This document shows positions 1 to 64,000 of a DNA stretch of 64,000 nt, one piece after another. Position 1 is the first letter of the stretch. The number at the start of each line of letters is the position of its first letter. Made by a program: the position numbers and the translations under genes. The stretch comes from an uncultured Bdellovibrionales bacterium (GTDB taxonomy: Bacteria > Patescibacteriota > Minisyncoccia > Moranbacterales > UBA1568). The notes below the pieces were generated by a model. The model worked only from the letters and a program-made list of their open reading frames with translations. It was not told the origin of the DNA and did no database searches. The stretch is taken from contig CAZCNN010000001.1 of assembly GCA_964500505.1 (NCBI GenBank), forward strand, positions 131,826 through 195,825. The letters run 5' to 3'.

Positions 1-945
1 ACGAACGGGCACCGTAAGAGTATCAGATGGTTCTACATCGGCGCGACCCTCAAATGGGAGGTCCACTTCTTGCACCGTTCGATACGGTACGACATGCACC
101 TCTGCTTTGGGGAGAAAGAGAAATATCGCCACACCGATGAGTGACAAAAGTGAAATGCCTCCAAGTATGGCAAAAATTCGACCAGCCTTGGGCGACGTCA
201 CGGGGACGCGAGGTGCGGATGAGGGGGCCACTTCGGCCAACTTGGGCTCTGACTCATTTCTCGGTACACCGCCTTGAGTAAAAAAATTGCGGAGGCGAGC
301 TTCTCGGACAGTTTGAGTATCCTCGCGATTCGCCACACGTTCACTTGGGGTCGGAGGCACGACAGGCATCGAGCGCTCAATCGGGAGTACTATCTGTGGT
401 CGGAGACCCTGCGGAGCGGGTTTCGCTTGCATACTCGGCGCACCATCAAAGCGCTTAGAATTGAGACTCGGTGGCCGTTCGGGTGTAGCATTGCGGATAC
501 GGAGTGTCCGCGTGGCTGGCGCCACCGGTGCGCGAGGTGGCACACTCATCGGAGGTTTGGTCCCCCCTCCATAAAAATCACTACTTCCGATATCCTGAGA
601 TCGGAGCCCACCGAACGTGGGCTTGATGGTAGAAAGAGGCGCAGGTGTCACTTCCGGGGTGAGTTCGATATGCTCTGCAGCGCGTGAAAAATCGTCCGTA
701 TAGCGCTCGGCCGTGAGCCCAGCCTTCTCAGCGAGGAGCATCCCAGCCTCGTCTTGGGTCACGATCACGATGCGTTTGCCAAGCTTTTCTGCTTCACGTT
801 GAAAGAGTCGCAAGTTGACAATACTCTGAAGGACTAGCGCACGCTTGGGAAAGACAAAGTAATTCTCCTCGGATGATGAGCGACGCAATCGCCCAATCAC
901 CGAGATTATTTCTTCGTCGTTTTCGATATAAAATGTCTGAGGCAT
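1..945 (-). CDS. Partial hypothetical membrane protein (C-terminus runs off the window): about 90-aa N-terminal domain, Pro/Arg-rich linker, one TM segment (IFAILGGISLLSLIGVAIFLFL), then an extracytoplasmic part. It sits immediately downstream of ftsA where ftsZ would be expected, but it is not FtsZ.
   Basis: I scanned the plus strand in frame 1-3 for TTA/CTA/TCA and found none from position 1 to 945, so the minus frame is open to the window edge. ATG (cat) at 943-945 with AGGA about 8 nt upstream. No recognisable catalytic motifs. Confidence 0.45.
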   Translation of the reverse strand, partial: MPQTFYIENDEEIISVIGRLRRSSSEENYFVFPKRALVLQSIVNLRLFQREAEKLGKRIVIVTQDEAGMLLAEKAGLTAERYTDDFSRAAEHIELTPEVTPAPLSTIKPTFGGLRSQDIGSSDFYGGGTKPPMSVPPRAPVAPATRTLRIRNATPERPPSLNSKRFDGAPSMQAKPAPQGLRPQIVLPIERSMPVVPPTPSERVANREDTQTVREARLRNFFTQGGVPRNESEPKLAEVAPSSAPRVPVTSPKAGRIFAILGGISLLSLIGVAIFLFLPKAEVHVVPYRTVQEVDLPFEGRADVEPSDTLTVPVR

Positions 946-969
946 ACCACTATCCTATTATGTGTTTGA

Positions 970-2238
970 CTATTTTTTTTCAAGTGATTCCATACTCCGA
1001 TGGAGGATAGCAGAGAGCATCTTTTCTTCCTCGATAGCATCGAGAAGCGCCAGATGAGCGAGGCCAATCGGGGTCATATCCTGAGGATTATTGAGCTCGC
1101 CCGTCTCATCGGTGATACTCGCTACATCATGAGGCTGGAGAAAAGAAACCTGGGGTGGCTTGGAAAATGGTAGCGTCCCAGCCCATTCTGGAGTAAGGAG
1201 TGACTGTTTGATACCCGGGAGCGCCGAACCACCACCACAGAGAAAAATACGTGATGGCAGGAGATCAGTCTCAGCAAACTCCATAAGGGAAAGCTCCACT
1301 CCACCGAGCCAAATCCGACAGTCATCGGCAAACAGCGCTGCTACCCGCTCGGCATCATCGCTCTTGAGTCTCCCGTTGGCGTAGTCGAGTTTCATAGTTT
1401 CGGCCAGCTCAAAAGACAGACCGAACTCTTGGGCCAAGCGTTTGGTAAAAGCACGACCGCCGAGAGCAAACATTTTGGTCCCTTCGAGACCGCCATTTCT
1501 GACGACTGCGATATCCGTCGTCCCACCACCGACATCAATAAATATGGCACTAAAATCCATCATATCCTCAACCTCCACCGAACGGGCGACCGCGTAGGGC
1601 TCGGCCGCTACTGAGAGGAGGTCGAGATCAAGCTCATCAGCAATCGTCTCGAGAGCTCCCAAGTGAATCATTGGGGCGTAGGCGTTAAACACGCTCATTG
1701 ATACTGACCGGCCCTGGAAATCTATGGGGTTCAAGACATGATAGCCATCGATACGGACATCTACCATGGCAGCATTGATGAGCTTCACATCGATATCATT
1801 CTGACCCGTCTCCCACGACAGCTGGCGCTTGATACGTTCATAGGCCTTTTCCTGAACCTTTTGAATGATCATCTTGAGCTCGGACACGCCGATGTGCATC
1901 TCTGGATTGACTCGCTCATAGTGTACAGTCGTTGTCGTCCCCTTGACGAGCTCACCAGCGATACCGATAATACTCTTCTCAATACGCTTGACCCCTGCCT
2001 TTTCCTTGGCGATAGTGATGGCCTCTCGCGCAGATTCAATCACGCCACTGATGTCAGAGACGGCGCCACTTTGCATATTGCCAATCTTCTGAGCTGTCCG
2101 GCCGACACCAATGACGACACCACGACGCGCACCCTTTTCAATACGAAGAATAAGCGCTTTGACCACCTCGGTCCCGATATCAAGCGCCAAGACCAGATCT
2201 GAATCTTTACGAAATGAGAGACTACCAAAAAGACCCAT
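970..2238 (-). CDS. ftsA: Cell division protein FtsA (actin-like ATPase)
   Basis: N-terminal LALDIGTEVVKAL, phosphate-2 FIDVGGGTTDIAV, C-terminal LCGGGSALPGI and an amphipathic tail; 422 aa, typical FtsA length (PilM is shorter). Confidence 0.8.
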   Translation of the reverse strand: MGLFGSLSFRKDSDLVLALDIGTEVVKALILRIEKGARRGVVIGVGRTAQKIGNMQSGAVSDISGVIESAREAITIAKEKAGVKRIEKSIIGIAGELVKGTTTTVHYERVNPEMHIGVSELKMIIQKVQEKAYERIKRQLSWETGQNDIDVKLINAAMVDVRIDGYHVLNPIDFQGRSVSMSVFNAYAPMIHLGALETIADELDLDLLSVAAEPYAVARSVEVEDMMDFSAIFIDVGGGTTDIAVVRNGGLEGTKMFALGGRAFTKRLAQEFGLSFELAETMKLDYANGRLKSDDAERVAALFADDCRIWLGGVELSLMEFAETDLLPSRIFLCGGGSALPGIKQSLLTPEWAGTLPFSKPPQVSFLQPHDVASITDETGELNNPQDMTPIGLAHLALLDAIEEEKMLSAILHRSMESLEKK

Positions 2239-2273
2239 AGTATACGCGAAATGTTTGTGTTTCTATTATAGCA

Positions 2274-3299
2274 CTACCCGAGTCGTTCCGGGGTGATACT
2301 CTTTCTCATGGCCTCCATCGTTGACTCATCGAGGAGCCCCTCGATGGCACCATACTCCCCGACGACGCTTCCGCTATTGGCAATCCCACAGGCAAGCGCC
2401 TCAGGCAGTGTCCGGCCAGCTAGGTGCGCCCCAAAGAAGCCTGATCCAAACGCGTCACCTGCTCCGGTACTATCTACTACCGTAGTGCGTGTATGAATCG
2501 GACAGTACCAGAGTTCCGTCCCGTCATAGCCCCAAGCCCCCCGCTTACCATCAGTCATCCCAATCATCTTGACACCATGACGGGCGAGACTCCGGAGGAG
2601 AAAGGCTTCGTCGTTCAGTTCATCATCAGTCGGTCGAGGACTCGACTGCATGAGGAGCTCGATGGCTTCGTCTTTATTGAGGAGAAGCACGTCGACCTCG
2701 GGAAGCATCTCAAAGATATACTTGGCATCCTCACGGATATTGTGTTGCCCCGGATTGAGCGCGAGCTTTTGTCCATACTGCTTTTTGGCCTCGCGTATGG
2801 CCAAGAGATTAGCGTGCCAATCGCCGTTTAAAGCACTGACAAAAAGCCACTCTGCCCCCTTGAGTCGAGATGACTCGACGACGAGTCGTTCATTGGCATC
2901 ACGATTGTGAAAGATAGTGCGCTCACCAGTCTCCATGACCACAATGATAGCCGAGAGGTCAGTCTTGGCATCGGGATACGTCGTAAGGAGGTCTGTGGCG
3001 ACACCGATACGGTCGAGTTCGTGCATGATGTACCGACCAATTTCGTCTCCGCCGATACAACTGTATGTTGCGACAGAGCGACCGAGTCGTGCCAAACCAC
3101 AGGCGACATTGGCCGCTACACCACCAATCGCTTCGTAGCGGTCCGCGACGCGGTACTTACCACCGAGCTCAAACGCGATTTTCTCTTTGGCTGTGATATC
3201 ATCAGGCGTCTCGAATATGATGCCTTCATCGGTCGGAAAAAATATATCCTTCGAAGAGGAGCCGATACAAATAACCTCTGGACTTTTATGAAACCACAT
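2274..3299 (-). CDS. PfkB-family carbohydrate kinase (ribokinase-like)
   Basis: C-terminal DSTGAGDAF anion-hole motif and N-terminal GG motif of the ribokinase superfamily. Confidence 0.75.
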   Translation of the reverse strand: MWFHKSPEVICIGSSSKDIFFPTDEGIIFETPDDITAKEKIAFELGGKYRVADRYEAIGGVAANVACGLARLGRSVATYSCIGGDEIGRYIMHELDRIGVATDLLTTYPDAKTDLSAIIVVMETGERTIFHNRDANERLVVESSRLKGAEWLFVSALNGDWHANLLAIREAKKQYGQKLALNPGQHNIREDAKYIFEMLPEVDVLLLNKDEAIELLMQSSPRPTDDELNDEAFLLRSLARHGVKMIGMTDGKRGAWGYDGTELWYCPIHTRTTVVDSTGAGDAFGSGFFGAHLAGRTLPEALACGIANSGSVVGEYGAIEGLLDESTMEAMRKSITPERLG

Positions 3300-3310
3300 A
3301 GTGGACTCGC

Positions 3311-4621
3311 TTATTCAGTTAGTGTGACAGGTATCTCAACCTTCTGAAGCTCTTGATAGATTTCGGAGAGGCGATTGTACTTGGCGAGGCGTTCACCTCG
3401 GGAGAGCGAGCCTGATTTGATGAATTCAGCCCCTGTCCCGACAGCCAAATCAGCGATGAAATCATCTGGTGTCTCACCAGAACGATGAGAGATGATGCGG
3501 TTCATGCTATTTGCTTGAGCAAGGCGCATACAATCCAGGGTCTCCGTCACCGTTCCGATCTGATTGACTTTGATGAGGACCGCATTGCAGGCCTTTTCAG
3601 CAATCGCTTTTTCCAATCGGGAGACATTGGTCACCAAGAGATCATCACCGATGAGCATCACGGTCTGGTGCCATGAGGCTGGCTCACGCTCGAGCTTTTC
3701 CTTCATGGCGGCCCATCCCTGCCAGTCTTCTTCATGGAGACCATCCTCGATCGACACGATAGCGTGCTTAGTCATCCATTCGCGGTAGAGATTGACCAGT
3801 GATTCTCGTGACAGCTTTACGTCTTCGGGCTTCAAGAGATACTGATCCTCTGTCTTATCATAAAATGAATCAGCTGCCACATCGAGCCCGACATAGATCT
3901 GCTCCCCGAGCACGTAGCCTGCCTCGCGCACTGCCTCGCCGATGAGTTCGAGTGCCTGAGCATGTCCCTCCACTCGTGGCGCAAATCCACCCTCATCGCC
4001 CACCGCGGTGGTGAAGCCACGTTGATGGAGCAATTCTTCCAAGGCGTGAAAAATCTCACTCCCAGCCCGGAGTTGCTCAGGAAATGAGGCAATGCCAAAG
4101 GGAACAATCTTGAATTCCTGCACGGAGAGCCCAGAATCGGCGTGTTTACCACCATTCACGATGTTGAACATCGGGACTGGGAAATGCCCCTTGGCTTCTT
4201 TCTTGCCATACAAACTGGCGATATGAGTATGAAGCGGTACACTTGCGGACAAGGCGGCAGCACGACAGACAGCAAGTGACACCCCGAGGATAGCGTTCGC
4301 CCCGAGTCGCCCCTTGTTGGGCGTCCCATCGAGCGTCCGCATCGCTTGGTCGAGCTCGGTCTGTTTCGATGCCTCCATGCCTCGCACCGCATCAGCTATG
4401 AGCGTATTTACGTGCGCCACGGCCTGAAGCACTCCTTGGCCACGGTATCGTCTGGTGTCGCCGTCACGAAGCTCCAATGCCTCAAAAGCACCGGTTGACT
4501 TCCCTGAAGGGACCCCTGCCTTGGCCACGGTACCATCGTCGAGTGTCACCCGAACCTCGACGGTCGGATCGCCCCGTGAATCAAGAATTTCACGCGCCCA
4601 CACTTCTAGAATCTTGGCCAT
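3311..4621 (-). CDS. eno: Enolase (phosphopyruvate hydratase)
   Basis: Classic enolase N-terminus (ILDSRGDPTVEV), SIEDG and KVNQIGT motifs; 436 aa. Confidence 0.95.
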   Translation of the reverse strand: MAKILEVWAREILDSRGDPTVEVRVTLDDGTVAKAGVPSGKSTGAFEALELRDGDTRRYRGQGVLQAVAHVNTLIADAVRGMEASKQTELDQAMRTLDGTPNKGRLGANAILGVSLAVCRAAALSASVPLHTHIASLYGKKEAKGHFPVPMFNIVNGGKHADSGLSVQEFKIVPFGIASFPEQLRAGSEIFHALEELLHQRGFTTAVGDEGGFAPRVEGHAQALELIGEAVREAGYVLGEQIYVGLDVAADSFYDKTEDQYLLKPEDVKLSRESLVNLYREWMTKHAIVSIEDGLHEEDWQGWAAMKEKLEREPASWHQTVMLIGDDLLVTNVSRLEKAIAEKACNAVLIKVNQIGTVTETLDCMRLAQANSMNRIISHRSGETPDDFIADLAVGTGAEFIKSGSLSRGERLAKYNRLSEIYQELQKVEIPVTLTE

Positions 4622-4671
4622 ACATGATGTTTTTAGAGGCGACTTGTGCTCACTCCTACTGGTCTATTATA

Positions 4672-5721
4672 TCACGCCTGGAGAGCCACGAGACCCGGGA
4701 GACTGTCTCCACTCAAGTACTCAAGCATCGCTCCACCACCAGACGACACAAAACTAATTTTGCCAATGGCATCCGCCTTTTCGAGTACTGCGAGCGACTC
4801 TCCGCCACCAATGACAACATAGGCTTTGCTTTCGAGGATAGCGTGGAGGATAGCGTCGGTCCCTATGTCATACGGCTTTTCTTCAAACTTACCCATCGGT
4901 CCATTCCAGATGATGGTCTTGGCGGTAGCAATAATCTGCGTATAGTACCCGATGGTTTGCGGTCCGATATCGAGACGGAGCGATGAATCAAAGTCATTCG
5001 GAAGGAGTACTCTCTCTGAGAATGCAATTTTCTGATCCAACGCTTCATTGGCGATTCTCCCACCCACCAAGACCGCATCATAGCTCTGTTCGAGCGCCTG
5101 AATGAGCGGGAGTTTGGTCTCGATCTTGGCACCACCGATGATAGCGATGGCCGGATGCTCGGGAGCGGTCCGCACCCGATCAAGCTCGGTCAACTCCTCC
5201 ACGAGCCGTAGTCCAGCGTAGGATGGCAGGAGCCTGGTCACGGCCTCGACCGAGGCATGAGCGCGGTGACAAACGCTAAACGCCTCATTGACGTAGTGAG
5301 TAAACGGAGTCACGAGTCGCTTGGAAAATTCTCCATCGTTCTTTTCTTCTTCGGCGTAAAAACGGACATTTTCGAGGAGAAGCACCTGCCCCGGGAGGAG
5401 TGCCTCCAGTGCTGTCACGACTGAATCCCCGACACAGTCAGGCACAAAGACGACTTCACGGTCGAGCGCTCTGGCCACAGCATCGGTAAGTTTGGCCACC
5501 GAGTACCCCTGGTCCGGCTTGCCATCCGGACGGCCAAAATGAGTGAGGAGAGCGATTTTGACATGGGCACTTTCAGCAATCCGGTCCACGGATTTCTTGA
5601 CGATATCTAGTCGGAAATGCTCTTCGATGTCACCGATATTACTCTGCTCGATGTTGAAATCAACTCGCATGAGGACACGTGCACCGGAAAAATCTACCCC
5701 CTCCATACTGCGCAGTTCCAT
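4672..5721 (-). CDS. pgk: Phosphoglycerate kinase
   Basis: VLMRVDFN motif near the N-terminus. Start placed at MELRSM (ATG at 5719-5721), not at the longer ORF start at 5847, which would overlap mraY. Confidence 0.9.
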   Translation of the reverse strand: MELRSMEGVDFSGARVLMRVDFNIEQSNIGDIEEHFRLDIVKKSVDRIAESAHVKIALLTHFGRPDGKPDQGYSVAKLTDAVARALDREVVFVPDCVGDSVVTALEALLPGQVLLLENVRFYAEEEKNDGEFSKRLVTPFTHYVNEAFSVCHRAHASVEAVTRLLPSYAGLRLVEELTELDRVRTAPEHPAIAIIGGAKIETKLPLIQALEQSYDAVLVGGRIANEALDQKIAFSERVLLPNDFDSSLRLDIGPQTIGYYTQIIATAKTIIWNGPMGKFEEKPYDIGTDAILHAILESKAYVVIGGGESLAVLEKADAIGKISFVSSGGGAMLEYLSGDSLPGLVALQA

Positions 5722-5750
5722 AGGTTTCTTGTCTTCAAAAATTACTGAAA

Positions 5751-6887
5751 TTATTCGCCCATGCCGAGGATACCGATCATGACACCAATGAGCGCGGTCA
5801 GTGCCGTAAATATCCAGGCGCGCATAACAATCTTGGGCTCTGGCCATCCCTTGGCTTCAAAATGATGGTGGATGGGGGCAGCGAGAAATACTTTGCGACC
5901 AAAGAAACGCTTGGAAAGGAGCTGAATGGCGACACTGCCTGACTCGATAGAGTAGATAGCCACGATCACAAAGAGGACGAGAGCAGAATTCGTGAGCATC
6001 GCGACCACCCCGAGTGTCGTCCCGAGCGCAATGGCACCCGTATCGCCCATAAAGAATCGTGCCGGGTAGATGTTGAACCAGAGAAACGCGAGGAGTGCTC
6101 CAGCGAGCGCTGCACAGAACGCGGCGAGATCCATCTTGTTGTGTACAAAGGCAATGAGCGAAAAGGCACTGAAGGCGATGAGCAGTACTCCACCGTTTAA
6201 CCCATCAAGTCCGTCGGTTTCATTGGAGGAAATAGCTGCAAACAGAATAACAAAGATAAAAAGCGGGACATACCACCAGCCGATAGTGAAGTCACCGACA
6301 GCCGGGATATGAATCTCATCCCAACCAAGCTTGCTATAAAACCACCAGGCCCCAAATCCTGCGATAAGAAACAGCCACCAGAACCGAAAAGCGAAACGCA
6401 TCCCGCCACCCTTGTTGGTCCCTTTGCCACGGACGCTCATGTAGTCATCGAGGAGGCCCAGGAGGCCAGCCGTGACGAGGACAAAGAGTGGGAGCCACAC
6501 CTGAGAGCGCTTGAAGAAATCCAGCCGAGCGATGAAGTTCGTATTAGTCCACTCAGCGATAAACGGGAAAACATAGTGGGAGAGGAGTACGAGAAGGAGC
6601 ACCGTCACCCAGACGATGACTCCACCCATTGTCGGTGTCCCGGCTTTACCCGCATGGAGCTTGTTCACAAACGTGAGCTGCTCACCATTAACTGAGCGCT
6701 CTTTGATTTTGATGCCAAATTTGTACTTGTAGAGAAGATGCGTCCACAGCGGCGTCAATCCAAACGCGATAAGAAACGCCAAGAGACCCGTGGTCAATAC
6801 TTTGAGCACGTTTATGATCGTGGGAACACTCTGAATCTGCGCAATTTGTATAGCATCCATACCGAGTAATTTAATAACTATTTCCAA
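5751..6887 (-). CDS. mraY: Phospho-N-acetylmuramoyl-pentapeptide transferase MraY
   Basis: NETDGLDGL and PIHHHFE motifs; polytopic membrane protein. Confidence 0.9.
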   Translation of the reverse strand: MEIVIKLLGMDAIQIAQIQSVPTIINVLKVLTTGLLAFLIAFGLTPLWTHLLYKYKFGIKIKERSVNGEQLTFVNKLHAGKAGTPTMGGVIVWVTVLLLVLLSHYVFPFIAEWTNTNFIARLDFFKRSQVWLPLFVLVTAGLLGLLDDYMSVRGKGTNKGGGMRFAFRFWWLFLIAGFGAWWFYSKLGWDEIHIPAVGDFTIGWWYVPLFIFVILFAAISSNETDGLDGLNGGVLLIAFSAFSLIAFVHNKMDLAAFCAALAGALLAFLWFNIYPARFFMGDTGAIALGTTLGVVAMLTNSALVLFVIVAIYSIESGSVAIQLLSKRFFGRKVFLAAPIHHHFEAKGWPEPKIVMRAWIFTALTALIGVMIGILGMGE

Positions 6888-7921
6888 TCATGCGCCTGAA
6901 AACTCCAGTCAAACATAGACCGGATACTCTGCCAGCGTGACTGATCATCGAGGACTACGGCCACTACTTTGTGATTCGCAGTATAGTCAGTCGCTACGGC
7001 GAGAAGCGAGTATCCAGCGAGTGGGGTAAAGCCCGTCTTGGTGCCGATGAGATTCGGGAATTGGCCGAGCAGTTCATCAGTATTGAAAATTTCATGCTGG
7101 TAGCGACCATCGGCCGAAGTGATAAACTGCTTTTCATTGCGCATAATTTCCCAAATTTCCGGGTATTTGAGAGCATGGATGGTCACTTTCGCGATATCTG
7201 CCGCCGAAGAATAACACTCCGCCTCGCGTCCATCTGGCTCCAGTCCCGAGGGCGTACAGAAGTTTGAATTTTCTAGCCCGAGCTCCTTCGCTCGCTCATT
7301 CATAATCTTGGCAAAGCCATCCTGCGTCTTGCCGATGTGTTTGCCTAAAGCGATAGCAGCGTCATTGGCGCTATTCATAAGGGCCGCCTTCAAGAGATTT
7401 CGAACGCTCATTTGCTCCCCCGGCTTGAGGCGAACGCCGTTACAGAACCCGGAGCGTGGACATCCGACTCGTGTCCCCTCCGCATAGACCGCTTCTTCAT
7501 CGATGGTCACGAGTTCATCAAGATCCTTGACCCGCTCCATGACGATCGTAGCCGTAAAGAGCTTGGTAAGCGAAGCAATCTGACGCTGTTCATGGGCATT
7601 GCGCTCATAGAGCACTTTGCCTGATTCAGCATCCATGATAATCGAAGCATGCGCCGTTACTATAGCCAGACGAGGCGAATATTCTTTCAGTTCTGGTTGG
7701 AAACTAGTAGCGAGCTCCCGACTTTCTTCCACCACTGGCTGTACTTCTTGCGCGACGCCGAGCACCGCCGTCGCTACTGGAGCATCAAATCGGTCCGCTT
7801 CAGAAAAATAAGCATCGAGCGTTGACTCGAACCACGCGAGAAGTGGCTGACTCCCACCGCTGTACCACCCAAAAGCAAAGGCGGTTGCGACAAGCATAAG
7901 ACTGAGTAAGAAAAAGCGCAT
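6878..7921 (-). CDS. Serine-type D-Ala-D-Ala carboxypeptidase (PBP5/DacA-like), secreted
   Basis: Signal peptide, SLTK (SxxK) active-site motif, S11 peptidase-like layout. Confidence 0.75.
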   Translation of the reverse strand: MRFFLLSLMLVATAFAFGWYSGGSQPLLAWFESTLDAYFSEADRFDAPVATAVLGVAQEVQPVVEESRELATSFQPELKEYSPRLAIVTAHASIIMDAESGKVLYERNAHEQRQIASLTKLFTATIVMERVKDLDELVTIDEEAVYAEGTRVGCPRSGFCNGVRLKPGEQMSVRNLLKAALMNSANDAAIALGKHIGKTQDGFAKIMNERAKELGLENSNFCTPSGLEPDGREAECYSSAADIAKVTIHALKYPEIWEIMRNEKQFITSADGRYQHEIFNTDELLGQFPNLIGTKTGFTPLAGYSLLAVATDYTANHKVVAVVLDDQSRWQSIRSMFDWSFQAHDWK

Positions 7922-7924
7922 AGA

Positions 7925-8533
7925 TTATTCTTCGATGGGTGATGACTTTTTTGTTTGCGTCTCCTCATCAGATGCGACATCTGGCTGTCCAGCCAAGATG
8001 AGCTTGAGTCGCTCATCCTGGGAGAGAGTCTCAAAATCCGGTAACTCCGAAATCTGCCCCAATCCCAATGACTCAAGAAATCGGAACGTCGGGCGGTAGA
8101 GATACCCCCGACTGTCACTCGGATTCCCCTCACGTGAAATAAGGTCTCGGAGGAGAAGGTTGCGGAGCGTAAAGCTACAGTTGACTCCGCGGATAGCATC
8201 GATTTCAGAGCGCGATATCGGGGAGCGATACGCGACAATCGAGAGCACCTCTAGCGCCGCTTTGCTCAGGTTTTCTTGGAGCTCGCTTTTGGTCAGGGCC
8301 TCAACGATTGGGGCGTGCTCAGGTTTGGTAGCCATAAGTAACGACTCGCCATCCGAAAGAATCATGAGTCCGCGCAAAGCATTACTCTGATATTCTACCG
8401 CCAATGCTTGTCCTGCTGCTCGTATCTCATCTTTGGGTACACCGAGAATTTTCTCCAGACGAACGAGAGACAGTGCCTCCCCACTGACAAAAAGGAGCGC
8501 TTCGAGTGATGACTGGAGGGAGGATTGAGACAT
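7925..8533 (-). CDS. scpB: Segregation and condensation protein B
   Basis: SLEALLFVSGEALS N-terminus typical of ScpB; adjacent to scpA. Confidence 0.8.
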   Translation of the reverse strand: MSQSSLQSSLEALLFVSGEALSLVRLEKILGVPKDEIRAAGQALAVEYQSNALRGLMILSDGESLLMATKPEHAPIVEALTKSELQENLSKAALEVLSIVAYRSPISRSEIDAIRGVNCSFTLRNLLLRDLISREGNPSDSRGYLYRPTFRFLESLGLGQISELPDFETLSQDERLKLILAGQPDVASDEETQTKKSSPIEE

Positions 8534-8536
8534 AGG

Positions 8537-9244
8537 CTAAGAAACCAATCTTTTTATACGGATATCGCTAAAATACCTCTCCTGCTCCACCGAGATAAAG
8601 CGTTGCTTGATGAGCTCGAGCATAGCGAGAAATGAAACGATGACTTCCACCCGATTCTCGGCATTTTCGATAATCTCTCGGAACGATGACTCTACCCGCG
8701 CGCCGAGGGTCGTCTGGAGATGTGAGATTTTTTCCTCAAGGGTAATCACGAGGGCGATTTCCTTTTCTGGTAGGACTTCAAATACAGGAATATCACCGAG
8801 GACATCGACAAAGTGCTGGCGTAGCATTTCTTTGGTCAGTCCCTTGGGAGGATAAAAGACCACCTGTGTGCCAAGAAAACTCTCGCGATGATAGGCGCTT
8901 TTCCTCGTCCGAAAAAAGTTTCCCAGTCCCTGTGAAGCCTCACGAAACAAGCGATAGGCTTTGAGATGATACTCGAGGTCCTCCATCGCCTCTTCTTCTT
9001 CATCACTAAAGGTGAGAATAGGGAGGAGCGCTCGCGACTTGATCAGGATGAGCCGAGCCGCGATGGTGAGAAACGCCGAAAGATTCTCAAGCGACAGATG
9101 CTCTTCATCTCGAATGTAGGCAAGGTACTGATCGGCCACCTGGGCGAGACTGACTTGGGTGATGTCCATCTTCTCCTTTTCGATGAGCGTGAGGAGGAGA
9201 TCAAGTGGTCCCTCAAACTTTTCCAGATGAAATTGATACGCCAT
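8537..9244 (-). CDS. scpA: Segregation and condensation protein A
   Basis: MAYQFHLEKFEGPLDLLLTLIEKEK start typical of ScpA. I chose the internal start at 9244; the longer ORF start is 9271. Confidence 0.8.
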   Translation of the reverse strand: MAYQFHLEKFEGPLDLLLTLIEKEKMDITQVSLAQVADQYLAYIRDEEHLSLENLSAFLTIAARLILIKSRALLPILTFSDEEEEAMEDLEYHLKAYRLFREASQGLGNFFRTRKSAYHRESFLGTQVVFYPPKGLTKEMLRQHFVDVLGDIPVFEVLPEKEIALVITLEEKISHLQTTLGARVESSFREIIENAENRVEVIVSFLAMLELIKQRFISVEQERYFSDIRIKRLVS

Positions 9245-9339
9245 AAGAGTCAAAACGGAGTAAAAGCGCACAAATGAAAGAGGAAATGGGACAATCCACT
9301 TCCTCTCTACGATACCATTTTTATGCCTTTTTTGAAACC

Positions 9340-11301
9340 TTACCCAAAAAACCCAGCCACCTGAGTCACCAAGACCAGGGCTGCGAGAGCAATAGCGATA
9401 GCGATAGTAGCATAGGTCACGATCTTCTTGCCTGTTTCTGCCTTGCCTTCATCTCCTCCAGCCGTGAGATACATGAAGCCACCGATAACAAGCATGATGA
9501 TCGCGATGATGCCGACGATGGAGAGGAGGAAGCTTAAGACCTTAGAGGCTATCTCAGTAAAGGTTTGGGCTTCTTCGACGACTTGGGTTACTTCTATCCA
9601 GCCTAAAAGTTCTCCAATTTCTTTGAGGAAGGCAGGAGCAGCGATAGCGAGAGCGAGACCGACTACCGAAGCAGTGATAGCCACTTTGGCTTGAGAGACT
9701 CGTGATTCATTCCCGGCCGAGAGGATATACATGACCGCTCCTACGATAATCATGATGATAGAGAGGACGACGATGATACTTTGGAGCGTTGAGAGGACGG
9801 CAGTTAGCACGCTGTCTAGGGAGTTGTACTTGAGGGGGTTGAAGTAGCCTACTCCAGGAGAAGGGAGGGCGAGTGGGGCACAACAAGAGAGTCCGGTATC
9901 ACCACAGGTGCCAGGGGCAGGCTTGTATTTATCAGGTGCACACCCTCCTGAAACACAGGTATTGGGTGATTGGCAGGTGCCGTCGCCACCAGGGGAACTG
10001 GGTGATCCTGGTGACGGTGATCCAGGTGGGAGGGGTGGAGGCGGGGTATTGTTACCTTCTACCAAGACAGTAACTCCTCTTTTCGGACCACTGCCCTTTG
10101 ACTTGGTAGGGTCTTGACAAAACAGAATATATTCCGTACTCACCTGAGGAGAAACAACCAATGATCCTTTCTGCGTACCACTGGCTGTTGATGGACTGGC
10201 CAGTGGCTCTCCACTCATATTCCGATTATCCCACAGTGTACAACCAAAAAAAGCTTCGTGTTTAAACTCCCAAACAAGCGTAACAGATTGGCCGGGGTAG
10301 ATCTGTTGAGGTGGGGCTGGCGAGGCAAAGAATTTGACGATAGTAGTAAAGTATCCAACCTTCACCAAAGCTCCCTTGATCTGCGCATTCGGATGAGAGC
10401 CGGTCTCAGTAGCTACTCCACTACTATCGAGACACCGCAGATTATAATACCCGGTCTGGGTCGGCCATCCTTCAATACTCCCATTCACAGAGACATCTTG
10501 CCAGTCAGACCAATTTGGATCGTAATCCGCTTTCATCTGACAACTCACTGCTCCTGGTGCCTCCCACGAAATCTCCGTGGTGTTTCCCAGCTCTATCTCA
10601 TCAGGATTAGCATCTATATCGATGGGAATATTAGGAGAAGAAGGGGTGCCATTCGAATCCTGACATACACTGTTAAGCCCATCTGGGTTGTATACATAGC
10701 CACTTTTACACCGAAATTCACATTTTTGATTCGTATCCGTTTCAGAATAGGTCCATGCGACACTACCCGTTACATTATCCGTATCATTAGGATAAACTTC
10801 GACATTATCCCCATATGGCATTTGCCCGGTACAGGAGAAATTCCCTCCTCCTACTACCGTAATATTGACCACTGGAGAGGCTGACGTATAGGTAGATAAG
10901 TCGCTACTGACATATCCACAGCGAAATTCATAGATAGTGTTTTGGGTAGGGGTGTAAGAAAATACTTTTTTCGTCAACTCATCATGGAACTCAGGGGCTG
11001 AAGTAGCGCGGATTATCTCTGAATATCCGCTACTATCCGAGATAACACAGGCTAAAGGCTGATTAGAAAGGTTACTTGGCGTGCTGGAGACATGATATAT
11101 GATCCTAATAGTCTCCCCCTTATTAATGGTTGCCGTTGATGGCACCACCCCTTTCGTATCATCCCAACGATCCATGTAAATAACCCAGCCATCAGTCGCA
11201 AGAGATACGGGTGAAGTCAGTCCAAAACTCATGATGAGTCCCATGATGCCTCCGAGGAAGAGGGTTCGAAGATGGGTGTGGGTACATGGGGTGGGTGACA
11301 T
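9340..11301 (-). CDS. Large secreted/surface protein: signal peptide, roughly 400-aa extracellular region, Pro-rich linker, Cys-knot, two tandem TrbC/VirB2-like (T4SS-pilin-like) 2-TM modules (paralog A)
   Basis: Probable start MSPTPCTHTHLRTLFLGGIMGLIMSFGLTSPVSLA (ATG at 11299-11301). C-terminus has two repeated modules, IVGAVMYILSAGNESRVSQAKVAITASVVGLALAIAAP and VIGGFMYLTAGGDEGKAETGKKIVTYATIAIAIALAAL. Linker PPPPLPPGSPSPGSPSSPGG. Paralogous to the gene at 28455-30410. Confidence 0.7.
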   Translation of the reverse strand: MSPTPCTHTHLRTLFLGGIMGLIMSFGLTSPVSLATDGWVIYMDRWDDTKGVVPSTATINKGETIRIIYHVSSTPSNLSNQPLACVISDSSGYSEIIRATSAPEFHDELTKKVFSYTPTQNTIYEFRCGYVSSDLSTYTSASPVVNITVVGGGNFSCTGQMPYGDNVEVYPNDTDNVTGSVAWTYSETDTNQKCEFRCKSGYVYNPDGLNSVCQDSNGTPSSPNIPIDIDANPDEIELGNTTEISWEAPGAVSCQMKADYDPNWSDWQDVSVNGSIEGWPTQTGYYNLRCLDSSGVATETGSHPNAQIKGALVKVGYFTTIVKFFASPAPPQQIYPGQSVTLVWEFKHEAFFGCTLWDNRNMSGEPLASPSTASGTQKGSLVVSPQVSTEYILFCQDPTKSKGSGPKRGVTVLVEGNNTPPPPLPPGSPSPGSPSSPGGDGTCQSPNTCVSGGCAPDKYKPAPGTCGDTGLSCCAPLALPSPGVGYFNPLKYNSLDSVLTAVLSTLQSIIVVLSIIMIIVGAVMYILSAGNESRVSQAKVAITASVVGLALAIAAPAFLKEIGELLGWIEVTQVVEEAQTFTEIASKVLSFLLSIVGIIAIIMLVIGGFMYLTAGGDEGKAETGKKIVTYATIAIAIALAALVLVTQVAGFFG

Positions 11302-11326
11302 AGAAGAATGCTCCAAGTGAATTAAA

Positions 11327-12526
11327 TTATGATGTGTACGTATGTGTGGCCTCGGGATGAACCGTAGTATCATGAAGGAAGCAAGTTTCAAAGAGTGCGA
11401 CGAAGAGGACGATGGCCACGAGGAAGAAAATACTCTGCACTGGGAAGACAGCGAGCATCAGTGCTGAGAGGAGTGCGGCCAGGATATTAGCGACGGGCCG
11501 AGCGGTCCGGAAAAACGCAATGATATCCATGTCATCAGGACCAATCTGCTTGTAAAAGTACGAGTCACGAAGGATCTCGATACCCGCGATACCGACCCGG
11601 GTCATAAAGAGGGCCGTCCCCCACACCACGATGTCACCCGGCGCGAGAAATGGCAGGATAAAGGTGGCTGCGGCTGCGATGGCAATACTCCCGATGAGCA
11701 TCTCTTTCTCTCCGAAATAGCGATCAGCCAACCTCCCGAGTGGGTACTGGAGGAGGACAAACGGGAGGAGCATGACGGTAAAGATGATCCCAATCTCACT
11801 CCAGGCAAAACCACTCTCACGGAGATAGAGAGGAGTGTAGACAATCATCAGGGCATAAAAGAACTCAAGCGCGAGCGATACGTGGTAGATTCGGGACAGA
11901 TTCCGCGAAGCGAGCATCTTGCCGAACGTCGCCCGAAATCGAATTTTCTTCTGAATGGTCCGATTATCCAACCGAAAACCGACCAACGTGGCAATGAAAA
12001 TGATGGTATAGCCAATCACCAAGGCCAAAAAGATCCCGCTGTAATCATAGGATTCAAGCGTTTTCACCGAAAGAACTGGAGCAATGAGGAGCCCCGCGTT
12101 CATGATAGTGAGGTAAAGACCCCGGATACTTCCCGACACCTTATCCTCCGAAAAGCTCTCAAGGAGAATATCGAGTGTCACCCAGGTCACATTGGTCGCG
12201 ATAAGGAGAAGGAGTGCTGCCCCAAGCGAAATGTAGGCCGAGGTCGCCGACGCGAGAACCGCAGAAGCGCAGATCGAGAGACCGAGTGAGAGATAGAGGG
12301 CGCGAGCCCGTCCGATAATCCGAATCAGGGGCTGGAGATAGAAGAGACTTCCCAAGACGACGACGTAGGCAAGGAGGTAAAAAACACTAACATTGTCACT
12401 CCCTGATACCTCTGCAAAAAAAGTCGAAAGGATGTAAATAAAAAAAGCGTCGAGAAAACCGAACACGAACGATACGGCACTCACGAAGCGAACTTTTTTC
12501 TTGTTGAGATTTTCTTTGTGCGGCAT
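11327..12526 (-). CDS. MFS-type transporter
   Basis: About 12 predicted TM helices in a 6+6 layout over 399 aa. Confidence 0.65.
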   Translation of the reverse strand: MPHKENLNKKKVRFVSAVSFVFGFLDAFFIYILSTFFAEVSGSDNVSVFYLLAYVVVLGSLFYLQPLIRIIGRARALYLSLGLSICASAVLASATSAYISLGAALLLLIATNVTWVTLDILLESFSEDKVSGSIRGLYLTIMNAGLLIAPVLSVKTLESYDYSGIFLALVIGYTIIFIATLVGFRLDNRTIQKKIRFRATFGKMLASRNLSRIYHVSLALEFFYALMIVYTPLYLRESGFAWSEIGIIFTVMLLPFVLLQYPLGRLADRYFGEKEMLIGSIAIAAAATFILPFLAPGDIVVWGTALFMTRVGIAGIEILRDSYFYKQIGPDDMDIIAFFRTARPVANILAALLSALMLAVFPVQSIFFLVAIVLFVALFETCFLHDTTVHPEATHTYTS

Positions 12527-12630
12527 GCTTTTTGTTTTACCCTGAGCTCGTCACCGTGGTTACGAGAACGACGTGACACGTCGAAGGGTTTTCTCTGTAT
12601 GTATTGAGTATATCACAAAGCCATGGACTG

Positions 12631-13050
12631 TCACTTCATACAGCTCGCGACATAGCCCCGCTTCTCCGCTTCTTCCTTGGTTGCAAAGCAGAGGCGATTC
12701 TCCGGTTTGATCCGCTTGGCCGCTGCGCACGTGGCAAGGTGATACTTGGTGCTATTTTTGCTCCCGACAAACACACACTGCCCCATCTCTGCCCCGACCG
12801 TGACCACTGGCTTGGGAGTACCAAGGATATTCTGTGACGCCGGTACCGTGACCGACTCTCCGGCCACTGCCTGAGCTGGCACCACGCTCGTCGGCATAGG
12901 TGGGAGCGTCACCACAAGTGACCCCTCAGCTTGACTACCTCGGTAAAAATACCCAGCCTCAAAGGACAAAACGCCCACCAAAAACATCCCCAAAAGGAGG
13001 CCGAGACGCCCACCATGCTCGCGAAACCAGTTGATGAGTTGGTCTTTCAT
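12631..13050 (-). CDS. Membrane-anchored hypothetical protein with a C-terminal Cys/His-containing module (YHLATC...RIKPENRLCF...EEAEKRGYVASC), possibly an Ada-like metal-binding fold
   Basis: Start placed at MKDQLINW (ATG at 13048-13050), followed by one TM segment. Divergent from rpmA. The fold assignment is a guess. Confidence 0.4.
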   Translation of the reverse strand: MKDQLINWFREHGGRLGLLLGMFLVGVLSFEAGYFYRGSQAEGSLVVTLPPMPTSVVPAQAVAGESVTVPASQNILGTPKPVVTVGAEMGQCVFVGSKNSTKYHLATCAAAKRIKPENRLCFATKEEAEKRGYVASCMK

Positions 13051-13067
13051 ACTCTTCCTTGCCCTGC

Positions 13068-13096
13068 TTGACCATTCGGGAAAGCCGTGATATACT
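13068..13096 (+). promoter_or_regulatory. Near-consensus sigma70-type promoter for rpmA (TTGACC-17 nt-TATACT)
   Basis: TTGACC at 13068-13073, a 17-nt spacer, TATACT at 13091-13096; AAGGA RBS at about 13131 and the rpmA ATG at 13145. Confidence 0.55.
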
Positions 13097-13144
13097 CTCT
13101 CTACAGTATATCGCAATTCTTCTAATGTGTAAGGACCCCCTCCT

Positions 13145-13441
13145 ATGGCAACCAGAAAAGCGGGTGGATCAACCGCCCTCGGCCGTGACTCGATTTCCAA
13201 GCGCCTCGGCGTCAAGATTTTCGGTAACCAGTCTGTTTCGGTCGGTAACATCATCATCCGTCAGCGTGGGACCAAGTTTCACCCCGGCAAGAACGTCAAG
13301 CAAGGAGAAGACGATACCCTCTTTGCCCTGGCCTCAGGTTTCGTAGAGTTCCAGGCCAAAAAGGTCAAGGATTTCACCGGAAAGATTGTTTCTCGCACGT
13401 TCGTGAATGTCCTCCCAGAAAAGAAATCCGAACAGCAGTAA
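13145..13441 (+). CDS. rpmA: 50S ribosomal protein L27
   Basis: [25 protein letters not shown]...[13 protein letters not shown] matches the L27 signature. Confidence 0.9.
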
Positions 13442-13455
13442 CGTTCGTCCCATCA

Positions 13456-13492
13456 AAAAACACCCCCGAGATTTTCGAAGGGTGTTTTTTGT
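13456..13492. terminator. Bidirectional Rho-independent terminator shared by rpmA (+) and the DUF2207 gene (-)
   Basis: AAAACACCC...GGGTGTTTT 9-bp stem flanked by an A-run (13455-13460) and a T-run (13485-13492). Confidence 0.6.
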
Positions 13493-13503
13493 ATCCATAT
13501 ATA

Positions 13504-15219
13504 CTACCATCCACCGCCCCCGCCCCCACCACCGCCTCCACCCGAGGAGCCTGAGCCACCCGAACCGGAAGGCGTCCCGGTATTCGAAGCAATACTCGAC
13601 GAAAGGGACTCGATGTGGGATGAAAAGCTCTCAGTATCGAAACCTCCCATATCCGACGCCACAAACCAGGCTGGATGATAGCCAGTGAAATACGCTTCGC
13701 CGTAGAGCTCTCGCATCTTGGCGACCCACTCCTTGGTCATCCCAAACACGATTGCAGCCGGGAGCAAAACTTCAAAAATACGCTCTTTTTCATAAAACTG
13801 TTGGCGCGCCTTTTCGGCTGTTTCCATATAGAGTTTGAGCCCTCCGATCTTCCAATTCGTCTCAGTGCCAAGAAGCGTGCGCTTGGGCATCACGAGTCCA
13901 AAGCCGATGAGAATAAGACCCGAAAAGCACACTGCCCCTGCTGCTACCAAGTACGAATGAGCGAGCAAGAAAACGCTCGCCATAATCAAGAGCACTCCCA
14001 ATATCAGGAACAAGACTCGATACTTCAGTCCCTCTTTCACGAGCAATCCCTTGGTAGCGAGTGACTCGGTGACTGACTTTTTGATTTCTGGCACCACTCT
14101 ATAAAACTTATTTTTGAGCGCTGAGAGTTTCACGCTATCGCCGGTGGCAAATATGGCATCAAGGAGAAGCTGCTCTGCTTTCGTCAGCGTGAGACCAGGG
14201 CGTTCATGCTTTTCCAAGATAAACTCCTTGGTCGAGAAAAACAGAATCTTGGTCTCCTCCTCTCGAATAGAAAGTGCTCCCTTGACCGCGAGCTCGATGA
14301 TGCCAGCCGTCACAAACTCGTTCTTCCAGTCACCATTGGTCGAAAGCATGCCGAGTTCAAGAGCATTCAAGTGTGCTGGGATTTCATATTCCGGGATCAC
14401 GACTTTATCCCAAGCTGGATCGTCACCATACTTCCGCCATGTGCGGTACGCCGATCGCCAAACAAGGAAGGGCAAGAGCCAGACGAGATAGGCGCCATAG
14501 GTTTCCCACCAGCCGAATTGATACGGAGTAAATATCCCCTTTGGGACACTGACTGAGAGGGTGATGCCCTCGCCCGGTGCGAGCATCCGCTTGCCGACGA
14601 TAATCAGTCGTTCTCCCTGCCAGCTCGCCTCGGCAAGAGTATTGTCCTTGGCTCCAAGTACCCCGCTATAGAGCGAGAGATTATTCTCCTCACGAGTCAC
14701 TCCCGCCGGAAACACGATACTCGCCTCATAGGCATCGATGTCCATGTCCCAAAAATGGCCATTCACATTCCAGTAAAACTCGTCTGAGGCCGGGTTCGAC
14801 CGGATGACGTTACGCACCTGATACACGATTTTGTATTGGTGGACCCCCGTAACCGTCACATCAGGATCGCCAATCTTCCACGTGATGGTCGCATCACCAC
14901 GATTGACTGTCTCCGTATACGGATAGGACTGCCCGGCAAAGTCAGTGATCGAGATGAGCTCCGTCGGAGTCTTGATCGTTTCTCTCTCAGTTCGGGCCTC
15001 GGTCGGCACAATCCGGAAAATCCCGTGCTTCCCCACACACTCGCCACAGTCAGCCGTGATCCACTCCGTCACCGTCATAGTCGAATCCGGTGCGAGCACA
15101 AACTCGGCTCGGAGATCCTTCACATACCAATTGGACACATTCTCCCGCGCTTCTGCTCCTGATATTCCCATCATGAAAAGCATGAGAACAACTCCGAAAG
15201 TACCAAGAACTCTACCCAT
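13504..15219 (-). CDS. DUF2207-family membrane protein with a C-terminal poly-Gly tail
   Basis: Signal peptide, large extracytoplasmic N-domain, 3 TM helices, cytoplasmic region ending SGGSGSSGGGGGGGGGGGW; architecture typical of DUF2207. Confidence 0.7.
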   Translation of the reverse strand: MGRVLGTFGVVLMLFMMGISGAEARENVSNWYVKDLRAEFVLAPDSTMTVTEWITADCGECVGKHGIFRIVPTEARTERETIKTPTELISITDFAGQSYPYTETVNRGDATITWKIGDPDVTVTGVHQYKIVYQVRNVIRSNPASDEFYWNVNGHFWDMDIDAYEASIVFPAGVTREENNLSLYSGVLGAKDNTLAEASWQGERLIIVGKRMLAPGEGITLSVSVPKGIFTPYQFGWWETYGAYLVWLLPFLVWRSAYRTWRKYGDDPAWDKVVIPEYEIPAHLNALELGMLSTNGDWKNEFVTAGIIELAVKGALSIREEETKILFFSTKEFILEKHERPGLTLTKAEQLLLDAIFATGDSVKLSALKNKFYRVVPEIKKSVTESLATKGLLVKEGLKYRVLFLILGVLLIMASVFLLAHSYLVAAGAVCFSGLILIGFGLVMPKRTLLGTETNWKIGGLKLYMETAEKARQQFYEKERIFEVLLPAAIVFGMTKEWVAKMRELYGEAYFTGYHPAWFVASDMGGFDTESFSSHIESLSSSIASNTGTPSGSGGSGSSGGGGGGGGGGGW

Positions 15220-15231
15220 ACAATTGAAAAG

Positions 15232-16881
15232 CTATTTTTTCTTTTTACACGCTTCGAGAAAAGCGACGAAAAGCGGATGCGGGTGAAGGAGTGATGACTG
15301 GAACTCCGGATGAAACTGGGTGGCGAGGAAGAACGGATGGACGCTCTTCGGTAGCTCGGCTATCTCCATGAGGATGCCATTCGGTGAAGTGGCCGAGAAG
15401 ACCAACCCAGCCGCTTTCAACTGTTCTACATATTCCGGATTCACCTCATAGCGATGACGATGACGCTCCAGAATCTTGGTCGTACCGTAGGCCTTAGCAG
15501 CAAGCGTCTTCGGTAGTACGAGCGCTCTATACTCCCCGAGGCGCATGGTGGCGCCATAGTCCTTCTTCCGCAACTTTTCTTTCTGCTCGGGCATGATATC
15601 GACGACCGGATAAGGCGACTTTTGGTTCACTTCGGTCGTGTTCGCCCCGGACAAACCAAGAATATGGCGAGCATATTCGATCACAGCGAGTTGCATCCCA
15701 TAGCACAGGCCAAAATACGGTATCTGATGCTCTCGACAGTAGCGAATCACCGCTATCTTGCCCTCGATACCCCGACTGCCAAATCCCCCCGGGATAAGAA
15801 TACCATCATACTGCTTGAGCGTGCGGAGGAGCTTGGGATCCTCCTCAAAGTCGGTACTCGCAATCCAGGTGAGCTCGGCTCGGCGCCCCGTCGCACATGC
15901 CGCGTGTTTGATGGCCTCTATGACGCTGATATAGGCATCCGAGAGCACAAAATCACCTGTTTTGAAGTATTTGCCCACGATGCCAATTTTGACCGTTTCT
16001 TTAGCATTCTTGATGCGTTTCACCCGTTTCTCCCATTCCCCCGCTACCATCGCTCGCTTGATTTTTAACCCAAGTTTCTTCATCAGGATTTCACTCAGAC
16101 GATCCTTTTCAAAATTCAGTGGCACATCATAGATACTGTCGACATCAGGAGCGCTTATGACGTCTTCTTGATGCACGCCACAAAAGACGGCGAGTTTCTC
16201 CTTTCGCTTTTCATCAAGGGGCCGATCGGCTCGGGCGATGATGATATCTGGTTGAATACCAGTGCCATTTAAGGTCCGGACGGCGTGCTGAGTTGGCTTG
16301 GTCTTCATTTCTCCGACCCGAGAAGGGGTAGGCACATAACTCACTATGACGGTGGCGATATCACCAGGCGACTCAAATTTGAGCATGCGAATCGCTTCCA
16401 AGAACAAAATGTTTTGGTACTCACCGATGGTTCCGCCTATTTCCACGATGGCAATGTCGGCCTTTGCTTGTTTGGCTGCGTGCTTGATTCGACCGATGAC
16501 CTCGAGTGGGATATGTGGCACCACCTCGACGCATTTACCCCCATATTCCAAGTTTCGTTCCCGCTCGATCACCCGCTGATAGACCGATCCCGTGGTCATG
16601 TAATTTTCCCGAGTGAGCTTGATATTGAGAAATCGCTCGTAGTTCCCCATGTCCTGATCGGTCTCATAGCCGTCAGCGAGCACAAACACTTCGCCGTGCT
16701 CGGTCGGATTCATGGTTCCCGCATCCACATTGATATAGGGATCGATTTTGATAGCAGTTACCACTAGACCTCGAGACTGGAGAATCTTGCCGATAGAAGA
16801 CGCCGTAATACCCTTGCCAACGCCACTCATCACACCCCCTACCACAAAGATATATTTCGTCCGCTTTGCTGTTTGTTTCAT
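15232..16881 (-). CDS. pyrG: CTP synthase
   Basis: KYIFVVGGVMSGVGKGI N-terminus and a GATase C-terminus (GLCYGMQ). Confidence 0.95.
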   Translation of the reverse strand: MKQTAKRTKYIFVVGGVMSGVGKGITASSIGKILQSRGLVVTAIKIDPYINVDAGTMNPTEHGEVFVLADGYETDQDMGNYERFLNIKLTRENYMTTGSVYQRVIERERNLEYGGKCVEVVPHIPLEVIGRIKHAAKQAKADIAIVEIGGTIGEYQNILFLEAIRMLKFESPGDIATVIVSYVPTPSRVGEMKTKPTQHAVRTLNGTGIQPDIIIARADRPLDEKRKEKLAVFCGVHQEDVISAPDVDSIYDVPLNFEKDRLSEILMKKLGLKIKRAMVAGEWEKRVKRIKNAKETVKIGIVGKYFKTGDFVLSDAYISVIEAIKHAACATGRRAELTWIASTDFEEDPKLLRTLKQYDGILIPGGFGSRGIEGKIAVIRYCREHQIPYFGLCYGMQLAVIEYARHILGLSGANTTEVNQKSPYPVVDIMPEQKEKLRKKDYGATMRLGEYRALVLPKTLAAKAYGTTKILERHRHRYEVNPEYVEQLKAAGLVFSATSPNGILMEIAELPKSVHPFFLATQFHPEFQSSLLHPHPLFVAFLEACKKKK

Positions 16882-16957
16882 ACGGTATTTAAAGAGAAAG
16901 AGCCGCTACCAGAGATGAAGTGGCGAGCGGCTCATTGTAAGTTACGTTTTCGCGTGA

Positions 16958-17398
16958 CTATTCCGATTCTACCACAAGTTCAAACGAGGCTTTCACACCA
17001 TGACCAAAATCAGCCGAGAGAGCGAACTCTCCAGTCTCTTTGATGGCTTTGTCGAGGACGAGCACACTCTTGTCGATGGTGATCCCCATGGCCGAGAGAG
17101 CGAGGACGACTTCTTCGCGTCCGACCGAACCAAAGAGCTTGCCATTTTCTGCCTTACTCTTGATCACTACTTTCTTGCCAGAAAGTGCGTTGGCCAAAAC
17201 ACGGCTTTCTTCCGTCATTTTTGCCGACTCTGCCTGACGCTTGGCGACAAACCGCTCGGCCTGCTTGAGTGCTCCGGGCGTAGCCAAATCAGCCAACCCT
17301 TCGGGGAGGAGATAGTTGAAACCGTAGCCATTCTTCACTTCTTTGACTTCAAGCGCCTTCCCAAGGCCCCGAACGTCTTCCAAAAGGATTACTTTCAT
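16958..17398 (-). CDS. rplI: 50S ribosomal protein L9
   Basis: MKVILLEDVRGLGKALEVKEVKNGYGFNYLLPEGLA; start at ATG 17396-17398. Confidence 0.9.
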   Translation of the reverse strand: MKVILLEDVRGLGKALEVKEVKNGYGFNYLLPEGLADLATPGALKQAERFVAKRQAESAKMTEESRVLANALSGKKVVIKSKAENGKLFGSVGREEVVLALSAMGITIDKSVLVLDKAIKETGEFALSADFGHGVKASFELVVESE

Positions 17399-17457
17399 AC
17401 CAAAATCAGTCACCTATTAACTCAGACCAGGATAGCCTACTTCCGGCCTTTTGACAA

Positions 17458-17488
17458 GGTACCACACCAATCATATTGGTGTGGTACC
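17458..17488. repeat. Perfect palindrome GGTACCACACCAAT-CAT-ATTGGTGTGGTACC in the rplI upstream region, plus a half-site TTGGTGTGGTACC at 17508-17520
   Basis: 14-bp arms with a 3-nt centre; the same core recurs at 23845-23901. Confidence 0.6.
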
Positions 17489-17541
17489 AAGGTTCCTACT
17501 CAACAGTTTGGTGTGGTACCAGGGCATCAACGTCTAGCGAA

Positions 17542-18603
17542 CTAGAGAATGAGCATACTATCCCCAAAAGAGTAGAACGCATAGCGCTCCTGGATAGCGA
17601 GGTTATAAAGGTCCATAATGTCCCGCTTAGCCCCCTTATGCCCGAGAAAGGCATCGACTAAGAGCATGAGTGATGTCTCGGGGAGATGAAAGTTGGTCAT
17701 GAGAGCATCTACGGCTTGGAAATGATAGGGCGGGAAGATAAAGATGTCGGTCGGACCACTCATGGGGCGCACCTGGCCACCCTCCATGGCCGACTCCAGG
17801 GTCCTGGTCACCGTTGTCCCCACTGCTACCACTTTCTCCCCCCGCTCATGGGCTGTATTGATAGCCTCAGCCGTTTCCACGGGAATGTGAGCATACTCAC
17901 AATGAAGTCGCTTGGTCTCAAAGTTTTCCGGTCGGAGCGGCGCAAAGGTTCCGAGGCCGACATTAAGCGTCAAACGAGCTGTTTCAATGTTTTTCTGCTG
18001 TAAAGACTCAATGACTCGCTCGGTAAAGTGAAGTGACGCGGTCGGGGCGGCGACCGATGCCCCAGATTCTGCAAAGACCGTCTGATAGCGCTCCCTGAGC
18101 TCCGTCTCAGGTGTACCAGCCCCCTCGAGATAGTGTGGGAGTGGCGTCTCACCAAACTGATCAAGAAGAGCGAGGAGACCCCCTTCAGAGTGAAGTTTCA
18201 CCGAAAAAATATTCTCGGCCTGATCGACCACTTCACAGTATTCACCATTGGGAAAATACAATTTCTGACCGAGAGTGACTTTGCGATCCACGAGGACCGG
18301 GATACGCTCTTCATCCTCAATCTGATTGGCGAGTACAAACACCTCAATCTTACCCCCGGTCTCTTTCGTGAGCCACAGGCGCGCCGGAAGTACCCGGGTG
18401 TCGTTCAAGACCACCAGTGACTGGACCGGAAGATACTTGGCCAGGTTGGCAAAAGTACCCATCGACACAATGTCTGTCTTGGTGTCATACACAAACAACC
18501 GGGCGCTATCACGGGGTTCTAGACCTTTGGTCCTCACAAGTTCCGCCGGTAAATCATAGCGATACCTGGCCAAGTCGGAAAAATGCATCATCTCAATCAA
18601 CAA
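17542..18603 (-). CDS. queA: S-adenosylmethionine:tRNA ribosyltransferase-isomerase
   Basis: TPLPHYL, GTTVTRTLES, HLPETSLMLLV and FYSFGDSMLI motifs. Confidence 0.9.
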   Translation of the reverse strand: MLIEMMHFSDLARYRYDLPAELVRTKGLEPRDSARLFVYDTKTDIVSMGTFANLAKYLPVQSLVVLNDTRVLPARLWLTKETGGKIEVFVLANQIEDEERIPVLVDRKVTLGQKLYFPNGEYCEVVDQAENIFSVKLHSEGGLLALLDQFGETPLPHYLEGAGTPETELRERYQTVFAESGASVAAPTASLHFTERVIESLQQKNIETARLTLNVGLGTFAPLRPENFETKRLHCEYAHIPVETAEAINTAHERGEKVVAVGTTVTRTLESAMEGGQVRPMSGPTDIFIFPPYHFQAVDALMTNFHLPETSLMLLVDAFLGHKGAKRDIMDLYNLAIQERYAFYSFGDSMLIL

Positions 18604-18653
18604 AAATTGATAGCAACACCTTGGTTACATAGAAGTACCTTTGAGCTCGCCCT

Positions 18654-19337
18654 TTAGAGATATTTCAGTGCAAAAAATCCGAGAATGAGGAGGGCAACAA
18701 AAACAATCGAGAGGGTATCTATATACTTTTCAATCGAATCCTTGTACCGCTGTCCTAGATGGTACATAAAGGTGGCCACTAGGAAAAACCGCATCCCGCG
18801 TCCAATAAGTGAGGCCAGGACAAACATGAGGAAGTTGATGTGGAACACGCCACCCGCAATCGTAATCAGCTTGTACGGGATCGGCGTAAAAGCCGCTGTA
18901 AATACCGTCAAAAAGGCATTGTCCTGGTAGCGCTGCCCTATATACACGAACTCCTCCTGCAATCCATAGGTGTTCACGATCCAGGCACCAATAGTACTGA
19001 ACAACAACAGTCCGATGACGTAACCGAACATACCCCCAAACACACTGGCAACTGTACAAATAGCTGCATGGCGGAGAAAGGAGACTGGTCTGGCCATGAC
19101 CATAGCGATGAGGAGCGGATCGGGCGGAATCGGAAAAAACGAACTTTCCACAAACGATACGCCGGCCAGAGCCTGTTCGGCCCGCTTGGTCTCAGCCCAG
19201 CCCACCACCCAACCATACATCTTGCGAATCATCTTTCGTGGCCAAGAAAAGAACGACAAAACAAGCAATATCGGTTTCGACGTGATAAACGCTTGAAAGA
19301 GCGGAGCATCACGCCATACCTGTAGAGTTTTGAACAT
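18654..19337 (-). CDS. DedA/YqaA-family membrane protein
   Basis: VESSFFPIPPDPLLIAM DedA signature; 5-6 TM helices. Confidence 0.7.
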   Translation of the reverse strand: MFKTLQVWRDAPLFQAFITSKPILLVLSFFSWPRKMIRKMYGWVVGWAETKRAEQALAGVSFVESSFFPIPPDPLLIAMVMARPVSFLRHAAICTVASVFGGMFGYVIGLLLFSTIGAWIVNTYGLQEEFVYIGQRYQDNAFLTVFTAAFTPIPYKLITIAGGVFHINFLMFVLASLIGRGMRFFLVATFMYHLGQRYKDSIEKYIDTLSIVFVALLILGFFALKYL

Positions 19338-19363
19338 ACCCAGTATCTTTAGCTTAAATAAAA

Positions 19364-19391
19364 TGGTGGACTTGGCGAGAATCCCTGCCCG
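19364..19391 (-). repeat. Degenerate duplicate of the tRNA-Cys 3' half (T-arm plus acceptor plus CCA)
   Basis: Minus strand reads GGGCAGGGATTCTCGCCAAGTCCACCA; the genuine tRNA 3' end reads GGCAGTTCGATTCTGCCTAGGTCCACCA. The copy does not fold into a full tRNA. Confidence 0.5.
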
Positions 19392-19445
19392 CCCTTGGAG
19401 GGGGCCGCCGCCCCTGCCTACGGCAGATTAATCTGCAATGCTCAC

Positions 19446-19553
19446 CCTGTTAGACGTATCGTTGGTGGACCTAGGCAGAATCGAACTGCCGTCTCCACAA
19501 TGCGAATGTGGCGTCGTACCACTAGACCATAGGCCCATAAAAGTCTAACAGGG
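19446..19553. repeat. 11-bp perfect inverted repeat (CCCTGTTAGAC ... GTCTAACAGGG) bracketing tRNA-Cys
   Basis: Arms at 19446-19456 and 19543-19553, 6-7 nt outside the mature tRNA ends; could pair as a leader-trailer processing stem. Confidence 0.5.
19463..19536 (-). tRNA. tRNA-Cys (anticodon GCA)
   Basis: Hand-folded cloverleaf: acceptor GGGCCTA/TAGGTCC, anticodon stem CCACA/TGTGG with loop TTCGCAT, T-loop TTCGATT, encoded CCA. Confidence 0.8.
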
Positions 19554-19666
19554 CGCGTGTAGCGTTGTACCCTTAGACCCCGCCCAAATCTCACTCAAGT
19601 GAGAAATGTGGCGGGACAGGTACAGGCCCGGACACTTGGGTAGGATAGCAAATAGCCGGAATGGTA

Positions 19667-20812
19667 TCAAGAAACCTGTGCCGTAAAGCCGAGTGGTGGC
19701 TTCTTGATTCGAGTGAGGAGATACCGTCTCAACTCTTTCCAATCAACTGTTGCTTCACTCAAAATATCTTCATGTAGCAAATGTATCCGCTCGCTCATAC
19801 CCAATGCATCGGCGAGAGCGTTTATTGTCCTTGTGTAGTTTAGTACATTGTAGAGTGCATAGACATCCTCTTCGCTCAGCGCTATTTGGCCGGTTATATA
19901 CGAGTACAGAGCCTGCTGACCCCGGAGGAGCATCCCTGTATCAGCACCCGGATAGGCAGCATCAATGAGGAGATGCTGCCACGACTCTCCCGACTTCATA
20001 AAGACGACGTTATTTTTTCCTGCGAGATCAAGAAATTCATACGTATTCTGACTGTACTCTATGGCGCGTGAAACAAAATCCGAGAGCGTTTCCCGAAATT
20101 GAGCGTCGGTCTCGGCGAGTACTATCACCTTTTCCAAGGACGGACTTTGAAGACAGCTAGAGAACGTCTTCCGATCAAAGTTTTTTGGTGATTCACGATT
20201 CAAAACCCACTGATCAGACCCTTGTGAATACAACTCAAGCTCACCTGGGTCATCACTCAACTTCTCTTCTGCATACGAACTCGTAAGATCCAACAGCGTT
20301 TCTCTTTCACGAAGATCAATTGCTTCCTGAATTCTCACAACTACGGGCAGAGTTACACTATCTTGACCTGAAGGAAGTAGGTCTTCATTATAAAGGTCTC
20401 GAAGAATATGGGCCGGGATAGGGAGATTCATAGTACTCACTCTCTGTCGTGCCATATGTTCACGCCCAAAAAACTCCTCTATGTCAGCCAATTTTGCCCG
20501 TGCCACGACCGCCTGGTGTCGCAACGTGCGTTCTGCAAGCACTCCCCCTGAACCCTCTCTACTCTCGACATCATGGAGCGTGGCTACTATCATATTGTGT
20601 GCCACTTTGAATACAATTTTCTCATGACCAGGTATTGTAAATACCAAATGCTCGCCACCCCGGCCTGCAAATTTTGGGTTATACTCACCATATAAGGCAT
20701 GATCATCTTTACCTAAATCAAATTTAGGTCGCGGAAGTTCGGCACTTCTCAGAGTCTTAGTCTTCTCTGGTTTAGTGCTCAGATGTGGTTGTTCGAGAAC
20801 TTCGAGTGACAT
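19667..20812 (-). CDS. Hypothetical protein, possibly an atypical protein-kinase-like/APH-like phosphotransferase
   Basis: Gly-rich GRGGEHLVF followed by KIVFKV (a VAIK-like Lys), then DLAGKNNVVF and LIDAAYPG resembling the HxDLxxxNxL and IDFE brace of APH/choline-kinase folds. Weak, by eye. Confidence 0.45.
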   Translation of the reverse strand: MSLEVLEQPHLSTKPEKTKTLRSAELPRPKFDLGKDDHALYGEYNPKFAGRGGEHLVFTIPGHEKIVFKVAHNMIVATLHDVESREGSGGVLAERTLRHQAVVARAKLADIEEFFGREHMARQRVSTMNLPIPAHILRDLYNEDLLPSGQDSVTLPVVVRIQEAIDLRERETLLDLTSSYAEEKLSDDPGELELYSQGSDQWVLNRESPKNFDRKTFSSCLQSPSLEKVIVLAETDAQFRETLSDFVSRAIEYSQNTYEFLDLAGKNNVVFMKSGESWQHLLIDAAYPGADTGMLLRGQQALYSYITGQIALSEEDVYALYNVLNYTRTINALADALGMSERIHLLHEDILSEATVDWKELRRYLLTRIKKPPLGFTAQVS

Positions 20813-20815
20813 AGA

Positions 20816-21913
20816 TCAAGATTTTGTTTCGGTGATATAGGTGGTACTGAGGCCCTGTTCAGCCTGATGGCGCTCGAGCGCGAGATCGATCAGCCGGGTG
20901 AGGAGATCGGTATACGAGAGACCACTCGCTTCCCAGAGCTTGGGATACATGCTGATAGCGGTAAAGCCCGGGAGAGTATTGATCTCATTTACCAGTATCT
21001 CACCATTTTCGCGCAAGAAAAAGTCTACGCGCGCCAGTCCAGCACACTCAAGGACACGAAAGGCATGGCAAGCCACCTCCTGAAACATTGCGATCTGCTC
21101 CTGGGAAAGCTTGGCTGGAATCTCGAGACGAGCACCGGCCTCATCGAGATACTTGGCCTCATAGGTATAAAACTCTTTGGTGGGGATAATCTCACCCGGG
21201 ATGGAGGCCTCTGGATGGTCATTGCCGAGGACTGAGACCTCAATCTCGCGCCCGACGATACTCTCTTCGATGAGAACCTTGGTATCGTAGAGGAAGGCGT
21301 CCCTGAGGGCTCGTTCATACCCCTCATGGTTTTTTACTTTGTGGACCCCGACAGATGAACCGGCGTTGGCTGGTTTGACAAAGACGGGCGTGCCCAAGGT
21401 CTCTACCACCGACTCATATGAGGGAATAGTAGCCCGTCGAATGGTGAGGAAGCGTGCGACCGGGATACCAGCATCGCGGAGGAGTCGCTTCATCACGTCC
21501 TTATCCATCCCGATAGCTGAACCAAGGACCCCTGCCCCGACAAAGGGCACACCAGAGAGTCGGAGGAGCCCCTGGATCGTCCCATCCTCACCGGCACCAC
21601 CATGCAGAACCGGAAAGATGACATCCAGAGCCTGGCTCACACCACCTGCCACTCCGATCTGACCATGGCTCTCCGGGAGAAACATCACACTTTCATCACC
21701 CTCTTGTCGGGTGGTGACATCAGTGAGACCACTCTCGAGTGCTCGGGGGTCACGCTCCGGGAGGAACCACTGCCCAGCTCGGTCGATGGCGATAAGGACC
21801 GGTTGAAATCGGTCCCGATCCAGACTCTCCAGCACGTTTTTGGCTGACCAGAGAGACACTTCGTGCTCAGTTGACTTGCCACCACAGAGGATACCGACGC
21901 GGAGTTTTTTCAT
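20816..21913 (-). CDS. ddl: D-alanine--D-alanine ligase
   Basis: KLRVGILCGGKSTEHEVSL N-terminus and an ATP-grasp C-terminus. Start placed at MKKLRV (21913); the longer ORF start at 21946 lies within the TTACGTAA repeat array. Confidence 0.9.
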   Translation of the reverse strand: MKKLRVGILCGGKSTEHEVSLWSAKNVLESLDRDRFQPVLIAIDRAGQWFLPERDPRALESGLTDVTTRQEGDESVMFLPESHGQIGVAGGVSQALDVIFPVLHGGAGEDGTIQGLLRLSGVPFVGAGVLGSAIGMDKDVMKRLLRDAGIPVARFLTIRRATIPSYESVVETLGTPVFVKPANAGSSVGVHKVKNHEGYERALRDAFLYDTKVLIEESIVGREIEVSVLGNDHPEASIPGEIIPTKEFYTYEAKYLDEAGARLEIPAKLSQEQIAMFQEVACHAFRVLECAGLARVDFFLRENGEILVNEINTLPGFTAISMYPKLWEASGLSYTDLLTRLIDLALERHQAEQGLSTTYITETKS

Positions 21914-21947
21914 AACAGTTGTTACGTAACGAATTACGTAATTCATT
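21912..21947. promoter_or_regulatory. Three tandem 12-bp units each containing the palindrome TTACGTAA (gTTACGTAAcga / aTTACGTAAttc / aTTACGTAAttg): a candidate operator upstream of ddl
   Basis: TTACGTAA at 21912, 21924 and 21936, an exact 12-bp phase; located between the upstream Nudix gene stop and the ddl start. Confidence 0.55.
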
Positions 21948-22422
21948 ACGTAATTGAGAGTTCATTCACTTCCTCGACGTGATTCTCGAGGACCGAGTCT
22001 CCTTCACCAAAAAGAAACCGGGTCCGAAACTTCTTGCCGGCGAGAAACACTGGTATCCAGTGGATATCGTCTGGCCACATGGCATCATAGGGAATAGCAT
22101 CGGTAGTAAACCACTGGGGGCGCATCTCCTCAGTCTCACGAGGCTCACCTTCCCAAGCAGTGACTCGGTAGACATAAACCTCGAGGATATTGCCCCGGTC
22201 GCGGGCAAATTCAAACTCGTGCATCCCTACGGCCTCCATCTCGGTAATAGTCACACCGGATTCTTCCAGCGTTTCACGCTTGGCTCCCTCTTCGATACTT
22301 TCGCCCTCTTCAACTTTCCCACCGAACCCATTCCATCGACCAGCACCAAAACCACGCTTCTTCATCCCAAGGAGGATGCGACCGTCGCGGACAATGAGGC
22401 AAAGAGTAAGAATGGTTCTCAT
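21946..22422 (-). CDS. Nudix hydrolase
   Basis: Nudix box GGKVEEGESIEEGAKRETLEESGV. Confidence 0.8.
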   Translation of the reverse strand: MRTILTLCLIVRDGRILLGMKKRGFGAGRWNGFGGKVEEGESIEEGAKRETLEESGVTITEMEAVGMHEFEFARDRGNILEVYVYRVTAWEGEPRETEEMRPQWFTTDAIPYDAMWPDDIHWIPVFLAGKKFRTRFLFGEGDSVLENHVEEVNELSIT

Positions 22423-23795
22423 AATTTGGATTCAGCTACTACCGGCCGATACATGAGATTCTCAGCGACATAGGGATTGTCTTTCTTCCAGATGACGTTG
22501 TCAATGAAGTAATGATGGATATTGAGAAACACCGTAAAGAAAAAGAAATAAAGCGAGGTCCCAAAGACAGTGGTCGGGTAGCTGAGCCACGCGGGTGCTG
22601 TCCCCCGAGCAACCCAGAGGTCGAGCCAGATCGGGATCAGAGCAAAGAAGAGTGCTCCCAGGAAATAGGCGGAACCAAAAAACGTCACTATCCCCCATCG
22701 GCCTCTTGCCTGCCGATGATACAGGAGCGTGAGCATCCCGACGGAGAGACAGAGGAGTGCGCCCGTGACCCAGCCAATCGTCGTGAATCCTGAGGAGAGT
22801 GTCATGATATAACGATCAAGGGTAAGAGTCGCCGATTCCTTGAGTGACAGACCGATTAACACCGCCGGCAAGAGGAGGAGGAAAGCACCGCCCCAGAGGT
22901 TGTAGCGACTCGCTGTATTCCGCGTCACAGGAGTGTCTCTCTCTTCACGGATGGCCTGATTACGTCTCGCAGCAAAAACAAAGAGGAGATACTGGAGCGA
23001 ATGAAAGAGTGGGATGATATAGAAAAAGTACGGGTGAGAGAGGGCGGGAATGTACCAGAGGTAGATCGAAACGAGTGCGATCACTGCCGAGACTGGTGGG
23101 GTCACTCGCGAAATGATGTACTTCACGATAAACATGGCAAGAAGGAGGTTACTGGCGACAAAGAGCACCTGCTCCGACAGCTTGAGCCACAGAGGCGGGA
23201 GCGTCCAAGCAGTATAGGGCACCTGATAAAACATATTGTGTGCCCCAGAGATATTGGCCGAGAAGAATGACAAGGCCCACAGGAGGTAGAGTGGGAGGAG
23301 GATTGCGGTACGCTCGAGACGACTATAGTACACTTTTTTCGTGGCTGAGAGGACGACCACACAGCCAAATATCTGCTTGATATAATGCCAACCGACAAAA
23401 AAGAAGAGAGCATTCACGAGGTAGCCCATGAGCATGATACTCCCCTGCGACTTGGCGTAAAGAAAATACCCAATAAGGAGTACCGGGACAGCGAGCCCCG
23501 CCCACCACATCTTGATCATAAATCTCCGTCCCGTTCGTAGCGATCCAAACGATTGGCGAGCATCGCCATACATGAGGAGATAGGAGGCAGCAAAGTGCGG
23601 GAAATTGATGAGAAACGCGGCGTAGTAGAGCGCGATGGACCAGGTAAAGATATCGGCACCTTTACTCACCGCCACTTGGAGTATGATATAGGCGATGATA
23701 GACACGCCTCCGACGAGCATGCTATCGAGAAAGGGTGAGACGAGTGACGTCTGACTCGGTGCAAACCAGCCCTGAACCATCCTTATTATGCGCAT
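22419..23795 (-). CDS. Polytopic integral membrane protein of unknown function (about 12 TM)
   Basis: Hydrophobic throughout; sits between two Nudix genes. Confidence 0.55.
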   Translation of the reverse strand: MRIIRMVQGWFAPSQTSLVSPFLDSMLVGGVSIIAYIILQVAVSKGADIFTWSIALYYAAFLINFPHFAASYLLMYGDARQSFGSLRTGRRFMIKMWWAGLAVPVLLIGYFLYAKSQGSIMLMGYLVNALFFFVGWHYIKQIFGCVVVLSATKKVYYSRLERTAILLPLYLLWALSFFSANISGAHNMFYQVPYTAWTLPPLWLKLSEQVLFVASNLLLAMFIVKYIISRVTPPVSAVIALVSIYLWYIPALSHPYFFYIIPLFHSLQYLLFVFAARRNQAIREERDTPVTRNTASRYNLWGGAFLLLLPAVLIGLSLKESATLTLDRYIMTLSSGFTTIGWVTGALLCLSVGMLTLLYHRQARGRWGIVTFFGSAYFLGALFFALIPIWLDLWVARGTAPAWLSYPTTVFGTSLYFFFFTVFLNIHHYFIDNVIWKKDNPYVAENLMYRPVVAESKL

Positions 23796-23844
23796 ACAAG
23801 CCTTGTTACATGACCCTATTGTATCACGAAACAGCCTGTACTAT

Positions 23845-23901
23845 ACCACCACACCAACATACCCCACACACATCTGCTTGCATAAATGTTGGTGTGGTGG
23901 T
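23845..23901. repeat. 16-bp perfect inverted repeat ACCACCACACCAACAT ... ATGTTGGTGTGGTGGT (25-nt spacer) upstream of the membrane-protein gene; same core as the 17458-17488 palindrome
   Basis: Arms at 23845-23860 and 23886-23901; a second hairpin GGTGTCAgccatTGACACC follows. Confidence 0.6.
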
Positions 23902-24153
23902 AAATTCGAGGTGCGAGGATTCGGGGATTGCAGGGGCTTCGGTGTCAGCCATTGACACCACAATAAAGCAACGCCTTTCTTTTTCCCTCTCCCCTCCTCG
24001 CTCCCTTCTACAGCGCGAAGCTGTACCGATGAGGCCCTATGAACCCATAGGGCCTCAAAAAATTTCTTAGACACTTATGATCCGGTTGACATCTCCATCG
24101 AGAATCTCTGGTTTCATACCGAAAATCGTGATCCTCTTAGGCCCAGTGATATT

Positions 24154-24609
24154 TTAAATTTTTGCACCTGCTTCTCGAATCATTTTCAAATGCTTACGAG
24201 TCATTGAATGAAGTGGTCGAGGAAGCTTATCAATAGGAAACCAGCCAATATCGTCCATCTTGTCTGGCTCACCTATCTTTGCTTTTTTCGGATCTACCTC
24301 AGCCGTAAACAAAACAGCAATCCAGTGTGTTCTCGTCTTACCATTCCATCTCAGTGCATTATTAACAGCCCAAAACTTGAGATTTTTTGGCGTCACACAA
24401 TACTCTTCCTGAATTTCTCGCTTGGCGGTCTCGAGGAATGTCTCTCCAAATTCCATCGATCCCGAACCCGGATCCCATCGCCCATGCTCATCGCGACAGT
24501 TTATACTTCGTTTGTGCATGAGCAAATTACCCTTGCCATCATGACAGTAAAATACACAAGTCACCCCGATGAAGTCTACGCCCTTCTTCAGATCAAAAGA
24601 TTGTTTCAT
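24154..24609 (-). CDS. Nudix hydrolase (second copy)
   Basis: Nudix box GSMEFGETFLETAKREIQEEYCV. Confidence 0.75.
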   Translation of the reverse strand: MKQSFDLKKGVDFIGVTCVFYCHDGKGNLLMHKRSINCRDEHGRWDPGSGSMEFGETFLETAKREIQEEYCVTPKNLKFWAVNNALRWNGKTRTHWIAVLFTAEVDPKKAKIGEPDKMDDIGWFPIDKLPRPLHSMTRKHLKMIREAGAKI

Positions 24610-24668
24610 ACGCTATGCGCGATGGCACCCGCCCACATCCGTCCCAGAAGTGTGTCGGGCAAGCTTCT

Positions 24669-27371
24669 TTACTTTTTATGCTCTGGAGCGTTGATCATCC
24701 CACAGCGCTTGTACTTCAAACCAGAACCGCAAGGACAAGGGTCATTACGACCAGTAACTTCCTGGTTCACTATTGGAGCTTGTTTCGCGGCCTCTCCGGA
24801 CTGTGTACTCCCTCCGCCAGCTACCGCTTCACCCTTGAGGGTAGCGAATGATTCTATGTTTTCACTGGCACCACGAAACTGCATCTCGCGGGGCTTTTCT
24901 TCCGTGAAAGAGTCTGTCCGTTGTTCTATCTTCATGATGGTCATGAGATAGGTCTTGCGCACAGTGTCCATGAGACCGAGGAAGAGGTCAAAGGCCTCAC
25001 GCTTGTATTCGATGAGCGGATCACGCTGACCATAGCCCCGGAGGCCGATACCCTGACGCAAATAATCAATCTCGTCGAGGTGATTCATCCAGAGCGTATC
25101 GAGTGAACGGAGGTAGAGCGACTTCTGGATAGCGTTCCAAGTCTCTTTGCCAATCATGGTTTCCTTGGCCCGATAGATGACCTTGCCTTCACCGAGGAGA
25201 TACTCGAGGATGAGACCACGCTTCTCTATCTCGTCTTTGGAGCGATCGTCTCGGATAGATTCCAGCTTTTTGAGAGCGCTTTCCTCATCGAGCGCCGAGA
25301 ACATAGCATTCCCTTCGTTCACGATCTCCTGCATATTCCACTCCCCTTCTTCGACTGAAGTGTGAAACGAGATGACATGATCGAGCTCTTCTCCGAGGAG
25401 GCGTAGGGTCTCTTGTTCGAATTCGCTCATCTCGAGAATTGTGCGGCGCTTGCGGTACACTACCTCACGCTGTTTGTTCATCACGTCATCGTAGTCGAGC
25501 ACGTGTTTGCGAATATCAAAGTTGAAGCCCTCGATCTTGGACTGAGCACCTTCAATAGTCTTCGAGATAATACCGTTCTGGATCGGCTCATTGTCTGGGA
25601 GCCCGAGCGTCGTCATCATGCTCTTCATCTTTTCACCCCCGAAACGTCGCATCAGTTCGTCCTCGAGCGAGACAAAGAACTGTGACCTACCAGGATCGCC
25701 CTGACGTCCAGCCCGACCACGGAGCTGATTGTCGATGCGACGCGCCTCATGCCGTTCAGTCCCGATGATGAGGAGTCCGCCCACTTCGCGCACGCCGTCA
25801 CCGAGTTTGATGTCAGTCCCCCGACCGGCCATGTTGGTAGCAATAGTGATAGCGCCTTTCTGACCGGCGAGCGCAATAATCTGAGCTTCCCGTTCGTGGT
25901 TCTTAGCGTTCAAAACCTCATGCGTGATACCCTCGCGTGTGAGCAGTGCCGAGAGATACTCAGACTTTTCGATGGCCACGGTACCGATGAGGACCGGCTG
26001 GCCAGTCGCGTGCACACCCTTCACATGCTCCACAATGGCCTGGAACTTGGCTTCTTCGGTCTTGTAGACGATATCTGGGAGGTCCTGGCGAGTCATGGGA
26101 CGATTGGTTGGGATCTCAAGGACATCGAGCTTGTAGACCTTGGCCAATTCTTCGGCCGAAGTCGAGGCGGTACCTGTCATACCGGCCAGTTTATCGTAGA
26201 GTCGGAAGTAGTTCTGAAAGGTGATAGTAGCGAGAGTCTTCGACTCGCGCTGGACGGTCACACCTTCCTTGGCCTCTATCGCCTGGTGCAGTCCCTCACT
26301 ATACCGACGTCCCGGCATGAGACGCCCCGTAAAGTCATCGACGATAATGACCTGATCGTCTTTGACCACATAGTCCCGGTCCAATTTGAAAATGATATTG
26401 GCCTTGAGTGACTGCTCAAGGTGGTGAACATACTGGACATTGCCGGATGCGTAAATGTTCTCCATACCGAGGAGTCGCTCCACCACGTTCATACCCTCGT
26501 CGGTGAGGGTCACGGCCTTCATCTTTTCATCAACCGCGTAGTCGGTCCCAGCCTTGAGATTGGGCACAATCTTGGCAAAACGCTCGTAGAGCTTGGTCGA
26601 CTCGCTGTCCGGAGCTGAGATGATGAGTGGCGTCCGCGCCTCATCAATGAGGATCGAGTCTACTTCGTCGACAATGGCGAAATGGAGTGGTCGCTGGGTC
26701 ATCTCCTCGAGGGTTGACACCATATTGTCACGGAGATAGTCGAATCCGAACTCGTTGTTGGTCCCGTAGGTGATATCGGCCGCGTAGGCTTCTTTGCGCG
26801 TAATAGCGAGGAGATTCTCCACCTGCCTGCCGGTAGGCAAGGTCTCGACGCTCACTTCATCAGTGTCTTTGATCTTGGAAACATACTGGTATGATATGCC
26901 TTGCCCGACGATACAGGCGGTCGTGAGTCCAAGGGCTTCATACACTTTGCCCATCCAGTTACAGTCACGTTTGGCCAGGTAGTCATTGACCGTCACGACG
27001 TGGACCCCCTTGCCAGTCAAGGCATTGAGGTAAATGGGGAGAGTCGAAGTAAGAGTCTTCCCTTCTCCGGTCTTCATCTCAGCAATCTTGCCCTGATGGA
27101 GCGCGATACCACCAAGCATCTGAACATCGTAGTGACGCTCACCGATTACGCGTTTGGCCGCTTCCCGGACCACAGCATAGGCCTCGGGCAAAATATCATC
27201 AAGCGTCGCCCCCTTGGCGAGGCGCTCTTTGAATTCAGTTGTCTTCCCCCGGAGCGATTCATCAGAGAGAGAGGCTAGGGTCGCGTCAAAGGTATTGATA
27301 GTCGCCACGATCGGACGGAAGCGGTTCACCTCACGTTCGTTTGAGCCAAAGAGTTTTTCGAGGAATGACAT
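24669..27371 (-). CDS. secA: Preprotein translocase ATPase SecA
   Basis: 900 aa; DEAD-like motor (MKTGEGKTL) and a C-terminal zinc motif CPCGSGLKYKRC. Confidence 0.95.
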   Translation of the reverse strand: MSFLEKLFGSNEREVNRFRPIVATINTFDATLASLSDESLRGKTTEFKERLAKGATLDDILPEAYAVVREAAKRVIGERHYDVQMLGGIALHQGKIAEMKTGEGKTLTSTLPIYLNALTGKGVHVVTVNDYLAKRDCNWMGKVYEALGLTTACIVGQGISYQYVSKIKDTDEVSVETLPTGRQVENLLAITRKEAYAADITYGTNNEFGFDYLRDNMVSTLEEMTQRPLHFAIVDEVDSILIDEARTPLIISAPDSESTKLYERFAKIVPNLKAGTDYAVDEKMKAVTLTDEGMNVVERLLGMENIYASGNVQYVHHLEQSLKANIIFKLDRDYVVKDDQVIIVDDFTGRLMPGRRYSEGLHQAIEAKEGVTVQRESKTLATITFQNYFRLYDKLAGMTGTASTSAEELAKVYKLDVLEIPTNRPMTRQDLPDIVYKTEEAKFQAIVEHVKGVHATGQPVLIGTVAIEKSEYLSALLTREGITHEVLNAKNHEREAQIIALAGQKGAITIATNMAGRGTDIKLGDGVREVGGLLIIGTERHEARRIDNQLRGRAGRQGDPGRSQFFVSLEDELMRRFGGEKMKSMMTTLGLPDNEPIQNGIISKTIEGAQSKIEGFNFDIRKHVLDYDDVMNKQREVVYRKRRTILEMSEFEQETLRLLGEELDHVISFHTSVEEGEWNMQEIVNEGNAMFSALDEESALKKLESIRDDRSKDEIEKRGLILEYLLGEGKVIYRAKETMIGKETWNAIQKSLYLRSLDTLWMNHLDEIDYLRQGIGLRGYGQRDPLIEYKREAFDLFLGLMDTVRKTYLMTIMKIEQRTDSFTEEKPREMQFRGASENIESFATLKGEAVAGGGSTQSGEAAKQAPIVNQEVTGRNDPCPCGSGLKYKRCGMINAPEHKK

Positions 27372-27454
27372 TTCGGTAGAATTTAGAATATTGAATATCG
27401 AATGCAGGCCAAAAAATAACCTCTTATTTAAGCCATAAAATCCATTTAATTATA

Positions 27455-27486
27455 GCAAAAAGCAAAGCTCTCGTAAAGAGAGCCTC
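27455..27486 (-). terminator. Rho-independent terminator after hpf, with the secA -10 element (TATAAT on minus at 27449-27454) just downstream
   Basis: Minus strand GGCTCTC-TTTAC-GAGAGC followed by TTTGCTTTTTGC. Confidence 0.5.
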
Positions 27487-27521
27487 ACTCAATGGAACTA
27501 TTCTACGTTCTACATTCTTCT

Positions 27522-27872
27522 TCAAAACCGAGCGGATTCGTCGACGGTCAGTTTCTTCTTGATCGAGCGATTGCCACGAAGTTTCAGATCACGATTACGG
27601 TTCTTTTTCTTATCGATCTGGGCCTCAAGCTCGTCAATCACGACGTCAGTTGATCCTTCGATACTTACCGTCGTTTCTTCGGCCCGATAGAGGTTGTGCG
27701 GGGTCTTGACCATGATTTCCACTCGAAACTTGCCTTTCTTGTCCTGATCAATCTCAATCGAAAAGTCACTCACTGGATCAACGAGTTTCTCGATACGGAC
27801 CAAACGCTTCTCGATATAGTCTCTCGTCCGGTCATCGATCTCCACTCCTTTGAATAAAAAGCGCGTATTCAT
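27522..27872 (-). CDS. hpf: Ribosome hibernation promoting factor / RaiA-family protein
   Basis: 116 aa; MNTRFLFKGVEIDDRTRDYIEKRL...FRVEIMV pattern of HPF/YfiA. Confidence 0.75.
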   Translation of the reverse strand: MNTRFLFKGVEIDDRTRDYIEKRLVRIEKLVDPVSDFSIEIDQDKKGKFRVEIMVKTPHNLYRAEETTVSIEGSTDVVIDELEAQIDKKKNRNRDLKLRGNRSIKKKLTVDESARF

Positions 27873-27891
27873 ACTCGTTTCGTTAAAGAAA

Positions 27892-28095
27892 TTAGAGTCC
27901 GTAAGCAGTCGAGAGCGTGCTCAAGAAAAACGGGACTGCAAAAACAAGACCAATAAGAGGGAGTACAAACGTGACGAGCGTCGCAATCATCGTCCACAAG
28001 AAATACTTGCGCGTCTTCTCAACAGACTGATAGATCTGCTCGAGCCGTTCATCCTGCGCCTCCAGTTTTTTCTTGAGTTCTGGGTCCATACCCAT
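27892..28095 (-). CDS. Small membrane protein (67 aa, 2 TM), hypothetical
   Basis: Charged N-terminus then two hydrophobic helices; tightly packed after the zinc-ribbon ORF. Confidence 0.35.
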   Translation of the reverse strand: MGMDPELKKKLEAQDERLEQIYQSVEKTRKYFLWTMIATLVTFVLPLIGLVFAVPFFLSTLSTAYGL

Positions 28096-28155
28096 AGTAT
28101 AGCACTCCTTGAGAAAGAAAAAAGGAGGTCCAGGAAACTCCCATAACCTCCAGAG

Positions 28156-28434
28156 CTACTCCATCTGTGCCTCTCCGCGCTTGCGCGGAGCCACTTCACT
28201 CACTTGTGGTGAACGACGCAAACCATCACCCATGTGTCGCACGGGGTCAGATTCAGCAAACTGTACTGCTGGGGCATCCGGTACCCCTTGGTACTGATAT
28301 CGCAGGTGCCACTCGTCACGACACGGAAGCGAGCACAGTCGAACTTCGTACAAGTCGTGATAGCCATCAGCCCAATCAAATGTCCCCTTACACTGAGGAC
28401 ACACAGCGATATATACAGCCATCTTGTCCTCCAT
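28156..28434 (-). CDS. Small zinc-ribbon protein (CPQCKG...CSLPC), hypothetical
   Basis: Four Cys in CxxC...CxxxC spacing. Start placed at M9 (28434) to clear the upstream stop; an ATG at 28422 is an alternative start. Confidence 0.4.
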   Translation of the reverse strand: MEDKMAVYIAVCPQCKGTFDWADGYHDLYEVRLCSLPCRDEWHLRYQYQGVPDAPAVQFAESDPVRHMGDGLRRSPQVSEVAPRKRGEAQME

Positions 28435-28454
28435 GTTGGTTCGAAAGAACGAGA

Positions 28455-30410
28455 TCACCCCCCAAAGAACTTCGCCACCTGAGAGATGATAACGAGAGCT
28501 GCAAGAGCCACCGTGATACCAATAAGGGAGTATTTGACGATAGATTTACCGGTATTGATCCGGTCTTCATCTCCAGTGGCCGTGAGGTACATGAGGCCTC
28601 CAATCACGAGCATGATAATCCCGATGATACCAATGACTGAGAGGAGGAAGTTCAGGATCCCTGTAAGAATCTCGGTGATACTCTTGGCACTGTCTGCTGG
28701 GCTACCATCAACCGCTCCCCAGCCTAAGATAGCGCCAATCTCTTTGAGGAATGACGGTGCAGCGAGAGCGAGAGCAAGGCCAATGAGAGCGGCGGTAATA
28801 ATGAGTTTGCCGGTAGAGAGCTTGGAGTCATTGCCTCCGGCCGTCATGTAAACTATGGAGCCAATCACAATCATGATAAGAGAGAGGATGACGATAATCG
28901 CTTGGAGGAAGCCTAAGAGAGAGGTAAGAATCTCATCGACGGTATTAAAGGCTAAGGGGTTACTAATGGGGATAGTGTAGAGGACGGCTTCAGAGCCAGT
29001 TCTCGCAAGGCAACAGACTCCCGTACCATCTTTGGTCCGACCGACCACTTGTTCGGTGGCGTCGTTACAGCTCGCTTTGGGGGTGCCTACATCACATTTG
29101 CTGTTGTCGGTGGGAGGATTGCCAGGAGCTGGTGAGCCTGGTGGCAGAGGAGGTGGAGTATCACCAGAACCAATTGTAACCTGGACAGTCTCTTTAGGAC
29201 CAAATCCATAAGCGCCGTCCTGCCGTTGACAAAAGAATATATAGGTTGTTGTTGCTTTTGGCGCTACAACCCGACTCCCAGTCTGGGGACTATTATCCTT
29301 CGCTACAAATAAAACAGCATTATTGCCAAGTTGTCCATCATTGCGTGTGTTCTCCTCCAACCTACAATTAGTGCCGTTTTTGATACTCCAGAAGAGAGTG
29401 GTCGTCTCCCCTACTGTTTGGAGAGATAAAGGCTCAGCATAAAAATCCAAAATTTGTGGATAAAAACCAACATTTACATAAGCAGAAAAGTGAGGGCCAT
29501 AATTACTCGTAATAGCCCCTACGCCCTTACTATCAACACACAGCATGTTATACGCCCCAGATGCAGTAGGCTGAGAGGTCATACTACCATTGACTGGGAC
29601 ATCGACCCAAGATGCGAGATTTGAATCTTGATCTGCCTTTATTTGACAACTCACTGCCCCCTGAGTTATCCAAGACAACTTGGTTGTTTCACCTGGTTCT
29701 ATGTATTGTGGATTGGTAGTAAGAGATATGTAGCTTACCTCGGAGACTGATGGAGGAGGACCAGAAGAAGCCTCTATGCAAGCAAAATTACCTAGTTGAT
29801 CCTGACCCGGGACATGATTGGGACCACAATGCCACTCACACTTACGAGCAGTATCCGCCACACTATATATCCAAGACGTATCGGCTAGGACATCGATACT
29901 ATCAGTAGGATATATCTCTATACCACTCGTTACTAGCCATGGTTCGAGTCCCGTACATTTGCCATTGGCGATGACATTAACCGTTACCTCGTCATACAAA
30001 AGGTTCTCTTCGGCAAGATACGCATACCCGCAACCAAGGCGATACGTGACCTGTCCAAGTGATGTTGGGATAAAAATACGTGGCTGAGTATGAATCGGAT
30101 GAAATTGATCCTGGATATCGGGTACCATCGAATCTGGATCAAAATACAGAGTCGCAGTTGCTACCTGTCGATAGCCATCACTGCTAGTAAAAACACATTG
30201 CTTTGGCTCGGTATCACGAGGGAACTGGTCAGCTTGGATGAATAACTCCACTTCTTCGCCAAGTCCAATTGTAGCCGGACTCTCTAAAACAAGATCAACA
30301 GACTCATTTGCTGCTTGCGCTGAAGTGATGAGACCGAGACTCATGGTAAAACCTAGGCCACTCACTAATAGCAAATTTCTAAAATACGCCTTGCATGAGA
30401 TAAATGGCAT
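28455..30410 (-). CDS. Large secreted/surface protein with C-terminal tandem TrbC/VirB2-like 2-TM modules (paralog B)
   Basis: Signal peptide MPFISCKAYFRNLLLVSGLGFTMSLGLITSAQA, shared domain (SCQIKADQDSNLASWVDVPVNGS, cf. SCQMKADYDPNWSDWQDVSVNGS in paralog A), linker TPPPLPPGSPAPGNPPT, Cys-knot, then IVIGSIVYMTAGGNDSKLSTGKLIITAALIGLALALAAP and VIGGLMYLTATGDEDRINTGKSIVKYSLIGITVALAAL. Confidence 0.7.
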   Translation of the reverse strand: MPFISCKAYFRNLLLVSGLGFTMSLGLITSAQAANESVDLVLESPATIGLGEEVELFIQADQFPRDTEPKQCVFTSSDGYRQVATATLYFDPDSMVPDIQDQFHPIHTQPRIFIPTSLGQVTYRLGCGYAYLAEENLLYDEVTVNVIANGKCTGLEPWLVTSGIEIYPTDSIDVLADTSWIYSVADTARKCEWHCGPNHVPGQDQLGNFACIEASSGPPPSVSEVSYISLTTNPQYIEPGETTKLSWITQGAVSCQIKADQDSNLASWVDVPVNGSMTSQPTASGAYNMLCVDSKGVGAITSNYGPHFSAYVNVGFYPQILDFYAEPLSLQTVGETTTLFWSIKNGTNCRLEENTRNDGQLGNNAVLFVAKDNSPQTGSRVVAPKATTTYIFFCQRQDGAYGFGPKETVQVTIGSGDTPPPLPPGSPAPGNPPTDNSKCDVGTPKASCNDATEQVVGRTKDGTGVCCLARTGSEAVLYTIPISNPLAFNTVDEILTSLLGFLQAIIVILSLIMIVIGSIVYMTAGGNDSKLSTGKLIITAALIGLALALAAPSFLKEIGAILGWGAVDGSPADSAKSITEILTGILNFLLSVIGIIGIIMLVIGGLMYLTATGDEDRINTGKSIVKYSLIGITVALAALVIISQVAKFFGG

Positions 30411-30519
30411 AAGTGCACTCTTCTTTATATTTCGTTTGTTTAATTATAGCACATACGAGTAACGCTCACCAGAAAAAACACACCCTTTAAACTTCCTTGC
30501 CATGGGTGATATAGTTTGA

Positions 30520-31452
30520 TTAAAATCCAACCAATTGCACTTCTTCTTGGAGTTTCACGCCAAGTTCGTCGCGGACACGGGTCTTGACGAGGCTCGCCAG
30601 CATGACGATATCAGTTGCCGAAGCGGTCCCAGTATTTACGAGATAGTTCGGGTGTTTGGGACTCACCTGAGCACCTCCGATGGTCTTGCCCCGTAGTCCC
30701 ACGTGATCGATGAGCCAGCCTGCTGGGAGCTTGCCATCCTTCGAGGAGTTGCCGGTATCCTTTTCAAATTCTTTGAGTAAGTGTTCGTCATTCACCAACG
30801 GATTCATAAAAAATGAACCAGCGCACTTGGCATCCTGAGGGTGCTTGGACTCACGAGTGGCCATGGTTTCCTTGATAGTACGCTCGAGGAGTACCCGATC
30901 GCCCCCCTCACGGAGTGAGAGCTCAGCCGAGAGGACCACGAGTGACGGATGCTTCTTAAAATGGCTTGTTCGGTAGGAAAATTCACATTCGGCCTGCGTA
31001 TATTCATGCACCATGCCCGTCTTCTGATCAAGCGCTTTGACCGACGTCACATACTGCCCTATTTCTGTCCCAAAGGCACCCGCATTGCCCCGGACCGCCC
31101 CGCCAAGTGACCCAGGGATACCAGCGAGTTTCTCGATTCCTGAAAGTCCAGCGTCTTTAGCAGACCAGACAACATTCATAAGCGGGACACCGGCTCCGAC
31201 CATGATTTTTACTCCCTTTACCTTGATACCCCCAGGTACAATTCGGGCAACAATTCCCGGGAAGCCTTTGTCTGCAAAAAGAACGTTGCTTCCTCCTCCG
31301 AGGACCCAAAGCGGGAGCTTGTGTTTTTCAGCATAGTCAAATACCTCCGAGAGTTCAATGGCCCCCGAGGCTTCGGCATAGTAGCGTGCTTCTCCTCCGA
31401 CCTTAAACGTGGTAAATGGAGCGAGTGGCACATGTTCACGAAGCGCAATCAT
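30520..31452 (-). CDS. murB: UDP-N-acetylenolpyruvoylglucosamine reductase
   Basis: MIALREHVPLAPFTTFKVGGEARYY FAD-binding N-terminus. Confidence 0.9.
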   Translation of the reverse strand: MIALREHVPLAPFTTFKVGGEARYYAEASGAIELSEVFDYAEKHKLPLWVLGGGSNVLFADKGFPGIVARIVPGGIKVKGVKIMVGAGVPLMNVVWSAKDAGLSGIEKLAGIPGSLGGAVRGNAGAFGTEIGQYVTSVKALDQKTGMVHEYTQAECEFSYRTSHFKKHPSLVVLSAELSLREGGDRVLLERTIKETMATRESKHPQDAKCAGSFFMNPLVNDEHLLKEFEKDTGNSSKDGKLPAGWLIDHVGLRGKTIGGAQVSPKHPNYLVNTGTASATDIVMLASLVKTRVRDELGVKLQEEVQLVGF

Positions 31453-31464
31453 TTGAAAGGAGAA

Positions 31465-32877
31465 TCATCGTTTAGCGAGCGCATGAGATATCTCCCACAC
31501 ATTGCCCGCACCTACGGTAATAATAACATCGTTTCGGCCCATTGTCTTCTCAAGCTCGGTCGTGAGTGCCATACTATCAGTCACATACTCTGCTTTGCCC
31601 GGAAAATAACGATTGAGCTCGTTCACCAAGTCAGCCGACGATACATGGCCAGCCACTTCACGGGCACTACCGTAGATATCAAGGACATAGACCCGATCGG
31701 CATCATCAAAGCTCTGGGCGAATTCCGAGAGGAGTGCCTCGGTCCGGGTAAATGAATGCGGATGAAAGATAGCGGTGATTTTTTTATCAGGATAGAGATC
31801 GCGGAAGGCACGGAGCGTCACGCGGAGCTCCTCTGGATGATGAGCATAATCATCGTAAAGCATCGCACCATAGCGCTCACCGATATACTCAAAGCGTCGC
31901 TCGGTCCCGGTGAACCGCTCAAGGGCCGCTGTCACGCGCTCATTCTTAAGCCCCAGGGTCGAGAGGAGCGCCACCACGGCTGTGGCATTCAAGGCATTGT
32001 GGACCCCAGCGAGACGCAGACGATAACTCTCAGCCTGTTCTCCAGTTACCACCGAAAGGCTCTGGCGAAACATGTCCTTCTCGGTCACAAATCCCGGTGT
32101 GACAGGTAAATAGTCAGTTACCCGAAACTCTGCCTCCTTATGAGTCCCGTAGGACACTTTGCGACAGTGAGCATGCTCCGCTATCCGAACGACACTGGCT
32201 GAATCAGCGCAATAGACGAGGACTCCCTGGGCAGGGATACGAGCGACAAAATCGATAAATGCCTGTTCGTAGGACTGTTCGGTCAGGAAAAAATCCGGAT
32301 GATCATAGTCGACACTGGTGAGGATGACCGCAAACGGCTGGTAGTGAGCCAGTTTGTTCTGATACTCATCTGCTTCCAGTACCAAGTAGTTCCCATGGCC
32401 CGCGAGCGCATTGCCACCCCAGCTTATGATGCGACTGCCGACAATGGCCGAAGGATCTTGGCCGAGATACTCGAGGGTGTCGGCGAGGAGCGCGCTCGTC
32501 GTCGTCTTGCCATGCGTGCCGCAAACTGCCAGAGTGAGTTTTTCACGAGTCAGGAGGCCGAGCGCTTCGGGATAACTGAGTACCGGTCGCTTACTCGCCA
32601 GAGCGGCCGCGAGTTCCGTATTTCGCTCGGGTGTATAAGCCGTCGAATAGATGATGAGGTCAGCATCCTCCGGGATATGCTCGGGAGCAAACCCCACCTC
32701 TACCACTATCCCGAGACGATTGAGTATCTCGTCGGTAAAAAAGACCTCGTCTGTATCGGATCCCGTGACCGCCATCCCATTCCGAAGGAGGAGCTCAGCC
32801 AAGGCCGTCATCCCGGCCCCCTTGATACCAATGAGGTGCGGCTTTTTGTAGCGAAACAAAGAAAGAGTGTCTGACAT
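31465..32877 (-). CDS. murC: UDP-N-acetylmuramate--L-alanine ligase
   Basis: IGIKGAGMTALAELL and Mur ligase central/C-terminal motifs. Confidence 0.9.
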   Translation of the reverse strand: MSDTLSLFRYKKPHLIGIKGAGMTALAELLLRNGMAVTGSDTDEVFFTDEILNRLGIVVEVGFAPEHIPEDADLIIYSTAYTPERNTELAAALASKRPVLSYPEALGLLTREKLTLAVCGTHGKTTTSALLADTLEYLGQDPSAIVGSRIISWGGNALAGHGNYLVLEADEYQNKLAHYQPFAVILTSVDYDHPDFFLTEQSYEQAFIDFVARIPAQGVLVYCADSASVVRIAEHAHCRKVSYGTHKEAEFRVTDYLPVTPGFVTEKDMFRQSLSVVTGEQAESYRLRLAGVHNALNATAVVALLSTLGLKNERVTAALERFTGTERRFEYIGERYGAMLYDDYAHHPEELRVTLRAFRDLYPDKKITAIFHPHSFTRTEALLSEFAQSFDDADRVYVLDIYGSAREVAGHVSSADLVNELNRYFPGKAEYVTDSMALTTELEKTMGRNDVIITVGAGNVWEISHALAKR

Positions 32878-32879
32878 AC

Positions 32880-34013
32880 CTAGCGGACAATAATCGAACG
32901 GATACCAGTCGCTATCGCCTCGGCTGCATCCGGATGATGAAAGACTGAGAGCTTCTCGCCCATCGACTGACGGAGTTCCGGATTGTTCACGAGTTCGATA
33001 ATTTTTTGGGTCAAGAGATGCTCGCCGAGGTTCGGCTCTTCGAGGACGATGGCTCCCCCGATAGCGGCGACATCATAGGCATTCATCCGCTGTTCATCAT
33101 TGGCCGCTCCAAGAAGTGGCACGAGGATGGTAGCCTTTTTGGTCGCCGCGAGCTCAGCGATAGAGCTAGCACCAGCCCGCGATAGGACCACGGTTGCCAG
33201 AGCCAGAGCGTCCGCGAGTTCGGGCGCAGTCAAGAAATCACGCACCACGTAGCCATTGCCTGGTGCGATGCCATTTTCTGCGAGTACCTTTTGGATGGTA
33301 TCAAAGTTCTGTTTGCCTGACTGATGAATAATCTGGATACCGGCCTGGAGGAGTTCGAGAAGGATGCGGAGGACGGCTTCATTGAGTACCATTGCCCCCT
33401 GGCTGCCGCCTAAGACGAGGAGAGTCGGTTTGTCCATAGATAAGCCATAGGTACTCGCCGCGCGACTAGCATCACCCGAGAGGATTTCTGCCCTCACCGG
33501 GTTCCCCGTGAGTGCGGTCTTGCCCTCAAGGAAATAGGTACGAGCGCTCGGATAGGCGATAGCGATCCGCGTCGCAAAGCGAGCGAGGAAGCGATTGGCA
33601 CGCCCAGCCACTGCGTCTGAATCATGGAGTACGACCGGAATCTGGTAGAGCCAAGCGGCGATAACAACGGGGACCGAAGCCGATCCGCCCTTGGCAAAGA
33701 CGACATCTGGCATGAAGACAAAGAGTCGCCACAGGGACTGAATGATGCCAATCGGCACTTTAAAAGGATCGACAAAGTTTTGCCACGAAAAGTAACGGCG
33801 CATCTTGCCGGTCATGACATACTGTGCGGGGATATTTTCAGTGGCCATGGCGTCACTCTCAAACTGGCCACGCGACCCAATAAACAAGAACTCTATCCCT
33901 TCGGGAAATTGTGCCCGAAGAGCGCGCGCCACAGCAATAAGTGGAAAGGTGTGTCCGCCAGAAACACCGCCAGAGAGGACCACGCGAGGAATAGCCATAA
34001 TAAGATGAATCAA
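32880..34013 (-). CDS. murG: Lipid II-forming UDP-GlcNAc transferase MurG
   Basis: LSGGVSGGHTFPLIAVARAL; GT28 layout. Confidence 0.9.
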   Translation of the reverse strand: MIHLIMAIPRVVLSGGVSGGHTFPLIAVARALRAQFPEGIEFLFIGSRGQFESDAMATENIPAQYVMTGKMRRYFSWQNFVDPFKVPIGIIQSLWRLFVFMPDVVFAKGGSASVPVVIAAWLYQIPVVLHDSDAVAGRANRFLARFATRIAIAYPSARTYFLEGKTALTGNPVRAEILSGDASRAASTYGLSMDKPTLLVLGGSQGAMVLNEAVLRILLELLQAGIQIIHQSGKQNFDTIQKVLAENGIAPGNGYVVRDFLTAPELADALALATVVLSRAGASSIAELAATKKATILVPLLGAANDEQRMNAYDVAAIGGAIVLEEPNLGEHLLTQKIIELVNNPELRQSMGEKLSVFHHPDAAEAIATGIRSIIVR

Positions 34014-34083
34014 GAATCAGGAATTATGAATCAGGAAAACAAAGAAAAGTATTTTCAGGCTCACTCTTCGTGCTTCTGTATTC

Positions 34084-35199
34084 CTAATTCCGCTCCTTCA
34101 GTGTACTGTGCTTGCTTATATTAAGCAAGATTCCCATGGCTGCCAAAATCACTGCCAGTGACGTCCCTCCGTAGCTAATAAATGGGAGTGGAATACCGGT
34201 GAGTGGGATGAGTCCCGTGATGGCAGAAATATTGATAAAAGCCTGAAATACGATCCACGAGACGATACCGACGGCGAGGAGTCGCCCGAATTCATCCGGC
34301 GCTCGAGCGGCGATACGGAGTCCGCGCCACGCGACAAAGAGAAAGAGTGAGACCACCACGACAGCGCCGATCATGCCGAGTTCCTCACCGAGGACTGCAA
34401 AGATAGAGTCGGTCACCGGCTCGGGGAGATAGTTGAACTTTTGACGACTCTGGCCGAGCCCGGCCCCGACGATGCCACCCGACCCGATGGCGAGGAGCGC
34501 CTGGGTCATCTGATACCCAAAGCCCATCGGATCATGCTCGGGATTCATAAAGACGAGAAAACGCTGCATCCGATACGGGGCAATCTGGATGAGAATAAAA
34601 AGAAACAAGAGCCCCCCAGCAAAGAGACTGAGGATATGACGGATACTGGCCCCGGAAGCAAAGAAGATAGCGAGCGAAATAAGGAAAATGAGTCCGAGCG
34701 TCCCGGTATCAGGCTGTTTGATGATGAGAAAGCCGACAATGGAGAGAAGAGCGAGAAATGGCACCAGCCCTTCAAAGAGATCAGATGTCTTGGCCCGACC
34801 TTTGCCGGAGAGCCAGGCCGAGAGGTAGAGAATAATAGCAAATTTCATCACTTCCGATGGCTGAAAGGAAATCGGTCCAATCTCGACCCAGCGAGCCGCT
34901 CCATAGACCGTGGTCCCAAACCCGGGGATAAAAACGAGGACCAAGAGGACGAGCGCCGTGATAAAGATAGGGAGGACAAACCGGCGCCACACCCGATAGT
35001 CGATTTGCTGGAGAATCAAGAGAAACGTGAGGCCCACTCCGAGACCAAGGAGTTGCTCCTTCAAGAAATAATAGTCATCACCAAAGCGCACTCGACCGTA
35101 CACCACACCGGCACTGGCGATCATGATGAGGCCGAGACCGAGGAGGGATAGGAGAGCAAAAAACAGCGGTCGGTCAAAATTAAACGTTGGTCGTTTCAT
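34084..35199 (-). CDS. ftsW: SEDS-family protein FtsW/RodA (probably FtsW)
   Basis: 10-TM SEDS pattern; position between murG and trmD. Start placed at MKRPTF (35199). Confidence 0.75.
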   Translation of the reverse strand: MKRPTFNFDRPLFFALLSLLGLGLIMIASAGVVYGRVRFGDDYYFLKEQLLGLGVGLTFLLILQQIDYRVWRRFVLPIFITALVLLVLVFIPGFGTTVYGAARWVEIGPISFQPSEVMKFAIILYLSAWLSGKGRAKTSDLFEGLVPFLALLSIVGFLIIKQPDTGTLGLIFLISLAIFFASGASIRHILSLFAGGLLFLFILIQIAPYRMQRFLVFMNPEHDPMGFGYQMTQALLAIGSGGIVGAGLGQSRQKFNYLPEPVTDSIFAVLGEELGMIGAVVVVSLFLFVAWRGLRIAARAPDEFGRLLAVGIVSWIVFQAFINISAITGLIPLTGIPLPFISYGGTSLAVILAAMGILLNISKHSTLKERN

Positions 35200-35881
35200 C
35201 GGTTTCTGTTGTTTTGGTATGAGTTTTGGCGACACTCTCACGCCACTTGGCGATGGCGGCATGGTGACCGGAGAGGAGTACCTGTGGGACGCGATTCCCC
35301 TGCCAAACTTCTGGCTTGGTGTACTGCGGATGCTCGAGGACGCCAGCTACCGTGTGTGACTCGGTTACCGCACTCTCATCATTGCCGAGTACCCCCGGCA
35401 CGAGTCGGGCCACCGCGTCGACGACGATCATGGCGGGGAGTTCTCCGCCCGTGAGCACATATTCGCCGATCGAGAGCTCCTCATCGACGAGATGCTCCGC
35501 GACGCGCTCATCGACCCCCTCGTAGCGTCCACAGAGAAGAATCAGCCGATCGTAGGTGGCGAGCCGCTTCACATCATCTTGGGTCATGATTTTACCCTTG
35601 GCAGAAAAGAGGATGGTTCGAGTAGCTTGTAGCGTGTAGGTGGTAGGTAGTAATTTTTTAACTGTTTCGAGCGCTTCAGCAATCGGCTCGACTTTGAGGA
35701 CCATGCCTGCCCCACCACCATACGGTGTATCATCGACCGTCTTGTGCTTGTCATGAGCATAGTCACGCAGTTGATGTGTCTCTACCTCAATCAGCCCCTT
35801 GTCAGAGGCGCGCTTGAGCATCGACACGCCAAAATACGAGTCGAAACTTTCTGGAAAGAGTGAAATAATATCAAATCTCAT
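35180..35881 (-). CDS. trmD: tRNA (guanine37-N1)-methyltransferase
   Basis: MRFDIISLFPE..., TPYGGGAGMVL and SIGEYVLTGGELPAMIVVDAV motifs; start at ATG 35879-35881. Confidence 0.9.
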   Translation of the reverse strand: MRFDIISLFPESFDSYFGVSMLKRASDKGLIEVETHQLRDYAHDKHKTVDDTPYGGGAGMVLKVEPIAEALETVKKLLPTTYTLQATRTILFSAKGKIMTQDDVKRLATYDRLILLCGRYEGVDERVAEHLVDEELSIGEYVLTGGELPAMIVVDAVARLVPGVLGNDESAVTESHTVAGVLEHPQYTKPEVWQGNRVPQVLLSGHHAAIAKWRESVAKTHTKTTETDETTNV

Positions 35882-35989
35882 GTGAGTCATGTTATCGCCT
35901 ACATTATCATCCATTGTAGCATAGCTCCATTCGCTTTTGTAGAAAAAAAAGCCGTTGAGATATGTCCCAACGACTAACACATACACGGC

Positions 35990-36793
35990 TCAGGCGGTCG
36001 CCACATCCCCGACATCCGTGAGAACGGGCAGGACAAAGTCGCGGATCAGCCGCAGATCTCTGGCGTCATTCGGCGCGAGAACGCCAGGATAGACGTCATG
36101 CAACCGCCAAGTGATGTCCGTTGACATGTCAGGATGTCGCTCGCTCACCAGAAACACGGTAACTGGATTGGCGAACACATCAAAACGCGTCTTCACGCCG
36201 ATCGGAATCAGGTGATCCTGCTCAGGTGGCACCCACACATCGAGAGCATACCTGCCGCTGACCATGACATCAGGACAATCGGCATCAAACAGTAGGCTGA
36301 GTACTCGGCCCTTTGACGGATAAATGGCCGTCTTATGCAGGACACCTGACAGGCGACACTCAGAGCCATAGTAGCGTCCAGTGCGCGCCAGGTCGCTCAT
36401 GTACCAGGCTTTCCGCCACTTGATATAGCGACGTATCCCGTACCACTCGATGACGCTCGCGCCGGTCAGCACCAATACAAGACTCGGCCAACCACTCGTC
36501 CATCTCGAGAACAGGAAGAGCAACATCATGTTGAAGCAGAAGAAAAGCAGTCCCCTTCGCCACGAGATGCCACCGTCAAATCGCTCGAGATCTCGAGCGA
36601 GCGCTGGTCTCGGATAGCCGGTGAAGAACGCACCCGTGCGAGCGCAGTGCTTCTGCAAAAAGCGCTCGAGATAGCGTTCAATATCGAGGAGGTTCATCCC
36701 CGACCAATGCGCCAGCATACCCGCCATCGCAAAGGTCCCGATGAAATAAAAACTCGAGATGAATACCTCGAACGCCGTCAGTTCAAATCGCAT
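35990..36793 (-). CDS. Hypothetical membrane protein (N-terminal TM helices plus a soluble C-domain)
   Basis: ORF with several TM segments; no motif recognised. Confidence 0.45.
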   Translation of the reverse strand: MRFELTAFEVFISSFYFIGTFAMAGMLAHWSGMNLLDIERYLERFLQKHCARTGAFFTGYPRPALARDLERFDGGISWRRGLLFFCFNMMLLFLFSRWTSGWPSLVLVLTGASVIEWYGIRRYIKWRKAWYMSDLARTGRYYGSECRLSGVLHKTAIYPSKGRVLSLLFDADCPDVMVSGRYALDVWVPPEQDHLIPIGVKTRFDVFANPVTVFLVSERHPDMSTDITWRLHDVYPGVLAPNDARDLRLIRDFVLPVLTDVGDVATA

Positions 36794-36998
36794 GAGAAAT
36801 CTCCTGCGCCGTAGCGCCTTGTTGTAAAAGCCTCAGATGAGGCGATGGAAAGAACGCTGCCAAATTGTATGCAAACAAAAAGGCAGTAGTGAAGGGGTAT
36901 CAAGAGCACATGCAGGATACCCCTTGGCTACTGCCTCGAAACTGCGGGTTTCGAAACAGCTGGAACCCGCATCGAGTGCGGGATGACGCAGAATTACG

Positions 36999-38393
36999 TC
37001 ATTTAATCTCACTATATATTGTGTTTCTATTGAGAGTAAACGTCTTGGTTTCTTTGGTGCCATCAGCCTGGATGACCGTGACTGAGACTGGCACATCGTT
37101 GAGACCTGGTTGCTTCTCTACCTTCAAATCATACCATGTCCGCTCCATGTCCTTCGGCAAGGTATAGCGAAGCGTCACTGTCTTTTCGGTACCGAGAGGC
37201 ACATGGACGAGCATCCCAAAATACTTTTTGTTGGCAAACTCACCAAATACGGGTTCGGTCGCGGTATTGGTCGCACTCGTGAGATAGCTCCCCTGTGGCA
37301 CATAGACCCGGAGGAACGTCTGATAGTCCTTAGTAAACCAGTCTCTCTTCTCGGCGGTATGACGATACGTCACCGCAAGCGTCACTTCGGGGGCGTCCTT
37401 ACTGAGGTCTACGGTATAGTCATACGAGCGCTTGACGAAATAGTCACTCTTAAAGGAGTTCAGGTTCGCATCCACGAGGAGGAGATAGTCATTCTGCCAG
37501 TCAATATCGAGACGTCCGTCCCAACCCGCTGCCACCACCGTCTCCTGCAGGTTCTCATCACGAAACAAGAGCTGGACGTCTTTGCGATTGAGATCATCGA
37601 GCATGACTTGGAAGAGCTCATATTTCTTGTTAAGCGGCAGAGCTTTGACTCGATCGAGTATCTCGAGTCCGAGGATTCCCATCACTGATTTGCGTTCGCC
37701 AAAATCGATATTTTGCTTGAGATAGCCCTGTTCTACCTGATACTCTAGATCGAGGATCGCGTTGTCAGCCCCATAGGTACCTGGGTAGCCCTCAAGTTCC
37801 ACCGGTCCAGTTACCCGGAGGAATGACGTGAGGACGTTCGTAGTCACCCCGATGATACCATCAAACTTTTCGCCACCCTGCCCCATCTGATAAAACGTTT
37901 CGGCCCACTTGGCATTTTCGGCAAAGTCAGGAGAATAGTTGGAATCACGAAACTTCCACGAAGGAATCTTGAGGGTTTCCTTCATGGGGTACGGCGGAGC
38001 AACCGTGTCGGGGATACGCCCGTCAAAGTTGCCGGTGTCATGGACCAGAAACTGGGTGATATGACCATCACGAACCTTGAGAATACCAAAACTCCCGATG
38101 AAGCCACCTCCTGGGCGGAGTTCCATGCTGTTCTGGAACAACAAAAGAAATGTTTTTTCCTGGCCATCAGTATCGAGGAGTGAGTCAGCGAGCGAGATGA
38201 CGGTGTCGAGATCGGTCCGTGTCTCTTGCCCTACCGGGAGAATCCCAAGGAGACGCTTCAGACTCTCGAGCCCGTGAGTGCGCACTTCCCAAAACACAAA
38301 CCAACCGGTCAAAAAAATGACCGCCACGGTAACAAAGATGATCCAAAACTTCTTAGAATGCTGCATGGTGATAGAAAAGAAATTATTTTCCAC
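36999..38393 (-). CDS. DUF4012-domain protein (envelope/polysaccharide-locus associated)
   Basis: N-terminal TM helix plus LLLFQNSMELRPGGGFIGSFG, matching the DUF4012 core motif as I recall it. Confidence 0.7.
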   Translation of the reverse strand: MENNFFSITMQHSKKFWIIFVTVAVIFLTGWFVFWEVRTHGLESLKRLLGILPVGQETRTDLDTVISLADSLLDTDGQEKTFLLLFQNSMELRPGGGFIGSFGILKVRDGHITQFLVHDTGNFDGRIPDTVAPPYPMKETLKIPSWKFRDSNYSPDFAENAKWAETFYQMGQGGEKFDGIIGVTTNVLTSFLRVTGPVELEGYPGTYGADNAILDLEYQVEQGYLKQNIDFGERKSVMGILGLEILDRVKALPLNKKYELFQVMLDDLNRKDVQLLFRDENLQETVVAAGWDGRLDIDWQNDYLLLVDANLNSFKSDYFVKRSYDYTVDLSKDAPEVTLAVTYRHTAEKRDWFTKDYQTFLRVYVPQGSYLTSATNTATEPVFGEFANKKYFGMLVHVPLGTEKTVTLRYTLPKDMERTWYDLKVEKQPGLNDVPVSVTVIQADGTKETKTFTLNRNTIYSEIK

Positions 38394-39393
38394 CTGAAAG
38401 GAGTTCGTTCAGACGTCGTTTGTATTCTTCGATCGTCGGCTCATCCTTCTTCACTGGTTCCGGTGTGGCCGGCGCAATCGGCGTCGACTCGACAAAGCCA
38501 TTCATGACCGGGAGATCGGCGAGCTCGGTCGTCTCCTCTGCTTCATCATCTGGGAAATTGGTCTCAAACTGAAAAGGGAGCTCGGTCGCATCCATCCCTG
38601 GGAGCAGTCGCTCCGTAGTCACACTTTCCGTCTCCGCTTTAGCCGGCGTCTCGGGTGTCTCTCCCCGTGTTTTGGGAGCGGACTCAAATGTCATCACCGG
38701 ACGCTCCGGGACAAATTTCTGAGGATCGATATATGGGACACTCGCCCCGACTGGAAACTCAGGCGTCCGTCCTAGATCCCGACCAAAAAGAGTCGGGAGG
38801 AGCGACAGAAGCATAAAGAAAAGAGTGGTCAAAAAAAGCGCACTCCCGAGGCTCGTCACGACATACCGTATCGGCTCCCCGACAACCGTCTTGATGATTG
38901 GTTCATCAACGACGCGGAGATCGATATCGGTCTTCACATTATAATAGAAAGCAGCCACCGCAAACAGGGCCCGCCCGGTCTCTTCTGAGAGACGCTTGGC
39001 CGATTCTGGTGACGCTTCGCGCGCGGTCACGACGAGTACGCCACTTTGAGCGCTACGATTGACGGTCACCATCTCGTTCCAGGCAGCTTTACGCTCATCC
39101 TTGGTATACCCTTCGAAATGATCATCAATGAGATCATTGCCAGCGAGCACTCGCTCATAGAACGACAAATTGCGTGAAAGCTCGGTAAAGTTCTCAACCA
39201 CCTGATCGGTTGCGACCGTAGGCACTTTGCCAATGACGAGGATACGCATCTCTGACTGATACACCCGGTAATCATCCAGCCAAAAGAGAAGCGACGCGAG
39301 GGTGACAAAAAAAAGCGCCACAAAAAAAGAGCGACGCCAGGACGCATGAATCGGAATAAAATTAGCGACCTTGAGATTTGACATAGTGTTCAT
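38383..39393 (-). CDS. Wzz-like polysaccharide chain-length determinant family protein (paralog 1), with an acidic Pro-rich C-terminal extension
   Basis: TM1, periplasmic domain, TM2 topology; WNEMVTVNRS block shared with the 53413-54075 paralog (WSKMVTVNKN). Confidence 0.5.
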   Translation of the reverse strand: MNTMSNLKVANFIPIHASWRRSFFVALFFVTLASLLFWLDDYRVYQSEMRILVIGKVPTVATDQVVENFTELSRNLSFYERVLAGNDLIDDHFEGYTKDERKAAWNEMVTVNRSAQSGVLVVTAREASPESAKRLSEETGRALFAVAAFYYNVKTDIDLRVVDEPIIKTVVGEPIRYVVTSLGSALFLTTLFFMLLSLLPTLFGRDLGRTPEFPVGASVPYIDPQKFVPERPVMTFESAPKTRGETPETPAKAETESVTTERLLPGMDATELPFQFETNFPDDEAEETTELADLPVMNGFVESTPIAPATPEPVKKDEPTIEEYKRRLNELLSGGK

Positions 39394-40531
39394 TCAAATT
39401 GCCTCCCGTCACATCGCGGTACACTTCGATCGTTTTCTTGGCCACGGCTTCCCAGCTGTAGTGCTCACGGACTCGCTCCTGAGCGGCCCGACCGAGGACA
39501 GCTACTTCGTCACTTTTGTTGATGAAATAGGCCAATTCTTTTTTGAGCCCTTCAATATCTTTGACCGGGAAGTAAGCGCCGGTATTGGCTACAGCCTCTT
39601 TGTGTGGTTCGATATCACTCACAAGTGGCAGGAGTCCATGTCCCATCGCCTCAAGGAGAGCGAGTGACAATCCTTCTTGTTCAGATGGCTGGACGTAGAG
39701 GTAGGCATGCGAATAGAGTGATTCCATCGCCTGTCCTGTCCGCTCACCGGCCATGATGATATTGGAGCGTCCCTCTGCCAAGTGCTTGAGAAACTTTTCG
39801 TACTCTTCAGTATCAGCATGTGTCCCCACGATCACCAACTTAAAGTTGTTGGGGATACGATTGGTGTCCTCCAGTTCCTTAAAGGCCTTGATGAGATAGT
39901 GTGTCCCTTTGTGTGGGACGAGCCGATGCACCGCGAGGAGATAGCGCTTGGAACGAAGCCCGAGCTCGGCAAGTACGGTTGTATCTGATTCAAAAGCTAC
40001 TTCAGCCCCACTCGGGATAAAGGCCACCGTGCGACCATAGGTCGATTTGGCATAGTCGATGAGGGTCTCACTTGAGACGATGGTACGCTCCGGCACCGTA
40101 CACGTGATGTATTCGGCCATATGGAGAAACGTACGCGCCATCCATCCCCACTTCTTGTGGGTATAATCTCGACTGTGAAACGTCGCGACGACGCGACACT
40201 TGGGCTTCAAGAGCCGTGGGATGATGGAGAGGATGCTCGGCCCAATCGACTGATAGTGGATCACATCATACTCCGCAAAGAGAGCATGGAGCGTCGCAAA
40301 CAGTGTATGTGAGATAGCATCGAGATGCTTGGTGTGGATACTCGGGACATGCACGAGCTTCACCCCCTGAAAGGTCTCGAGTGTCGCCGGGGTATAGTGT
40401 GAACGGACATAGACCGTCACCTCATGACCCTCAGCCACGAGACGTGTAGAGAGTTTCTCGACGTGCTTCTCCACCCCGCCCGCGATGGCAGGGATTCCCT
40501 TCTGGCCGATGAATGCAATTTTCATACTCAA
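39362..40531 (-). CDS. Glycosyltransferase family 4
   Basis: GT-B fold; C-terminal EQEGLSLALLEAMGHGLLPLVSD (E-x7-E motif region). Confidence 0.8.
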   Translation of the reverse strand: MSMKIAFIGQKGIPAIAGGVEKHVEKLSTRLVAEGHEVTVYVRSHYTPATLETFQGVKLVHVPSIHTKHLDAISHTLFATLHALFAEYDVIHYQSIGPSILSIIPRLLKPKCRVVATFHSRDYTHKKWGWMARTFLHMAEYITCTVPERTIVSSETLIDYAKSTYGRTVAFIPSGAEVAFESDTTVLAELGLRSKRYLLAVHRLVPHKGTHYLIKAFKELEDTNRIPNNFKLVIVGTHADTEEYEKFLKHLAEGRSNIIMAGERTGQAMESLYSHAYLYVQPSEQEGLSLALLEAMGHGLLPLVSDIEPHKEAVANTGAYFPVKDIEGLKKELAYFINKSDEVAVLGRAAQERVREHYSWEAVAKKTIEVYRDVTGGNLNEHYVKSQGR

Positions 40532-40561
40532 ACGGTCATGAGAGACGAGTCTCTCGGTGGG

Positions 40562-41518
40562 TTAGAAACCACGAAGTACCGGTGAAGTGCTGCCGACACG
40601 ATTGGTATCGATGCGATTGTCATTGACCCCTGTACCGAGAATAATACCACCGAATGACTTGTAGCCGTTAGCAGTACGAGCGACACGAGCGATACCGTAG
40701 CGTCCATTGCCTACCAACTGGGCCTTCTTCAAGCCCACGTTACCGGCGGCACCATACGAGTTCACTTCGACACCCTCACGGGCGTTGTTGCGGATACTGT
40801 TGGATTTGGACCAGACCGAAGCGCCATCGAGGACCACCTTGATACCAGATCCACCGTTACTGTTGATGCGGTTGTCTTCGAGCCATGCCTCCATGCTGGC
40901 AGCCAGGTCGAGACCATCGCTCTTGTTGTTATGGATATTGCTATTGATAACGACGATATCACGCTTCTCAGAGTAGATACCGGCGCGAGCACTATCTCGC
41001 ACTTCAACGCTGTCGATCAGGGCTCGGTGCTTCTTATCACGAGGAGCCGAGTCGATATGGATACCATCACGGCCACTCTTCTTGATGGTCACCTTGTAGA
41101 TCTTGGCCTTGGCATCCTCGAGGACACGCACGCCATGACGACCACCCTCAATCGTGAGGAAGTTGAGTTCCGTCTGATGCTTCATAGTCACCGTCGGTTT
41201 GTCGCCGTTGTCAGACTTGATCACGACATCACCGATATCTTTCTTCTTCCCAAAAAGCTTCACGCCCTTGGGGATGGTGATGTTTTCTTTGTACGTTCCC
41301 TTGGAAATATGAACGTTCGTTCCTTCCTTGGCGTTCTTGAGCGCTTTGGAGATACTGTGATATGGATGATTCGAGGTTCCCTCTTCGGAACCCTTGGCGT
41401 CCTTATCGACATAAACGTCTTTGGAGCCACCCAAAACAATCACCGGGACGGCGATCAATAGAGTCAGTGCGGTACCGAGTAAAACCTCTCGGGAAAGCCA
41501 AAAGTTACGAGTTTGCAT
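40562..41518 (-). CDS. Secreted right-handed parallel beta-helix repeat protein
   Basis: Signal-anchor MQTRNFWLSREVLLGTALTLLIAVPVIVLG, then repeated N/G/D-rich about 22-aa units typical of pectate-lyase-like beta-helices. Start placed at M38 (41518). Confidence 0.6.
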   Translation of the reverse strand: MQTRNFWLSREVLLGTALTLLIAVPVIVLGGSKDVYVDKDAKGSEEGTSNHPYHSISKALKNAKEGTNVHISKGTYKENITIPKGVKLFGKKKDIGDVVIKSDNGDKPTVTMKHQTELNFLTIEGGRHGVRVLEDAKAKIYKVTIKKSGRDGIHIDSAPRDKKHRALIDSVEVRDSARAGIYSEKRDIVVINSNIHNNKSDGLDLAASMEAWLEDNRINSNGGSGIKVVLDGASVWSKSNSIRNNAREGVEVNSYGAAGNVGLKKAQLVGNGRYGIARVARTANGYKSFGGIILGTGVNDNRIDTNRVGSTSPVLRGF

Positions 41519-41571
41519 AGGGAGCCATGAGTCAATTTTTAGACCTTTTATCTTAGCAAATTTTCGGCTTT

Positions 41572-41600
41572 TTGTCAAGGGTACGGTTTTGCGGTAAAAT
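41572..41600 (+). promoter_or_regulatory. Candidate sigma70-like promoter for acd (TTGTCA-17 nt-TAAAAT)
   Basis: TTGTCA at 41572-41577, TAAAAT at 41595-41600, about 35 nt upstream of the ATG at 41635; the region is divergent from the beta-helix gene. Confidence 0.4.
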
Positions 41601-41634
41601 AGAGACACAAAATAGCCTAAAACAAACACTCCGT

Positions 41635-43740
41635 ATGAATCTCCATCCTCTCTTTTCTCCGCGTTCTATCGCCGTCGTCGGTGCTTCGACCAAAGTCGGC
41701 AGTGTCGGCTCAAGTCTCACCAAGAACCTCCTCTCCTACGGCTACACCGGGCACATCTACCCCGTCAATCCCAAAACTGACCGTCTCTTTGATCTCCCCT
41801 GCTACCCCAGCCTCTCCGATATCAAGGAAGAAATCGATCTCGCCATCATCATCATCCCGGCTGCCCTCGTACCAGCCGTACTCCGGGAAGTCGGTGAAAA
41901 GGAAATCCCCGCAGCGGTCATCATCTCATCAGGATTCAAAGAGACCGGTGCCGACGGTACCACACTCGAGGATGAAGTTCGTGAGATCGCCGAAGAATAC
42001 AACATTGCCCTCCTCGGACCCAACTGTCTTGGCTTTCTCCATCCCGCGCTTGGTCTCAATGCCTCGTTTGCGAGTGGTATGCCCAAAGTGGGGGGTATCA
42101 CCTTCTTTTCCCAAAGTGGCGCCCTCTGTACAGCCCTCCTTGATCTCTCGGCGGGACGACTCGGATTCTCAGCCTTTGTGAGTGACGGCAACAAGGCCAT
42201 CCTCAGCGAAATAGAGTTCCTCGAGTACTTTGCCCAGGATGAAGAGACGAAAGTGCTCTCCTTCTACGCGGAGGGTATGCGCGATAGTGAACATATCATC
42301 GAGACTGGTCGCGCCATCCTCGCTCGCTCCGAGCCCAAGCCCGTAATCGCACTCAAGTCCGGCACCACCGATGCCGGGACCGCCGCCTCAAGCTCACATA
42401 CCGGGGCGCTTGCTGGGAGTAACGCTGCCTATGAAGCCCTCTTCCGTCAAGCTCGCATCATCCGCGCCGAGTCCCTCCAGTCACTGGCCAACCTCCTCAT
42501 GGTCTTTTCTCGCAATCCCCTCCCCGAGGGGAAACGGATTGGGATCATCACGAACGCCGGTGGTCTCGGCGTCCTCGCTACCGACATGGCCTCGCAGTGT
42601 GGCCTCACCCTCGCCACCCTCTCCGGAGAAACCGTCACCGCCCTTGACCCTCTCCCACCCTCGGCCTCGCGACACAACCCGGTCGATGTCTTGGGTGATG
42701 CTCCAGCCGACCGCTATCGTCTTGCCCTCGAGGCACTCGCCCGTGATCCCGAAGTCGACATGCTCCTCGTCATCATCACTCCCCAAACGACGACTGAGGT
42801 ACGTGACACGGCGCTGGCTATCGTCGATACCAAACATCATACCGAGAAACCGATCGTCGCTATCATGGCCGGCGCTGGCGCCTTTGCCGAAGGGATAGCG
42901 ATCCTCGATGAACACGAAGTAGCCGTCCTCACCTATCCCGAGGACGGGGCTCGTGCCCTTGGAGCGCTCGCTCAGGTCGCCAATTGGCGCACACACCAAC
43001 TCTCTACTCCGTTTGCCTGGAGTGATATCGACCGAACCAGCGCGCAGAAGATTATCAAACAGGTGAGGGCTGATGGACGGACCACGCTCTACGAATCCGA
43101 AGTCTGGGACGTCCTCTCGGCCTATGGGTTTCAGTTCCTCCGAAGTGCTACGGTACACAGTGCCGACGAGGCCAAAGCGGCGAGCCGGGATTTCACTGGT
43201 CCGGTCGCCCTCAAAATAGTCTCCCCCGATATCAGTCACAAGTCTGATGCTGGTGGTGTCATGCTCAATGTCAAACCAGAAGAGGCTGGGGAGCAGTATG
43301 ACGCGCTCCTCGCCCGAGTGGCCGAACATGTGCCCGAGGCCAAACTCGAGGGCGCGCTCATGGTCGAGATGGCCGAGACCGGTGGTCGTGAGATTATCCT
43401 CGGGATGAAAGAAGAGCCAGGACTCGGCCAGCTCCTTATGGTGGGACTCGGTGGTATCTATGTCGAGACCTTTCATGATGTGGCGTTCCGCTTTGCTCCA
43501 CTCACCGAAGAAGACGCCCGTGAGATGTTGAGTGAGCTTGAGAGTCTCCCGCTCCTCACTGGTACTCGGGGGCAGGCTGGCATCGATATGGACACGCTTC
43601 TCGGTGCCATCGGCCGGCTCTCACTCCTTGTCCGCGACTTCCCAGAAATTGCCGAACTCGATATCAATCCCCTCCTCGCTTTCCCCGAGGCCTCGCGTTT
43701 CCGGGTCCTCGATGCCCGCATCCGATTGAAAGAAAGCTAG
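41635..43740 (+). CDS. acd: Acetyl-CoA synthetase (ADP-forming), fused alpha/beta
   Basis: CoA-binding N-terminus RSIAVVGASTKVGSVGSSLTKNL and a C-terminal ATP-grasp; about 700 aa. Confidence 0.85.
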   Translation: MNLHPLFSPRSIAVVGASTKVGSVGSSLTKNLLSYGYTGHIYPVNPKTDRLFDLPCYPSLSDIKEEIDLAIIIIPAALVPAVLREVGEKEIPAAVIISSGFKETGADGTTLEDEVREIAEEYNIALLGPNCLGFLHPALGLNASFASGMPKVGGITFFSQSGALCTALLDLSAGRLGFSAFVSDGNKAILSEIEFLEYFAQDEETKVLSFYAEGMRDSEHIIETGRAILARSEPKPVIALKSGTTDAGTAASSSHTGALAGSNAAYEALFRQARIIRAESLQSLANLLMVFSRNPLPEGKRIGIITNAGGLGVLATDMASQCGLTLATLSGETVTALDPLPPSASRHNPVDVLGDAPADRYRLALEALARDPEVDMLLVIITPQTTTEVRDTALAIVDTKHHTEKPIVAIMAGAGAFAEGIAILDEHEVAVLTYPEDGARALGALAQVANWRTHQLSTPFAWSDIDRTSAQKIIKQVRADGRTTLYESEVWDVLSAYGFQFLRSATVHSADEAKAASRDFTGPVALKIVSPDISHKSDAGGVMLNVKPEEAGEQYDALLARVAEHVPEAKLEGALMVEMAETGGREIILGMKEEPGLGQLLMVGLGGIYVETFHDVAFRFAPLTEEDAREMLSELESLPLLTGTRGQAGIDMDTLLGAIGRLSLLVRDFPEIAELDINPLLAFPEASRFRVLDARIRLKES

Positions 43741-43800
43741 GTAAAGAAAAAAGCAGCCGCCCGCGAATGCGGTGACTGCTCGAAGGTTCCGGTCAGATGC

Positions 43801-44304
43801 TCATGTACGGAGACCAGGGTCATCCGTGCGACGAAGGATTGACTCTCGCCGGCGCTTGAAATGCTCGGACGAAAATCGTTCGACAAACACCAAGAGATCG
43901 TCGACCGAATCGAAGACCCCGATTCTTTGGAGACCTTTGTCTCCAGCCCACAGCCGGTCCGAGAAACACTCAGCCCTGAAATACGGGTCCGTCTTCTCAC
44001 CCGTCTTAGAATTTCTGAGCTGAAGGACCATTGCCTCACACTTGGCGGGCTCCACGTAGCGGGTCCCGTCCTGCATGGGGTGCATGTACTCGCCCACCTG
44101 CTGTTCGAGCACCCACATGATGGCCCGAGCACGGACAGATTCTTCCCGTGAGGGACGCACCACTTCTACGGGGATGAAACGATCCCCAGCTACGGCATTC
44201 TTGGGCACGTAGACGACAGAAAATTCGCCCTCGCCCGCAAACGCAGCCGTCACGGTCAACAGGTAACCCAGCAACAAGGACCAGAAAATTTTCAACGCGG
44301 TCAT
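43801..44304 (-). CDS. Secreted hypothetical protein
   Basis: Signal peptide MTALKIFWSLLLGYLLTVTAAFA; no motif recognised. Confidence 0.5.
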   Translation of the reverse strand: MTALKIFWSLLLGYLLTVTAAFAGEGEFSVVYVPKNAVAGDRFIPVEVVRPSREESVRARAIMWVLEQQVGEYMHPMQDGTRYVEPAKCEAMVLQLRNSKTGEKTDPYFRAECFSDRLWAGDKGLQRIGVFDSVDDLLVFVERFSSEHFKRRRESILRRTDDPGLRT

Positions 44305-44346
44305 TACTCCCCCTCAGGGTGGTTGGAAATGTTAAACAGCTACAAT

Positions 44347-45348
44347 CTAGACTCGGTTCCATTTTACGAACCGAGCGACGTTCATGTCAAACCAAGAGGT
44401 CCGAATGACGGGCTCATGAACGTATTTCTCCTTGAGATAGGCATGGGTTTTTTCCAGTCCGACCTCAAGCGAGGTCATCGGGTAGTACCCAAATTCTTCG
44501 CTCGCCCGACTGATGTCAAGCACGATTTTTTGTACGTCAAAAGGACGCTTTTCCAAGCGTTTCATGCGAGGCATCGACTGGGTCGTTTTGGCGAGCATGA
44601 GGACGAGCTCAAAGAGCGCCACGCCCCGGCCACTCCCCACATTGTAGGTTGAGTTCTTGTGCTTCTCGGCAAAGTTGTCCGCCATAAAGCCGGTCACATC
44701 TTTGACGTAGACATAGTCACGCACCGTGTTGCCATAGAGTTCAATGAGCTCATTCTTCATCATGTGCTTCATGAAGATCGGGATCGCCCCTTGGATACCA
44801 TTCGGATCCTGGCGTTCACCGTAGGGATTGGCGATACGGTAGATGACGAAGGAGAGACCGTACTGACGTCGGTAAAAATGCAGGTGTTCTTCGATGGCGA
44901 GCTTGGTCACCGCATAGGGCGACATCGGACGAGCCTGAGTCGTTTCACTCGCCACTTCATCAAGGGCATTGCCATAGACCGCACCACCCGAAGACGGATA
45001 GATGATTTTCTTGATATTATGTTTCACACACAAGTCGAGGAGCTGGAGGGTTCCTTCGAGGTTCAGTTTGATTTCACGCTGCGGATCATTGGCGGTCGAG
45101 GCGGGGGTACTCAGTGACACAAAGTGAAAGACATAGTCCATGCCCTTGAGGGCTCGGGACAGGTGGCGTTTGTTCAAGAAGTCACCTTTCTGGAATTCAA
45201 TAATCCCCTTCAAATGGTTGAGGTTCTTGATGCGACCCTTGTGGAAACGGTCAAAGACCCGCACCTCATACCCGCGGGCGAGGAGGTCGTCGACGAGGTG
45301 AGAGCCGAGAAAGCCGTCACCACCAAGTACCACACATTTCTTTCCCAT
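44347..45348 (-). CDS. NAD-dependent sugar epimerase/dehydratase (UDP-glucose 4-epimerase-like, extended SDR)
   Basis: VLGGDGFLGSHLV Rossmann motif and a YxxxK catalytic region. Confidence 0.85.
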   Translation of the reverse strand: MGKKCVVLGGDGFLGSHLVDDLLARGYEVRVFDRFHKGRIKNLNHLKGIIEFQKGDFLNKRHLSRALKGMDYVFHFVSLSTPASTANDPQREIKLNLEGTLQLLDLCVKHNIKKIIYPSSGGAVYGNALDEVASETTQARPMSPYAVTKLAIEEHLHFYRRQYGLSFVIYRIANPYGERQDPNGIQGAIPIFMKHMMKNELIELYGNTVRDYVYVKDVTGFMADNFAEKHKNSTYNVGSGRGVALFELVLMLAKTTQSMPRMKRLEKRPFDVQKIVLDISRASEEFGYYPMTSLEVGLEKTHAYLKEKYVHEPVIRTSWFDMNVARFVKWNRV

Positions 45349-45421
45349 AAGAAAAGACCCATTTACTGATAACGGGTCATATTACACTATTTTTGCCATT
45401 CTGTCAAGGGGTACTGAATGG

Positions 45422-46648
45422 CTATTTTTTGGCTCTAGTAAGGGAAGAATAGAGACTGGTGATGGCCGAGAGGTAGGTCGCCTGGTCAAGCGCCATGACG
45501 CTCTCCCGGGCGTTTTTCTGGAGTTCTGGGAGTGATACAGTGTCAAGCGCTCGAATCCTGTCCGCCAAATCATGGGCATCCCCTGGCGTAAAGAGAAATC
45601 CATTGTACCCGTCCTGTACTCGCTCTGGAAGTGACCCCACACGAGCCGCGATCACGGGCGTCCCAGAGGCGAGGGTTTCGAGGAGTGCATACGGCGTGTT
45701 CTCATACCACTCGGACGGGACGACGACCGCTCGGGCTGGGAGGAGTATCTTTTGCAGATCATCGCCATACACCGGGCCGAGGAACTTCACTTTGTCGGAG
45801 AGAGCCAGTGTAGATGTGAGTGACTTCAGTCGTTCTTCTTCTGGCCCAAAGCCGACGATCGAGAGGGTCTCGCCATCATGGAGTTCGGCAAACGCCCGGA
45901 TGAGTGTCCCTATCCCCTTTTCAGCTGAGAGTCGTCCGAAATAGAGAAAATTCTTGTCAGGCTTGTCTGGAAGTGGCTCCGTGAGATCAGGAAGTGGGAC
46001 GAGAGGCTGCGGGAGGAGCTGGATATCATAAGGGAAGCCCAGGCGCTTGTAGGTATCGATGAGGAATTGGCTGAGCCCGATATAAGCCCCTACCTGGCCA
46101 TAGGTACCGAGGAGTCGATGGAGCCATTGCTCAACGGCACACACGAGACTCTTGCCATACGAATCTTTGACACAACGATCGACGAGACAGCGGAAGCCTG
46201 ACGCATGCTCCCAAATCTGACCCCGTACAAACAGGCTATAGTTCGGTGAGGCAAGTTTGTAGTCACAAAGCGTCATCACAATCGGGACCCCTTTCTTCTT
46301 GAGGGCCCAGATGATGGAGGGTGAGAGCTGGTGATAGGTAACAAAGAGGTGAGCGACGTCAGGTTTGTACTCATCGATGAGGGCCTCGAGGTTACGCTTG
46401 GCCTCGGGATTCCAGATGATGTTGCGCGCCACGATGAGCTTGTCCCAGAGTGACAACTGATTCGCCTCTTCGTAGTCCACCTGCTTCACAAAGTATCGAC
46501 TCCACTCGGTCGGCTCATTTTTGGGATGAGCCATGGCAAAAAACGCGACCTCGTGACCCTCCGCCCGGAGGAGTTTGGCCGTATCAAAATACAAACGCTG
46601 CGGACCAGCGTACTGGCGATGATATTTGTCGATGAGGAGGACGCGCAT
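45422..46648 (-). CDS. Glycosyltransferase family 4
   Basis: C-terminal YENTPYALLETLASGTPVIAARVGSLPERVQDGYNGFLF; start at MRVLLIDKY (46648). Confidence 0.8.
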   Translation of the reverse strand: MRVLLIDKYHRQYAGPQRLYFDTAKLLRAEGHEVAFFAMAHPKNEPTEWSRYFVKQVDYEEANQLSLWDKLIVARNIIWNPEAKRNLEALIDEYKPDVAHLFVTYHQLSPSIIWALKKKGVPIVMTLCDYKLASPNYSLFVRGQIWEHASGFRCLVDRCVKDSYGKSLVCAVEQWLHRLLGTYGQVGAYIGLSQFLIDTYKRLGFPYDIQLLPQPLVPLPDLTEPLPDKPDKNFLYFGRLSAEKGIGTLIRAFAELHDGETLSIVGFGPEEERLKSLTSTLALSDKVKFLGPVYGDDLQKILLPARAVVVPSEWYENTPYALLETLASGTPVIAARVGSLPERVQDGYNGFLFTPGDAHDLADRIRALDTVSLPELQKNARESVMALDQATYLSAITSLYSSLTRAKK

Positions 46649-46705
46649 ATTTTGACTTTTTGGCTTAACAATGGCATTATACAATAAAGCATACCCAAAA
46701 ACAAT

Positions 46706-47365
46706 ATGTCGCTCATCGAAACTATTGCCTATCGTATCTCGGCTTCGAGTCGAGCCAAGAAGTTCTCGCAGTTTCTCACGCTCATGGCGCCACAACCCCA
46801 CGAATCCATCGTGGACGTCGGGGTCAACACCACTGAGTACTCAGATACCGACAACTATCTCGAAAAGTTTTACCAACATCCCGAAAAAATTACCGCGGTC
46901 GGCATGGGAAGCGATACCGAGGTAGCCAGTTTCCGCGCCCGCTATCCGCTTGTCACGACCGTCGCGGGTGATGGTCGGGCTCTTGCCTTTGCGGAGAATA
47001 GTTTTGATATGAGCTACTCCAACGCCGTCATCGAACACGTTGGCAACTTTGATGACCAACGTCGCTTCCTTGCCGAGCTCTACCGAGTCAGTCGACGGGG
47101 CTATCTCACCACGCCCAACCGTCATTTTCCGATCGAGCTCCATACCCGCATCCCGCTCCTTCACCTCCTCCTCTCCAAGAGGAACTTTGATCGCTTTGTC
47201 ACCTGGATCGGTAAAGGTTGGGCAGCTGGCGACTATATGTCTCTCCTCTCCGTATCCGACCTGCGACAGCTCCTCTCGGACGTCGGTATCACTCACTCTA
47301 CCCTCATCCCCAACCGCTTCTGTGGTCTCACTATGACCTATACCATCATCTGGCACAAAGACTAG
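46706..47365 (+). CDS. Class I SAM-dependent methyltransferase
   Basis: VVDVGVNT motif-I-like block; Methyltransf_11-like size. Confidence 0.7.
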   Translation: MSLIETIAYRISASSRAKKFSQFLTLMAPQPHESIVDVGVNTTEYSDTDNYLEKFYQHPEKITAVGMGSDTEVASFRARYPLVTTVAGDGRALAFAENSFDMSYSNAVIEHVGNFDDQRRFLAELYRVSRRGYLTTPNRHFPIELHTRIPLLHLLLSKRNFDRFVTWIGKGWAAGDYMSLLSVSDLRQLLSDVGITHSTLIPNRFCGLTMTYTIIWHKD

Positions 47366-47366
47366 T

Positions 47367-48722
47367 ATGCATTCACTCTCATCGATGAAAATCCTCCTCG
47401 GCCTCTCAGCCATCACCACCTTTGGGGCGATGCTCGGTCTCGTCGTCGGATTTTCACCCCTCCTCCCTGTGGTAGGAGCGGCCGGGATACTCGCTCTCTT
47501 TCTCCTGTTTCGGGCTCCTCTCATGCTCCTCTTTGCGCTCATCGTGGTCCGGATGTCACTCGACTATTCTTCACAGTATGTGAGCCTCACACTGTACCAG
47601 ATTACCCTCACGCTCTCTCAGCTCCTCGGTGTCGGTATCGCGTGCCTCGGATTCCTCATCATCATCCTCAAGCGTCAGTATCTCACTCGCTACCCACTCA
47701 ACGCACCCTTTCTCCTCCTCTTTATCTGGGGCGGTCTCACCCTCTCGTATAGTATCGCTCCCGGGACCACTCTCTCCGAACTCCTCCGCATCTTTGATCT
47801 CTTTGTCCTCGGCTTTCTCGCTTACGCCACGGTGCGCACAGCTGATGATTTCCGCCACCTCCTTCAGTCGTTCTTTGTCTCGAGTATCCTCCCTATTGGC
47901 TTTGGACTGTACCAATTTTTCTTTCACATCGGTCTCGCAGATGAGAATGTCTCCATCCTCCGCATCTTTGGCACCTTTAGTCACCCAAACGTCTACAGCC
48001 TCTACCTCTTTGCTCTCGTCGTCTTTGGGACACTCTACCTCACCCTCTTTGCCCGGACCATGTGGCAGCGTCTACTCATCCTCACGCTCCTCGGCCTCTT
48101 TACCCTCATGCTTCTCCTCACCTTTGCTCGGGTGGCCTGGATCGCACTCTTTCTCTTTGTCTTCTTGATCGCGCTCTTTCGCTATCGCCTGCTCCTCTTT
48201 CCGCTCTTTCTCTTCCCCTTTGTCCTCTTTGTCTTTTCGCAGAGTTTCCAGGCCCGCGTGAGCGAGAGTCTCCAGTCTGATCCAGATAGCTCGCTCCTCT
48301 GGCGCGTCACCCTCTGGCAAGACGTCACCCGCTACTCGGTCCAAGAAGAACACGCTCTCCTCGGGTCCGGTATGGATACCTTTCCTCGCGTCTCGGAGAG
48401 TCTCCGTGGTACCTCTCATGGTCCCAATGATCCGCACAATGATTTTGTGAAATTCTTTATCGAAGGTGGAGTGATCGGGATTGGAGTCCTTGTCCTCTAC
48501 CTCGGACTCATCGCTCGCCTCCATATCCGTGGTTACCGCATGAGTCGCGCTGGGAGCGGGCTCCAGATAGCATTTGGCATCATGCTCGTCTTTTTCCTCA
48601 CCCTCGAAGCCTCGGCCCTCACCGACAATATATTCAAAAACACCCCCGTCCAGTGGCTCTTCTTCACGGCCCTCGGCGCCCTTCTCGCCCTCTCCGAAGC
48701 CAAGAAAAAACTTGATCAATAG
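47367..48722 (+). CDS. O-antigen ligase / Wzy-like polymerase family membrane protein
   Basis: About 12 TM with a large loop late in the sequence; position within the polysaccharide locus. Confidence 0.65.
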   Translation: MHSLSSMKILLGLSAITTFGAMLGLVVGFSPLLPVVGAAGILALFLLFRAPLMLLFALIVVRMSLDYSSQYVSLTLYQITLTLSQLLGVGIACLGFLIIILKRQYLTRYPLNAPFLLLFIWGGLTLSYSIAPGTTLSELLRIFDLFVLGFLAYATVRTADDFRHLLQSFFVSSILPIGFGLYQFFFHIGLADENVSILRIFGTFSHPNVYSLYLFALVVFGTLYLTLFARTMWQRLLILTLLGLFTLMLLLTFARVAWIALFLFVFLIALFRYRLLLFPLFLFPFVLFVFSQSFQARVSESLQSDPDSSLLWRVTLWQDVTRYSVQEEHALLGSGMDTFPRVSESLRGTSHGPNDPHNDFVKFFIEGGVIGIGVLVLYLGLIARLHIRGYRMSRAGSGLQIAFGIMLVFFLTLEASALTDNIFKNTPVQWLFFTALGALLALSEAKKKLDQ

Positions 48723-48791
48723 CCAGTTTTCTCTCTTTATCTTTTGTTTTTCAACTTTTCCCTGTATCTCCACCTATCTCCCATCTCTTTC

Positions 48792-48826
48792 GGCTCCCGA
48801 AATCGCGGTCGCGAATATACGAGCCA
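48792..48826. repeat. Repeat copy 1: GGCTCCCGAAATCGCGGTCGCGAATATACGAGCC
   Basis: Direct repeat of 49401-49434, with the central GGTC replaced by GACC (inverted core) and a C/G difference near the 3' end. Confidence 0.7.
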
Positions 48827-48836
48827 TCATGCATGT

Positions 48837-49382
48837 ATGAGACTTGGACCAACACAGCAAAAGATACTTCTCCTGCTTCTTGGTGGACTCGCCCTTGGTT
48901 GTTCTTTCTCACCAAAAACCAGTTTTCGTGTTGTCAAACTCGTGCACCGGGGATGGCGGGACATCAATCAGAAGAATCTGAATCGATCTTTACGACTCCT
49001 TTATACCCAACAGCTGATCACTGATCGAAGGAACCCTGATGGATCTATCTCTCTCATTCTGACGCCAGAAGGAAAGCGCCAAGCCACACTCGGACAACTC
49101 CTCGGTCTCAAAATTAAAAAACCAAAGCGTTGGGACCAGCTCTGGCGCATCGTGCTTTTTGATATTCCAGAAAAACACAAAAAGTTTCGCGATATTTTTC
49201 GCTCTCACCTCAAAGCCATCGGCTTCCATGAACTCCAGCACAGTGTCTTTGTTTTTCCCTTCCCTTGTGAAAAAGAGATACTATCATTGGTCGAACTCTA
49301 TCATGCCACACCGTACGTTCGCTTCATTACTGCCAAACATATCGATAACGAGTCGACGCTCAAAAAGAAATTTTCTTTATAG
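48837..49382 (+). CDS. Winged-helix regulator-like protein with a PaaX C-terminal-like block (WDQLWRIVLFDIPEKHKKFRDIFRSHLKAIGFHELQHSVFVFP)
   Basis: Start at ATG 48837; resembles the PaaX-family C-terminal motif (WDGxW..V.F.VPE..R..R..LR..L...GF..L...VW). Confidence 0.5.
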   Translation: MRLGPTQQKILLLLLGGLALGCSFSPKTSFRVVKLVHRGWRDINQKNLNRSLRLLYTQQLITDRRNPDGSISLILTPEGKRQATLGQLLGLKIKKPKRWDQLWRIVLFDIPEKHKKFRDIFRSHLKAIGFHELQHSVFVFPFPCEKEILSLVELYHATPYVRFITAKHIDNESTLKKKFSL

Positions 49383-49400
49383 AAGCAATTTCTTTATACT

Positions 49401-49434
49401 GGCTCCCGAAATCGCGACCGCGAATATAGGAGCC
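49401..49434. repeat. Repeat copy 2: GGCTCCCGAAATCGCGACCGCGAATATAGGAGCC
   Basis: See copy 1. Confidence 0.7.
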
Positions 49435-49495
49435 ACTGGTATAAAATTGGTGCGATAGGGTTCGATAGTAGGATAGATGGAAAAATATAATTTGG

Positions 49496-49540
49496 GTAAA
49501 AAAAGAGGAGTTCCAGAGTGCGGTTGCACTTGAAACTCCT
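49496..49540 (-). terminator. Rho-independent terminator for the 49594-50235 gene
   Basis: Minus strand GGAGTTtcaagtgcaaccgcactctgGAACTCC followed by TCTTTTTTTACC. Confidence 0.55.
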
Positions 49541-49593
49541 GTTGTTGAACCGCATCAGCGATGCGGGGCTTGGCCTTGCCGGCGCCGGGATGC

Positions 49594-50235
49594 CTAGGCG
49601 GCGTCCTGGCAGGCGCTGGCGTACTCCTCGCGGTTGTACTTGTCGGCCTCTTCCTTGGTGGCCGGCCGCCAGGTGCCGTTGGCTTCGACGAAGAAGACGC
49701 TGGCCTGTTGCGACTTTCCCTTGCACGTGAGCTGTTGACGCGCTTCGGCCGGGTGCGAGACCCAGGTGATGTGCTTGCCGCTGTTGTCGCGGAGCTCCGG
49801 CGTCATGGCGACCACCTCACCACGGACGTCGGTGGCCACCTGGTGCTTGGCCACGCCCTTGGCACTCACCGTCGAGCACGACATCTGGCTCCAGCCCTTT
49901 CGGCCGACGCCACGCCAGCACAACTTGTAGTTGGCCATGCCGACGTTGTCGCCGAAGCTCGAGATGTTGGCGTTCTTGCTCGGATCGCTCGTGTCGGGCT
50001 TGGTTGCCTCGACCTTGAGGCCAGCCGGCGCCGTCTCGTCCGACAGAACCACCATCTTGATACCGGAGGTCTTGAAGATGGCCACGCCAGGCTTGCCCTT
50101 GACGTTCTCGATGGCGACCGACGTGTCGCCGTCGCCGACCTGGTTCACGTTCTTCTGCGAGGTGAACTGAGCCAAGGCCGGGAGGGCTGCGAGTGCCACG
50201 ACGAACGTGGCGAGGATCTTGGAAACGAACTTCAT
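49594..50235 (-). CDS. Secreted hypothetical protein (island gene 1)
   Basis: Signal peptide MKFVSKILATFVVALAALPALAQ; strongly GC3-biased codons unlike neighbouring genes. Confidence 0.6.
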   Translation of the reverse strand: MKFVSKILATFVVALAALPALAQFTSQKNVNQVGDGDTSVAIENVKGKPGVAIFKTSGIKMVVLSDETAPAGLKVEATKPDTSDPSKNANISSFGDNVGMANYKLCWRGVGRKGWSQMSCSTVSAKGVAKHQVATDVRGEVVAMTPELRDNSGKHITWVSHPAEARQQLTCKGKSQQASVFFVEANGTWRPATKEEADKYNREEYASACQDAA

Positions 50236-50428
50236 GGCGCTGTCCTTTCAGACAGTTGTGGTTGAGTTGATGCGCCTGATAATCAACCCAACCGAGTCGA
50301 TGAATTCAGGCGCGAGGAACAGAAACCGTCCAACGGGCACCTCTTGACGAGGTATCCACTGAACAATTCAGTATACACCCAAATGGCTCTTTTGTCAAGA
50401 GCTAATTGTGGGCAGAAATAAGCCTAGA

Positions 50429-50471
50429 ATAGCGCGTAAAAAAGACTTAGGCCGGGATCCTCGATGAGTTC
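50429..50471 (-). terminator. Rho-independent terminator for the 50672-52261 gene
   Basis: Minus strand TAGGCCGGGA-12 nt-TCCCGGCCTA followed by AGTCTTTTTTAC. Confidence 0.6.
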
Positions 50472-50671
50472 CCGGCCTAGTTGTGCGATGTTGTCGCTGA
50501 CTGTTTTGCTCTCGCTACCTACATCAAATCTCGTCGTGTACGTCGCATGTGCATGTTCTGCACCTTGGCGCGTAACCTTTTTATAGAACGTGAGAAGAGC
50601 CCAAATGGTTTCTCAGACGCTAGATGCTCCTAGGGAGCACCTACTTAGATGTTGAAGGTAGAGAATGTCTA

Positions 50672-52261
50672 TCAGTCTGGCGTTTCGTCGTCGGGGTCGA
50701 GCGGGGTCATGACAGTGCCGTTACCGAGCACGGCCGTCTTCCCGTCACTCACCTGGTCCAGGCGATAACCTTCACGACCGACTTCGACCAACTTGACGCC
50801 GTCGCACCACCAGCCGTAGCCGGGTGCTTCGCCACCATGAAGGAGATCAAAGTCGAACCCTATGCCAACACCACAGACCCTGAGGGGGTCCGAGATGCCA
50901 AGGCGCAGATTGGCCGTCTGAGAGAACGGGAGTTCACTGAAGAACCCTACCCGTGCCCAGAACGTCGCGAACTTCGCGTCGTAGATGTCCTGGTGGACAC
51001 CGGCCTGAAACACCACGCTGTGGCGCTCCAGTTCCGACGCGTCAGTCGGTTGCAAGAAGTTGCTCGCCGTGGCCCGCACTGAGGTCGGGATACCCACGCT
51101 AGCGTAGATGCGCGTTTCCGGCATCCACTTCTTGCCCGCCAAACGATTCGAGTAATCGTTGTAAGCCACCGAAGCGCCAACAAAATCGATTTCCCGTTCG
51201 TTGCGGTACTGTGCCTGGCTGAATGCCTGGTGCATGTGGCCAAAGAGCAACTTGCCCTCTGCCGTCCAGCCCTTGTCGCTGATCCGCTCAACAGCAGGAC
51301 CAAAGGCGAGTGATTGACCGTGAGCCCTTCCGGACCCAAAGTTCACGCGCACATCCCACCATGAGTTCTGGAGGCCGACACCCCACCCCGTGTAGCCGTC
51401 CCCAACCCGCTTGATGCAGTACAGGGCAGCCGTCACAAAGGTTGAGTGAGACTCGTTGCCGTTGTCGTTCGGCTCATGCTCTTGTCCGAACACGAGCTTG
51501 GGATCAAGGAGGCAACGCCTCTCTGCAACCACCGTCTTCGGCGGGATGACGAGCTCGCCGATTTCTTCCTCTTCCACCACCTTTTTGCGAGGTGGTATGA
51601 CGAGCTCGCCGATTTCTTCCTCTGCCGTCCGCGTTGTGATTGCAGGCGGGAGTGGCGTACCAACGACCCAGTTGTTGCAATTACGTACCCAGTGGAAGAC
51701 CTTGCCACTCTTGAGGATGTAGGTCCTCGCGAGCACCACGGTCTTCTCGCTCCAATCGGCCAAAACGTTCTTCTCGAACGACACCTTGCCGTCCTTACAG
51801 AACGCCACTGCCTGGAACCGATCACCGGGCTTGAAGAAGGTGTATGCTGGATGTGGTTGAGCCGACACCAGTCCGCGGAGTTCGGATTTCTCCTCGTCCG
51901 TGAGACCCATCTGGGTCCACGCTTCTTCATTCAGCACCGCTTCGGTCTTGTTGCCGCAACCATAGAGCGGTGCGCCCCCGACCTTCTTCCAGCGAAATTC
52001 GCCGGCTTCGGTCGAGGCAACTGCCGACACGGACCGCGTACGGACACCAGCCGGGAGGATATAGCTCTTCCCAGCGATGATGCCGTTGCAATTCGTGATA
52101 CGACCAGCGACCTTGTTGGCGTCGCACACCGCTTGGGCATGCTTGCCGAAAACCGCTGACAGCGTGTCTCCGCGCTCTGCCCGATACTCGGACTGAGTCG
52201 CGTGTGCACCACCCACTCCGGAGAGCAAAGCAGCGCACAGAGGAATCATGAGCCATTTCAT
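50672..52261 (-). CDS. Exported protein with an N-terminal LysM-like motif, a tandem 17-aa repeat and a beta-rich C-domain (island gene 2)
   Basis: Signal peptide MKWLMIPLCAALLSGVGGAHA; YRAERGDTLSAVF...SYILP resembles LysM; EEEIGELVIPP occurs twice; C-terminal about 270 aa has alternating hydrophobic/aromatic strands. Confidence 0.55.
   Translation of the reverse strand: MKWLMIPLCAALLSGVGGAHATQSEYRAERGDTLSAVFGKHAQAVCDANKVAGRITNCNGIIAGKSYILPAGVRTRSVSAVASTEAGEFRWKKVGGAPLYGCGNKTEAVLNEEAWTQMGLTDEEKSELRGLVSAQPHPAYTFFKPGDRFQAVAFCKDGKVSFEKNVLADWSEKTVVLARTYILKSGKVFHWVRNCNNWVVGTPLPPAITTRTAEEEIGELVIPPRKKVVEEEEIGELVIPPKTVVAERRCLLDPKLVFGQEHEPNDNGNESHSTFVTAALYCIKRVGDGYTGWGVGLQNSWWDVRVNFGSGRAHGQSLAFGPAVERISDKGWTAEGKLLFGHMHQAFSQAQYRNEREIDFVGASVAYNDYSNRLAGKKWMPETRIYASVGIPTSVRATASNFLQPTDASELERHSVVFQAGVHQDIYDAKFATFWARVGFFSELPFSQTANLRLGISDPLRVCGVGIGFDFDLLHGGEAPGYGWWCDGVKLVEVGREGYRLDQVSDGKTAVLGNGTVMTPLDPDDETPD
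51546..51647. repeat. Two tandem 51-nt repeat units inside island gene 2 (encode EEEIGELVIPPRKKVVE / EEEIGELVIPPKTVVAE)
   Basis: ATGACGAGCTCGCCGATTTCTTCCTCT occurs at 51546 and again at 51597. Confidence 0.7.
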
Positions 52262-52366
52262 GGCGTCACTCCTTGTGAATACGGTTGAGAAGCCAGGATT
52301 GGACTACGTGAGCAGCCCAAGTCCTGGCACGAATGCCTAACTTTTTGGCTACTTTCATTTCCTTTC

Positions 52367-53218
52367 CTAGTTACTCTTTTTCGCAAGGCAGTCCTCCTGA
52401 GTGGCAACATGAATGTTGCGCACCAGAGAGATCGCCACGAATACCGGGATCAAGCCTGGCGAGACCGTGAACGATCCGCAGGAAATGACCCGGTCGGCCA
52501 CCGAACTGAGATTGGTGAACTTGCCCATGATCGTCTTGGCATCTTTGGTACCAGAGTACCAGATGTCATTGACCACCAGGGTTTCGCTGAAGCGCCACTT
52601 GAGATACGAAATGATCGGATCGGGGCTCTTCAGCGTAAGAACCTGGCGCAGGTCAGAGGGATGTTCACGGAAAAAGCCCTGGGGCAGTTGCCGCAAATCC
52701 TGACCGACTGGCAGTGTCACCATTTTCTTGCGCCCCGTCATGAGCCACGTGCCGTCAGACGACACGATGACCAGGTGCCCCCGGAGAGCCGCAGCCCGTT
52801 CCAGTGGCAGATTGACGAAGAACATCCGGTAGTCAGGATGAAAGATTGCATCGAAGAGCTCAAGCAGCCTGCCATCCTCGTTGTAGAGCAAAGCGCGCTC
52901 TACTACACGGACCAGTGGCTTTGACACCACCTTGCCATCGACCTGCTTGGCCGGATAGACGCGCCCTTCATCGACCAGCTCGTTTTCCCACTTGAGAGGG
53001 AACGGCTCTGGCAAATTGAATGGCGCTACGGCCAGCGTCTCGATGGCACTGACGTTGCCCATCAACGTCACATTGTGCCATGGCTCCTGACGCACTACTT
53101 CAGCCGACTTCGGCTGCACAGTGAATCCAGAACCCTCTTTGATGCTCGCGCATCCCGAAAGGACAACGAGAGCAACGGAGGTTACAAGAACCCCCGTCAA
53201 ACGACGAATATTGTTCAT
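52367..53218 (-). CDS. Hypothetical lipoprotein (island gene 3)
   Basis: MNNIRRLTGVLVTSVALVVLSGCAS lipobox; start at ATG 53216-53218. Confidence 0.55.
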   Translation of the reverse strand: MNNIRRLTGVLVTSVALVVLSGCASIKEGSGFTVQPKSAEVVRQEPWHNVTLMGNVSAIETLAVAPFNLPEPFPLKWENELVDEGRVYPAKQVDGKVVSKPLVRVVERALLYNEDGRLLELFDAIFHPDYRMFFVNLPLERAAALRGHLVIVSSDGTWLMTGRKKMVTLPVGQDLRQLPQGFFREHPSDLRQVLTLKSPDPIISYLKWRFSETLVVNDIWYSGTKDAKTIMGKFTNLSSVADRVISCGSFTVSPGLIPVFVAISLVRNIHVATQEDCLAKKSN

Positions 53219-53322
53219 GTGACCTCCAGAGTGAAATGACATCACGCCTACATCCGACCGGACATAAGCGTTTTAACACTAAAACTGATAGACAGATTGT
53301 TAAACTACAACATTCGAATCTA

Positions 53323-53375
53323 TCCTAGGAAGAAAGCAGTGGTGACGATAACGCCGCACCGCTCTCTTCCTAGGA
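53323..53375. repeat. 15-bp imperfect inverted repeat (TCCTAGGAAGAAAGC ... GCTCTCTTCCTAGGA) at the right edge of the high-GC island
   Basis: 14/15 matching arms with a 23-nt spacer, between the island lipoprotein start and the Wzz-like paralog stop. Confidence 0.5.
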
Positions 53376-53412
53376 ACCAAGAGGGTTGAAGCTCTCAGTC
53401 TAGGAGATGGCT

Positions 53413-54075
53413 TTAGGCCATCGGGTCATTGAAAGGTACATGGGTGCCTCGGACGATCGTGGCACGGGATTCCTCCTTGGCAATCACAAAGAAGGCACTG
53501 AGGAGGAAGCCGGCGACAAAGGCGAGGAGGACTACCTTGAGAATCTTGGCGACGTTCGGACTCTGTTCGAGGATCGGACCAGAGAGGATACGGATCTCGA
53601 CACTCTTTTCATCACCACTGCGGAAGAGAGAGTTGCGCTCCGTCAGTACCTGGGCGATACCGTCCATGATACGAGCGACATCGCGCTCTCGGTCACCCGA
53701 GACGGTCACGCTGATGATTCCGAGTTCGAGGTTCTTGTTGACCGTGACCATCTTCGACCAGGTGGCGAGACGCTCCTGCTTGTCGAACGGGAGAAATTCT
53801 TTGTTCACTTTGCCAGTCTCGACGAGGGCATCGATAAAGCGGTCGCTGTAGACTGCTTCAGAGAGAATCTTGCCAAGATACTCGGACGACTTGAACAGCG
53901 TATAGAAGTCCTGATTGTTGGCATTCGACTGCACCACGAGGAAATCCATCTTGGTCTGAAATGGCTTCTCGGTCACCATGAGACCAAAGAAAGACAGTGC
54001 ACCAAAGAGGAGCCCTACGATAACGAGGGTACCAAATTTAGAGCGGAGCAGTGCGAAAATGTTCTGATTGCCCAT
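53413..54075 (-). CDS. Wzz-like polysaccharide chain-length determinant family protein (paralog 2)
   Basis: TM, periplasmic domain, TM topology; shares the WSKMVTVNKN block with 38383-39393; start at M14 (54075). Confidence 0.5.
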   Translation of the reverse strand: MGNQNIFALLRSKFGTLVIVGLLFGALSFFGLMVTEKPFQTKMDFLVVQSNANNQDFYTLFKSSEYLGKILSEAVYSDRFIDALVETGKVNKEFLPFDKQERLATWSKMVTVNKNLELGIISVTVSGDRERDVARIMDGIAQVLTERNSLFRSGDEKSVEIRILSGPILEQSPNVAKILKVVLLAFVAGFLLSAFFVIAKEESRATIVRGTHVPFNDPMA

Positions 54076-54197
54076 AGGGTATATAGAGTATTTAACGACC
54101 TTATATATTACCAAAAAATACGAGAAATGTCAATAGCTAGCCGAGACAAAGGAAAAACCCCTCATTTGAGGGGTTTTTGGCGGTTCCAGCAAGAGAA

Positions 54198-55346
54198 TTA
54201 CGAGAAGAGCCGGGTCAGCTTGTCGAGGATCTGAAATTGGGCAAAATCACGTACCGTGACGAGGAGCATGAGGACCAAAAGGAGGATAAATCCGACTTGG
54301 TGGATCATCCCCTCCACGCGATGACTCACTGGACTCCCCTTCAACTTCTCAATCAGGATAAAGAGGATGCGTCCACCATCAAGCGCCGGAATCGGGAGAA
54401 TGTTGATGATGCCGAGGTTGATAGAGAGGAGCGCGGCAAACTGGAGGAGGTACGGGAGACCAAGATCGCTCATCTGCTTGGTCAGGTAGACGATGCCGAC
54501 TGGGCCCGTGACGTCGAGCGCCGTCTTGGCTCCGCCAAAGAGTGAAGCAATCATCATCCCAAAGGCACCGAGGATAGCGAGCGTAATGTCATAGGTCGCG
54601 ATAGCTCCCCGATAGATAGCCTCGTACCATGGGTAAGACACTACTGCGGTCTCGGAAAAAGAAATCCCAAGTGCGCCCTCCGTCGCTGGATACTCAGTGC
54701 GAGGAGTCCCGGAGAGGGTGAGGGGCTTGCCAAATCGGTCTACCACCACTGTGATAGTCTGTCCCTTGTGGCTACTGATAGCCTGGGTCACCTGATCCAG
54801 TGTCGTGATGGCCTCACCGTTGATACTCACGATAGCATCACCCATACTGAGACCCATCATCTCGGCTGGGGTCCCCTTGCCGACGGCGAGGACCTGGATC
54901 TTGGCATCAGCGAACTTGCCATGATCAGCTGGCTCAATCGGCTGAGGCAAACCGAGCATAAAGACGACTGAGATGAGGAACCAGGCAAAGAGAAAGTTCA
55001 TGAAGACACCGGCAGCGAGTACCCGGATCCGGGTCCAGGCGGACTTGCCCGCGAAACTGGTCGGGTCGGTCGTATCGTGTCCATCCTCACCAGCGATTTT
55101 CACAAACCCGCCGAGAGGAATCCAGTTGAGCGAATACACCGTCTGCCCACTCGGCATTTCTTTGCTCCCCCACACGAGCTCGTACTTGCCCTCGGCATTC
55201 TTGGTCACCCCAAAGAGTCGGGGCGGGAAACCAAAACCAAATTCGTCCACCCGGATACCATTCCATCTGGCGACCAGGAAATGTCCCAACTCATGCACAA
55301 ACACGAGGAGACCGAGGATGATGACAAAAATGAGGATAGTCAGCAT
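54198..55346 (-). CDS. rseP: Site-2 protease (M50 family) RseP
   Basis: HELGHF zinc motif in the first TM helix, a PDZ-like middle region and a C-terminal LDGG motif. Confidence 0.85.
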   Translation of the reverse strand: MLTILIFVIILGLLVFVHELGHFLVARWNGIRVDEFGFGFPPRLFGVTKNAEGKYELVWGSKEMPSGQTVYSLNWIPLGGFVKIAGEDGHDTTDPTSFAGKSAWTRIRVLAAGVFMNFLFAWFLISVVFMLGLPQPIEPADHGKFADAKIQVLAVGKGTPAEMMGLSMGDAIVSINGEAITTLDQVTQAISSHKGQTITVVVDRFGKPLTLSGTPRTEYPATEGALGISFSETAVVSYPWYEAIYRGAIATYDITLAILGAFGMMIASLFGGAKTALDVTGPVGIVYLTKQMSDLGLPYLLQFAALLSINLGIINILPIPALDGGRILFILIEKLKGSPVSHRVEGMIHQVGFILLLVLMLLVTVRDFAQFQILDKLTRLFS

Positions 55347-55448
55347 AGTTTACAGATGAATACTGAATAATGAGTTATGAATCATGAATAAGAATCCGGA
55401 GAAAGACACTCTTCATACTTCCTGCTTCGTACTTCATGCTCCAGCTTT

Positions 55449-56006
55449 CTAGACGGTCATCACTTCTTCTTCTTTCTTTTTGCGGAGGACTTCAAGTTTC
55501 TGATTGTATTCATCGATGACTTTCTGGAGTTCGTCCTTGCCAGCGAATTTGTCGTCTTCGGAGATAGTCCCTTCCTTTTCAAAGTCCTGGATGTCTTTCC
55601 AGATTTCTTCGCGGATGTTGCGGACGGCGATACGAGCCTCCTCGGCGCGCTGGTTCAATGACTTGACCAGGGTCTTGCGGGTCTCCTCGGTGAGAGCCGG
55701 GAGGGTGATCCGGAGGGCGACACCATCATTGCCGGGATTGAGTCCCAGGTCGGATTCACGGATGGCTGCTTCAATGAGGACCAGTGACCCCTTGTCCCAC
55801 GGCGAGATGAGGATCTGACGGGCCTCGGGGATACTGATGCTCGCTATCTGACGAAGTGGCGTGCGCGTACCATAATAATCCACCGAGAGGTTCTCGACGA
55901 GTCCCGGATGAGCCCGGCCCGTACGAATCTTGGCCATTTCAACAGAAAAATGTTCGATAGCACTCTCGAAACTGGCTCGCTTGTCTTCAATCAGTTCTTT
56001 GACCAT
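55449..56006 (-). CDS. frr: Ribosome recycling factor
   Basis: 185 aa; FSVEMAKIRTGRAHPGLVENLSVDYYG typical of RRF. Confidence 0.9.
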   Translation of the reverse strand: MVKELIEDKRASFESAIEHFSVEMAKIRTGRAHPGLVENLSVDYYGTRTPLRQIASISIPEARQILISPWDKGSLVLIEAAIRESDLGLNPGNDGVALRITLPALTEETRKTLVKSLNQRAEEARIAVRNIREEIWKDIQDFEKEGTISEDDKFAGKDELQKVIDEYNQKLEVLRKKKEEEVMTV

Positions 56007-56044
56007 AGTCGTTCACTTAACAATCAACAATTATTAGGGGTATC

Positions 56045-57169
56045 TCACTTGATATTGCGGAGGGCCATATAGATGATACTGGAATCGGCGGGGTCATAAG
56101 CGAGGACTGAGACGCTACGGTCGATGTAGAGATCGACCACCGCCCAGGTATCACCACCATTGGTCGAACGATAGAAGGCGGAGCCGGCGGAAAAGATGAT
56201 TTCTTGGGAGTTGCGCGGATTCACGACGACGGTACGCACGGGGAACTTCTCAGCACTTTCGATGATGTTGACCTTGTTCCACGTCCGGGTAAAGTCATCG
56301 CTCCGGTAGAGGCCGCCATTCTTCGTCGCGTAGAGACGCCCAGAGACGATTGGATCAGCGGTGATAGAGAGGGCCATATCTGGTCCGCCGGTCGACGTCG
56401 TAGCAGGAGCATTATTATTGGTATTGGTCACTTGCATCTGGTCAGTCCACGCTACGCCACCATTGTCCGAATAATAGATTTTCTTGTTGATACTCAAGGC
56501 ATAGATTGACATGGGCTCGACTGCATCGAACGAAATCTCGGTAATCGGACCATCGAGGGTCTGACCGACGTTCTTCCAGGTCTCACCACTATCGGTACTC
56601 TTCACCACGGTCCCGGCGCTCGTCCCAGCAAAGAGGACATTGGTATCTCGTGGATGCTGAGCGAGGATAGTGATCACTACGCCCGCGCCTGGCTCAGTAT
56701 AGACCGCGCGCCACTCGGTACCTCCGTCATCCGTCCGAAAAATCTTGCCGAGATTGCCGATGGTCCCCGAGGCGAACATGCGATTGTCCGGGTCGTTACG
56801 GTCTAGGATGAAACTATAGATTTTCTTCGGGGGAAAGACTATCTGCTCCCAGTACTCTCCGGCATCCATGGATTTGAAGATGCCGTGATCGGCGGTCGCG
56901 ATATAGAGGATGTTCGAGTCATTGGGATGAAACGAGAGCGCCAACACGTCGGCTTTGGTGATGGCTTGTTTGTCATCCACCCGTGACTTGACCTCAAAAG
57001 TCTGGCCTGAATCGATACTCTTCCAAACACTCCCCGCCTGAATCTTTTTGCCAAAGACATCGGTCGGTTGCTCGCTCGCGGTTGGTGTCGGGACACTGAA
57101 TGGCAACTGGATGGTACACCCGGACAAAACGACCGCCGACACCACGAGTAAGAGTGATTTTTTGAACAT
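56045..57169 (-). CDS. BNR/Asp-box repeat beta-propeller lipoprotein (Ycf48-like)
   Basis: Lipobox LSGC; repeated S/T-x-D-x-G-x-T/A-W Asp-boxes (TDDGGTEW, STDSGETW, SDNGGVAW, STNGGDTW). Confidence 0.65.
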   Translation of the reverse strand: MFKKSLLLVVSAVVLSGCTIQLPFSVPTPTASEQPTDVFGKKIQAGSVWKSIDSGQTFEVKSRVDDKQAITKADVLALSFHPNDSNILYIATADHGIFKSMDAGEYWEQIVFPPKKIYSFILDRNDPDNRMFASGTIGNLGKIFRTDDGGTEWRAVYTEPGAGVVITILAQHPRDTNVLFAGTSAGTVVKSTDSGETWKNVGQTLDGPITEISFDAVEPMSIYALSINKKIYYSDNGGVAWTDQMQVTNTNNNAPATTSTGGPDMALSITADPIVSGRLYATKNGGLYRSDDFTRTWNKVNIIESAEKFPVRTVVVNPRNSQEIIFSAGSAFYRSTNGGDTWAVVDLYIDRSVSVLAYDPADSSIIYMALRNIK

Positions 57170-57274
57170 AGTTTTGATAGATTCTTTGACTTCAGTATAG
57201 CAGAAAATATCCCCGGGAAACAGGGCCTCTCTGGCTCGTTTCTGCCAAATCTCTCCCTATGCTAGAATCGGAAT

Positions 57275-57700
57275 ATGTCACAATCTCTCCTCCCCACTGG
57301 TATGGTTTTTGGTGTTTTTGATGGATTTCATCCTGGACACCAGTTTTTCCTCTCGCAAGCTCGAGCACGCTGTGAGAAACTCGTCGTCGTGGTCGCCCTC
57401 TCGGAGGTAGTCGAGCGGATGAAGAAGCGTCCGCCACTCTATAGCTACGAAGAGCGCGTGGCTCGCATAGAGGAGTTCGATAGTAGCCTCACGGTGGTCC
57501 CGAGTGACCCTGGTCTCGGTGACTGGCAGGTACTCAAAGATCACCAGCCTGATATCGTATTCCTCGGGTATGATCAGGTCGCTCTCGGCCAAGCCCTCTC
57601 AGATATCTCCATGCCCCACACCTTTATCGACTCGCACCACCCCGAAAAATACAAGTCCGGTTTGCTCCGTTCGGCGCAAGAAACTCAGGAGGGCAATTGA
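57275..57700 (+). CDS. Cytidylyl/adenylyltransferase-like protein (HxGH nucleotidyltransferase, RibF N-domain-like)
   Basis: GVFDGFHPGHQ matches the FAD-synthetase/CTase (H/T)xGH motif; 141 aa. An alternative start at M10 (57302) is possible. Confidence 0.55.
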   Translation: MSQSLLPTGMVFGVFDGFHPGHQFFLSQARARCEKLVVVVALSEVVERMKKRPPLYSYEERVARIEEFDSSLTVVPSDPGLGDWQVLKDHQPDIVFLGYDQVALGQALSDISMPHTFIDSHHPEKYKSGLLRSAQETQEGN

Positions 57701-57748
57701 CGGATTGGCTCAAATTCATTAGACTACACACTGTTATGTGAAAATCAT

Positions 57749-57824
57749 GGGTGCGTAGCTCAGTCGGTAGAGCAGTGGCCTTTTAAGCCAACGGTCGAGG
57801 GTTCGATTCCCCCCGCACCCACCA
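57749..57824 (+). tRNA. tRNA-Lys (anticodon UUU)
   Basis: Hand-folded: acceptor GGGTGCG/CGCACCC, D-loop AGTCGGTA, anticodon loop CTTTTAA, T-loop TTCGATT, encoded CCA. Confidence 0.8.
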
Positions 57825-57829
57825 GACGA

Positions 57830-57857
57830 AAAGTCCCCGTAAGGGGATTTTTGTTTT
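57830..57857 (+). terminator. Rho-independent terminator after tRNA-Lys
   Basis: TCCCC-GTAA-GGGGA followed by TTTTTGTTTT. Confidence 0.6.
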
Positions 57858-57911
57858 GGGGTAGGAGGAAGCCAACTGCTTGGCTTACGAGAGGGATGAG
57901 AAAGGCGGAGT

Positions 57912-57962
57912 GATATTTCGCGAGCACGCGAAACCACGAGCCGGGGTCGCGGAAATATGGCC
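57912..57962. repeat. Divergent copy of the CGCG/AAATAT repeat family seen flanking the PaaX-like gene (ATATTTCGCGagcaCGCGAAA ... GGTCGCGGAAATATGGCC)
   Basis: Compare GGTCGCGAATATACGAGCC at 48808-48826; lies inside the tRNA-Lys duplication scar. Confidence 0.4.
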
Positions 57963-57989
57963 ACGTCGGTGGACAGATTATCTGTGACC

Positions 57990-58009
57990 GATTCCCCCCG
58001 CACCCACCA
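57990..58009 (+). repeat. Exact 20-bp duplicate of the tRNA-Lys 3' end (GATTCCCCCCGCACCCACCA)
   Basis: Identical to 57805-57824, 166 bp downstream: an att-like direct repeat. Confidence 0.75.
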
Positions 58010-58012
58010 ATC

Positions 58013-58045
58013 AAAAAAAAGACCCTATTTCAGGGTCTTTTTTCT
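58013..58045. terminator. Bidirectional terminator (serS on minus; tRNA-Lys region on plus)
   Basis: A8-GACCCT-ATTTC-AGGGTC-T8. Confidence 0.65.
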
Positions 58046-58060
58046 TTCTAACTAGGCATT

Positions 58061-59383
58061 CTACCCCTTCGGTCGAATCACATCCTTGCCGACAAAGGGA
58101 CGGAGGACTTCGGGGACGATGACTGAGCCATCAGCCTGTTGGTAGTTCTCGAGGATTGAGATAAAGATACGCGGGCTCGGGAGAGCTGTGTTGTTGAGCA
58201 TGTAGACATGCTTCTTGTCGCCGTTCTCGTCCTTGTACTTCACATTGAGACGACGTGACTGCCAGTCGAGGAAGTTCGAGGCTGATCCTGTCTCTCCGTA
58301 ACGGTTCATCCCTGGCATCCAGGCTTCGAGGTCAAAGGCACGGTATTTGCCGGCGCTCATGTCACCGCTACAAATCTGGATCTTGCGGTATGGGAGACCG
58401 AGCTCACGATGCATCTCTTCGGAGACAGCGATCATTTCTTCCTGAAGCTGGTTGGCCAGTTCGATATCGGCCGGACAGAGGACGACCTGCTCAACTTTCA
58501 TGAACTCATGTACGCGGTACATGCCCTTGGTGTCCTTACCATAGCTCCCAATCTCACTGCGATAGCACTGACTGAACCCCGCGAGGCGGAGTGGCAGCGT
58601 CGCACCATCAAGCACTTCGCCCGAATAGTACGCGAGGAGTGATGGCTCGGCAGTCCCGACCAAGAACTTGGCTTCTTTGGAGACACTCCCATCGGCTTCT
58701 TTGTCTGAGGTAGCGACCTGATAGATCTCATCGACGCCACCATCATATTCGAGTCCCTTGAAGTAGCCACTACCAAAGAGCGGAAAGCCCTTGACCAAAG
58801 TCGGTGGAATCATCGGAGCAAATCCCTTCGCGACCATTTTCTGAATAGCATAGAGCATCACACCCATGACGAGGAGCGTCCCTTCGTTCTTGAGATAATA
58901 GCCCCGATAGCCAGACACCTTGGTCCCCCGCTCGAGGTCGAGGATATCGAGCATCTGGCCGAGTTCGATGTGGGTGCGCGGAGTGAAATCAAACGACTTT
59001 ATCTCGCCGTACTTTCCGACTTCTTGATTCTCAGCATCACTCTTGCCCCGTGGGGTATCTGGAGAAATGATATTGGGTACCTGGGCCATAAGCACTTCGT
59101 ACTCATCTTTCACCCGAGCGAAGAGTGGTTCGAGCGCCTCGGTTTTTTGCTTGATTTCTTTGCCTTTCTCGATCACTTCGGCCCGCTCTTCGGGAGTCTT
59201 CGCCTGCTTGATGAGGTCATTGATATCATTCTTGAGCGACTGGAGCTCTTCAATTTCTTGGAGAAGTGCGATCCGCTCTCGGTCCTTGGCCAAAAGAACA
59301 TCAATATCGACTGACAGATTCTTGGCGGAGACAGCCGCTTTGACGGCATCGACATTGTTTCGGATGAATGCGATATCAAGCAT
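58061..59383 (-). CDS. serS: Seryl-tRNA synthetase
   Basis: N-terminal coiled coil, class II motifs, 440 aa; MLDIAFIRNN start. Confidence 0.95.
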   Translation of the reverse strand: MLDIAFIRNNVDAVKAAVSAKNLSVDIDVLLAKDRERIALLQEIEELQSLKNDINDLIKQAKTPEERAEVIEKGKEIKQKTEALEPLFARVKDEYEVLMAQVPNIISPDTPRGKSDAENQEVGKYGEIKSFDFTPRTHIELGQMLDILDLERGTKVSGYRGYYLKNEGTLLVMGVMLYAIQKMVAKGFAPMIPPTLVKGFPLFGSGYFKGLEYDGGVDEIYQVATSDKEADGSVSKEAKFLVGTAEPSLLAYYSGEVLDGATLPLRLAGFSQCYRSEIGSYGKDTKGMYRVHEFMKVEQVVLCPADIELANQLQEEMIAVSEEMHRELGLPYRKIQICSGDMSAGKYRAFDLEAWMPGMNRYGETGSASNFLDWQSRRLNVKYKDENGDKKHVYMLNNTALPSPRIFISILENYQQADGSVIVPEVLRPFVGKDVIRPKG

Positions 59384-59434
59384 ATGGGTAGCTTATAACT
59401 TTTAGCTTCACTAGCCTATAGAATTCTAAAAATT

Positions 59435-59511
59435 TGGTGGTCGCACCTGGACTCGAACCAGGGACCTCTGCAATGTGAATGCAGCATTCTAACCAACTGA
59501 ACTATGCGACC
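59435..59511 (-). tRNA. tRNA-Val (anticodon CAC)
   Basis: Hand-folded: acceptor GGTCGCA/TGCGACC, anticodon stem CTGCA/TGCAG with loop TTCACAT, T-loop TTCGAGT, encoded CCA. Confidence 0.7.
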
Positions 59512-59526
59512 AAATTTTTGACACTC

Positions 59527-60987
59527 TTACTCTTTGTCTTTCATCGGCGGAAAGATGACCGTCTCGCGGATGGAACGGTTCATGAGGATAGCAAAGAGTC
59601 GCTCGCTCATCCCAAACCCGCAAGCTGGTGGCATGCCGTACTCAAGCGCCTGGATAAAATCCTCGTCAAGCATCATCCCCTCTTTGTCGCCAGCATCACG
59701 GAGCTTCATCTGCTCCTCAAAGCGAGCCCGCTGATCGATCGGGTCGTTGAGCTCTGCAAAGCCGTTCCCGAGCTCACTCTTCCCAGCAATCGGCTGAAAA
59801 CGGAGGGTTCGGCGAGGATTGTTCGGGTCGAGTTTGGCAAGCGGCGACACTTCGAGTGGATGTCCCACCAAGAAACACGGCTGAAGCAATTTCTGACGCA
59901 CCGTTTTCTTGTAGATGGTATCAATCATGCGGCCCTTGCCGTAGTTCTTTTCGTACTTGATATGGAGTTCATCGGCTTTCTTCTGGAGCTCCGCGACGGT
60001 CACCTCGCCAGAGAGATCAATCCCCGTTTCTTTCTGAAACTCAGTGAAATAATCAACGCGAGGGAAGTCCACGTTCCAATCAATCGTCACGTCTTCATAG
60101 GTAGTCTGCATACTCTCACCAACCACGGCTCGAACGATGTCCTTGTAGAGGCGTTCGACGAGCGCCATGCCCTGCTCCATGTTCATGTAGGCAGCGTAAA
60201 ACTCCATGTGATCAAACTCCTGGAGGTGCTCACGGTCGATGCCCTCATTGCGGAAGACGCGACCAATCTCAAACACGCGTTCATAACCACCGACGAGGAG
60301 ACGCTTGAGCGCGAGCTCAAGTGAGATACGGAGATAGAAGTCGGCATCGAGGGCATTGTGATGCGTCACAAATGGTTCGGCTTCGGCGCCTCCAGGGATG
60401 TGTTCGAGGACTGGGGTCTGGACTTCGAGGAAACGCTCCTCGGAAAGAATCCGTCGGACCGTCTGCCAAAAGGCGTTTTTCTTCACAAAGAGATCGCGTG
60501 TCTCCTGATTCATGAGGAGGTCGAGGTAACGACGACGGAGGAGCTCTTCTTCGTCCTTCAATCCATAGAATTCACTCGGGATAGGACGGAGAGACTTACA
60601 GATCATCTGCCAAGACTCGACGCGAATACTCTTCTCATCTTGCTTGGTGAGAAAGACTGCACCCGTGAGCGCGAGGAAATCACCGAGGTCGACCGTCTCT
60701 TTGAACAATTTGAAAGACTCGTCACCAAGGGTCTCAAGTGCAAAAAATCCCTGTACCCGACCGCTCCCGTCTTCGACATGACAAAAGGCAATCTTGCCCA
60801 TGACCCGGAGCGACTTAACGCGTCCGACGACTGAGACCGGAGTCGCAGCGCTTTCAAGCGCTGTGAAATCCCGGAGCACCTCGGCGCTAGTATGAGTCCG
60901 AGTGACCGTGTCAGGATAGGCCGTCTTGGCGGCTCCTGTAATCTTCTCGAGCTTTTCGAGTTTGGTTGTGAGAATATCTTCACGCAT
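59527..60987 (-). CDS. lysS: Lysyl-tRNA synthetase (class II)
   Basis: OB-fold N-domain, class II motifs, 486 aa with a LysS-like C-terminus (GMPPACGFGMSERL, GMGIDRL-type motif). Confidence 0.95.
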   Translation of the reverse strand: MREDILTTKLEKLEKITGAAKTAYPDTVTRTHTSAEVLRDFTALESAATPVSVVGRVKSLRVMGKIAFCHVEDGSGRVQGFFALETLGDESFKLFKETVDLGDFLALTGAVFLTKQDEKSIRVESWQMICKSLRPIPSEFYGLKDEEELLRRRYLDLLMNQETRDLFVKKNAFWQTVRRILSEERFLEVQTPVLEHIPGGAEAEPFVTHHNALDADFYLRISLELALKRLLVGGYERVFEIGRVFRNEGIDREHLQEFDHMEFYAAYMNMEQGMALVERLYKDIVRAVVGESMQTTYEDVTIDWNVDFPRVDYFTEFQKETGIDLSGEVTVAELQKKADELHIKYEKNYGKGRMIDTIYKKTVRQKLLQPCFLVGHPLEVSPLAKLDPNNPRRTLRFQPIAGKSELGNGFAELNDPIDQRARFEEQMKLRDAGDKEGMMLDEDFIQALEYGMPPACGFGMSERLFAILMNRSIRETVIFPPMKDKE

Positions 60988-61108
60988 ATAGACCCATAAT
61001 AGCCTCTCCTAAAGCAAAAAGCAACCCGCCTACAGCGCTAGGGCGCAGTATGGCGGGCATGGCCCTATTTCAGAGAGGGCGGCTTTCAGAATTTTCAGAG
61101 ACACAACA

Positions 61109-61564
61109 CTAGTTCACAGAGAGGATTTCGTACTTGACGGTGGCGGCGGGAGTGGTCACTTCTACTTTGTCGCCCTTGCCCTTGCCCAAAAAGGCCTGGC
61201 CGAGTGGGGATTCGTTAGAAATCTTGCCAGCGGCTGGATCTACTTCGTTCGAACCCACGATTTCAAAATTAAATTCTTTGCCTCCAACTTTGACGGCAAG
61301 CTTGGAGCCCATACCGATGGTCTCAGTGCTCTTGTGCTTCTCGGCCACCACCGAGTCCTTGAGCATACTCTCAAGCTCAGCAATGCGTGATTCGTTTTCG
61401 TTCTGATGATTTTTGGCTTCACTATATTCGGCGTTTTCGGAGAGGTCGCCCTGCTCCTTGGCTTCTTTGATGGCATCGGCAATCTCGTGGCGGATTTTGG
61501 TCTTCCGCTCTTCGAGTTCGGTCTGCAATTTTTTGAGCCCTTCCGGAGTAAATATTTTTGCCAT
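61109..61564 (-). CDS. greA: Transcription elongation factor GreA
   Basis: MAKIFTPEGLKKLQTELEE coiled coil plus an FKBP-like C-domain; start at ATG 61562-61564. Confidence 0.9.
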   Translation of the reverse strand: MAKIFTPEGLKKLQTELEERKTKIRHEIADAIKEAKEQGDLSENAEYSEAKNHQNENESRIAELESMLKDSVVAEKHKSTETIGMGSKLAVKVGGKEFNFEIVGSNEVDPAAGKISNESPLGQAFLGKGKGDKVEVTTPAATVKYEILSVN

Positions 61565-61691
61565 AAAAGCGTGTTGATACAAAAGAAAATTCTCTCCCAA
61601 GAGGAAAGAATGGAATTAAGAGTTCCTCAATACTACCAAAATACGAGGAATTGTCAATCCTCATTTTTATGGCTTATAATAGCAAAAATAT

Positions 61692-63578
61692 CTATTTCTC
61701 GCGGTTGAAATACCATTGATAGACCTCTTTGGTCACCGGGACGGCATTGTAACCCTCCTCTCCCTGTCCCTCGACAAGGACAATGATGGCGAGCTCGGGC
61801 GCTTCAAACGGTGCAAAGGACACAAACCAACCGTGCGTCTTGTCCTCGTTGCCGAACTGAGCGGTGCCGGTCTTGCCGGCCACAGCAACGGGGAGATCAG
61901 CCAACTGCTGGGCCGTCCCCTCGGTCACGGTCTCCCGCATACCCTCGCGCACGATACGGAGGATATTGGCATCAATGAATTTCTCCCGAATGATCCGCGT
62001 CGGCACGGCTGTCACTTTGCCGTCATAAGAGCGAATCTGGGAAACGATGCGCGGTTCGTAGAGCGTCCCGCCATTGGCGATAGCGACGATGGAGTTGAGG
62101 ATTTGAAGCGGAGTGGCTGTCACATAGCCCTGACCAATCGACGAGTTGTAGTCATCACCGATGTACCAACGTTCACCAATCTTTGTTTGTTTCCAAGTAG
62201 CATCCGGCAAAAGTCCCGTGACCTCACCGCCGACATCGATGCCAGTCTTGGCTCCATACCCAAAGAGCTCCTCATACTTTTTCATCCGGTTCATCCCGAG
62301 TCCCTGTATCCCGCCATATCCCCCGCCAATAGAATAGAAAAATACATCGCTCGACACAGCGATAGCTCTCCTGATATCGGTAAAGCCGTGAACTTTCCAG
62401 TCACCAAAGAAGAATCGTCCGACATTGATCCCTCCCCGACTCTCTATCTGCGTATGTTCATCCACCACCCCCTCAGTGAGAGCAGCCGCCGCGAGGACTG
62501 GCTTGATAGTCGATCCAGGTGGGTAGGCTCCGGCCACCACCCGATTGAAGAGAGGCTCCGATGGATCATTCAGAAGTGCGCGATAGTCCTCGCCAGAGAT
62601 TCCCCCAGCAAAGAGATTATTGTCGAAACTCGGGAGACTGACGAGTGCCCGTACGGCGCCACTCCGCGGATCGATAGCGACCGCTCCAGCCCGCTTCAAA
62701 TCATTCTTCTCGAGAATCGTCTGGAGACTATCAAAAATTTTCTTCTGAAGGTCGGCATCGATATTAAGGATGAGGTCCTGTCCGGGGACTGGCTGGACAA
62801 CGCCGAGCTCTTTCTTGACCTTGCCAAAGGCATCCACCTCAACCCGCTCCCACCCGTGCTTGCCACGGAGAGCCGACTCGTAGCTCTTTTCTATCCCCTG
62901 TTTGCCAATCGAATCAGTGAGGAGATAGTCCGGGTGCGCCTCGAGCTCTTCTTTGCGAATCTTGCCCTCGTAACCAAGGATATGAGAAAAGATGAGGCTA
63001 TCGAGATACTGACGACGGGTCGTCTGATAGAGGCCTACTCCGGGGAGTTCATGGCTCTGACTCAGATACAGGAGCGTCTCTTCTTGACCGATACGTTCCT
63101 TGAGGAGAATCGGGAGAGTCGAACGCCGGTCCAACTTGGCAAAGGCGTTGTCGATGACCTCACTCTCGAGACCAAAGAGCGTCGCCATCCGACGCTTCAG
63201 TTCGGCCTGGGCTCCTTCATCCGTCGGTACGTCAGCGGGTACGAGCACCGCGTCGACACTGGGGATATTCTGGACCAGGGGCTTACCTGTAATGTCGTAC
63301 ATAATCCCTCGAGGGGCTGGGATGATGAGCGCCCGGAGGCTGTTCTTGAGCGCGATGAGACTGTATTCTTCGCCTTTGATGACGCTCAAGAAAAATATCC
63401 GTCCACCGAGTACGACGAGAAAGAGTATCATCCCCATGAGAAACCAGCGTGAGACTGATCGATTGAGAGGCCATTCCATTTTGACCGCGTCCTTTTCGGA
63501 GAGGGTGAGGACGGCATCATCAATCTCCATACTTCCCCGCTCATGGAGGAGTTCGTCTTTGCGAATAAAGAGTTTCAT
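61692..63578 (-). CDS. mrdA: Penicillin-binding protein 2 / peptidoglycan D,D-transpeptidase
   Basis: N-terminal TM helix, dimerisation domain, and transpeptidase motifs STIKP, SSD and KTGT. Confidence 0.85.
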   Translation of the reverse strand: MKLFIRKDELLHERGSMEIDDAVLTLSEKDAVKMEWPLNRSVSRWFLMGMILFLVVLGGRIFFLSVIKGEEYSLIALKNSLRALIIPAPRGIMYDITGKPLVQNIPSVDAVLVPADVPTDEGAQAELKRRMATLFGLESEVIDNAFAKLDRRSTLPILLKERIGQEETLLYLSQSHELPGVGLYQTTRRQYLDSLIFSHILGYEGKIRKEELEAHPDYLLTDSIGKQGIEKSYESALRGKHGWERVEVDAFGKVKKELGVVQPVPGQDLILNIDADLQKKIFDSLQTILEKNDLKRAGAVAIDPRSGAVRALVSLPSFDNNLFAGGISGEDYRALLNDPSEPLFNRVVAGAYPPGSTIKPVLAAAALTEGVVDEHTQIESRGGINVGRFFFGDWKVHGFTDIRRAIAVSSDVFFYSIGGGYGGIQGLGMNRMKKYEELFGYGAKTGIDVGGEVTGLLPDATWKQTKIGERWYIGDDYNSSIGQGYVTATPLQILNSIVAIANGGTLYEPRIVSQIRSYDGKVTAVPTRIIREKFIDANILRIVREGMRETVTEGTAQQLADLPVAVAGKTGTAQFGNEDKTHGWFVSFAPFEAPELAIIVLVEGQGEEGYNAVPVTKEVYQWYFNREK

Positions 63579-63580
63579 AG

Positions 63581-64000
63581 CTAGCGTATATTGCGAAATT
63601 GGCGCTCGCTCATCTGTCTCACAAAAGTCTCAAATCGGGAGATGCCTGCTACCGTAAGCATAAACACTGGGAGAAAAACAAGCAACGAAAAAATCAAACT
63701 CTCATCGGTAGGAGTCGAGAATCCAAAGACTCGCTTCATCCCACCCTCAACCGAAAGCGCTCCGTATAAAAATTGGTAAAAGAGCGCCGCGAGATAGGAG
63801 AGGAGTCCATAGAGTACCACACCGATACCCTGATGCTCAAGAAGGAGGCGGCGGAGGAGAAAGCTCGTGACGTAGGAGAAAACGACCGCGTAGACCGAGA
63901 ACCACGTCACTCCCCCAAAGGTCACCGCATCATAGAGGAGCGTGAGGGGCACAACCACCAAGAGTGCAGAGGGGAAATTGCGGGCTAGCGTGAGCGAAGC
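63581..64000 (-). CDS. mreD: MreD-like rod-shape membrane protein (N-terminus off the window)
   Basis: Small polytopic membrane ORF immediately upstream of PBP2; the frame stays open to the window edge. Confidence 0.45.
   Translation of the reverse strand, partial: ASLTLARNFPSALLVVVPLTLLYDAVTFGGVTWFSVYAVVFSYVTSFLLRRLLLEHQGIGVVLYGLLSYLAALFYQFLYGALSVEGGMKRVFGFSTPTDESLIFSLLVFLPVFMLTVAGISRFETFVRQMSERQFRNIR

Follow-up and report, generated by a model that had tools for sequence, protein, structure and literature searches.

The array at the Nudix-ddl junction

The window considered here is a stretch of 64,000 nucleotides in which a Nudix hydrolase gene and ddl, the gene for D-alanine--D-alanine ligase, both lie on the minus strand. 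Where the two genes meet, three exact copies of the palindrome TTACGTAA occupy positions 21922-21929, 21934-21941 and 21946-21953, with a start-to-start distance of exactly 12 bp. The features of the junction are as follows.

20816 to 21913, minus strand: ddl (D-alanine--D-alanine ligase), 365 aa, with the Pfam domains Dala_Dala_lig_N and Dala_Dala_lig_C
21914 to 21921, minus strand: 8-nt gap between the array and the ddl ATG, caactgtt, without a Shine-Dalgarno sequence
21922 to 21953, unstranded: whole array, the proposed operator; three TTACGTAA units with a 12-bp period, a 32-bp near-perfect palindrome
21922 to 21929, unstranded: unit 3, ddl-proximal; TTACGTAt in L012
21930 to 21933, minus strand: spacer 2 (mRNA sense: ttcg), the same in five sequences and tagg in L285
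21934 to 21941, unstranded: unit 2, central; invariant across all six orthologous junctions
21942 to 21945, minus strand: spacer 1 (mRNA sense: tgaa), whose T and the last A of unit 1 create a spurious ATG
21946 to 21953, unstranded: unit 1 in mRNA order, Nudix-proximal; holds the Nudix stop TAA; TTACATAA in L011 and L012
21946 to 22422, minus strand: Nudix hydrolase gene, 158 aa; array at its 3' end in every relative examined
22476 to 22504, minus strand: promoter-like TTGACA-17-GACAAT upstream of the Nudix gene, a consensus match only

The units can be read as the contiguous 12-mers AATTACGTAATg, AATTACGTAATT and cGTTACGTAACa, and a single transition mismatch interrupts the palindrome formed by the full 32 bp. 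An earlier note on this DNA had described three perfect 8-bp palindromes at exactly 12-bp spacing, a description borne out here; the array that it placed at 21912-21947 is real, but its true span lies about 10 bp away, at 21922-21953. Its intergenic location, also proposed in that note, holds on the ddl side, where 8 nt separate the end of the array from the ATG at 21913, but not on the other, where the Nudix-proximal unit itself ends in the Nudix stop TAA (21946-21948) and reads ...att acg TAA.

The three copies are the sole occurrences of TTACGTAA in the window, whereas 100 dinucleotide-preserving shuffles average 0.18 copies per 64 kb and never exceed one. The motif therefore does not occur at the random frequency that the earlier note had set against its own reading, and the census of dyads described below leads to the same conclusion. 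Near-matches with at most one mismatch are found six times outside the array, versus approximately 21 expected from mononucleotide shuffles, and no further phased dyad was detected in the window with up to three mismatches allowed. Scans for sigma-70 promoters and terminators between 19000 and 25000 returned nothing at the array, the best match to a -10-like hexamer ahead of it being 2/6, and an Rfam scan of the window identified three tRNAs only, with no match at the array. Judging by its consensus match, the TTGACA-17-GACAAT sequence ahead of the Nudix gene could give rise to transcripts that read through the array.

Start codon of ddl

The earlier note had regarded the ddl start as ambiguous on account of an in-frame upstream ATG created by the array. 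Such an ATG is indeed present (21946-21944), and automated gene calls lengthen ddl by 11 codons, into the array; the ambiguity, however, can be settled. Because the spacer-1 T that creates this ATG is specific to the window lineage and ddl homologues are about 365 aa long, sequence comparison indicates that the real start is MKKLRV at 21913. In relatives, spacer 1 reads cgaa (L115), taaa (L011), ttaa or ttta, leaving the ATG unconserved, and L012 has a stop codon in frame. Shine-Dalgarno sequences are rarely used in this genome (7 of 34 genes), and arguments on ddl translation based on them were dropped for that reason.

Conservation in relatives

The array is retained in L001-L012, L115 and L285/L286. 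In ten contigs from different samples it is identical while the adjoining 8 nt are variable, and this gap differs even between strains that share an identical Nudix protein. Relatives whose ddl is 93, 80 and 70% identical keep the array in phase, as does a relative with 87% SecA identity, and the 12-bp phase is constant in all relatives while the spacers drift. Across six orthologous junctions, 2 of 24 unit positions are variable compared with 5 of 8 spacer positions (Fisher p=0.0048). Since the units are conserved, the spacers drift and the phase is fixed, the comparison indicates that the array is under purifying selection with the signature of a DNA site. In L285/L286, the array is located at the Nudix 3' end with no ddl there; it accompanies the Nudix 3' end and not ddl, and its position upstream of ddl is a local arrangement only. 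The L285 array is preceded by a -10-like hexamer, unlike that of the window.

Distribution across genomes

A scan of 185,579 species genomes for the phased dyad revealed a concentration in Patescibacteria: 57 of the 119 dyad loci in genome contigs are labelled as Patescibacteria lineages, and another 18 come from MAGs labelled 'Bdellovibrionales'. One of these 18 (L115) represents the window's own species, and the window groups with Moranbacteria by SecA. Viral contigs contributed 69 dyad matches, which show no 'ttaa' spacer bias, have no AbrB-like genes and are mostly attributable to chance. In 629 kb of mostly CPR DNA, no other palindromic 8-mer was found as a P8-N4-P8 dyad.

Each scanned genome contains only 1-3 array loci. 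The number of units ranges from 2 to 5 or more, with one array (L126) long enough to break its assembly, and near-identical modules are present at three loci of a single genome (L120, L134, L145). Certain arrays are situated between convergent genes or behind a terminator (L083, L098, L154), where a promoter is not expected, and a separate canonical terminator adjoins those of L083, L085, L120 and L154. Among three-unit arrays, 7 of 18 are perfect overall palindromes with fully complementary spacers, a property that a simple model of one dimer per unit does not require.

The genes adjoining arrays at other CPR loci share no common function, and a conserved regulon was rejected. Housekeeping genes next to arrays elsewhere include rpsB, rplA, mnmA, msrB and pdxT, whereas ddl is found beside the array in the window lineage only.

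A candidate regulator

At several loci (L089, L112, L118, L121, L145, L146 and L171), a gene encoding a protein of 53-61 aa begins 8-20 nt downstream of the array. A gene of the same family lies about 60 nt past the array in L181 and, at a ninth locus (L179), about 2 kb from the dyad. Seven of these nine small proteins score above the Pfam cut-off for PF04014. The AlphaFold2 model of the protein (pLDDT 80) has a strand-strand-helix-strand-strand order, and its top Foldseek matches are MazE, the DNA-bound AbrB N-domain and SpoVT, with probabilities of 0.93-1.0 and E-values that are modest (0.05-0.5) owing to the tiny size of the domain. The protein is thus predicted to adopt the swapped-hairpin DNA-binding fold of the AbrB/MazE/SpoVT group.

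The association was also examined starting from the protein, by comparing 65 distinct regions upstream of regulator genes with 2914 background windows. With a threshold of at least 14/16 matches to the dyad, 45% of the upstream regions contain it, versus 0.31% of the background windows. Arrays at regulator genes consist of 2-4 units, with a median distance of 10 nt from their end to the ATG, and a -10-like hexamer is present at most 16 nt upstream of the array in 18 of 38 cases compared with 1 of 38 controls. At the regulator's own gene, the array occupies the interval between the -10-like hexamer and the ATG, which is the classical position for autorepression. Variants of a G-x-x-S loop in the protein, judged by eye, track the 8-mers ATACNTAT/ATACTTAC, TTCAGTAA and ATACCTAT/ATAGGTAT, the 12-bp period being constant throughout. 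Five genomes combine the regulator and its own array with extra arrays (L145 with L120 and L134; L146 with L084; L112 with L124; L089 with L188; L181 with L200). The family comprises at least 3,667 sequence clusters, and every named member comes from CPR.

No regulator gene was found in the 64-kb window, in agreement with the earlier note, which had seen no obvious cognate regulator adjacent to the array, and none is present at the position syntenic with L181, from a related member of Moranbacteria. The regulator is presumably encoded in the genome from which the window derives. Among 81 distinct loci, no conserved gene accompanies the regulator, as no neighbour cluster exceeds six and the identities are mixed; a type II toxin-antitoxin operator was ruled out because no conserved toxin gene follows the regulator at these loci. 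Literature searches on TTACGTAA in Patescibacteria, AbrB in CPR, CPR regulons and LexA motifs of Patescibacteria yielded no account of either the motif or the protein.

Proposed operator function

The array is probably an operator for a small AbrB/MazE/SpoVT-type regulator that acts on transcription into ddl. The earlier note's suggestion of an operator array to which a dimeric regulator binds cooperatively gains support from the conserved units, the fixed phase, the concentration in Patescibacteria, the occurrence upstream of regulator genes (45% vs 0.3%) and the co-variation of loop and 8-mer. One dimer of the stand-alone protein of about 58 aa would occupy each 8-bp palindrome, within a 12-bp unit such as AATTACGTAATT, and the three contiguous units would presumably accommodate three dimers. 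The 12-bp repeat would place each dimer about 50 degrees from its neighbour, on nearly the same side of the helix. An array between the -10 element and the ATG of the regulator gene itself would suit autorepression, through a block to either open-complex formation or promoter escape.

At the window locus, an occupied array would reduce the transcription that enters ddl and the next gene: it could obstruct polymerases reading through from the Nudix operon, as a roadblock, or else occlude a weak internal promoter. Because no -10-like hexamer precedes the array here, the promoter-operator reading is not directly transferable to the window. Binding of the protein to the array, the number of dimers and both the direction and the magnitude of the effect on ddl are inferred. 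As for the broader proposition that a domain-only AbrB-type regulator of about 58 aa, common to Patescibacteria, reads 12-bp-phased TTACGTAA arrays as compact operator modules that are wedged beside housekeeping genes in the tiny intergenic gaps of reduced genomes, the chances appear evenly balanced.

Alternative explanations

The junction might instead function at the RNA level, through a hairpin of the sense transcript that would separate the Nudix stop from the ddl start, in the form of either one 14-bp hairpin or shorter 8-bp ones capped by UGAA or UUCG loops. Such a structure could serve as an intercistronic stabiliser, a processing site, an attenuator, a terminator or a gate on ddl translation. 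The 32 nt form a near-perfect palindrome whose sole mismatch becomes a G.U pair in sense RNA, and the hairpin is predicted in both the minimum-free-energy and centroid structures. Pairing is kept in L285 despite changes at both spacers, through two double changes and two G.U pairs; A-runs and T-runs flank some arrays elsewhere in the manner of bidirectional terminators (L127, L131, L176), and the fully complementary spacers of the 7 palindromic arrays among the 18 are likewise suggestive. Concerted changes that keep a palindrome are, however, also produced by template-switch mutation. The fold itself is unexceptional (z = -1.77; 10 of 200 shuffles fold as well), it lacks a U-tract here and the terminator scan was empty. 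A hairpin requires complementarity rather than one fixed 8-mer kept throughout a superphylum. Generic palindrome dyads are absent from CPR loci in the palindrome-dyad census, by which a generic hairpin habit was rejected. The changes in L011 and L012 break sense-strand pairs (A.C), which in the antisense would be G.U, so selection is not strand-consistent. In many arrays the spacers are direct repeats (ttta/ttta, taaa/taaa, ctaa/ctaa) or the outer units are too degenerate to pair, and several arrays adjoin a separate canonical terminator. An RNA element is therefore considered unlikely. An intrinsic (Rho-independent) terminator was discarded, as the stem has 2 G-C pairs per 8 bp and is followed by CAACUGUUAUG without a U-tract.

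It is similarly improbable that another Patescibacteria factor reads the array, with the AbrB-like gene being merely its most commonly regulated target. A motif upstream of a gene is a correlation, the regulator is absent from the window and binding of the AbrB-like protein to the array is a prediction, all of which would be compatible with such a factor. On the other hand, the DNA-binding fold encoded by the downstream gene, the autoregulation-type position of the operator and the co-variation of loop and 8-mer would be unexpected for a passive target.

A largely neutral repeat, either a 12-bp minisatellite or a portable promoter-operator module, that was deposited at the 3' end of Nudix and has since been maintained by inheritance and by palindrome-correcting mutation while leaving ddl unaffected at present, would accommodate the copy number of 2 to 5 or more, the assembly-breaking L126 array, the near-identical modules (L120, L134, L145) and the lack in the window of the -10 seen with the L285 array, but it is very improbable, as neutral intergenic DNA is not expected to hold 22 of 24 unit positions at 70% ddl identity while spacers vary and the adjacent 8 nt differ between strains.

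Several known elements were rejected as identities for the array. REP/BIME-type repeats and DNA-uptake sequences do not fit one array in 64 kb and 1-3 loci per genome; LexA, NrdR, HrcA, parS and dif sites, together with DNA-uptake sequences and REP elements, were set aside on sequence, copy number or position. An MraZ box array is inconsistent with palindromic TTACGTAA units at a 12-bp period and no adjacent mraZ. The dyad also lies immediately upstream of MarR-GNAT fusion genes in non-CPR loci (L082, L104, L133, L138, L149), and no such gene flanks the array of the window.

Implications

To our knowledge, gene regulation in CPR bacteria is almost unexplored, few of their transcription factors are recognisable and most of these organisms are uncultivable. 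If the proposed operator function is correct, the regulator and its array would represent the first superphylum-wide pair of transcription factor and motif in CPR besides LexA, among the literature searched and to the author's knowledge, and regulons could be read from thousands of existing MAGs. Cell-wall precursor synthesis would be tied to the regulator in this lineage, as the model predicts that expression of D-Ala-D-Ala ligase is under its control at the window locus. A regulatory system composed of a sharp motif and a protein of 58 residues that can be made synthetically lends itself to direct testing, and cultivable Saccharibacteria are amenable to genetics, with natural transformation reported in PMC10633639. 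A practical gain is that the ddl start codon is fixed.

Comparison with known systems

The antitoxins MazE, VapB and PrlF are the best structural matches of the regulator (2mrn, 1ub4, 1mvf, 3zvk) and, like the proposed regulator, are small dimers acting on palindromes in their own promoters. Unlike them, the regulator possesses neither a toxin-binding tail nor a conserved toxin gene, and its sites also occur at many unrelated loci of the same genome.

AbrB, Abh and SpoVT of Bacillus share PF04014 and the predicted fold with the regulator, and the structures 2k1n (AbrB-N with DNA) and 2w1t (SpoVT) are among the best matches. AbrB also represses its own promoter. It has, however, a C-terminal tetramerisation domain, whereas the regulator is the DNA-binding domain alone (53-61 aa), and it binds long AT-rich regions without a sharp consensus, in contrast to the sharp 8-bp palindrome and strict 12-bp period seen here. 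The archaeal AbrB-like proteins of the Sso7c4 type (PDB 5itm) are domain-only dimers of about 56 aa and match the regulator structurally with a TM of about 0.56, but Sso7c4 has been described as a general chromatin protein rather than one that reads a specific phased palindrome.

MraZ, another member of the AbrB superfamily, binds phased short repeats and controls the dcw (cell-wall/division) operon, which often includes ddl. It differs in size (about 150 aa, two domains) and in its sites, which are direct TGGGN repeats with 10-bp spacing at the head of an operon. MetJ recognizes met-box arrays, tandem 8-bp AGACGTCT palindromes that are bound cooperatively by one dimer per box. This repressor, confined to Gammaproteobacteria, belongs to the ribbon-helix-helix fold, and its boxes abut with a period of 8 bp; by analogy, nevertheless, the two systems share tandem palindromic 8-mers with an ACGT core in 2-5 copies and the logic of a cooperative repressor array.

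The array at the Nudix-ddl junction

The array is a genuine feature, both conserved and specific, and is best explained as a putative operator array for an AbrB-type protein that is found across the candidate phyla radiation (CPR, Patescibacteria) and consists of the domain only. The three TTACGTAA palindromes at exact 12-bp spacing described in the earlier note were borne out by direct reading of the window, about 10 bp away from the coordinates it gave (21912-21947). The array lies before the ddl ATG, as the note had it, but does not wholly follow the Nudix stop, because the TAA of the first unit is that stop codon. In mRNA sense, the junction reads ...ctc tca aTT ACG TAA tgaa TTACGTAA ttcg TTACGTAA caactgtt ATG aaa aaa ctc..., with 8 nt from the array end to the ATG of MKKLRV (21913).

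Features at and around the array (window coordinates)
19667-20812, minus strand: protein of 381 aa beginning after a 4-nt gap downstream of ddl, no Pfam match
20816-21913, minus strand: ddl, D-alanine--D-alanine ligase (Pfam), start ATG at 21913
21922-21929, 21934-21941, 21946-21953: exact TTACGTAA units, 12-bp period
21946-22422, minus strand: Nudix hydrolase, 158 aa (Pfam)
22419-23795, minus strand: multi-pass membrane protein of 458 aa whose gene overlaps the start of Nudix; L6_membrane below threshold (20 bits, cut-off 30)
22504-22476: promoter-like TTGACA-17-GACAAT, consensus match

The whole 32 bp is palindromic except for one transition mismatch. These are the only three copies of TTACGTAA in the 64 kb (dinucleotide-preserving shuffles: mean 0.18, maximum 1), and no second phased dyad was found in the window with three mismatches tolerated. 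Near-matches (at most one mismatch) outside the array number 6 in the whole window versus about 21 ± 5 in mononucleotide shuffles, a deficit that could reflect avoidance of stray sites or merely TA/CG dinucleotide bias. The uncharacterised 381-aa and 458-aa proteins are both kept in the loci of relatives and are putative operon members with Nudix and ddl.

Conservation and host lineage

The window has a G+C content of about 52% and densely packed genes, almost all on the same strand. By SecA, every named relative (72-88% identity) belongs to Candidatus Moranbacteria/Moraniibacteriota, which places the genome in Patescibacteria. The GTDB representative MAG of the species (L115; 92% nucleotide identity over 7.3 kb) is titled 'uncultured Bdellovibrionales', a label that is evidently wrong.

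An identical Nudix protein with an identical array occurs in ten contigs from different samples, among which the 8 nt between array and ATG differ (CAACTGTT or CAACGGCT). The spacers are cgaa/ttcg in L115 (ddl 93% identical); the array is TTACATAA-taaa-TTACGTAA-ttcg-TTACGTAA in the related locus L011 (ddl 80% identical) and TTACATAA-ttaa-TTACGTAA-ttcg-TTACGTAt in L012 (Moranbacteria, ddl 70% identical), where the Nudix stop lies earlier. In two further loci, L285 and L286 (SecA 87% identical), the orthologous Nudix gene is followed by TTACGTAA-ttta-TTACGTAA-tagg-TTACGTAA without ddl, the next gene being a HEPN_AbiV-domain gene some 310 nt off, and their 22.7 kb hold no further TTACGTAA copies; the array is thus tied to the Nudix 3' end rather than to ddl. 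When the six sequences are aligned, variation affects 2 of 24 positions in the units and 5 of 8 in the spacers (Fisher p=0.0048), and the 12-bp phase is constant, indicating selection on three in-register fixed 8-mers.

The start of ddl at MKKLRV (21913), named in the earlier note, is supported by homologues of about 365 aa and by the non-conserved upstream in-frame ATG: this ATG needs the T of spacer 1, which L115, L011 and L285 lack, and in L012 the frame is interrupted by a stop codon. MKKLRV is accordingly the start, and the 376-aa ddl calls of public assemblies are over-extended. In two different CPR MAGs (L128:3125-3144 and L141:4245-4264), the dyad precedes one shared internal GTG (VNYF.DHDELYWNF) of an ORF of about 575 aa by 11 nt; annotation has probably extended both ORFs too far, through the array, as with ddl in the window. 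A Shine-Dalgarno match at -22 to -4, even a loose one, precedes 7 of 34 window genes; translation in this genome thus starts largely without such sequences.

Distribution of the dyad

Scanning one genome per species (185,579 species) with RTTACGTAAYNNRTTACGTAAY returned at least 119 loci. Among the matches listed, and going by record titles, the dyad is enriched in Patescibacteria: 57 loci carry the name Moran-, Sacchari-, Parcu-, Doudna-, Davies-, Veblen-, Nomurabacteria or 'Patescibacteria group', another 18 are MAGs titled 'Bdellovibrionales' that came out of the automated pipeline behind L115, 13 are given as 'bacterium' with no classification and 31 bear other names. The 18 'Bdellovibrionales' MAGs (L115, L154, L118, L121, L181 and 13 others) behave as Patescibacteria, L118, L121 and L181 encoding the CPR-type AbrB-like protein, and their public taxonomy labels look wrong.

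Arrays among the matches listed have 2-5 units, always at a 12-bp period, most commonly with the spacer 'ttaa'. Copy number can far exceed 5, as the (TTACGTAActaa)n array at L126:3510-3680 is bounded by N runs at both ends and was long enough to break assembly. One Saccharibacteria MAG contains a near-identical 36-40 nt module three times (L120, L134, L145; spacers ttga/tcaa, flank 'tccg'), which suggests that arrays spread by duplication or conversion inside a genome. When all palindromic 8-mers that recur at a distance of 3-6 nt were counted in 629 kb from these loci, only TTACGTAA and the AATTAATT derived from its own spacers came up; the dyad does not reflect a hairpin tendency common to these genomes.

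Genes beside arrays share no theme except the regulator gene described below. Those downstream include rplA, rpsB, M16 peptidase, MTHFR, DUF5654, greA-like, msrB, PAP2, rhodanese and pdxT, as well as mnmA twice, in related MAGs; upstream are Nudix, DUF2726, def, pth and others. Array sites are kept within lineages and not across the superphylum. Many arrays occupy the entire gap from stop to next start, and some lie between convergent genes or beside a separate canonical terminator (L083, L085, L098, L120, L154).

Several matches are of other kinds. Four to five of them (L096, L140, L151, L155, L195) are a codon coincidence in a conserved gene (..GGVSAN..LRNQLRN..), which a motif scan would count as false sites. 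In five Proteobacteria/Bacteroidota loci (L082, L104, L133, L138, L149), and probably also in L165 and L167, the dyad lies ahead of a MarR-GNAT fusion gene of about 320 aa, 10-56 nt upstream in the five; it resembles an autoregulatory MarR operator that shares the core sequence but is otherwise unrelated. A viral contig (L052:117-230, IMG/VR 3300042382_000756) has (TTACGTAAccgg) x5 in phase with two more GGTTACGTAACC units upstream, and 'ccgg' dyads lie on either side of a Halobacillus gene (L101) and ahead of a LacI-type gene in a Clostridia MAG (L150); these sites are a different, GGTTACGTAACC-type operator family.

A candidate reader protein

Listing the ORFs that start just 3' of each array, with L171, L179 and L181 added by tblastn, identified a basic protein of 53-61 aa (..NIRKLTKVGGKSIGLTLPIELVRELGWKEKQKV..IKDW...) starting 8-20 nt past the array at L089, L112, L118, L121, L145 and L146. 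The distance is about 10 nt in L171 and 60 nt in L181; in L179, the dyad that recruited the locus lies about 2 kb from the gene. Seven of nine proteins exceed the Pfam cut-off for PF04014 (MazE/AbrB/SpoVT). An AlphaFold2 model (pLDDT 80; strand-strand-helix-strand-strand) best matches MazE, AbrB-N (including DNA-bound 2k1n), SpoVT, an Sso7c4-like protein and VapB in the PDB, sequence-level matches to AbrB-N being weak (E ~0.1). Clustering at 90% identity divides the family into at least 3,667 groups, its named members among the matches listed being all Patescibacteria; it is annotated as 'hypothetical' or generic AbrB-family and appears undescribed in the literature searched. No conserved neighbour was found in 81 distinct loci, indicating that the regulator is not an antitoxin.

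The earlier note saw no cognate regulator adjacent to the array, and none was found within the 64-kb window. In a related Moranbacteria (L181:3811-4111), the regulator gene, flanked by two dyads, is inserted into a gene pair whose homologues are direct neighbours in the window (4672-6887); regulator and array seem to move as a cassette. Five genomes combine a regulator bearing its own array with arrays elsewhere (L145 with L120 and L134; L146 with L084; L112 with L124; L089 with L188; L181 with L200).

Eighty metagenome loci were also picked by the regulator protein alone and their upstream DNA inspected. Within 100 nt of the ATG, a match of at least 14/16 to TTACGTAA-N4-TTACGTAA occurs in 45% of the 65 distinct upstream regions; among 2,914 background windows of 100 nt taken from these loci, the share is 0.31%. 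Where an exact unit is present (38 regions), arrays comprise 2-4 units and stop short of the ATG by a median of 10 nt; in 18 of 38, versus 1 of 38 control windows, a -10-like hexamer (5/6 or better; typically ggTAGAATgg, TACAAT or TATAAT) ends no more than 16 nt upstream of the array. This position is that of a repressor operator covering the predicted transcription start. Most remaining regions carry other 8-mers at the same period, which, judged by eye, track the protein's G-x-x-S loop: ITRVGKTS pairs with ATACNTAT-ttaa-ATACTTAC, SGGGKS and TKSGNGS with TTCAGGAA or TTCAGTAA, and SRIGNKS and KIGDKS with ATACCTAT-ttaa-ATAGGTAT. Because the 8-mers follow the loop, the regulator itself is supported as the reader.

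Proposed mode of action

A role at the RNA level, as a sense-strand hairpin, would be minor or additional. The sense RNA can fold into a 14-bp hairpin whose pairing is preserved by the spacer changes in L285; however, the fold is unexceptional (z = -1.77) and lacks a following U-tract, and in L011 and L012 sense-strand pairs are lost through changes that would give wobble pairs in the antisense strand. Elsewhere, many arrays contain spacers that are direct repeats, or outer units that cannot pair, and a hairpin leaves the fixation of one 8-mer across the superphylum unexplained. Unit conservation, position at regulator genes and loop/8-mer co-variation make the operator array suggested in the earlier note the best explanation, and we infer binding of the regulator to the array, with its stoichiometry and regulatory sign.

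The 8-nt distance from array to ATG in the window is typical of regulator genes, and no -10-like hexamer precedes the window array (best match 2/6). The TAG that ends Nudix in L285 is part of a TAGAAT abutting unit 1; L012 has AAGAAT at that position. On the simplest reading, the Nudix gene would once have been followed by an ancestral promoter-operator module; the -10 may since have decayed in the window lineage and the Nudix reading frame extended into unit 1, so that the kept array would chiefly affect transcription reading through from the Nudix operon, with the TTGACA-17-GACAAT match at 22504-22476 as its possible source. A repressor with phased palindromic operators is a known kind of system; what is new here is its minimal, lineage-wide form.

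Follow-up and report, generated by a model that had tools for sequence, protein, structure and literature searches.

[quoted passage not shown] We think it probable that B is a Sec-exported, strain-variable surface protein of Moranbacteria whose heads are exchanged by recombination, that its gene is a cassette, and that Zn88 and TM67 are unrelated to it.

Table 1. Coordinates of genes B and A, of the parts of B and of the neighbouring small genes in the window.
Feature	Position (nt)	Strand	Residues	Remarks
Gene B	28455..30410 (stop codon included)	minus		651-aa head/double-pilin fusion; ORF plus two PF18895 stretches
Signal peptide of B	30309..30410	minus	1-34	hydropathy; helix 8-19 in model
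Head of B	29169..30308	minus	35-414	four predicted beta domains; all-beta secondary structure, low-confidence model
Head domain d1 of B			35-150	predicted beta domain
Head domain d2 of B			151-222	predicted 4-Cys Sushi-like domain
Head domains d3 + d4 of B			223-316 + 317-414	predicted Cys-paired Ig-like internal repeats
Pro-rich linker of B (GDTPPPLPPGSPAPGNPPT)	29109..29168	minus		head/anchor recombination junction
Cys knot of B	28962..29108	minus	435-483	C439, C448, C466, C467; stops just ahead of NPL motif
Pilin module 1 of B	28716..28961	minus	484-565	PF18895; local HMM i-E 2.4e-38
Pilin module 2 of B	28458..28715	minus	566-651	PF18895, best stretch 575-643
Extended -10-like element TGTGCTATAAT	30443..30453	minus		~32 nt upstream of B start; consensus match only
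Gene A	9340..11301	minus		paralog of ~653 aa, architecture as B; between MFS transporter gene and scpA
Zn88	28156..28422	minus		88-aa CxxC...Cx3C protein; neighbour outside the pilin system
TM67	27892..28095	minus		67-aa small membrane protein; neighbour outside the pilin system

From N- to C-terminus, B consists of a signal peptide, an all-beta, Cys-paired head of ~380 aa, a Pro-rich linker, a small Cys knot and two tandem, VirB2-like T4SS_pilin hairpins (Table 1). The signal peptide has a K/R n-region and a hydrophobic core (LLLVSGLGFTMSLGLITSA), followed by AQA and AN, between which cleavage would be expected. Structure prediction for the full-length protein (AlphaFold2 on a four-sequence alignment) yielded all-beta secondary structure in the head, for which purpose only it was used, the model itself being weak (mean pLDDT 50); the fold assignments of the head domains are hence tentative, although d3 and d4 are recognisable as an internal repeat (E 9e-6). 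The head matched no Pfam family, and its best match among PDB sequences was an Ig-domain protein at E 0.16. No protein on record matched the B sequence exactly. Identical or near-identical copies of B are present in other assemblies, and one of them differs by 34 nt yet only 4 aa, which indicates that the gene is under purifying selection and functional.

The earlier note on this DNA had assigned B the architecture of paralog A, and the two proteins indeed align end to end (37% identity, E 2e-113), with homology that spans the whole length and lies far above low-complexity similarity. The motifs it quoted are found where it had placed them: SCQIKADQD of B, located by sequence, at 29625-29651, the linker motif TPPPLPPGSPAPGNPPT at 29109-29159, VYMTAGGNDSK at 28821-28853, LMYLTATGDEDR at 28560-28595, and SCQMKADYD of A at 10519-10545. 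The open reading frame of A extends over 9340-11391 on the minus strand; translation almost certainly begins with the ATG at 11301 (MSPTPCTH...), as it does in the orthologues P0002 and P0003. Identity between B and A amounts to 32% in the signal peptide, 27%, 36%, 48% and 34% in d1 to d4, 68% in the linker, 22% in the Cys knot, and 55% and 58% in pilin modules 1 and 2. The N-terminal ~250 aa, which the note took to diverge, are thus the most divergent part, yet they are still homologous and their Cys positions are conserved; the equivalent d2 of A scores 21.5 bits with the Sushi family (PF00084; cut-off 20.7). Nucleotide identity between the two genes is 33-78% in 20-codon windows throughout, so A and B have undergone no recent gene conversion in this genome. 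Both paralogs are located in housekeeping neighbourhoods.

The pilin modules are real. B matches Pfam PF18895 (T4SS_pilin) in two stretches and above the cut-off (E 8.2e-16; 58.3 bits against 26.6), and the same family is annotated on A and all relatives. Each module has a pair of TM helices. In module 1 their loop reads AGGNDSK, and a conserved APSFLKEI..LGW motif comes after the helices; in module 2 the loop is ATGDEDR, and this module resembles a family of pilin-like conjugal transfer proteins (NCBIfam NF045849) at E 2.6e-7, short of the cut-off. Hydropathy marks hydrophobic segments at residues 490-527, 531-556, 577-614 and 622-651 of B, and the anchor model shows four long helices that form one hairpin per module (helices 61-93 and 98-132, then 148-180 and 185-220 in model numbering, with pLDDT above 90 there and 81.7 for the model as a whole), preceded by a beta-hairpin at residues 23-39, in the Cys-knot region. 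B gave no match to PF04956 (TrbC/VirB2) at E<=0.1; within the double-pilin family, P0138 scores 34.9 bits and P0149 35.6 bits with that profile, above its cut-off of 27.9. Searching PDB sequences with the anchor profile gave nothing below E 0.3, and fold searches with the anchor retrieved generic helical hairpins only, with no structural tie to solved pilins. Nor did the pilin modules hit any of 72,556 plasmids in tblastn, which at that sensitivity leaves them without a direct link to conjugative plasmids already known.

The two modules recur as a unit in Patescibacteria. Delimited as NPL motif, pilin, APSFLKEI..LGW and pilin (profile of ~220 positions), the family counts 314 representative clusters at E<=1e-30, in which the whole double-pilin unit is matched as one stretch and whose members are 197 to 1005 aa long. 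An NPx motif lies at the expected distance (~170 aa from the C-terminus) in 138 of the top 150, as it does in B, and across the family NPL is preceded by a Cys-rich region. N-terminal extensions form a continuum; they reach at least 300 aa in 19 of the 138, while most members are headless or short-extended. At 40-50% overall identity, the anchor retains invariant Gly, Pro and Tyr positions along with the APSFLKEI motif, and in two lineages (L007; L037-L039) a headless double pilin is the last gene after four single pilins. Since this conservation goes far beyond what a passive TM tether needs, and since headless versions end pilin arrays, a role beyond tethering is suggested.

How would such a protein sit in the envelope? 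We infer topology, surface exposure and binding, as well as the choice between a mere tether and entry of the B anchor into a pilus. A disulfide-bonded all-beta head (Ig-like, Sushi-like) would be kept outside the cell on a Pro-rich stalk and the Cys knot, which join it to two tandem VirB2-like hairpins inserted as four TM helices, with the N- and the C-terminus outside and both short loops cytoplasmic. Like the pilins of the VirB2/TrbC/TraA type and their monoderm counterparts, such as PrgF of pCF10, each module of B is a helical hairpin; it spans ~80 aa, and its two hydrophobic helices are connected by a short loop that is polar and rich in Gly. Canonical T4SS pilins, however, are separate proteins of 70-130 aa whose genes lie within T4SS clusters, whereas B has 651 aa, tandem modules and a 480-aa N-terminal extension, and stands alone among housekeeping genes. 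The conjugation adhesins of Gram-positive bacteria, PrgB and the thioester-domain adhesins, resemble the proposed B in being large extracellular beta-rich binding proteins, tied to monoderm T4SS; yet these adhesins are encoded in transfer operons and anchored through LPXTG and sortase, while B has four TM helices and ends in ...ISQVAKFFGG, without an LPXTG motif.

Alternatively, the double-pilin module may be a polymerisation-competent minor or terminal pilin, extracted from the membrane by a VirB4-type T4SS encoded elsewhere in the genome, so that the head would ride on a conjugative-type pilus or its tip. This is possible, if on the whole doubtful. It would fit the headless double pilins at the ends of arrays of four single pilins in two lineages and the strong motif-level conservation of the anchor. 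In F and T pili, both termini of the VirB2-type subunit lie on the pilus exterior, and by that topology a head at the N-terminus and a linker running outside between the modules could be accommodated geometrically in the pilus lattice. VirB2-like pilin arrays, surveyed by Quinonero-Coronel et al. (2025; PMC12102498), moreover occur widely among Patescibacteria and are essential in Southlakia, the single species tested, with no PrgB-like adhesins found (PMC12102498, PMC10633639, PMC12857230); Southlakia epibionticum has a T4SS cluster with VirB2-like pilins (Wang et al. 2023; PMC10633639). Phylum, Pfam family and the sequence divergence of the paralogs are common to these arrays and B, and for both a part in host interaction and strain adaptation is proposed. 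The published arrays consist of small pilins, though, with no adhesins detected and with large head fusions, the double-pilin unit and head exchange unmentioned (PMC10633639, PMC12102498); in the literature retrieved, whose coverage is incomplete, we found no description of head-pilin fusions in CPR.

On the other hand, no VirB4, VirB6 or single pilin was found in the 64-kb window, nor beside the arrays examined, which speaks against a pilus. None of the ~20 larger ORFs scanned in the window (housekeeping or envelope genes) encodes T4SS machinery, no pilin modules besides those of A and B occur in it, and no T4SS ATPase was recognised beside the arrays with a double pilin (L037, L039, L007). 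The housekeeping setting of A and B and the merely generic hairpins returned by the fold searches also argue against display on a pilus, and a covalent pilin dimer burdened with a 45-kDa head may polymerise poorly for steric reasons. More speculatively, head-bearing double pilins could be the adhesins of the Patescibacterial T4SS, the VirB2-like dimer co-polymerising with or capping small pilins to show a strain-specific host-recognition head on a conjugative-type pilus of a monoderm; we hold this unlikely rather than implausible. If it were true, exchange of whole heads at the signal-peptide and Pro-linker borders, at a few chromosomal hot spots, would not only determine the host range of such obligate epibionts but also change it.

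Returning to B as an anchored surface protein, we consider a binding module for adhesion or host/substrate recognition the most likely identity of its head. A catalytic or nutrient-scavenging surface module in place of an adhesin seems improbable to us: CPR bacteria do rely on scavenging, and one family member, P0256, carries Laminin_G_3, Sulfatase and SGSH_C (a lectin plus sulfatase head) on the same double-pilin unit, but the heads of A and B match no enzyme family, and predicted Ig-like and Sushi-like beta domains with paired Cys are typical of binding modules. By its predicted domains, P0256 shows the double-pilin unit to be a general display or anchor module. The conserved unit may accordingly be seen as a general C-terminal platform for diverse extracellular modules, with Ig-like heads and, once, a lectin plus sulfatase. 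The locus supplies concrete candidates for host recognition, and the anchor profile provides a sequence handle for metagenome catalogues.

That variable heads sit on a conserved anchor, as the earlier note proposed, is supported mainly by the relatives rather than by the pair of A and B, whose heads are homologous. In P0002 a head resembling that of B (52-62%) is set between A-type parts, the signal peptide (97%) before it and linker, knot and pilins (95-100%) after it; in P0003 the A-type part comprises signal peptide and head (90-99%), and knot and pilins are those of B (94-100%). In the DNA, the mosaics break where the signal peptide ends and again at the Pro linker: in the gene for P0003 (L001) the crossover maps to within ~40 nt of the B linker segment, and in the L009 and L022 genes identity to the window picks up again at the Pro-rich linker. 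P0004-P0006 and the L022/L023 genes bear unrelated heads of 600-700 aa on a B anchor that is 94-97% identical, and at L022/L023 such a head, in a variant of 938 aa, occupies the same site between murB and Zn88. The A locus has four different contents, including a headless 240-aa anchor (L004). Exchange of whole heads, among paralogs as well as among strains, takes place at defined junctions, and genes come and go at fixed sites.

Homologous recombination would account for the swapping of whole heads between paralogs and strains, with the signal-peptide DNA and the Pro-linker DNA, both conserved, as probable crossover sites and with putative hot spots between murB and Zn88, between the MFS gene and scpA, and upstream of rpsF. 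Neisseria pilE/pilS, the variable lipoproteins of Mycoplasma and the VirB2 paralogs of Bartonella and Anaplasma likewise combine a constant export and anchor part with a variable exposed part in recombining paralogs. Unlike in those systems, no silent-cassette store was seen here, nor an invertible promoter, homopolymer tract or DGR repeat, and the variation observed is from strain to strain, at a few expression loci of full length. No direct repeats of at least 30 nt involving A or B occur in the 64-kb window; a DGR, phase-variation repeats and a DNA repeat common to A and B had been considered and were rejected, no such repeats being present in the window. It is very unlikely that the mosaics are artefacts of chimeric metagenome assembly across conserved anchor repeats. 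Anchors repeated at 89-99% nucleotide identity within populations are a classic cause of mis-joins, and L001 contains masked N runs; but differing heads occupy the same site in contigs whose unique flanks are collinear to the left and to the right of it (L009, L006, L004, L022/L023), the same alleles recur across independent assemblies and sources, and breakpoints match domain borders with reading frames intact.

B itself is present or absent as a cassette. In L030/L031 the site is empty (murB-TGA-35 nt-Zn88), and since murB is directly followed by the zinc-ribbon gene in these relatives, B is dispensable. The extended -10-like element TGTGCTATAAT sits within the inserted cassette and is unique in the window, with 0.01 occurrences expected by chance; it is a candidate promoter of B, with which the whole gene may travel.

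The two small ORFs are real, conserved genes under purifying selection and were tempting to take for accessory factors, an assumption that their distribution corrects. Zn88 forms only 3 protein clusters (73-99% identity, all four Cys invariant, dN/dS about 0.25), and a metagenome scan with its alignment returned a single locus, already known from other searches. TM67 forms 704 clusters, from Moranbacteria/Moraniibacteriota where named, with dN/dS of 0.05-0.09; one exact copy is found on a 330-kb contig. The gene order in L030/L031 is murB-Zn88-TM67-hpf-secA, with the pilin gene absent; more distant Moranbacteria (L032) have murB-TM65-hpf without Zn88 or a pilin gene, and in L034 TM65 stands in yet another context. 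Genes with a B-type anchor at other loci (L001, L002), like paralog A, lack both neighbours. Zn88 and TM67 are therefore independent of B and belong to a conserved murB-hpf-secA neighbourhood. The suggestion that they serve the pilin fusion as dedicated partners, chaperones or immunity factors, which could appeal to the shared strand, to the start of Zn88 32 nt past the B stop with no terminator-like site between, to the identical order behind the 938-aa variant and to a weakly TM67-like ORF (28% identity) within the L007 pilin array, is hardly credible, given that both genes persist without a pilin gene, that neither accompanies A or the other anchor genes, that co-occurrence across relatives fails, and that the 704 clusters of the TM67 family compare with 8 close relatives of B. 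As to the ORFs themselves, the zinc-ribbon ORF had been placed at 28156-28434; its conserved form is the 88-aa one, the upstream ATG of the longer ORF being out of frame in relatives. The peptide at 27892-28095, described as having two TM segments, shows one hydrophobic stretch of 36 residues by hydropathy, in which two TM passages are possible.

The product of gene B, an intact ORF, begins with an N-terminal signal peptide. A predicted all-beta region of ~380 residues comes next, then a linker rich in Pro, a short Cys knot and four long hydrophobic helices. Its C-terminus comprises two PF18895 (T4SS_pilin) modules (Pfam, E 8.2e-16; 58.3 bits versus a cut-off of 26.6), and a sub-threshold NCBIfam match pointed to the Mycoplasma ICE 'pilin-like conjugal transfer protein'. 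The gene has a TGnTATAAT element of its own, 32 nt 5' of the start codon. On one side it is flanked by murB, upstream of which lie murC-murG-ftsW-trmD, and on the other, on the same strand, by genes for an 88-aa CxxC protein (Zn88) and a 67-aa membrane protein (TM67), then hpf, secA and a NUDIX gene.

Locations of the genes and repeats discussed (window positions unless a contig of a relative is named)
Feature	Location	Strand	Size
Gene B	28455-30410	-	651 aa
Paralog A, from conserved start	9340-11301	-	~653 aa
Paralog A, mechanical ORF	9340-11391	-	
murB	30520-31452		
Zn88	28156-28422	-	88 aa
TM67	27892-28095	-	67 aa
ORF between two NUDIX genes and ddl	22419-23795		458 aa
ORF with 35-nt repeats	48744-49382		212 aa
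Direct repeats around it	48792-48826; 49401-49435		35 nt each
ORF with 36-nt repeats	50672-52261		529 aa
Repeat pair inside it	51540-51626		36 nt each
Ig-like repeat surface protein	L001:2786-7114		1442 aa
Head plus single pilin	L004:2576-4135		519 aa
Head plus single pilin	L006:10618-12396		592 aa
PCTLCH single-pilin core	L007:6630-7802		
ORF in pilin array	L007:8630-8926		98 aa
Variant at murB-Zn88 site	L022:2870-5694		938 aa
P0256	L040:662-3679		1005 aa

Paralog A has an MFS transporter gene on one side and scpA-scpB on the other. Its mechanical ORF begins at a TTG and shares 65 nt with the end of the MFS gene; conservation instead points to an ATG, preceded by GGAGCA, as the start. The earlier note had assigned both proteins the same architecture, with a divergent N-terminus and a conserved anchor, and full-length alignment agrees (37% identity, E 2e-113): the linker and pilin modules are the most similar regions (55-68%), whereas similarity is weakest in the Cys knot (22%) and in d1, the first head domain (27%). 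The motifs cited for the two proteins were each found in place. A local HMM built from the four modules of A and B detected no further pilin modules in the 64-kb window. Recent gene conversion between A and B was not seen in this genome, nor were DGR-like or other long repeats found for either gene.

Only eight close homologues of B were present in a 5.8-billion-protein index, and these are mosaics. P0002, at the MFS-scpA locus of L009, joins the signal peptide of A (97%), a B-like head (52-62%) and the linker, knot and pilins of A (95-100%). Reciprocally, P0003, encoded upstream of rpsF-ssb-rpsR in L001, has the signal peptide of A and a head of A (90-99%) on the knot and pilins of B (94-100%), while P0004-P0006 carry unrelated heads of 600-700 aa on the B anchor (94-97%). 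At the DNA level, crossovers fall where the sequence encoding the signal peptide ends and in ~40 nt of that encoding the Pro-linker. Heads are exchanged between genes, and the gene is a cassette; the notion of variable heads on a conserved anchor is borne out by these mosaics. Within the lineage, purifying selection on gene B is strong, the L012 copy differing by 34 nt and only 4 aa.

Three states are known at the murB-Zn88 site. The 651-aa gene occupies it in the window, L011-L013 and L017, and a 938-aa gene with a different head in L022/L023, where nucleotide identity with the window restarts at ~29088, directly past the linker; in L030/L031 the site is empty, with 35 nt between the murB stop and Zn88. 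In L022 (GCA_020049755.1) the 938-aa variant is annotated as two genes (802 + 139 aa), a split reflecting a frameshift in pilin module 1 or an error of assembly there; in the ENA contig L023 the gene is intact. Four distinct contents were recorded at the MFS-scpA site: gene A; P0002; in L006, a 603-aa protein (third head, anchor A) next to one of 592 aa whose head sits on one 'PCTLCH' pilin module; and in L004, a 240-aa anchor A that lacks a head, accompanied by a 519-aa protein in which a head is joined to a single pilin. The heads of the 519-aa and 603-aa proteins are related, though their anchors differ (single versus double), and heads therefore move between anchor types. Of note, the second anchor type at this hot spot has a 'PCTLCH(I/L)V' motif before the pilin module and a conserved ~50-aa C-terminal tail after it; L007 likewise encodes a PCTLCH single-pilin core.

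The observation of the earlier note is real and its core interpretation holds, but its claim on the neighbouring ORFs, as possible components tied to the pilin gene, does not. Zn88 and TM67 are real genes, and the refuting condition that the note had set for them, a lack of conservation in relatives, did not occur; they are conserved, but independently of the pilin fusion: in L030/L031 both directly follow murB at the empty site. A distant Moranbacterium has the order murB-TM65-hpf, TM65 being a TM67-family homologue, without Zn88 or a pilin gene, and in another genome TM65 adjoins ribosomal protein genes. Besides, no such neighbours accompany B-anchor genes at other loci or paralog A. Zn88 is a cytoplasmic protein specific to the lineage, with a CxxC...Cx3C motif and a charged tail. 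Neither its length nor any of its four Cys changes at 73-80% identity (dN/dS about 0.25), and it occurs in just three protein clusters, which come from close relatives. It evolves far faster than its neighbours (73% identity to L030, against 93% for MurB, 97% for TM67 and 98% for HPF). TM67 has a dN/dS of 0.05-0.09, and its family comprises 704 clusters, the named ones being Moranbacteria or Moraniibacteriota. The sole hint of a TM67-pilin link is an ORF with 28% identity to TM67 within a pilin gene array of a Moraniibacteriota MAG (L007); with its coiled-coil N-terminus and Pro-containing hydrophobic stretch, it may be a chance similarity or a distant TM67 paralog.

The anchor, Cys knot plus double pilin, defines a distinct family. 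Searched against 1.84 billion representative proteins, the anchor profile gave 25,622 matches at E<=1e-3, essentially every T4SS_pilin protein, and 314 at E<=1e-30 that cover the entire double-pilin unit in one stretch. Family members span 197 to 1005 aa, and 138 of the best 150 matches have an NP[LIV] motif ~170 aa from the C-terminus. The extension N-terminal to this motif varies continuously (under 100 aa in 21 proteins, 100-200 aa in 83, 200-300 aa in 15 and 300 aa or more in 19). An alignment of 30 members (40-50% identity) revealed invariant Gly, Pro and Tyr residues and a conserved inter-module APSFLKEI..LGW, and yielded a confident model (pLDDT 81.7) in which a beta-hairpin knot precedes two helical hairpins. 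Several of the proteins score against the canonical TrbC/VirB2 profile as well. In two lineages (L007; L037-L039), arrays of four single pilins close with a headless 252-aa double pilin. One member, P0256, places Laminin_G_3, Sulfatase and SGSH_C domains ahead of the double-pilin unit and would amount to an enzyme displayed on the anchor. A gene ~8 kb from that of P0256 gave weak 23S_rRNA_IVP/bAvd matches (a DGR-accessory-like family).

VirB2-type pilins have an N-out/C-out topology, from which, together with the signal peptide, we infer the same for B. Most likely, the signal peptide would send the head through Sec export, the two VirB2-like hairpins would insert as four TM helices with both termini outside, and the Pro stalk and disulfide knot would keep a binding head clear of the membrane. 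Motif-level conservation and the headless versions ending pilin arrays argue that the anchor does more than tether. Both also lend weight to an attractive but less likely alternative, in which the double-pilin module becomes part of a T4SS-type pilus and presents the head there. Its premise is supported by the literature: a survey counted VirB2-like pilins in 1,948 Patescibacteria assemblies, in arrays of 2-11 genes, and detected no adhesin of the PrgB type (PMC12102498); in Southlakia the array of pilins is essential (PMC10633639; review PMC12857230); and for conjugation in Gram-positive bacteria, PrgF-type pilins have now been proposed (bioRxiv 10.64898/2025.12.18.695078). However, neither the ~20 larger window ORFs scanned nor the surroundings of the inspected pilin arrays showed T4SS machinery. 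Fold searches of the anchor hairpins were non-discriminating, the helical hairpins being too short. T4SS_pilin, the superfamily of B, is a known one, and pilins of this kind have been recognised in the phylum before. What is added is a tandem double-pilin display platform, large swappable heads and cassette behaviour at fixed chromosomal sites, none of which we found described in the literature accessible to us.

As for the heads, the full-length B model is weak (pLDDT 50) yet beta throughout, and its domains d3 and d4 repeat one another, sharing the pattern 'xLxW...C...Y.x.C'. The d2 equivalent in A lies barely above the Pfam Sushi threshold (21.5 versus 20.7 bits); otherwise, the A and B heads matched no Pfam family and no PDB sequence. 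Both heads are thus tentatively read as arrays of Cys-paired domains, Ig-like or Sushi-like, whose families are otherwise undescribed; such a composition is typical of binding proteins, short of proof. Directly upstream of the P0003 gene, L001 encodes a surface protein consisting of many copies of an 'LSW...C...TTYTLxC' Ig-like repeat also present in heads, a possible reservoir of head domains.

The relatives are MAGs labelled 'Candidatus Moraniibacteriota' or, in several TPA assemblies (L001, L002, L003-L006, L008 and L009), 'uncultured Bdellovibrionales bacterium'. Their genes, with the TM67 family, an expansion of T4SS_pilin and small housekeeping operons, fit Moranbacteria/Patescibacteria, as do the nearest named relatives, and the Bdellovibrionales labels thus look wrong. 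Elsewhere in the window, two 35-nt direct repeats (91% identical) surround the 212-aa ORF in a glycosyltransferase/O-antigen-ligase region, and two 36-nt repeats (92% identical, 51 nt apart) lie inside the 529-aa ORF, which has no Pfam match. The 458-aa ORF, without a significant Pfam family, is kept at the same position in L011, L030 and L031.

Follow-up and report, generated by a model that had tools for sequence, protein, structure and literature searches.

The closest described counterpart of the locus reported here is PaaX of the phenylacetate catabolon of E. coli and Pseudomonas, which combines an N-terminal winged helix and a PaaX_M dimerisation domain with a phenylacetyl-CoA-binding PaaX_C domain. 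The operator of the E. coli protein is a widely spaced inverted repeat, TGATTC-N27-GAATCA, and PaaX represses its own promoter (PMC9493321). The gene under study resembles PaaX in its winged helix and PaaX_M domain, the structure of the E. coli protein (8a39) being the best match of its fold, and also in being accompanied by a long and widely spaced inverted repeat as the putative operator. It differs by the absence of the PaaX_C domain, the protein having 181 residues as compared to 316, and by the lack of paa genes near it. Furthermore, the family to which it belongs occurs mainly in Patescibacteria, and its sites, with CG-RY-CG in their centre, flank the regulator gene upstream as well as downstream.

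Several other systems are reminiscent of this arrangement. The lambdoid cI repressor has operators, OL and OR, on both sides, which co-evolve as private "immunities" and cooperate by looping; the likeness of the present locus to such a repressor gene bracketed by its cognate operators (putative in this case) is an analogy only, the differences being one palindrome per side as opposed to triple operators, no outward-facing promoters or targets evident in the window, another protein fold and a chromosomal, non-phage setting, with no PHROGs match for the protein. In the Hin/Gin systems, too, a gene for a DNA-binding protein of ~190 residues lies between imperfect palindromes of ~26-34 bp (hix/gix) with a special central dinucleotide; the 181-aa protein, however, contains no serine-recombinase/resolvase domain, its gene has a constant orientation in 12 assemblies as well as in the orthologues, and the centre is here merely R-Y, the orientation of the sites not being fixed. 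Cas2 and VapD share with the C-terminal half of the protein the ferredoxin-like fold, a beta1 motif ending in Asp and, together with weak Cas2 profile matches, the motif QxSVF, whereas the domain is here fused to a winged helix-turn-helix (wHTH) and neither cas1, a CRISPR array nor any conserved neighbour accompanies it. Short imperfect palindromes beside a single gene are seen also with attC, MITE and REP-RAYT elements, the RAYT gene being even flanked by its own palindromes; in the present case there are two copies with no genome dispersal and, in contrast to attC and REP-RAYT, neither an integrase nor a Y1 transposase. An integron cassette carries one attC at its 3' end, built of R''/L''-L'/R' boxes (GTTRRRY core), with intI nearby. 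The sites described here have no R/L boxes, possess the CG-RY-CG centre, occur at either end of the gene and are missing altogether from empty loci; the integron gene cassette as a candidate was thus rejected on the two-sided sites, the lack of an integrase within ~10 kb and the copy-free empty sites.

The window, i.e. the whole stretch of 64 kb of DNA that was analysed, contains the following parts of the locus:

48723..48791, plus strand: pyrimidine-rich leader from the Wzy stop codon to U, a member of the present/absent block
48792-48825, no strand assigned: upstream site U, GGCTCCCGAAATCGCGGTCGCGAATATACGAGCC, a 34-bp imperfect palindrome
48837..49382, plus strand: wHTH-PaaX_M gene, 181 aa (ATG at 48837, end of the stop codon at 49382)
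49401-49434, no strand assigned: downstream site D, GGCTCCCGAAATCGCGACCGCGAATATAGGAGCC, the second copy of the palindrome, between convergent genes
49435..49497, plus strand: trailing spacer from D to the shared terminator, part of the cassette-specific block
49498..49539, minus strand: intrinsic terminator hairpin and T-run of the convergent 213-aa gene, a context element outside the cassette

The U site is laid out as GGCTC-N7-CGCG-GT-CGCG-N7-GAGCC, D having an AC centre and the outer arms GGCTCC/GGAGCC. The two copies are identical at 31 of their 34 positions (91% over 35 nt when the next A is counted), the only differences being those at positions 17-18 (GT vs AC, seen as GGTC vs GACC) and 29 (C vs G). 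When up to three mismatches are allowed, a degenerate pattern that includes the two copies occurs at exactly two sites in the 64 kb, the expectation from 100 dinucleotide-preserving shuffles of the window being 0.00. From the end of U to the ATG there are 11 nt, and 18 nt separate the stop codon from D. The preliminary description, made from the letters of the sequence, of two repeat copies flanking one 181-aa ORF is therefore confirmed, and so is the partial palindromy ascribed to each copy, with 11 of 17 complementary pairs in one and 12 of 17 in the other. By contrast, the related CGCG/AAATAT motif that it had recognised at 57912-57962 (tRNA-Lys) is a matter of chance: the gapped local alignment of that region to either copy scores at most 11, whereas unrelated best matches elsewhere in the window score 12-15. 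It should be pointed out here that a symmetry of 11/17 alone is common, ~60 positions of the window reaching that level.

Concerning the encoded protein, its residues 97-173 match the Pfam family PaaX_M (PF20803; E=1e-21, 77.3 bits vs a cutoff of 24), and the order of domains is an N-terminal winged helix (~1-90), a basic linker KIKKPKRWD and a PaaX_M/Cas2-like ferredoxin-fold domain (~97-175). In the AlphaFold2 model, based on 24 homologues and reaching a pLDDT of 87.5, residues 5-75 at the N-terminus form a winged helix (three helices plus a beta wing), the C-terminal domain following the order beta-alpha-beta-beta-alpha-beta; the winged-helix PaaX-like character proposed for the gene has thus held, both in the Pfam match and in the model. 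The closest PDB fold is that of E. coli PaaX (8a39; 173 aligned columns), with VapD and numerous structures of Cas2 ranking next. In the N-terminal half, the profile gives weak matches to HxlR/MarR-type winged helices, and a sequence search of solved structures yielded marginal wHTH and Cas2 matches only. No Pfam match to the PaaX_C effector domain was found in the 181-aa protein, the score with the PaaX equivalog model TIGR02277 was far below the cutoff (25.6 vs 264.55 bits), and the hhalign alignment with the 316-aa E. coli PaaX was limited to 47 columns in the WDxxW-beta1 region. Both Cas2 models also remained below their thresholds (CRISPR_Cas2 PF09827, 18.7 vs 23.8; TIGR01573, 23 vs 24.5), and the PADLOC Cas2 matches to the protein were partial only. 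The Asp of FDIPE and the QxSVF motif are, however, invariant in the family and typical of Cas2, both being missing from E. coli PaaX. As far as can be judged from the sequence, the protein is a "mini-PaaX", consisting of a predicted wHTH and a Cas2-like domain without the PaaX C-terminal effector domain. The family counts 895 clusters at 50% identity (E<=1e-30), with at least 586 loci in species-representative genomes, nearly all of them from Patescibacteria/CPR; two or more paralogues are often present in one genome, and the homologue loci are chromosomal, amid housekeeping genes.

The comparison was extended to 80 homologue loci, in which the 300 nt on one side of the gene were compared with the 300 nt on the other; 78 of these loci were testable. 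A matched palindrome of ~32 bp is present on both sides of the gene in 71 of these 78 Patescibacteria loci, the mean U-D identity being 27/32, whereas the same procedure found such a pair in 4 of 119 non-adjacent genes of the same loci, three of the four matches representing the same element type. With regard to the exceptions to the bracket, at least L055 possesses the same kind of element, arranged differently. From the dyad outward, the half-site reads R (A 60%, G 40%), G (85%), C (99%) and R, continuing further out with four poorly conserved positions, W at -9 and T-A-C at -11 to -13. The family consensus of the centre is R-C-G-R/Y-C-G-Y (the slash marking the dyad), as exemplified by the central octamers ACGGCCGT, ACGATCGT, GCGATAGC, ACGACCGT, GCGATCGC and similar ones. 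Since position -1 is just a purine, the centre may be GC, AT, GT or AC, and the contrast of GT with AC in the window amounts to a pair of transitions inside the R/Y degeneracy; the "inverted core" GGTC/GACC noticed previously is therefore real, its explanation being the purine degeneracy at this half-site position. Nothing was found in the literature on this family or on the bracket in CPR/Patescibacteria, so that the architecture has apparently not been described in Patescibacteria so far.

The symmetry of the sites is distributed in blocks. The half-to-half complementarity amounts to 80-99% in the inner block (positions 1-4 from the dyad) and to 79-96% in the outer one (positions 11-14), with a dip to 54-69% at positions 5-7 between them. 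Over both sites, G-T and A-C mismatches number 97 and 86, respectively, revealing no strand bias, and those compatible with a sense or an antisense G-U pair are 45 vs 47 for U and 52 vs 39 for D. Two blocks per half-site, situated about one helical turn apart and without strand bias, fit a protein on double-stranded DNA, and the pattern as a whole fits a double-stranded site for a symmetric dimer rather than an RNA or cruciform stem. Given the wide inverted repeat recognised by PaaX, the geometry of U and D is as expected for a PaaX-type fold.

The outer arms, on the other hand, are private to each locus, the mismatch fraction over the outer 12 nt being 0.23 within a locus vs 0.64 between loci. 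Paralogues of one genome differ in their arms (L026/L030, L051/L052, L020/L036, L045/L076 and L021/L079), those of the pair L026/L030 being unrelated (CGAGATGGCGATCGCCATCTCG vs GAGCTTACGATCGTAAGCTC), and syntenic orthologues sharing 67-77% protein identity have entirely different ones (GGCTCCCGAAAT..., CTCTTATTAT..., TTTTATTC..., CCTCATTTTCTC...), although U matches D inside the genome of each of them. Because the arms are private and U matches D in each locus, the specificity factor must be encoded in cis, and as the gene between the sites encodes a DNA-binding protein, this is the obvious candidate reader of U and D; from the linkage and co-variation we infer that the protein would be their binder. 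The wHTH half exhibits a higher mean divergence than the Cas2-like half (0.57 vs 0.46), as expected if the DNA specificity diversifies. The partial Mantel correlations are significant, with partial r of 0.13 for the wHTH and 0.11 for the Cas2-like domain, i.e. the wHTH is not singled out.

Concerning the position of the upstream site, its dyad lies, family-wide, at a median of -64 from the match start, with the mode at -32/-35. The U sites of the compact Moranbacteria group overlap TGnTACAAT or TATAAT-like elements, and in some of these loci the right arm runs into a TGnTACAAT located 6-7 nt ahead of the ATG, an arrangement suggestive of a leaderless transcript in this group; in the P0057 locus, a perfect palindrome adjoins TGATATAAT. 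As judged by these predicted elements, U is promoter-proximal in the family. The generic features of an autoregulated repressor, i.e. a symmetric and promoter-adjacent site that co-varies with the regulator, are accordingly found. In the window itself, the sigma-70 scan revealed no convincing promoter overlapping U and the geometry of repression is for that reason uncertain there. The downstream dyad has its median at +32 nt after the stop codon, the closest one being at +2. The D site is present in 21 of 22 loci with a convergent next gene (the situation in the window) and in 46 of 52 with a co-directional one, the U-D identity being the same in both cases; since it is kept whatever the direction of the next gene, D belongs to the regulator gene and is not a borrowed operator. 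The dyad-to-dyad distances of 600-878 bp show no helical phasing.

It is probable that the protein encoded between the 34-bp repeats is a minimal dimeric repressor of the PaaX type and that the repeats are its cognate operators. Of the three readings that had been offered for them, this one, paired autoregulated operators, is in agreement with the family-wide bracket, the private arms, the block symmetry and the PaaX-like spacing, the mobile-element readings having found no such backing. A dimer of the protein would sit on each palindrome, with its two winged helices reading the lineage-specific outer arms (here GGCTC/GAGCC, ~13-17 bp from the dyad), and the conserved centre (here CGCG-RY-CGCG) would be read by the basic linker or by the Cas2-like dimer on the dyad axis. 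With U on or next to the promoter or the 5' end of the gene, its occupancy is proposed to repress the gene's own transcription, whereas D may cooperate with U, either by closing a repression loop of ~600 bp around the gene or by acting as a roadblock that insulates it from neighbouring or antisense transcription; the loop and the roadblock are both conjecture. That binding leads to repression, and that D has a function of this kind, is likewise what we infer. It should be noted that some observations speak against operators: located between convergent genes, D has no classical target; the kept Cas2 residues (the Asp of FDIPE, and QxSVF) leave room for an enzymatic role; and the atypical composition as well as the presence/absence pattern are needed by no plain housekeeping regulator.

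To our knowledge, recognisable transcription factors are very scarce in Patescibacteria, and a binding site is known for almost none of them. If the operator reading is correct, a putative cognate site could be read from the genome for each member of a family of ~900 clusters, directly so because it is written twice around the gene. The family would thereby offer a natural library of putative orthogonal repressor/operator pairs, with arms differing even at 67-77% identity, and a clean system for the co-evolution of DNA-binding specificity. A second operator behind the stop codon, whatever gene comes next, would represent an unexplained, directly testable architecture, and the lineage brings together sequence motifs of the Cas2 kind and the regulator fold of PaaX.

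The conservation and mobility of the locus were followed both in the window and among relatives. The gene order in the orthologue group is Wzy, the wHTH-PaaX_M gene, a 213-aa secreted protein and a LysM protein. In four syntenic relatives without the cassette (L106-L109), the Wzy of which is 53-71% identical, there are zero copies of the palindrome, i.e. the empty site with a single copy predicted for relatives without the gene does not occur; in L106, L107 and L109, the terminator of the convergent gene comes directly after the Wzy stop codon. The CT-rich leaders are alike in the cassette-bearing relatives L097, L099 and L100 and absent in L106-L109, and the alignment with the cassette-less relatives picks up again only at the TTTGGGTAAAAAAAG/terminator block. 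The terminator at 49498..49539, possibly a bidirectional one, is kept in relatives both with and without the cassette. Cassette-specific DNA continues outside the palindromes, for ~70 nt on the side of U and for ~60 nt on that of D; the indel is thus larger than the segment bounded by the palindromes, and these are therefore not its ends. On the tree of Wzy, the block is lacking in two outgroups and the next branch, as well as in one lineage nested among the carriers. Among strains, a ~1-kb block of low diversity (~48600-49590) covers the cassette without being bounded by the palindromes, and it was rejected as a sign of cassette exchange since its edges are not at the palindromes.

Searches of the window (up to three mismatches, core, half-site and gapped) revealed no third copy in 64 kb, nor are there any array-like (CRISPR) repeats in it. 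The scan of a metagenome collection with the 21-nt core returned the same organism's locus and four coincidences in coding sequences of unrelated high-GC organisms, so that the dispersed element, for which a search with the 34-mer and its core had been suggested, did not materialise, and a REP/MITE dispersed repeat was rejected on the local copies seen in the 64-kb window, three 20-kb loci and the metagenome scan. There is no integrase or transposase within ~10 kb on either side, and no gene family is common to more than 5 of the 80 loci, hence no linked recombinase. Systems of excision or inversion need a fixed orientation of their sites, whereas U and D are direct in 14 loci, inverted in 5 and symmetric or undefined in 52. 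The orientation of the gene relative to both flanks is identical in 12/12 same-species assemblies, and four orthologous genera have the same orientation and position; an inversion switch was rejected on this constant orientation (12/12 assemblies) and on the R-Y degenerate centre. The attC-like, MITE-like and recombination-site readings of the preliminary description were abandoned for the same reasons: local copies only, no integrase or transposase, an orientation that is not fixed and no copy in the empty sites.

Among the alternatives, an action at the level of RNA has to be weighed, in which the copies would be 5' and 3' stem-loops of the mRNA serving its stability, termination or as a target of the RRM-like Cas2 fold. 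Both copies do fold in the sense strand (-13.4 and -17.7 kcal/mol, with z of -1.4 for U and -3.4), D is, throughout the family, a 3' UTR element that follows the stop codon directly, and the homologues of Cas2 and VapD include RNases; an RNA stem, however, needs continuous pairing and tolerates wobble on the transcribed strand only, whereas here the dip at positions 5-7 would break the stem and the sense-strand G-U-compatible mismatches are not in excess. A terminator, moreover, needs neither a match to U nor lineage-private arms, D is not followed by a U-run in the window, and in the compact loci the U site, overlapping -10-like elements, may not be transcribed at all. With the folding of U being modest (z = -1.4), no strand-biased wobble, the dip and no Rfam family matching U or D, the RNA-structure reading was rejected, and we regard it as very improbable. 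A selfish or mobile cassette, in which the palindromes would be recombination or cleavage sites of the wHTH-Cas2-like protein, or which would be an autoregulated toxin-like addiction element, appears unlikely, albeit less so. Syntenic relatives indeed either have the whole block or lack it altogether, yet those without it have neither a solo site nor a footprint, only the terminator, and the indel exceeds the palindrome-bounded segment at both ends. No neighbour gene is conserved across the 80 loci and the composition is atypical (GC of 44% in the cassette vs 52% in the window, GC3 lower by 15-22 points than in the adjacent gene, as seen in each of the four carriers), whereas the constant orientation and position in 12 assemblies and four genera, the mixed orientations of U and D, the unrelated edges of the low-diversity block in the strains and the lack of multiple identical copies in any genome region examined all argue against mobility. 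The central CG-RY-CG is invariant enough for a point of cleavage or crossover, and the Cas2/VapD-like domain retains the Asp and QxSVF of Cas2, lost in E. coli PaaX, but we know of no precedent for recombinases with the Cas2 fold. A truncated copy was also found on a contig classed as viral.

Owing to the atypical GC, the unit presence/absence, the lack of conserved context and the Cas2 motifs, a selfish/mobile or enzymatic reading is nevertheless kept, at a low probability. In its enzymatic form, a self-contained wHTH-Cas2 element whose Cas2-like domain, with its catalytic signature intact, would be brought by the winged helix to the two private palindromes with their invariant CG-RY-CG centre and act there as a site-specific nuclease or synaptic protein, in a horizontally mobile or addictive cassette, we consider it improbable; were it true, such an element would be a free-living relative of Cas2 that recognises repeat-like palindromes and would bear on the origin of Cas2 and of CRISPR repeat recognition. 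There is a comparably small chance that U and D bind a protein but have another main role, be it structural, in segregation or origin-like (parS-like, iteron-like), or as operators for the neighbours. It is favoured by a next gene running co-directionally in 46 of 67 loci, by extra copies ahead of neighbouring genes and by private specificities that resemble the diversification in partition/incompatibility systems; on the other hand, D is kept equally with a convergent gene (21/22 vs 46/52) at the same U-D identity, one lineage has neighbours unrelated to those of another, neither a partner ATPase nor a replication gene is linked, and the loci are chromosomal and lie among housekeeping genes, with several paralogues per genome.

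Returning to the operators of a mini-PaaX, the extra copies in adjacent intergenic regions of some relatives would bring a few small genes of the neighbourhood into the regulon. Such extra copies are always near the gene, and the three 20-kb homologue loci scanned have local copies only. The number of copies varies: in L104 and L105, U and D are alone in 20 kb, L103 has five copies within 1.8 kb, and in L034 each of five consecutive co-directional genes has one of five copies 30-70 nt upstream of it (30-48 nt in four cases).

The whole cassette consists of the leader, the gene for the 181-aa winged-helix and PaaX_M/Cas2-like protein (the family gene), the palindromes on its two sides and the trailer. 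It is listed below with other features of the window.

Features of the window
21922-21953: the 8-bp palindrome TTACGTAA in three exact copies, 12 bp spacing
48723-49497: whole cassette (leader, upstream palindrome, gene, downstream palindrome, trailer), ~775 bp
49594-52261: on the downstream side of the cassette, genes for a 213-aa secreted protein (convergent) and a 529-aa LysM-like protein
57749-57824: tRNA-Lys, with its 3'-end segment 57804-57832 repeated at 57989-58017

The cassette is missing as a whole in four syntenic relatives (L106-L109), where the shared terminator comes directly after the stop codon of Wzy, the gene upstream of the cassette in the window. It also differs in composition, its GC content being 44%, compared with 52% for the window, and its GC3, in each of the four carriers, lying 15-22 points below that of the gene next to it. 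Across strains of the same species, both the cassette and Wzy are near-identical, whereas the genes for the 213-aa and 529-aa proteins are hypervariable, with differing positions reaching ~60% per 100 nt. This downstream region is GC-rich (59%); it should be noted that it also contains spurious long antisense ORFs, sometimes chosen by gene callers.

Concerning the homologue and comparison loci from other genomes, the following exhibit additional, variant or probably decayed arrangements.

Features of the other loci
P0057 locus (L111-L120), ~280 nt upstream of the family gene: solo palindrome CACGAGCTTAC...CGATCGTAAGCTCGTG
L105 (CP066687.1), 14912-14943: extra palindrome TAAAATTATAGAGCGATCGTTTTATAATTTTA, centre GCGATCGT, 14/16 symmetric
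L055, 823-4807: variant arrangement with six copies of an asymmetric element, core GACGGCCGTC as elsewhere
L096 (IMG/VR contig), 3001-3500: truncated homologue, N-terminus missing, beginning at residue ~38

The solo palindrome, split by an insertion (an 18-bp GC-rich hairpin), has a specificity different from that of the local sites and resembles the site of the paralogue L030; it may be what is left of a paralogue's cassette that has since been lost. At the P0057 locus, several contigs terminate within the perfect palindrome of 32 bp, an artefact of assembly. The extra palindrome of L105, with differing arms, is located 4.4 kb away from the family gene and adjoins none. Five of the six elements in L055 are found upstream, in direct orientation, around two unrelated genes, the sixth being inverted, 1.25 kb 3' of the family gene. 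The truncated homologue, from a contig classed as viral, has kept only the downstream-type site and is probably a decayed copy.

With regard to the tRNA-Lys, the second copy of its 3' end (29 nt, 90%), positioned 185 bp downstream, is an att-like scar from an element integrated or excised; no significant similarity to the cassette palindromes was found in the ~160 bp between the copies. The TTACGTAA triplet, for which 0.18 occurrences are expected within the window, probably represents the operator of some regulator other than the family protein. It occupies the upstream region of a D-Ala-D-Ala-ligase-like gene and adjoins a NUDIX gene; similar motifs, ATTACGTAAT, are also intergenic in other CPR loci (L019 and L096).
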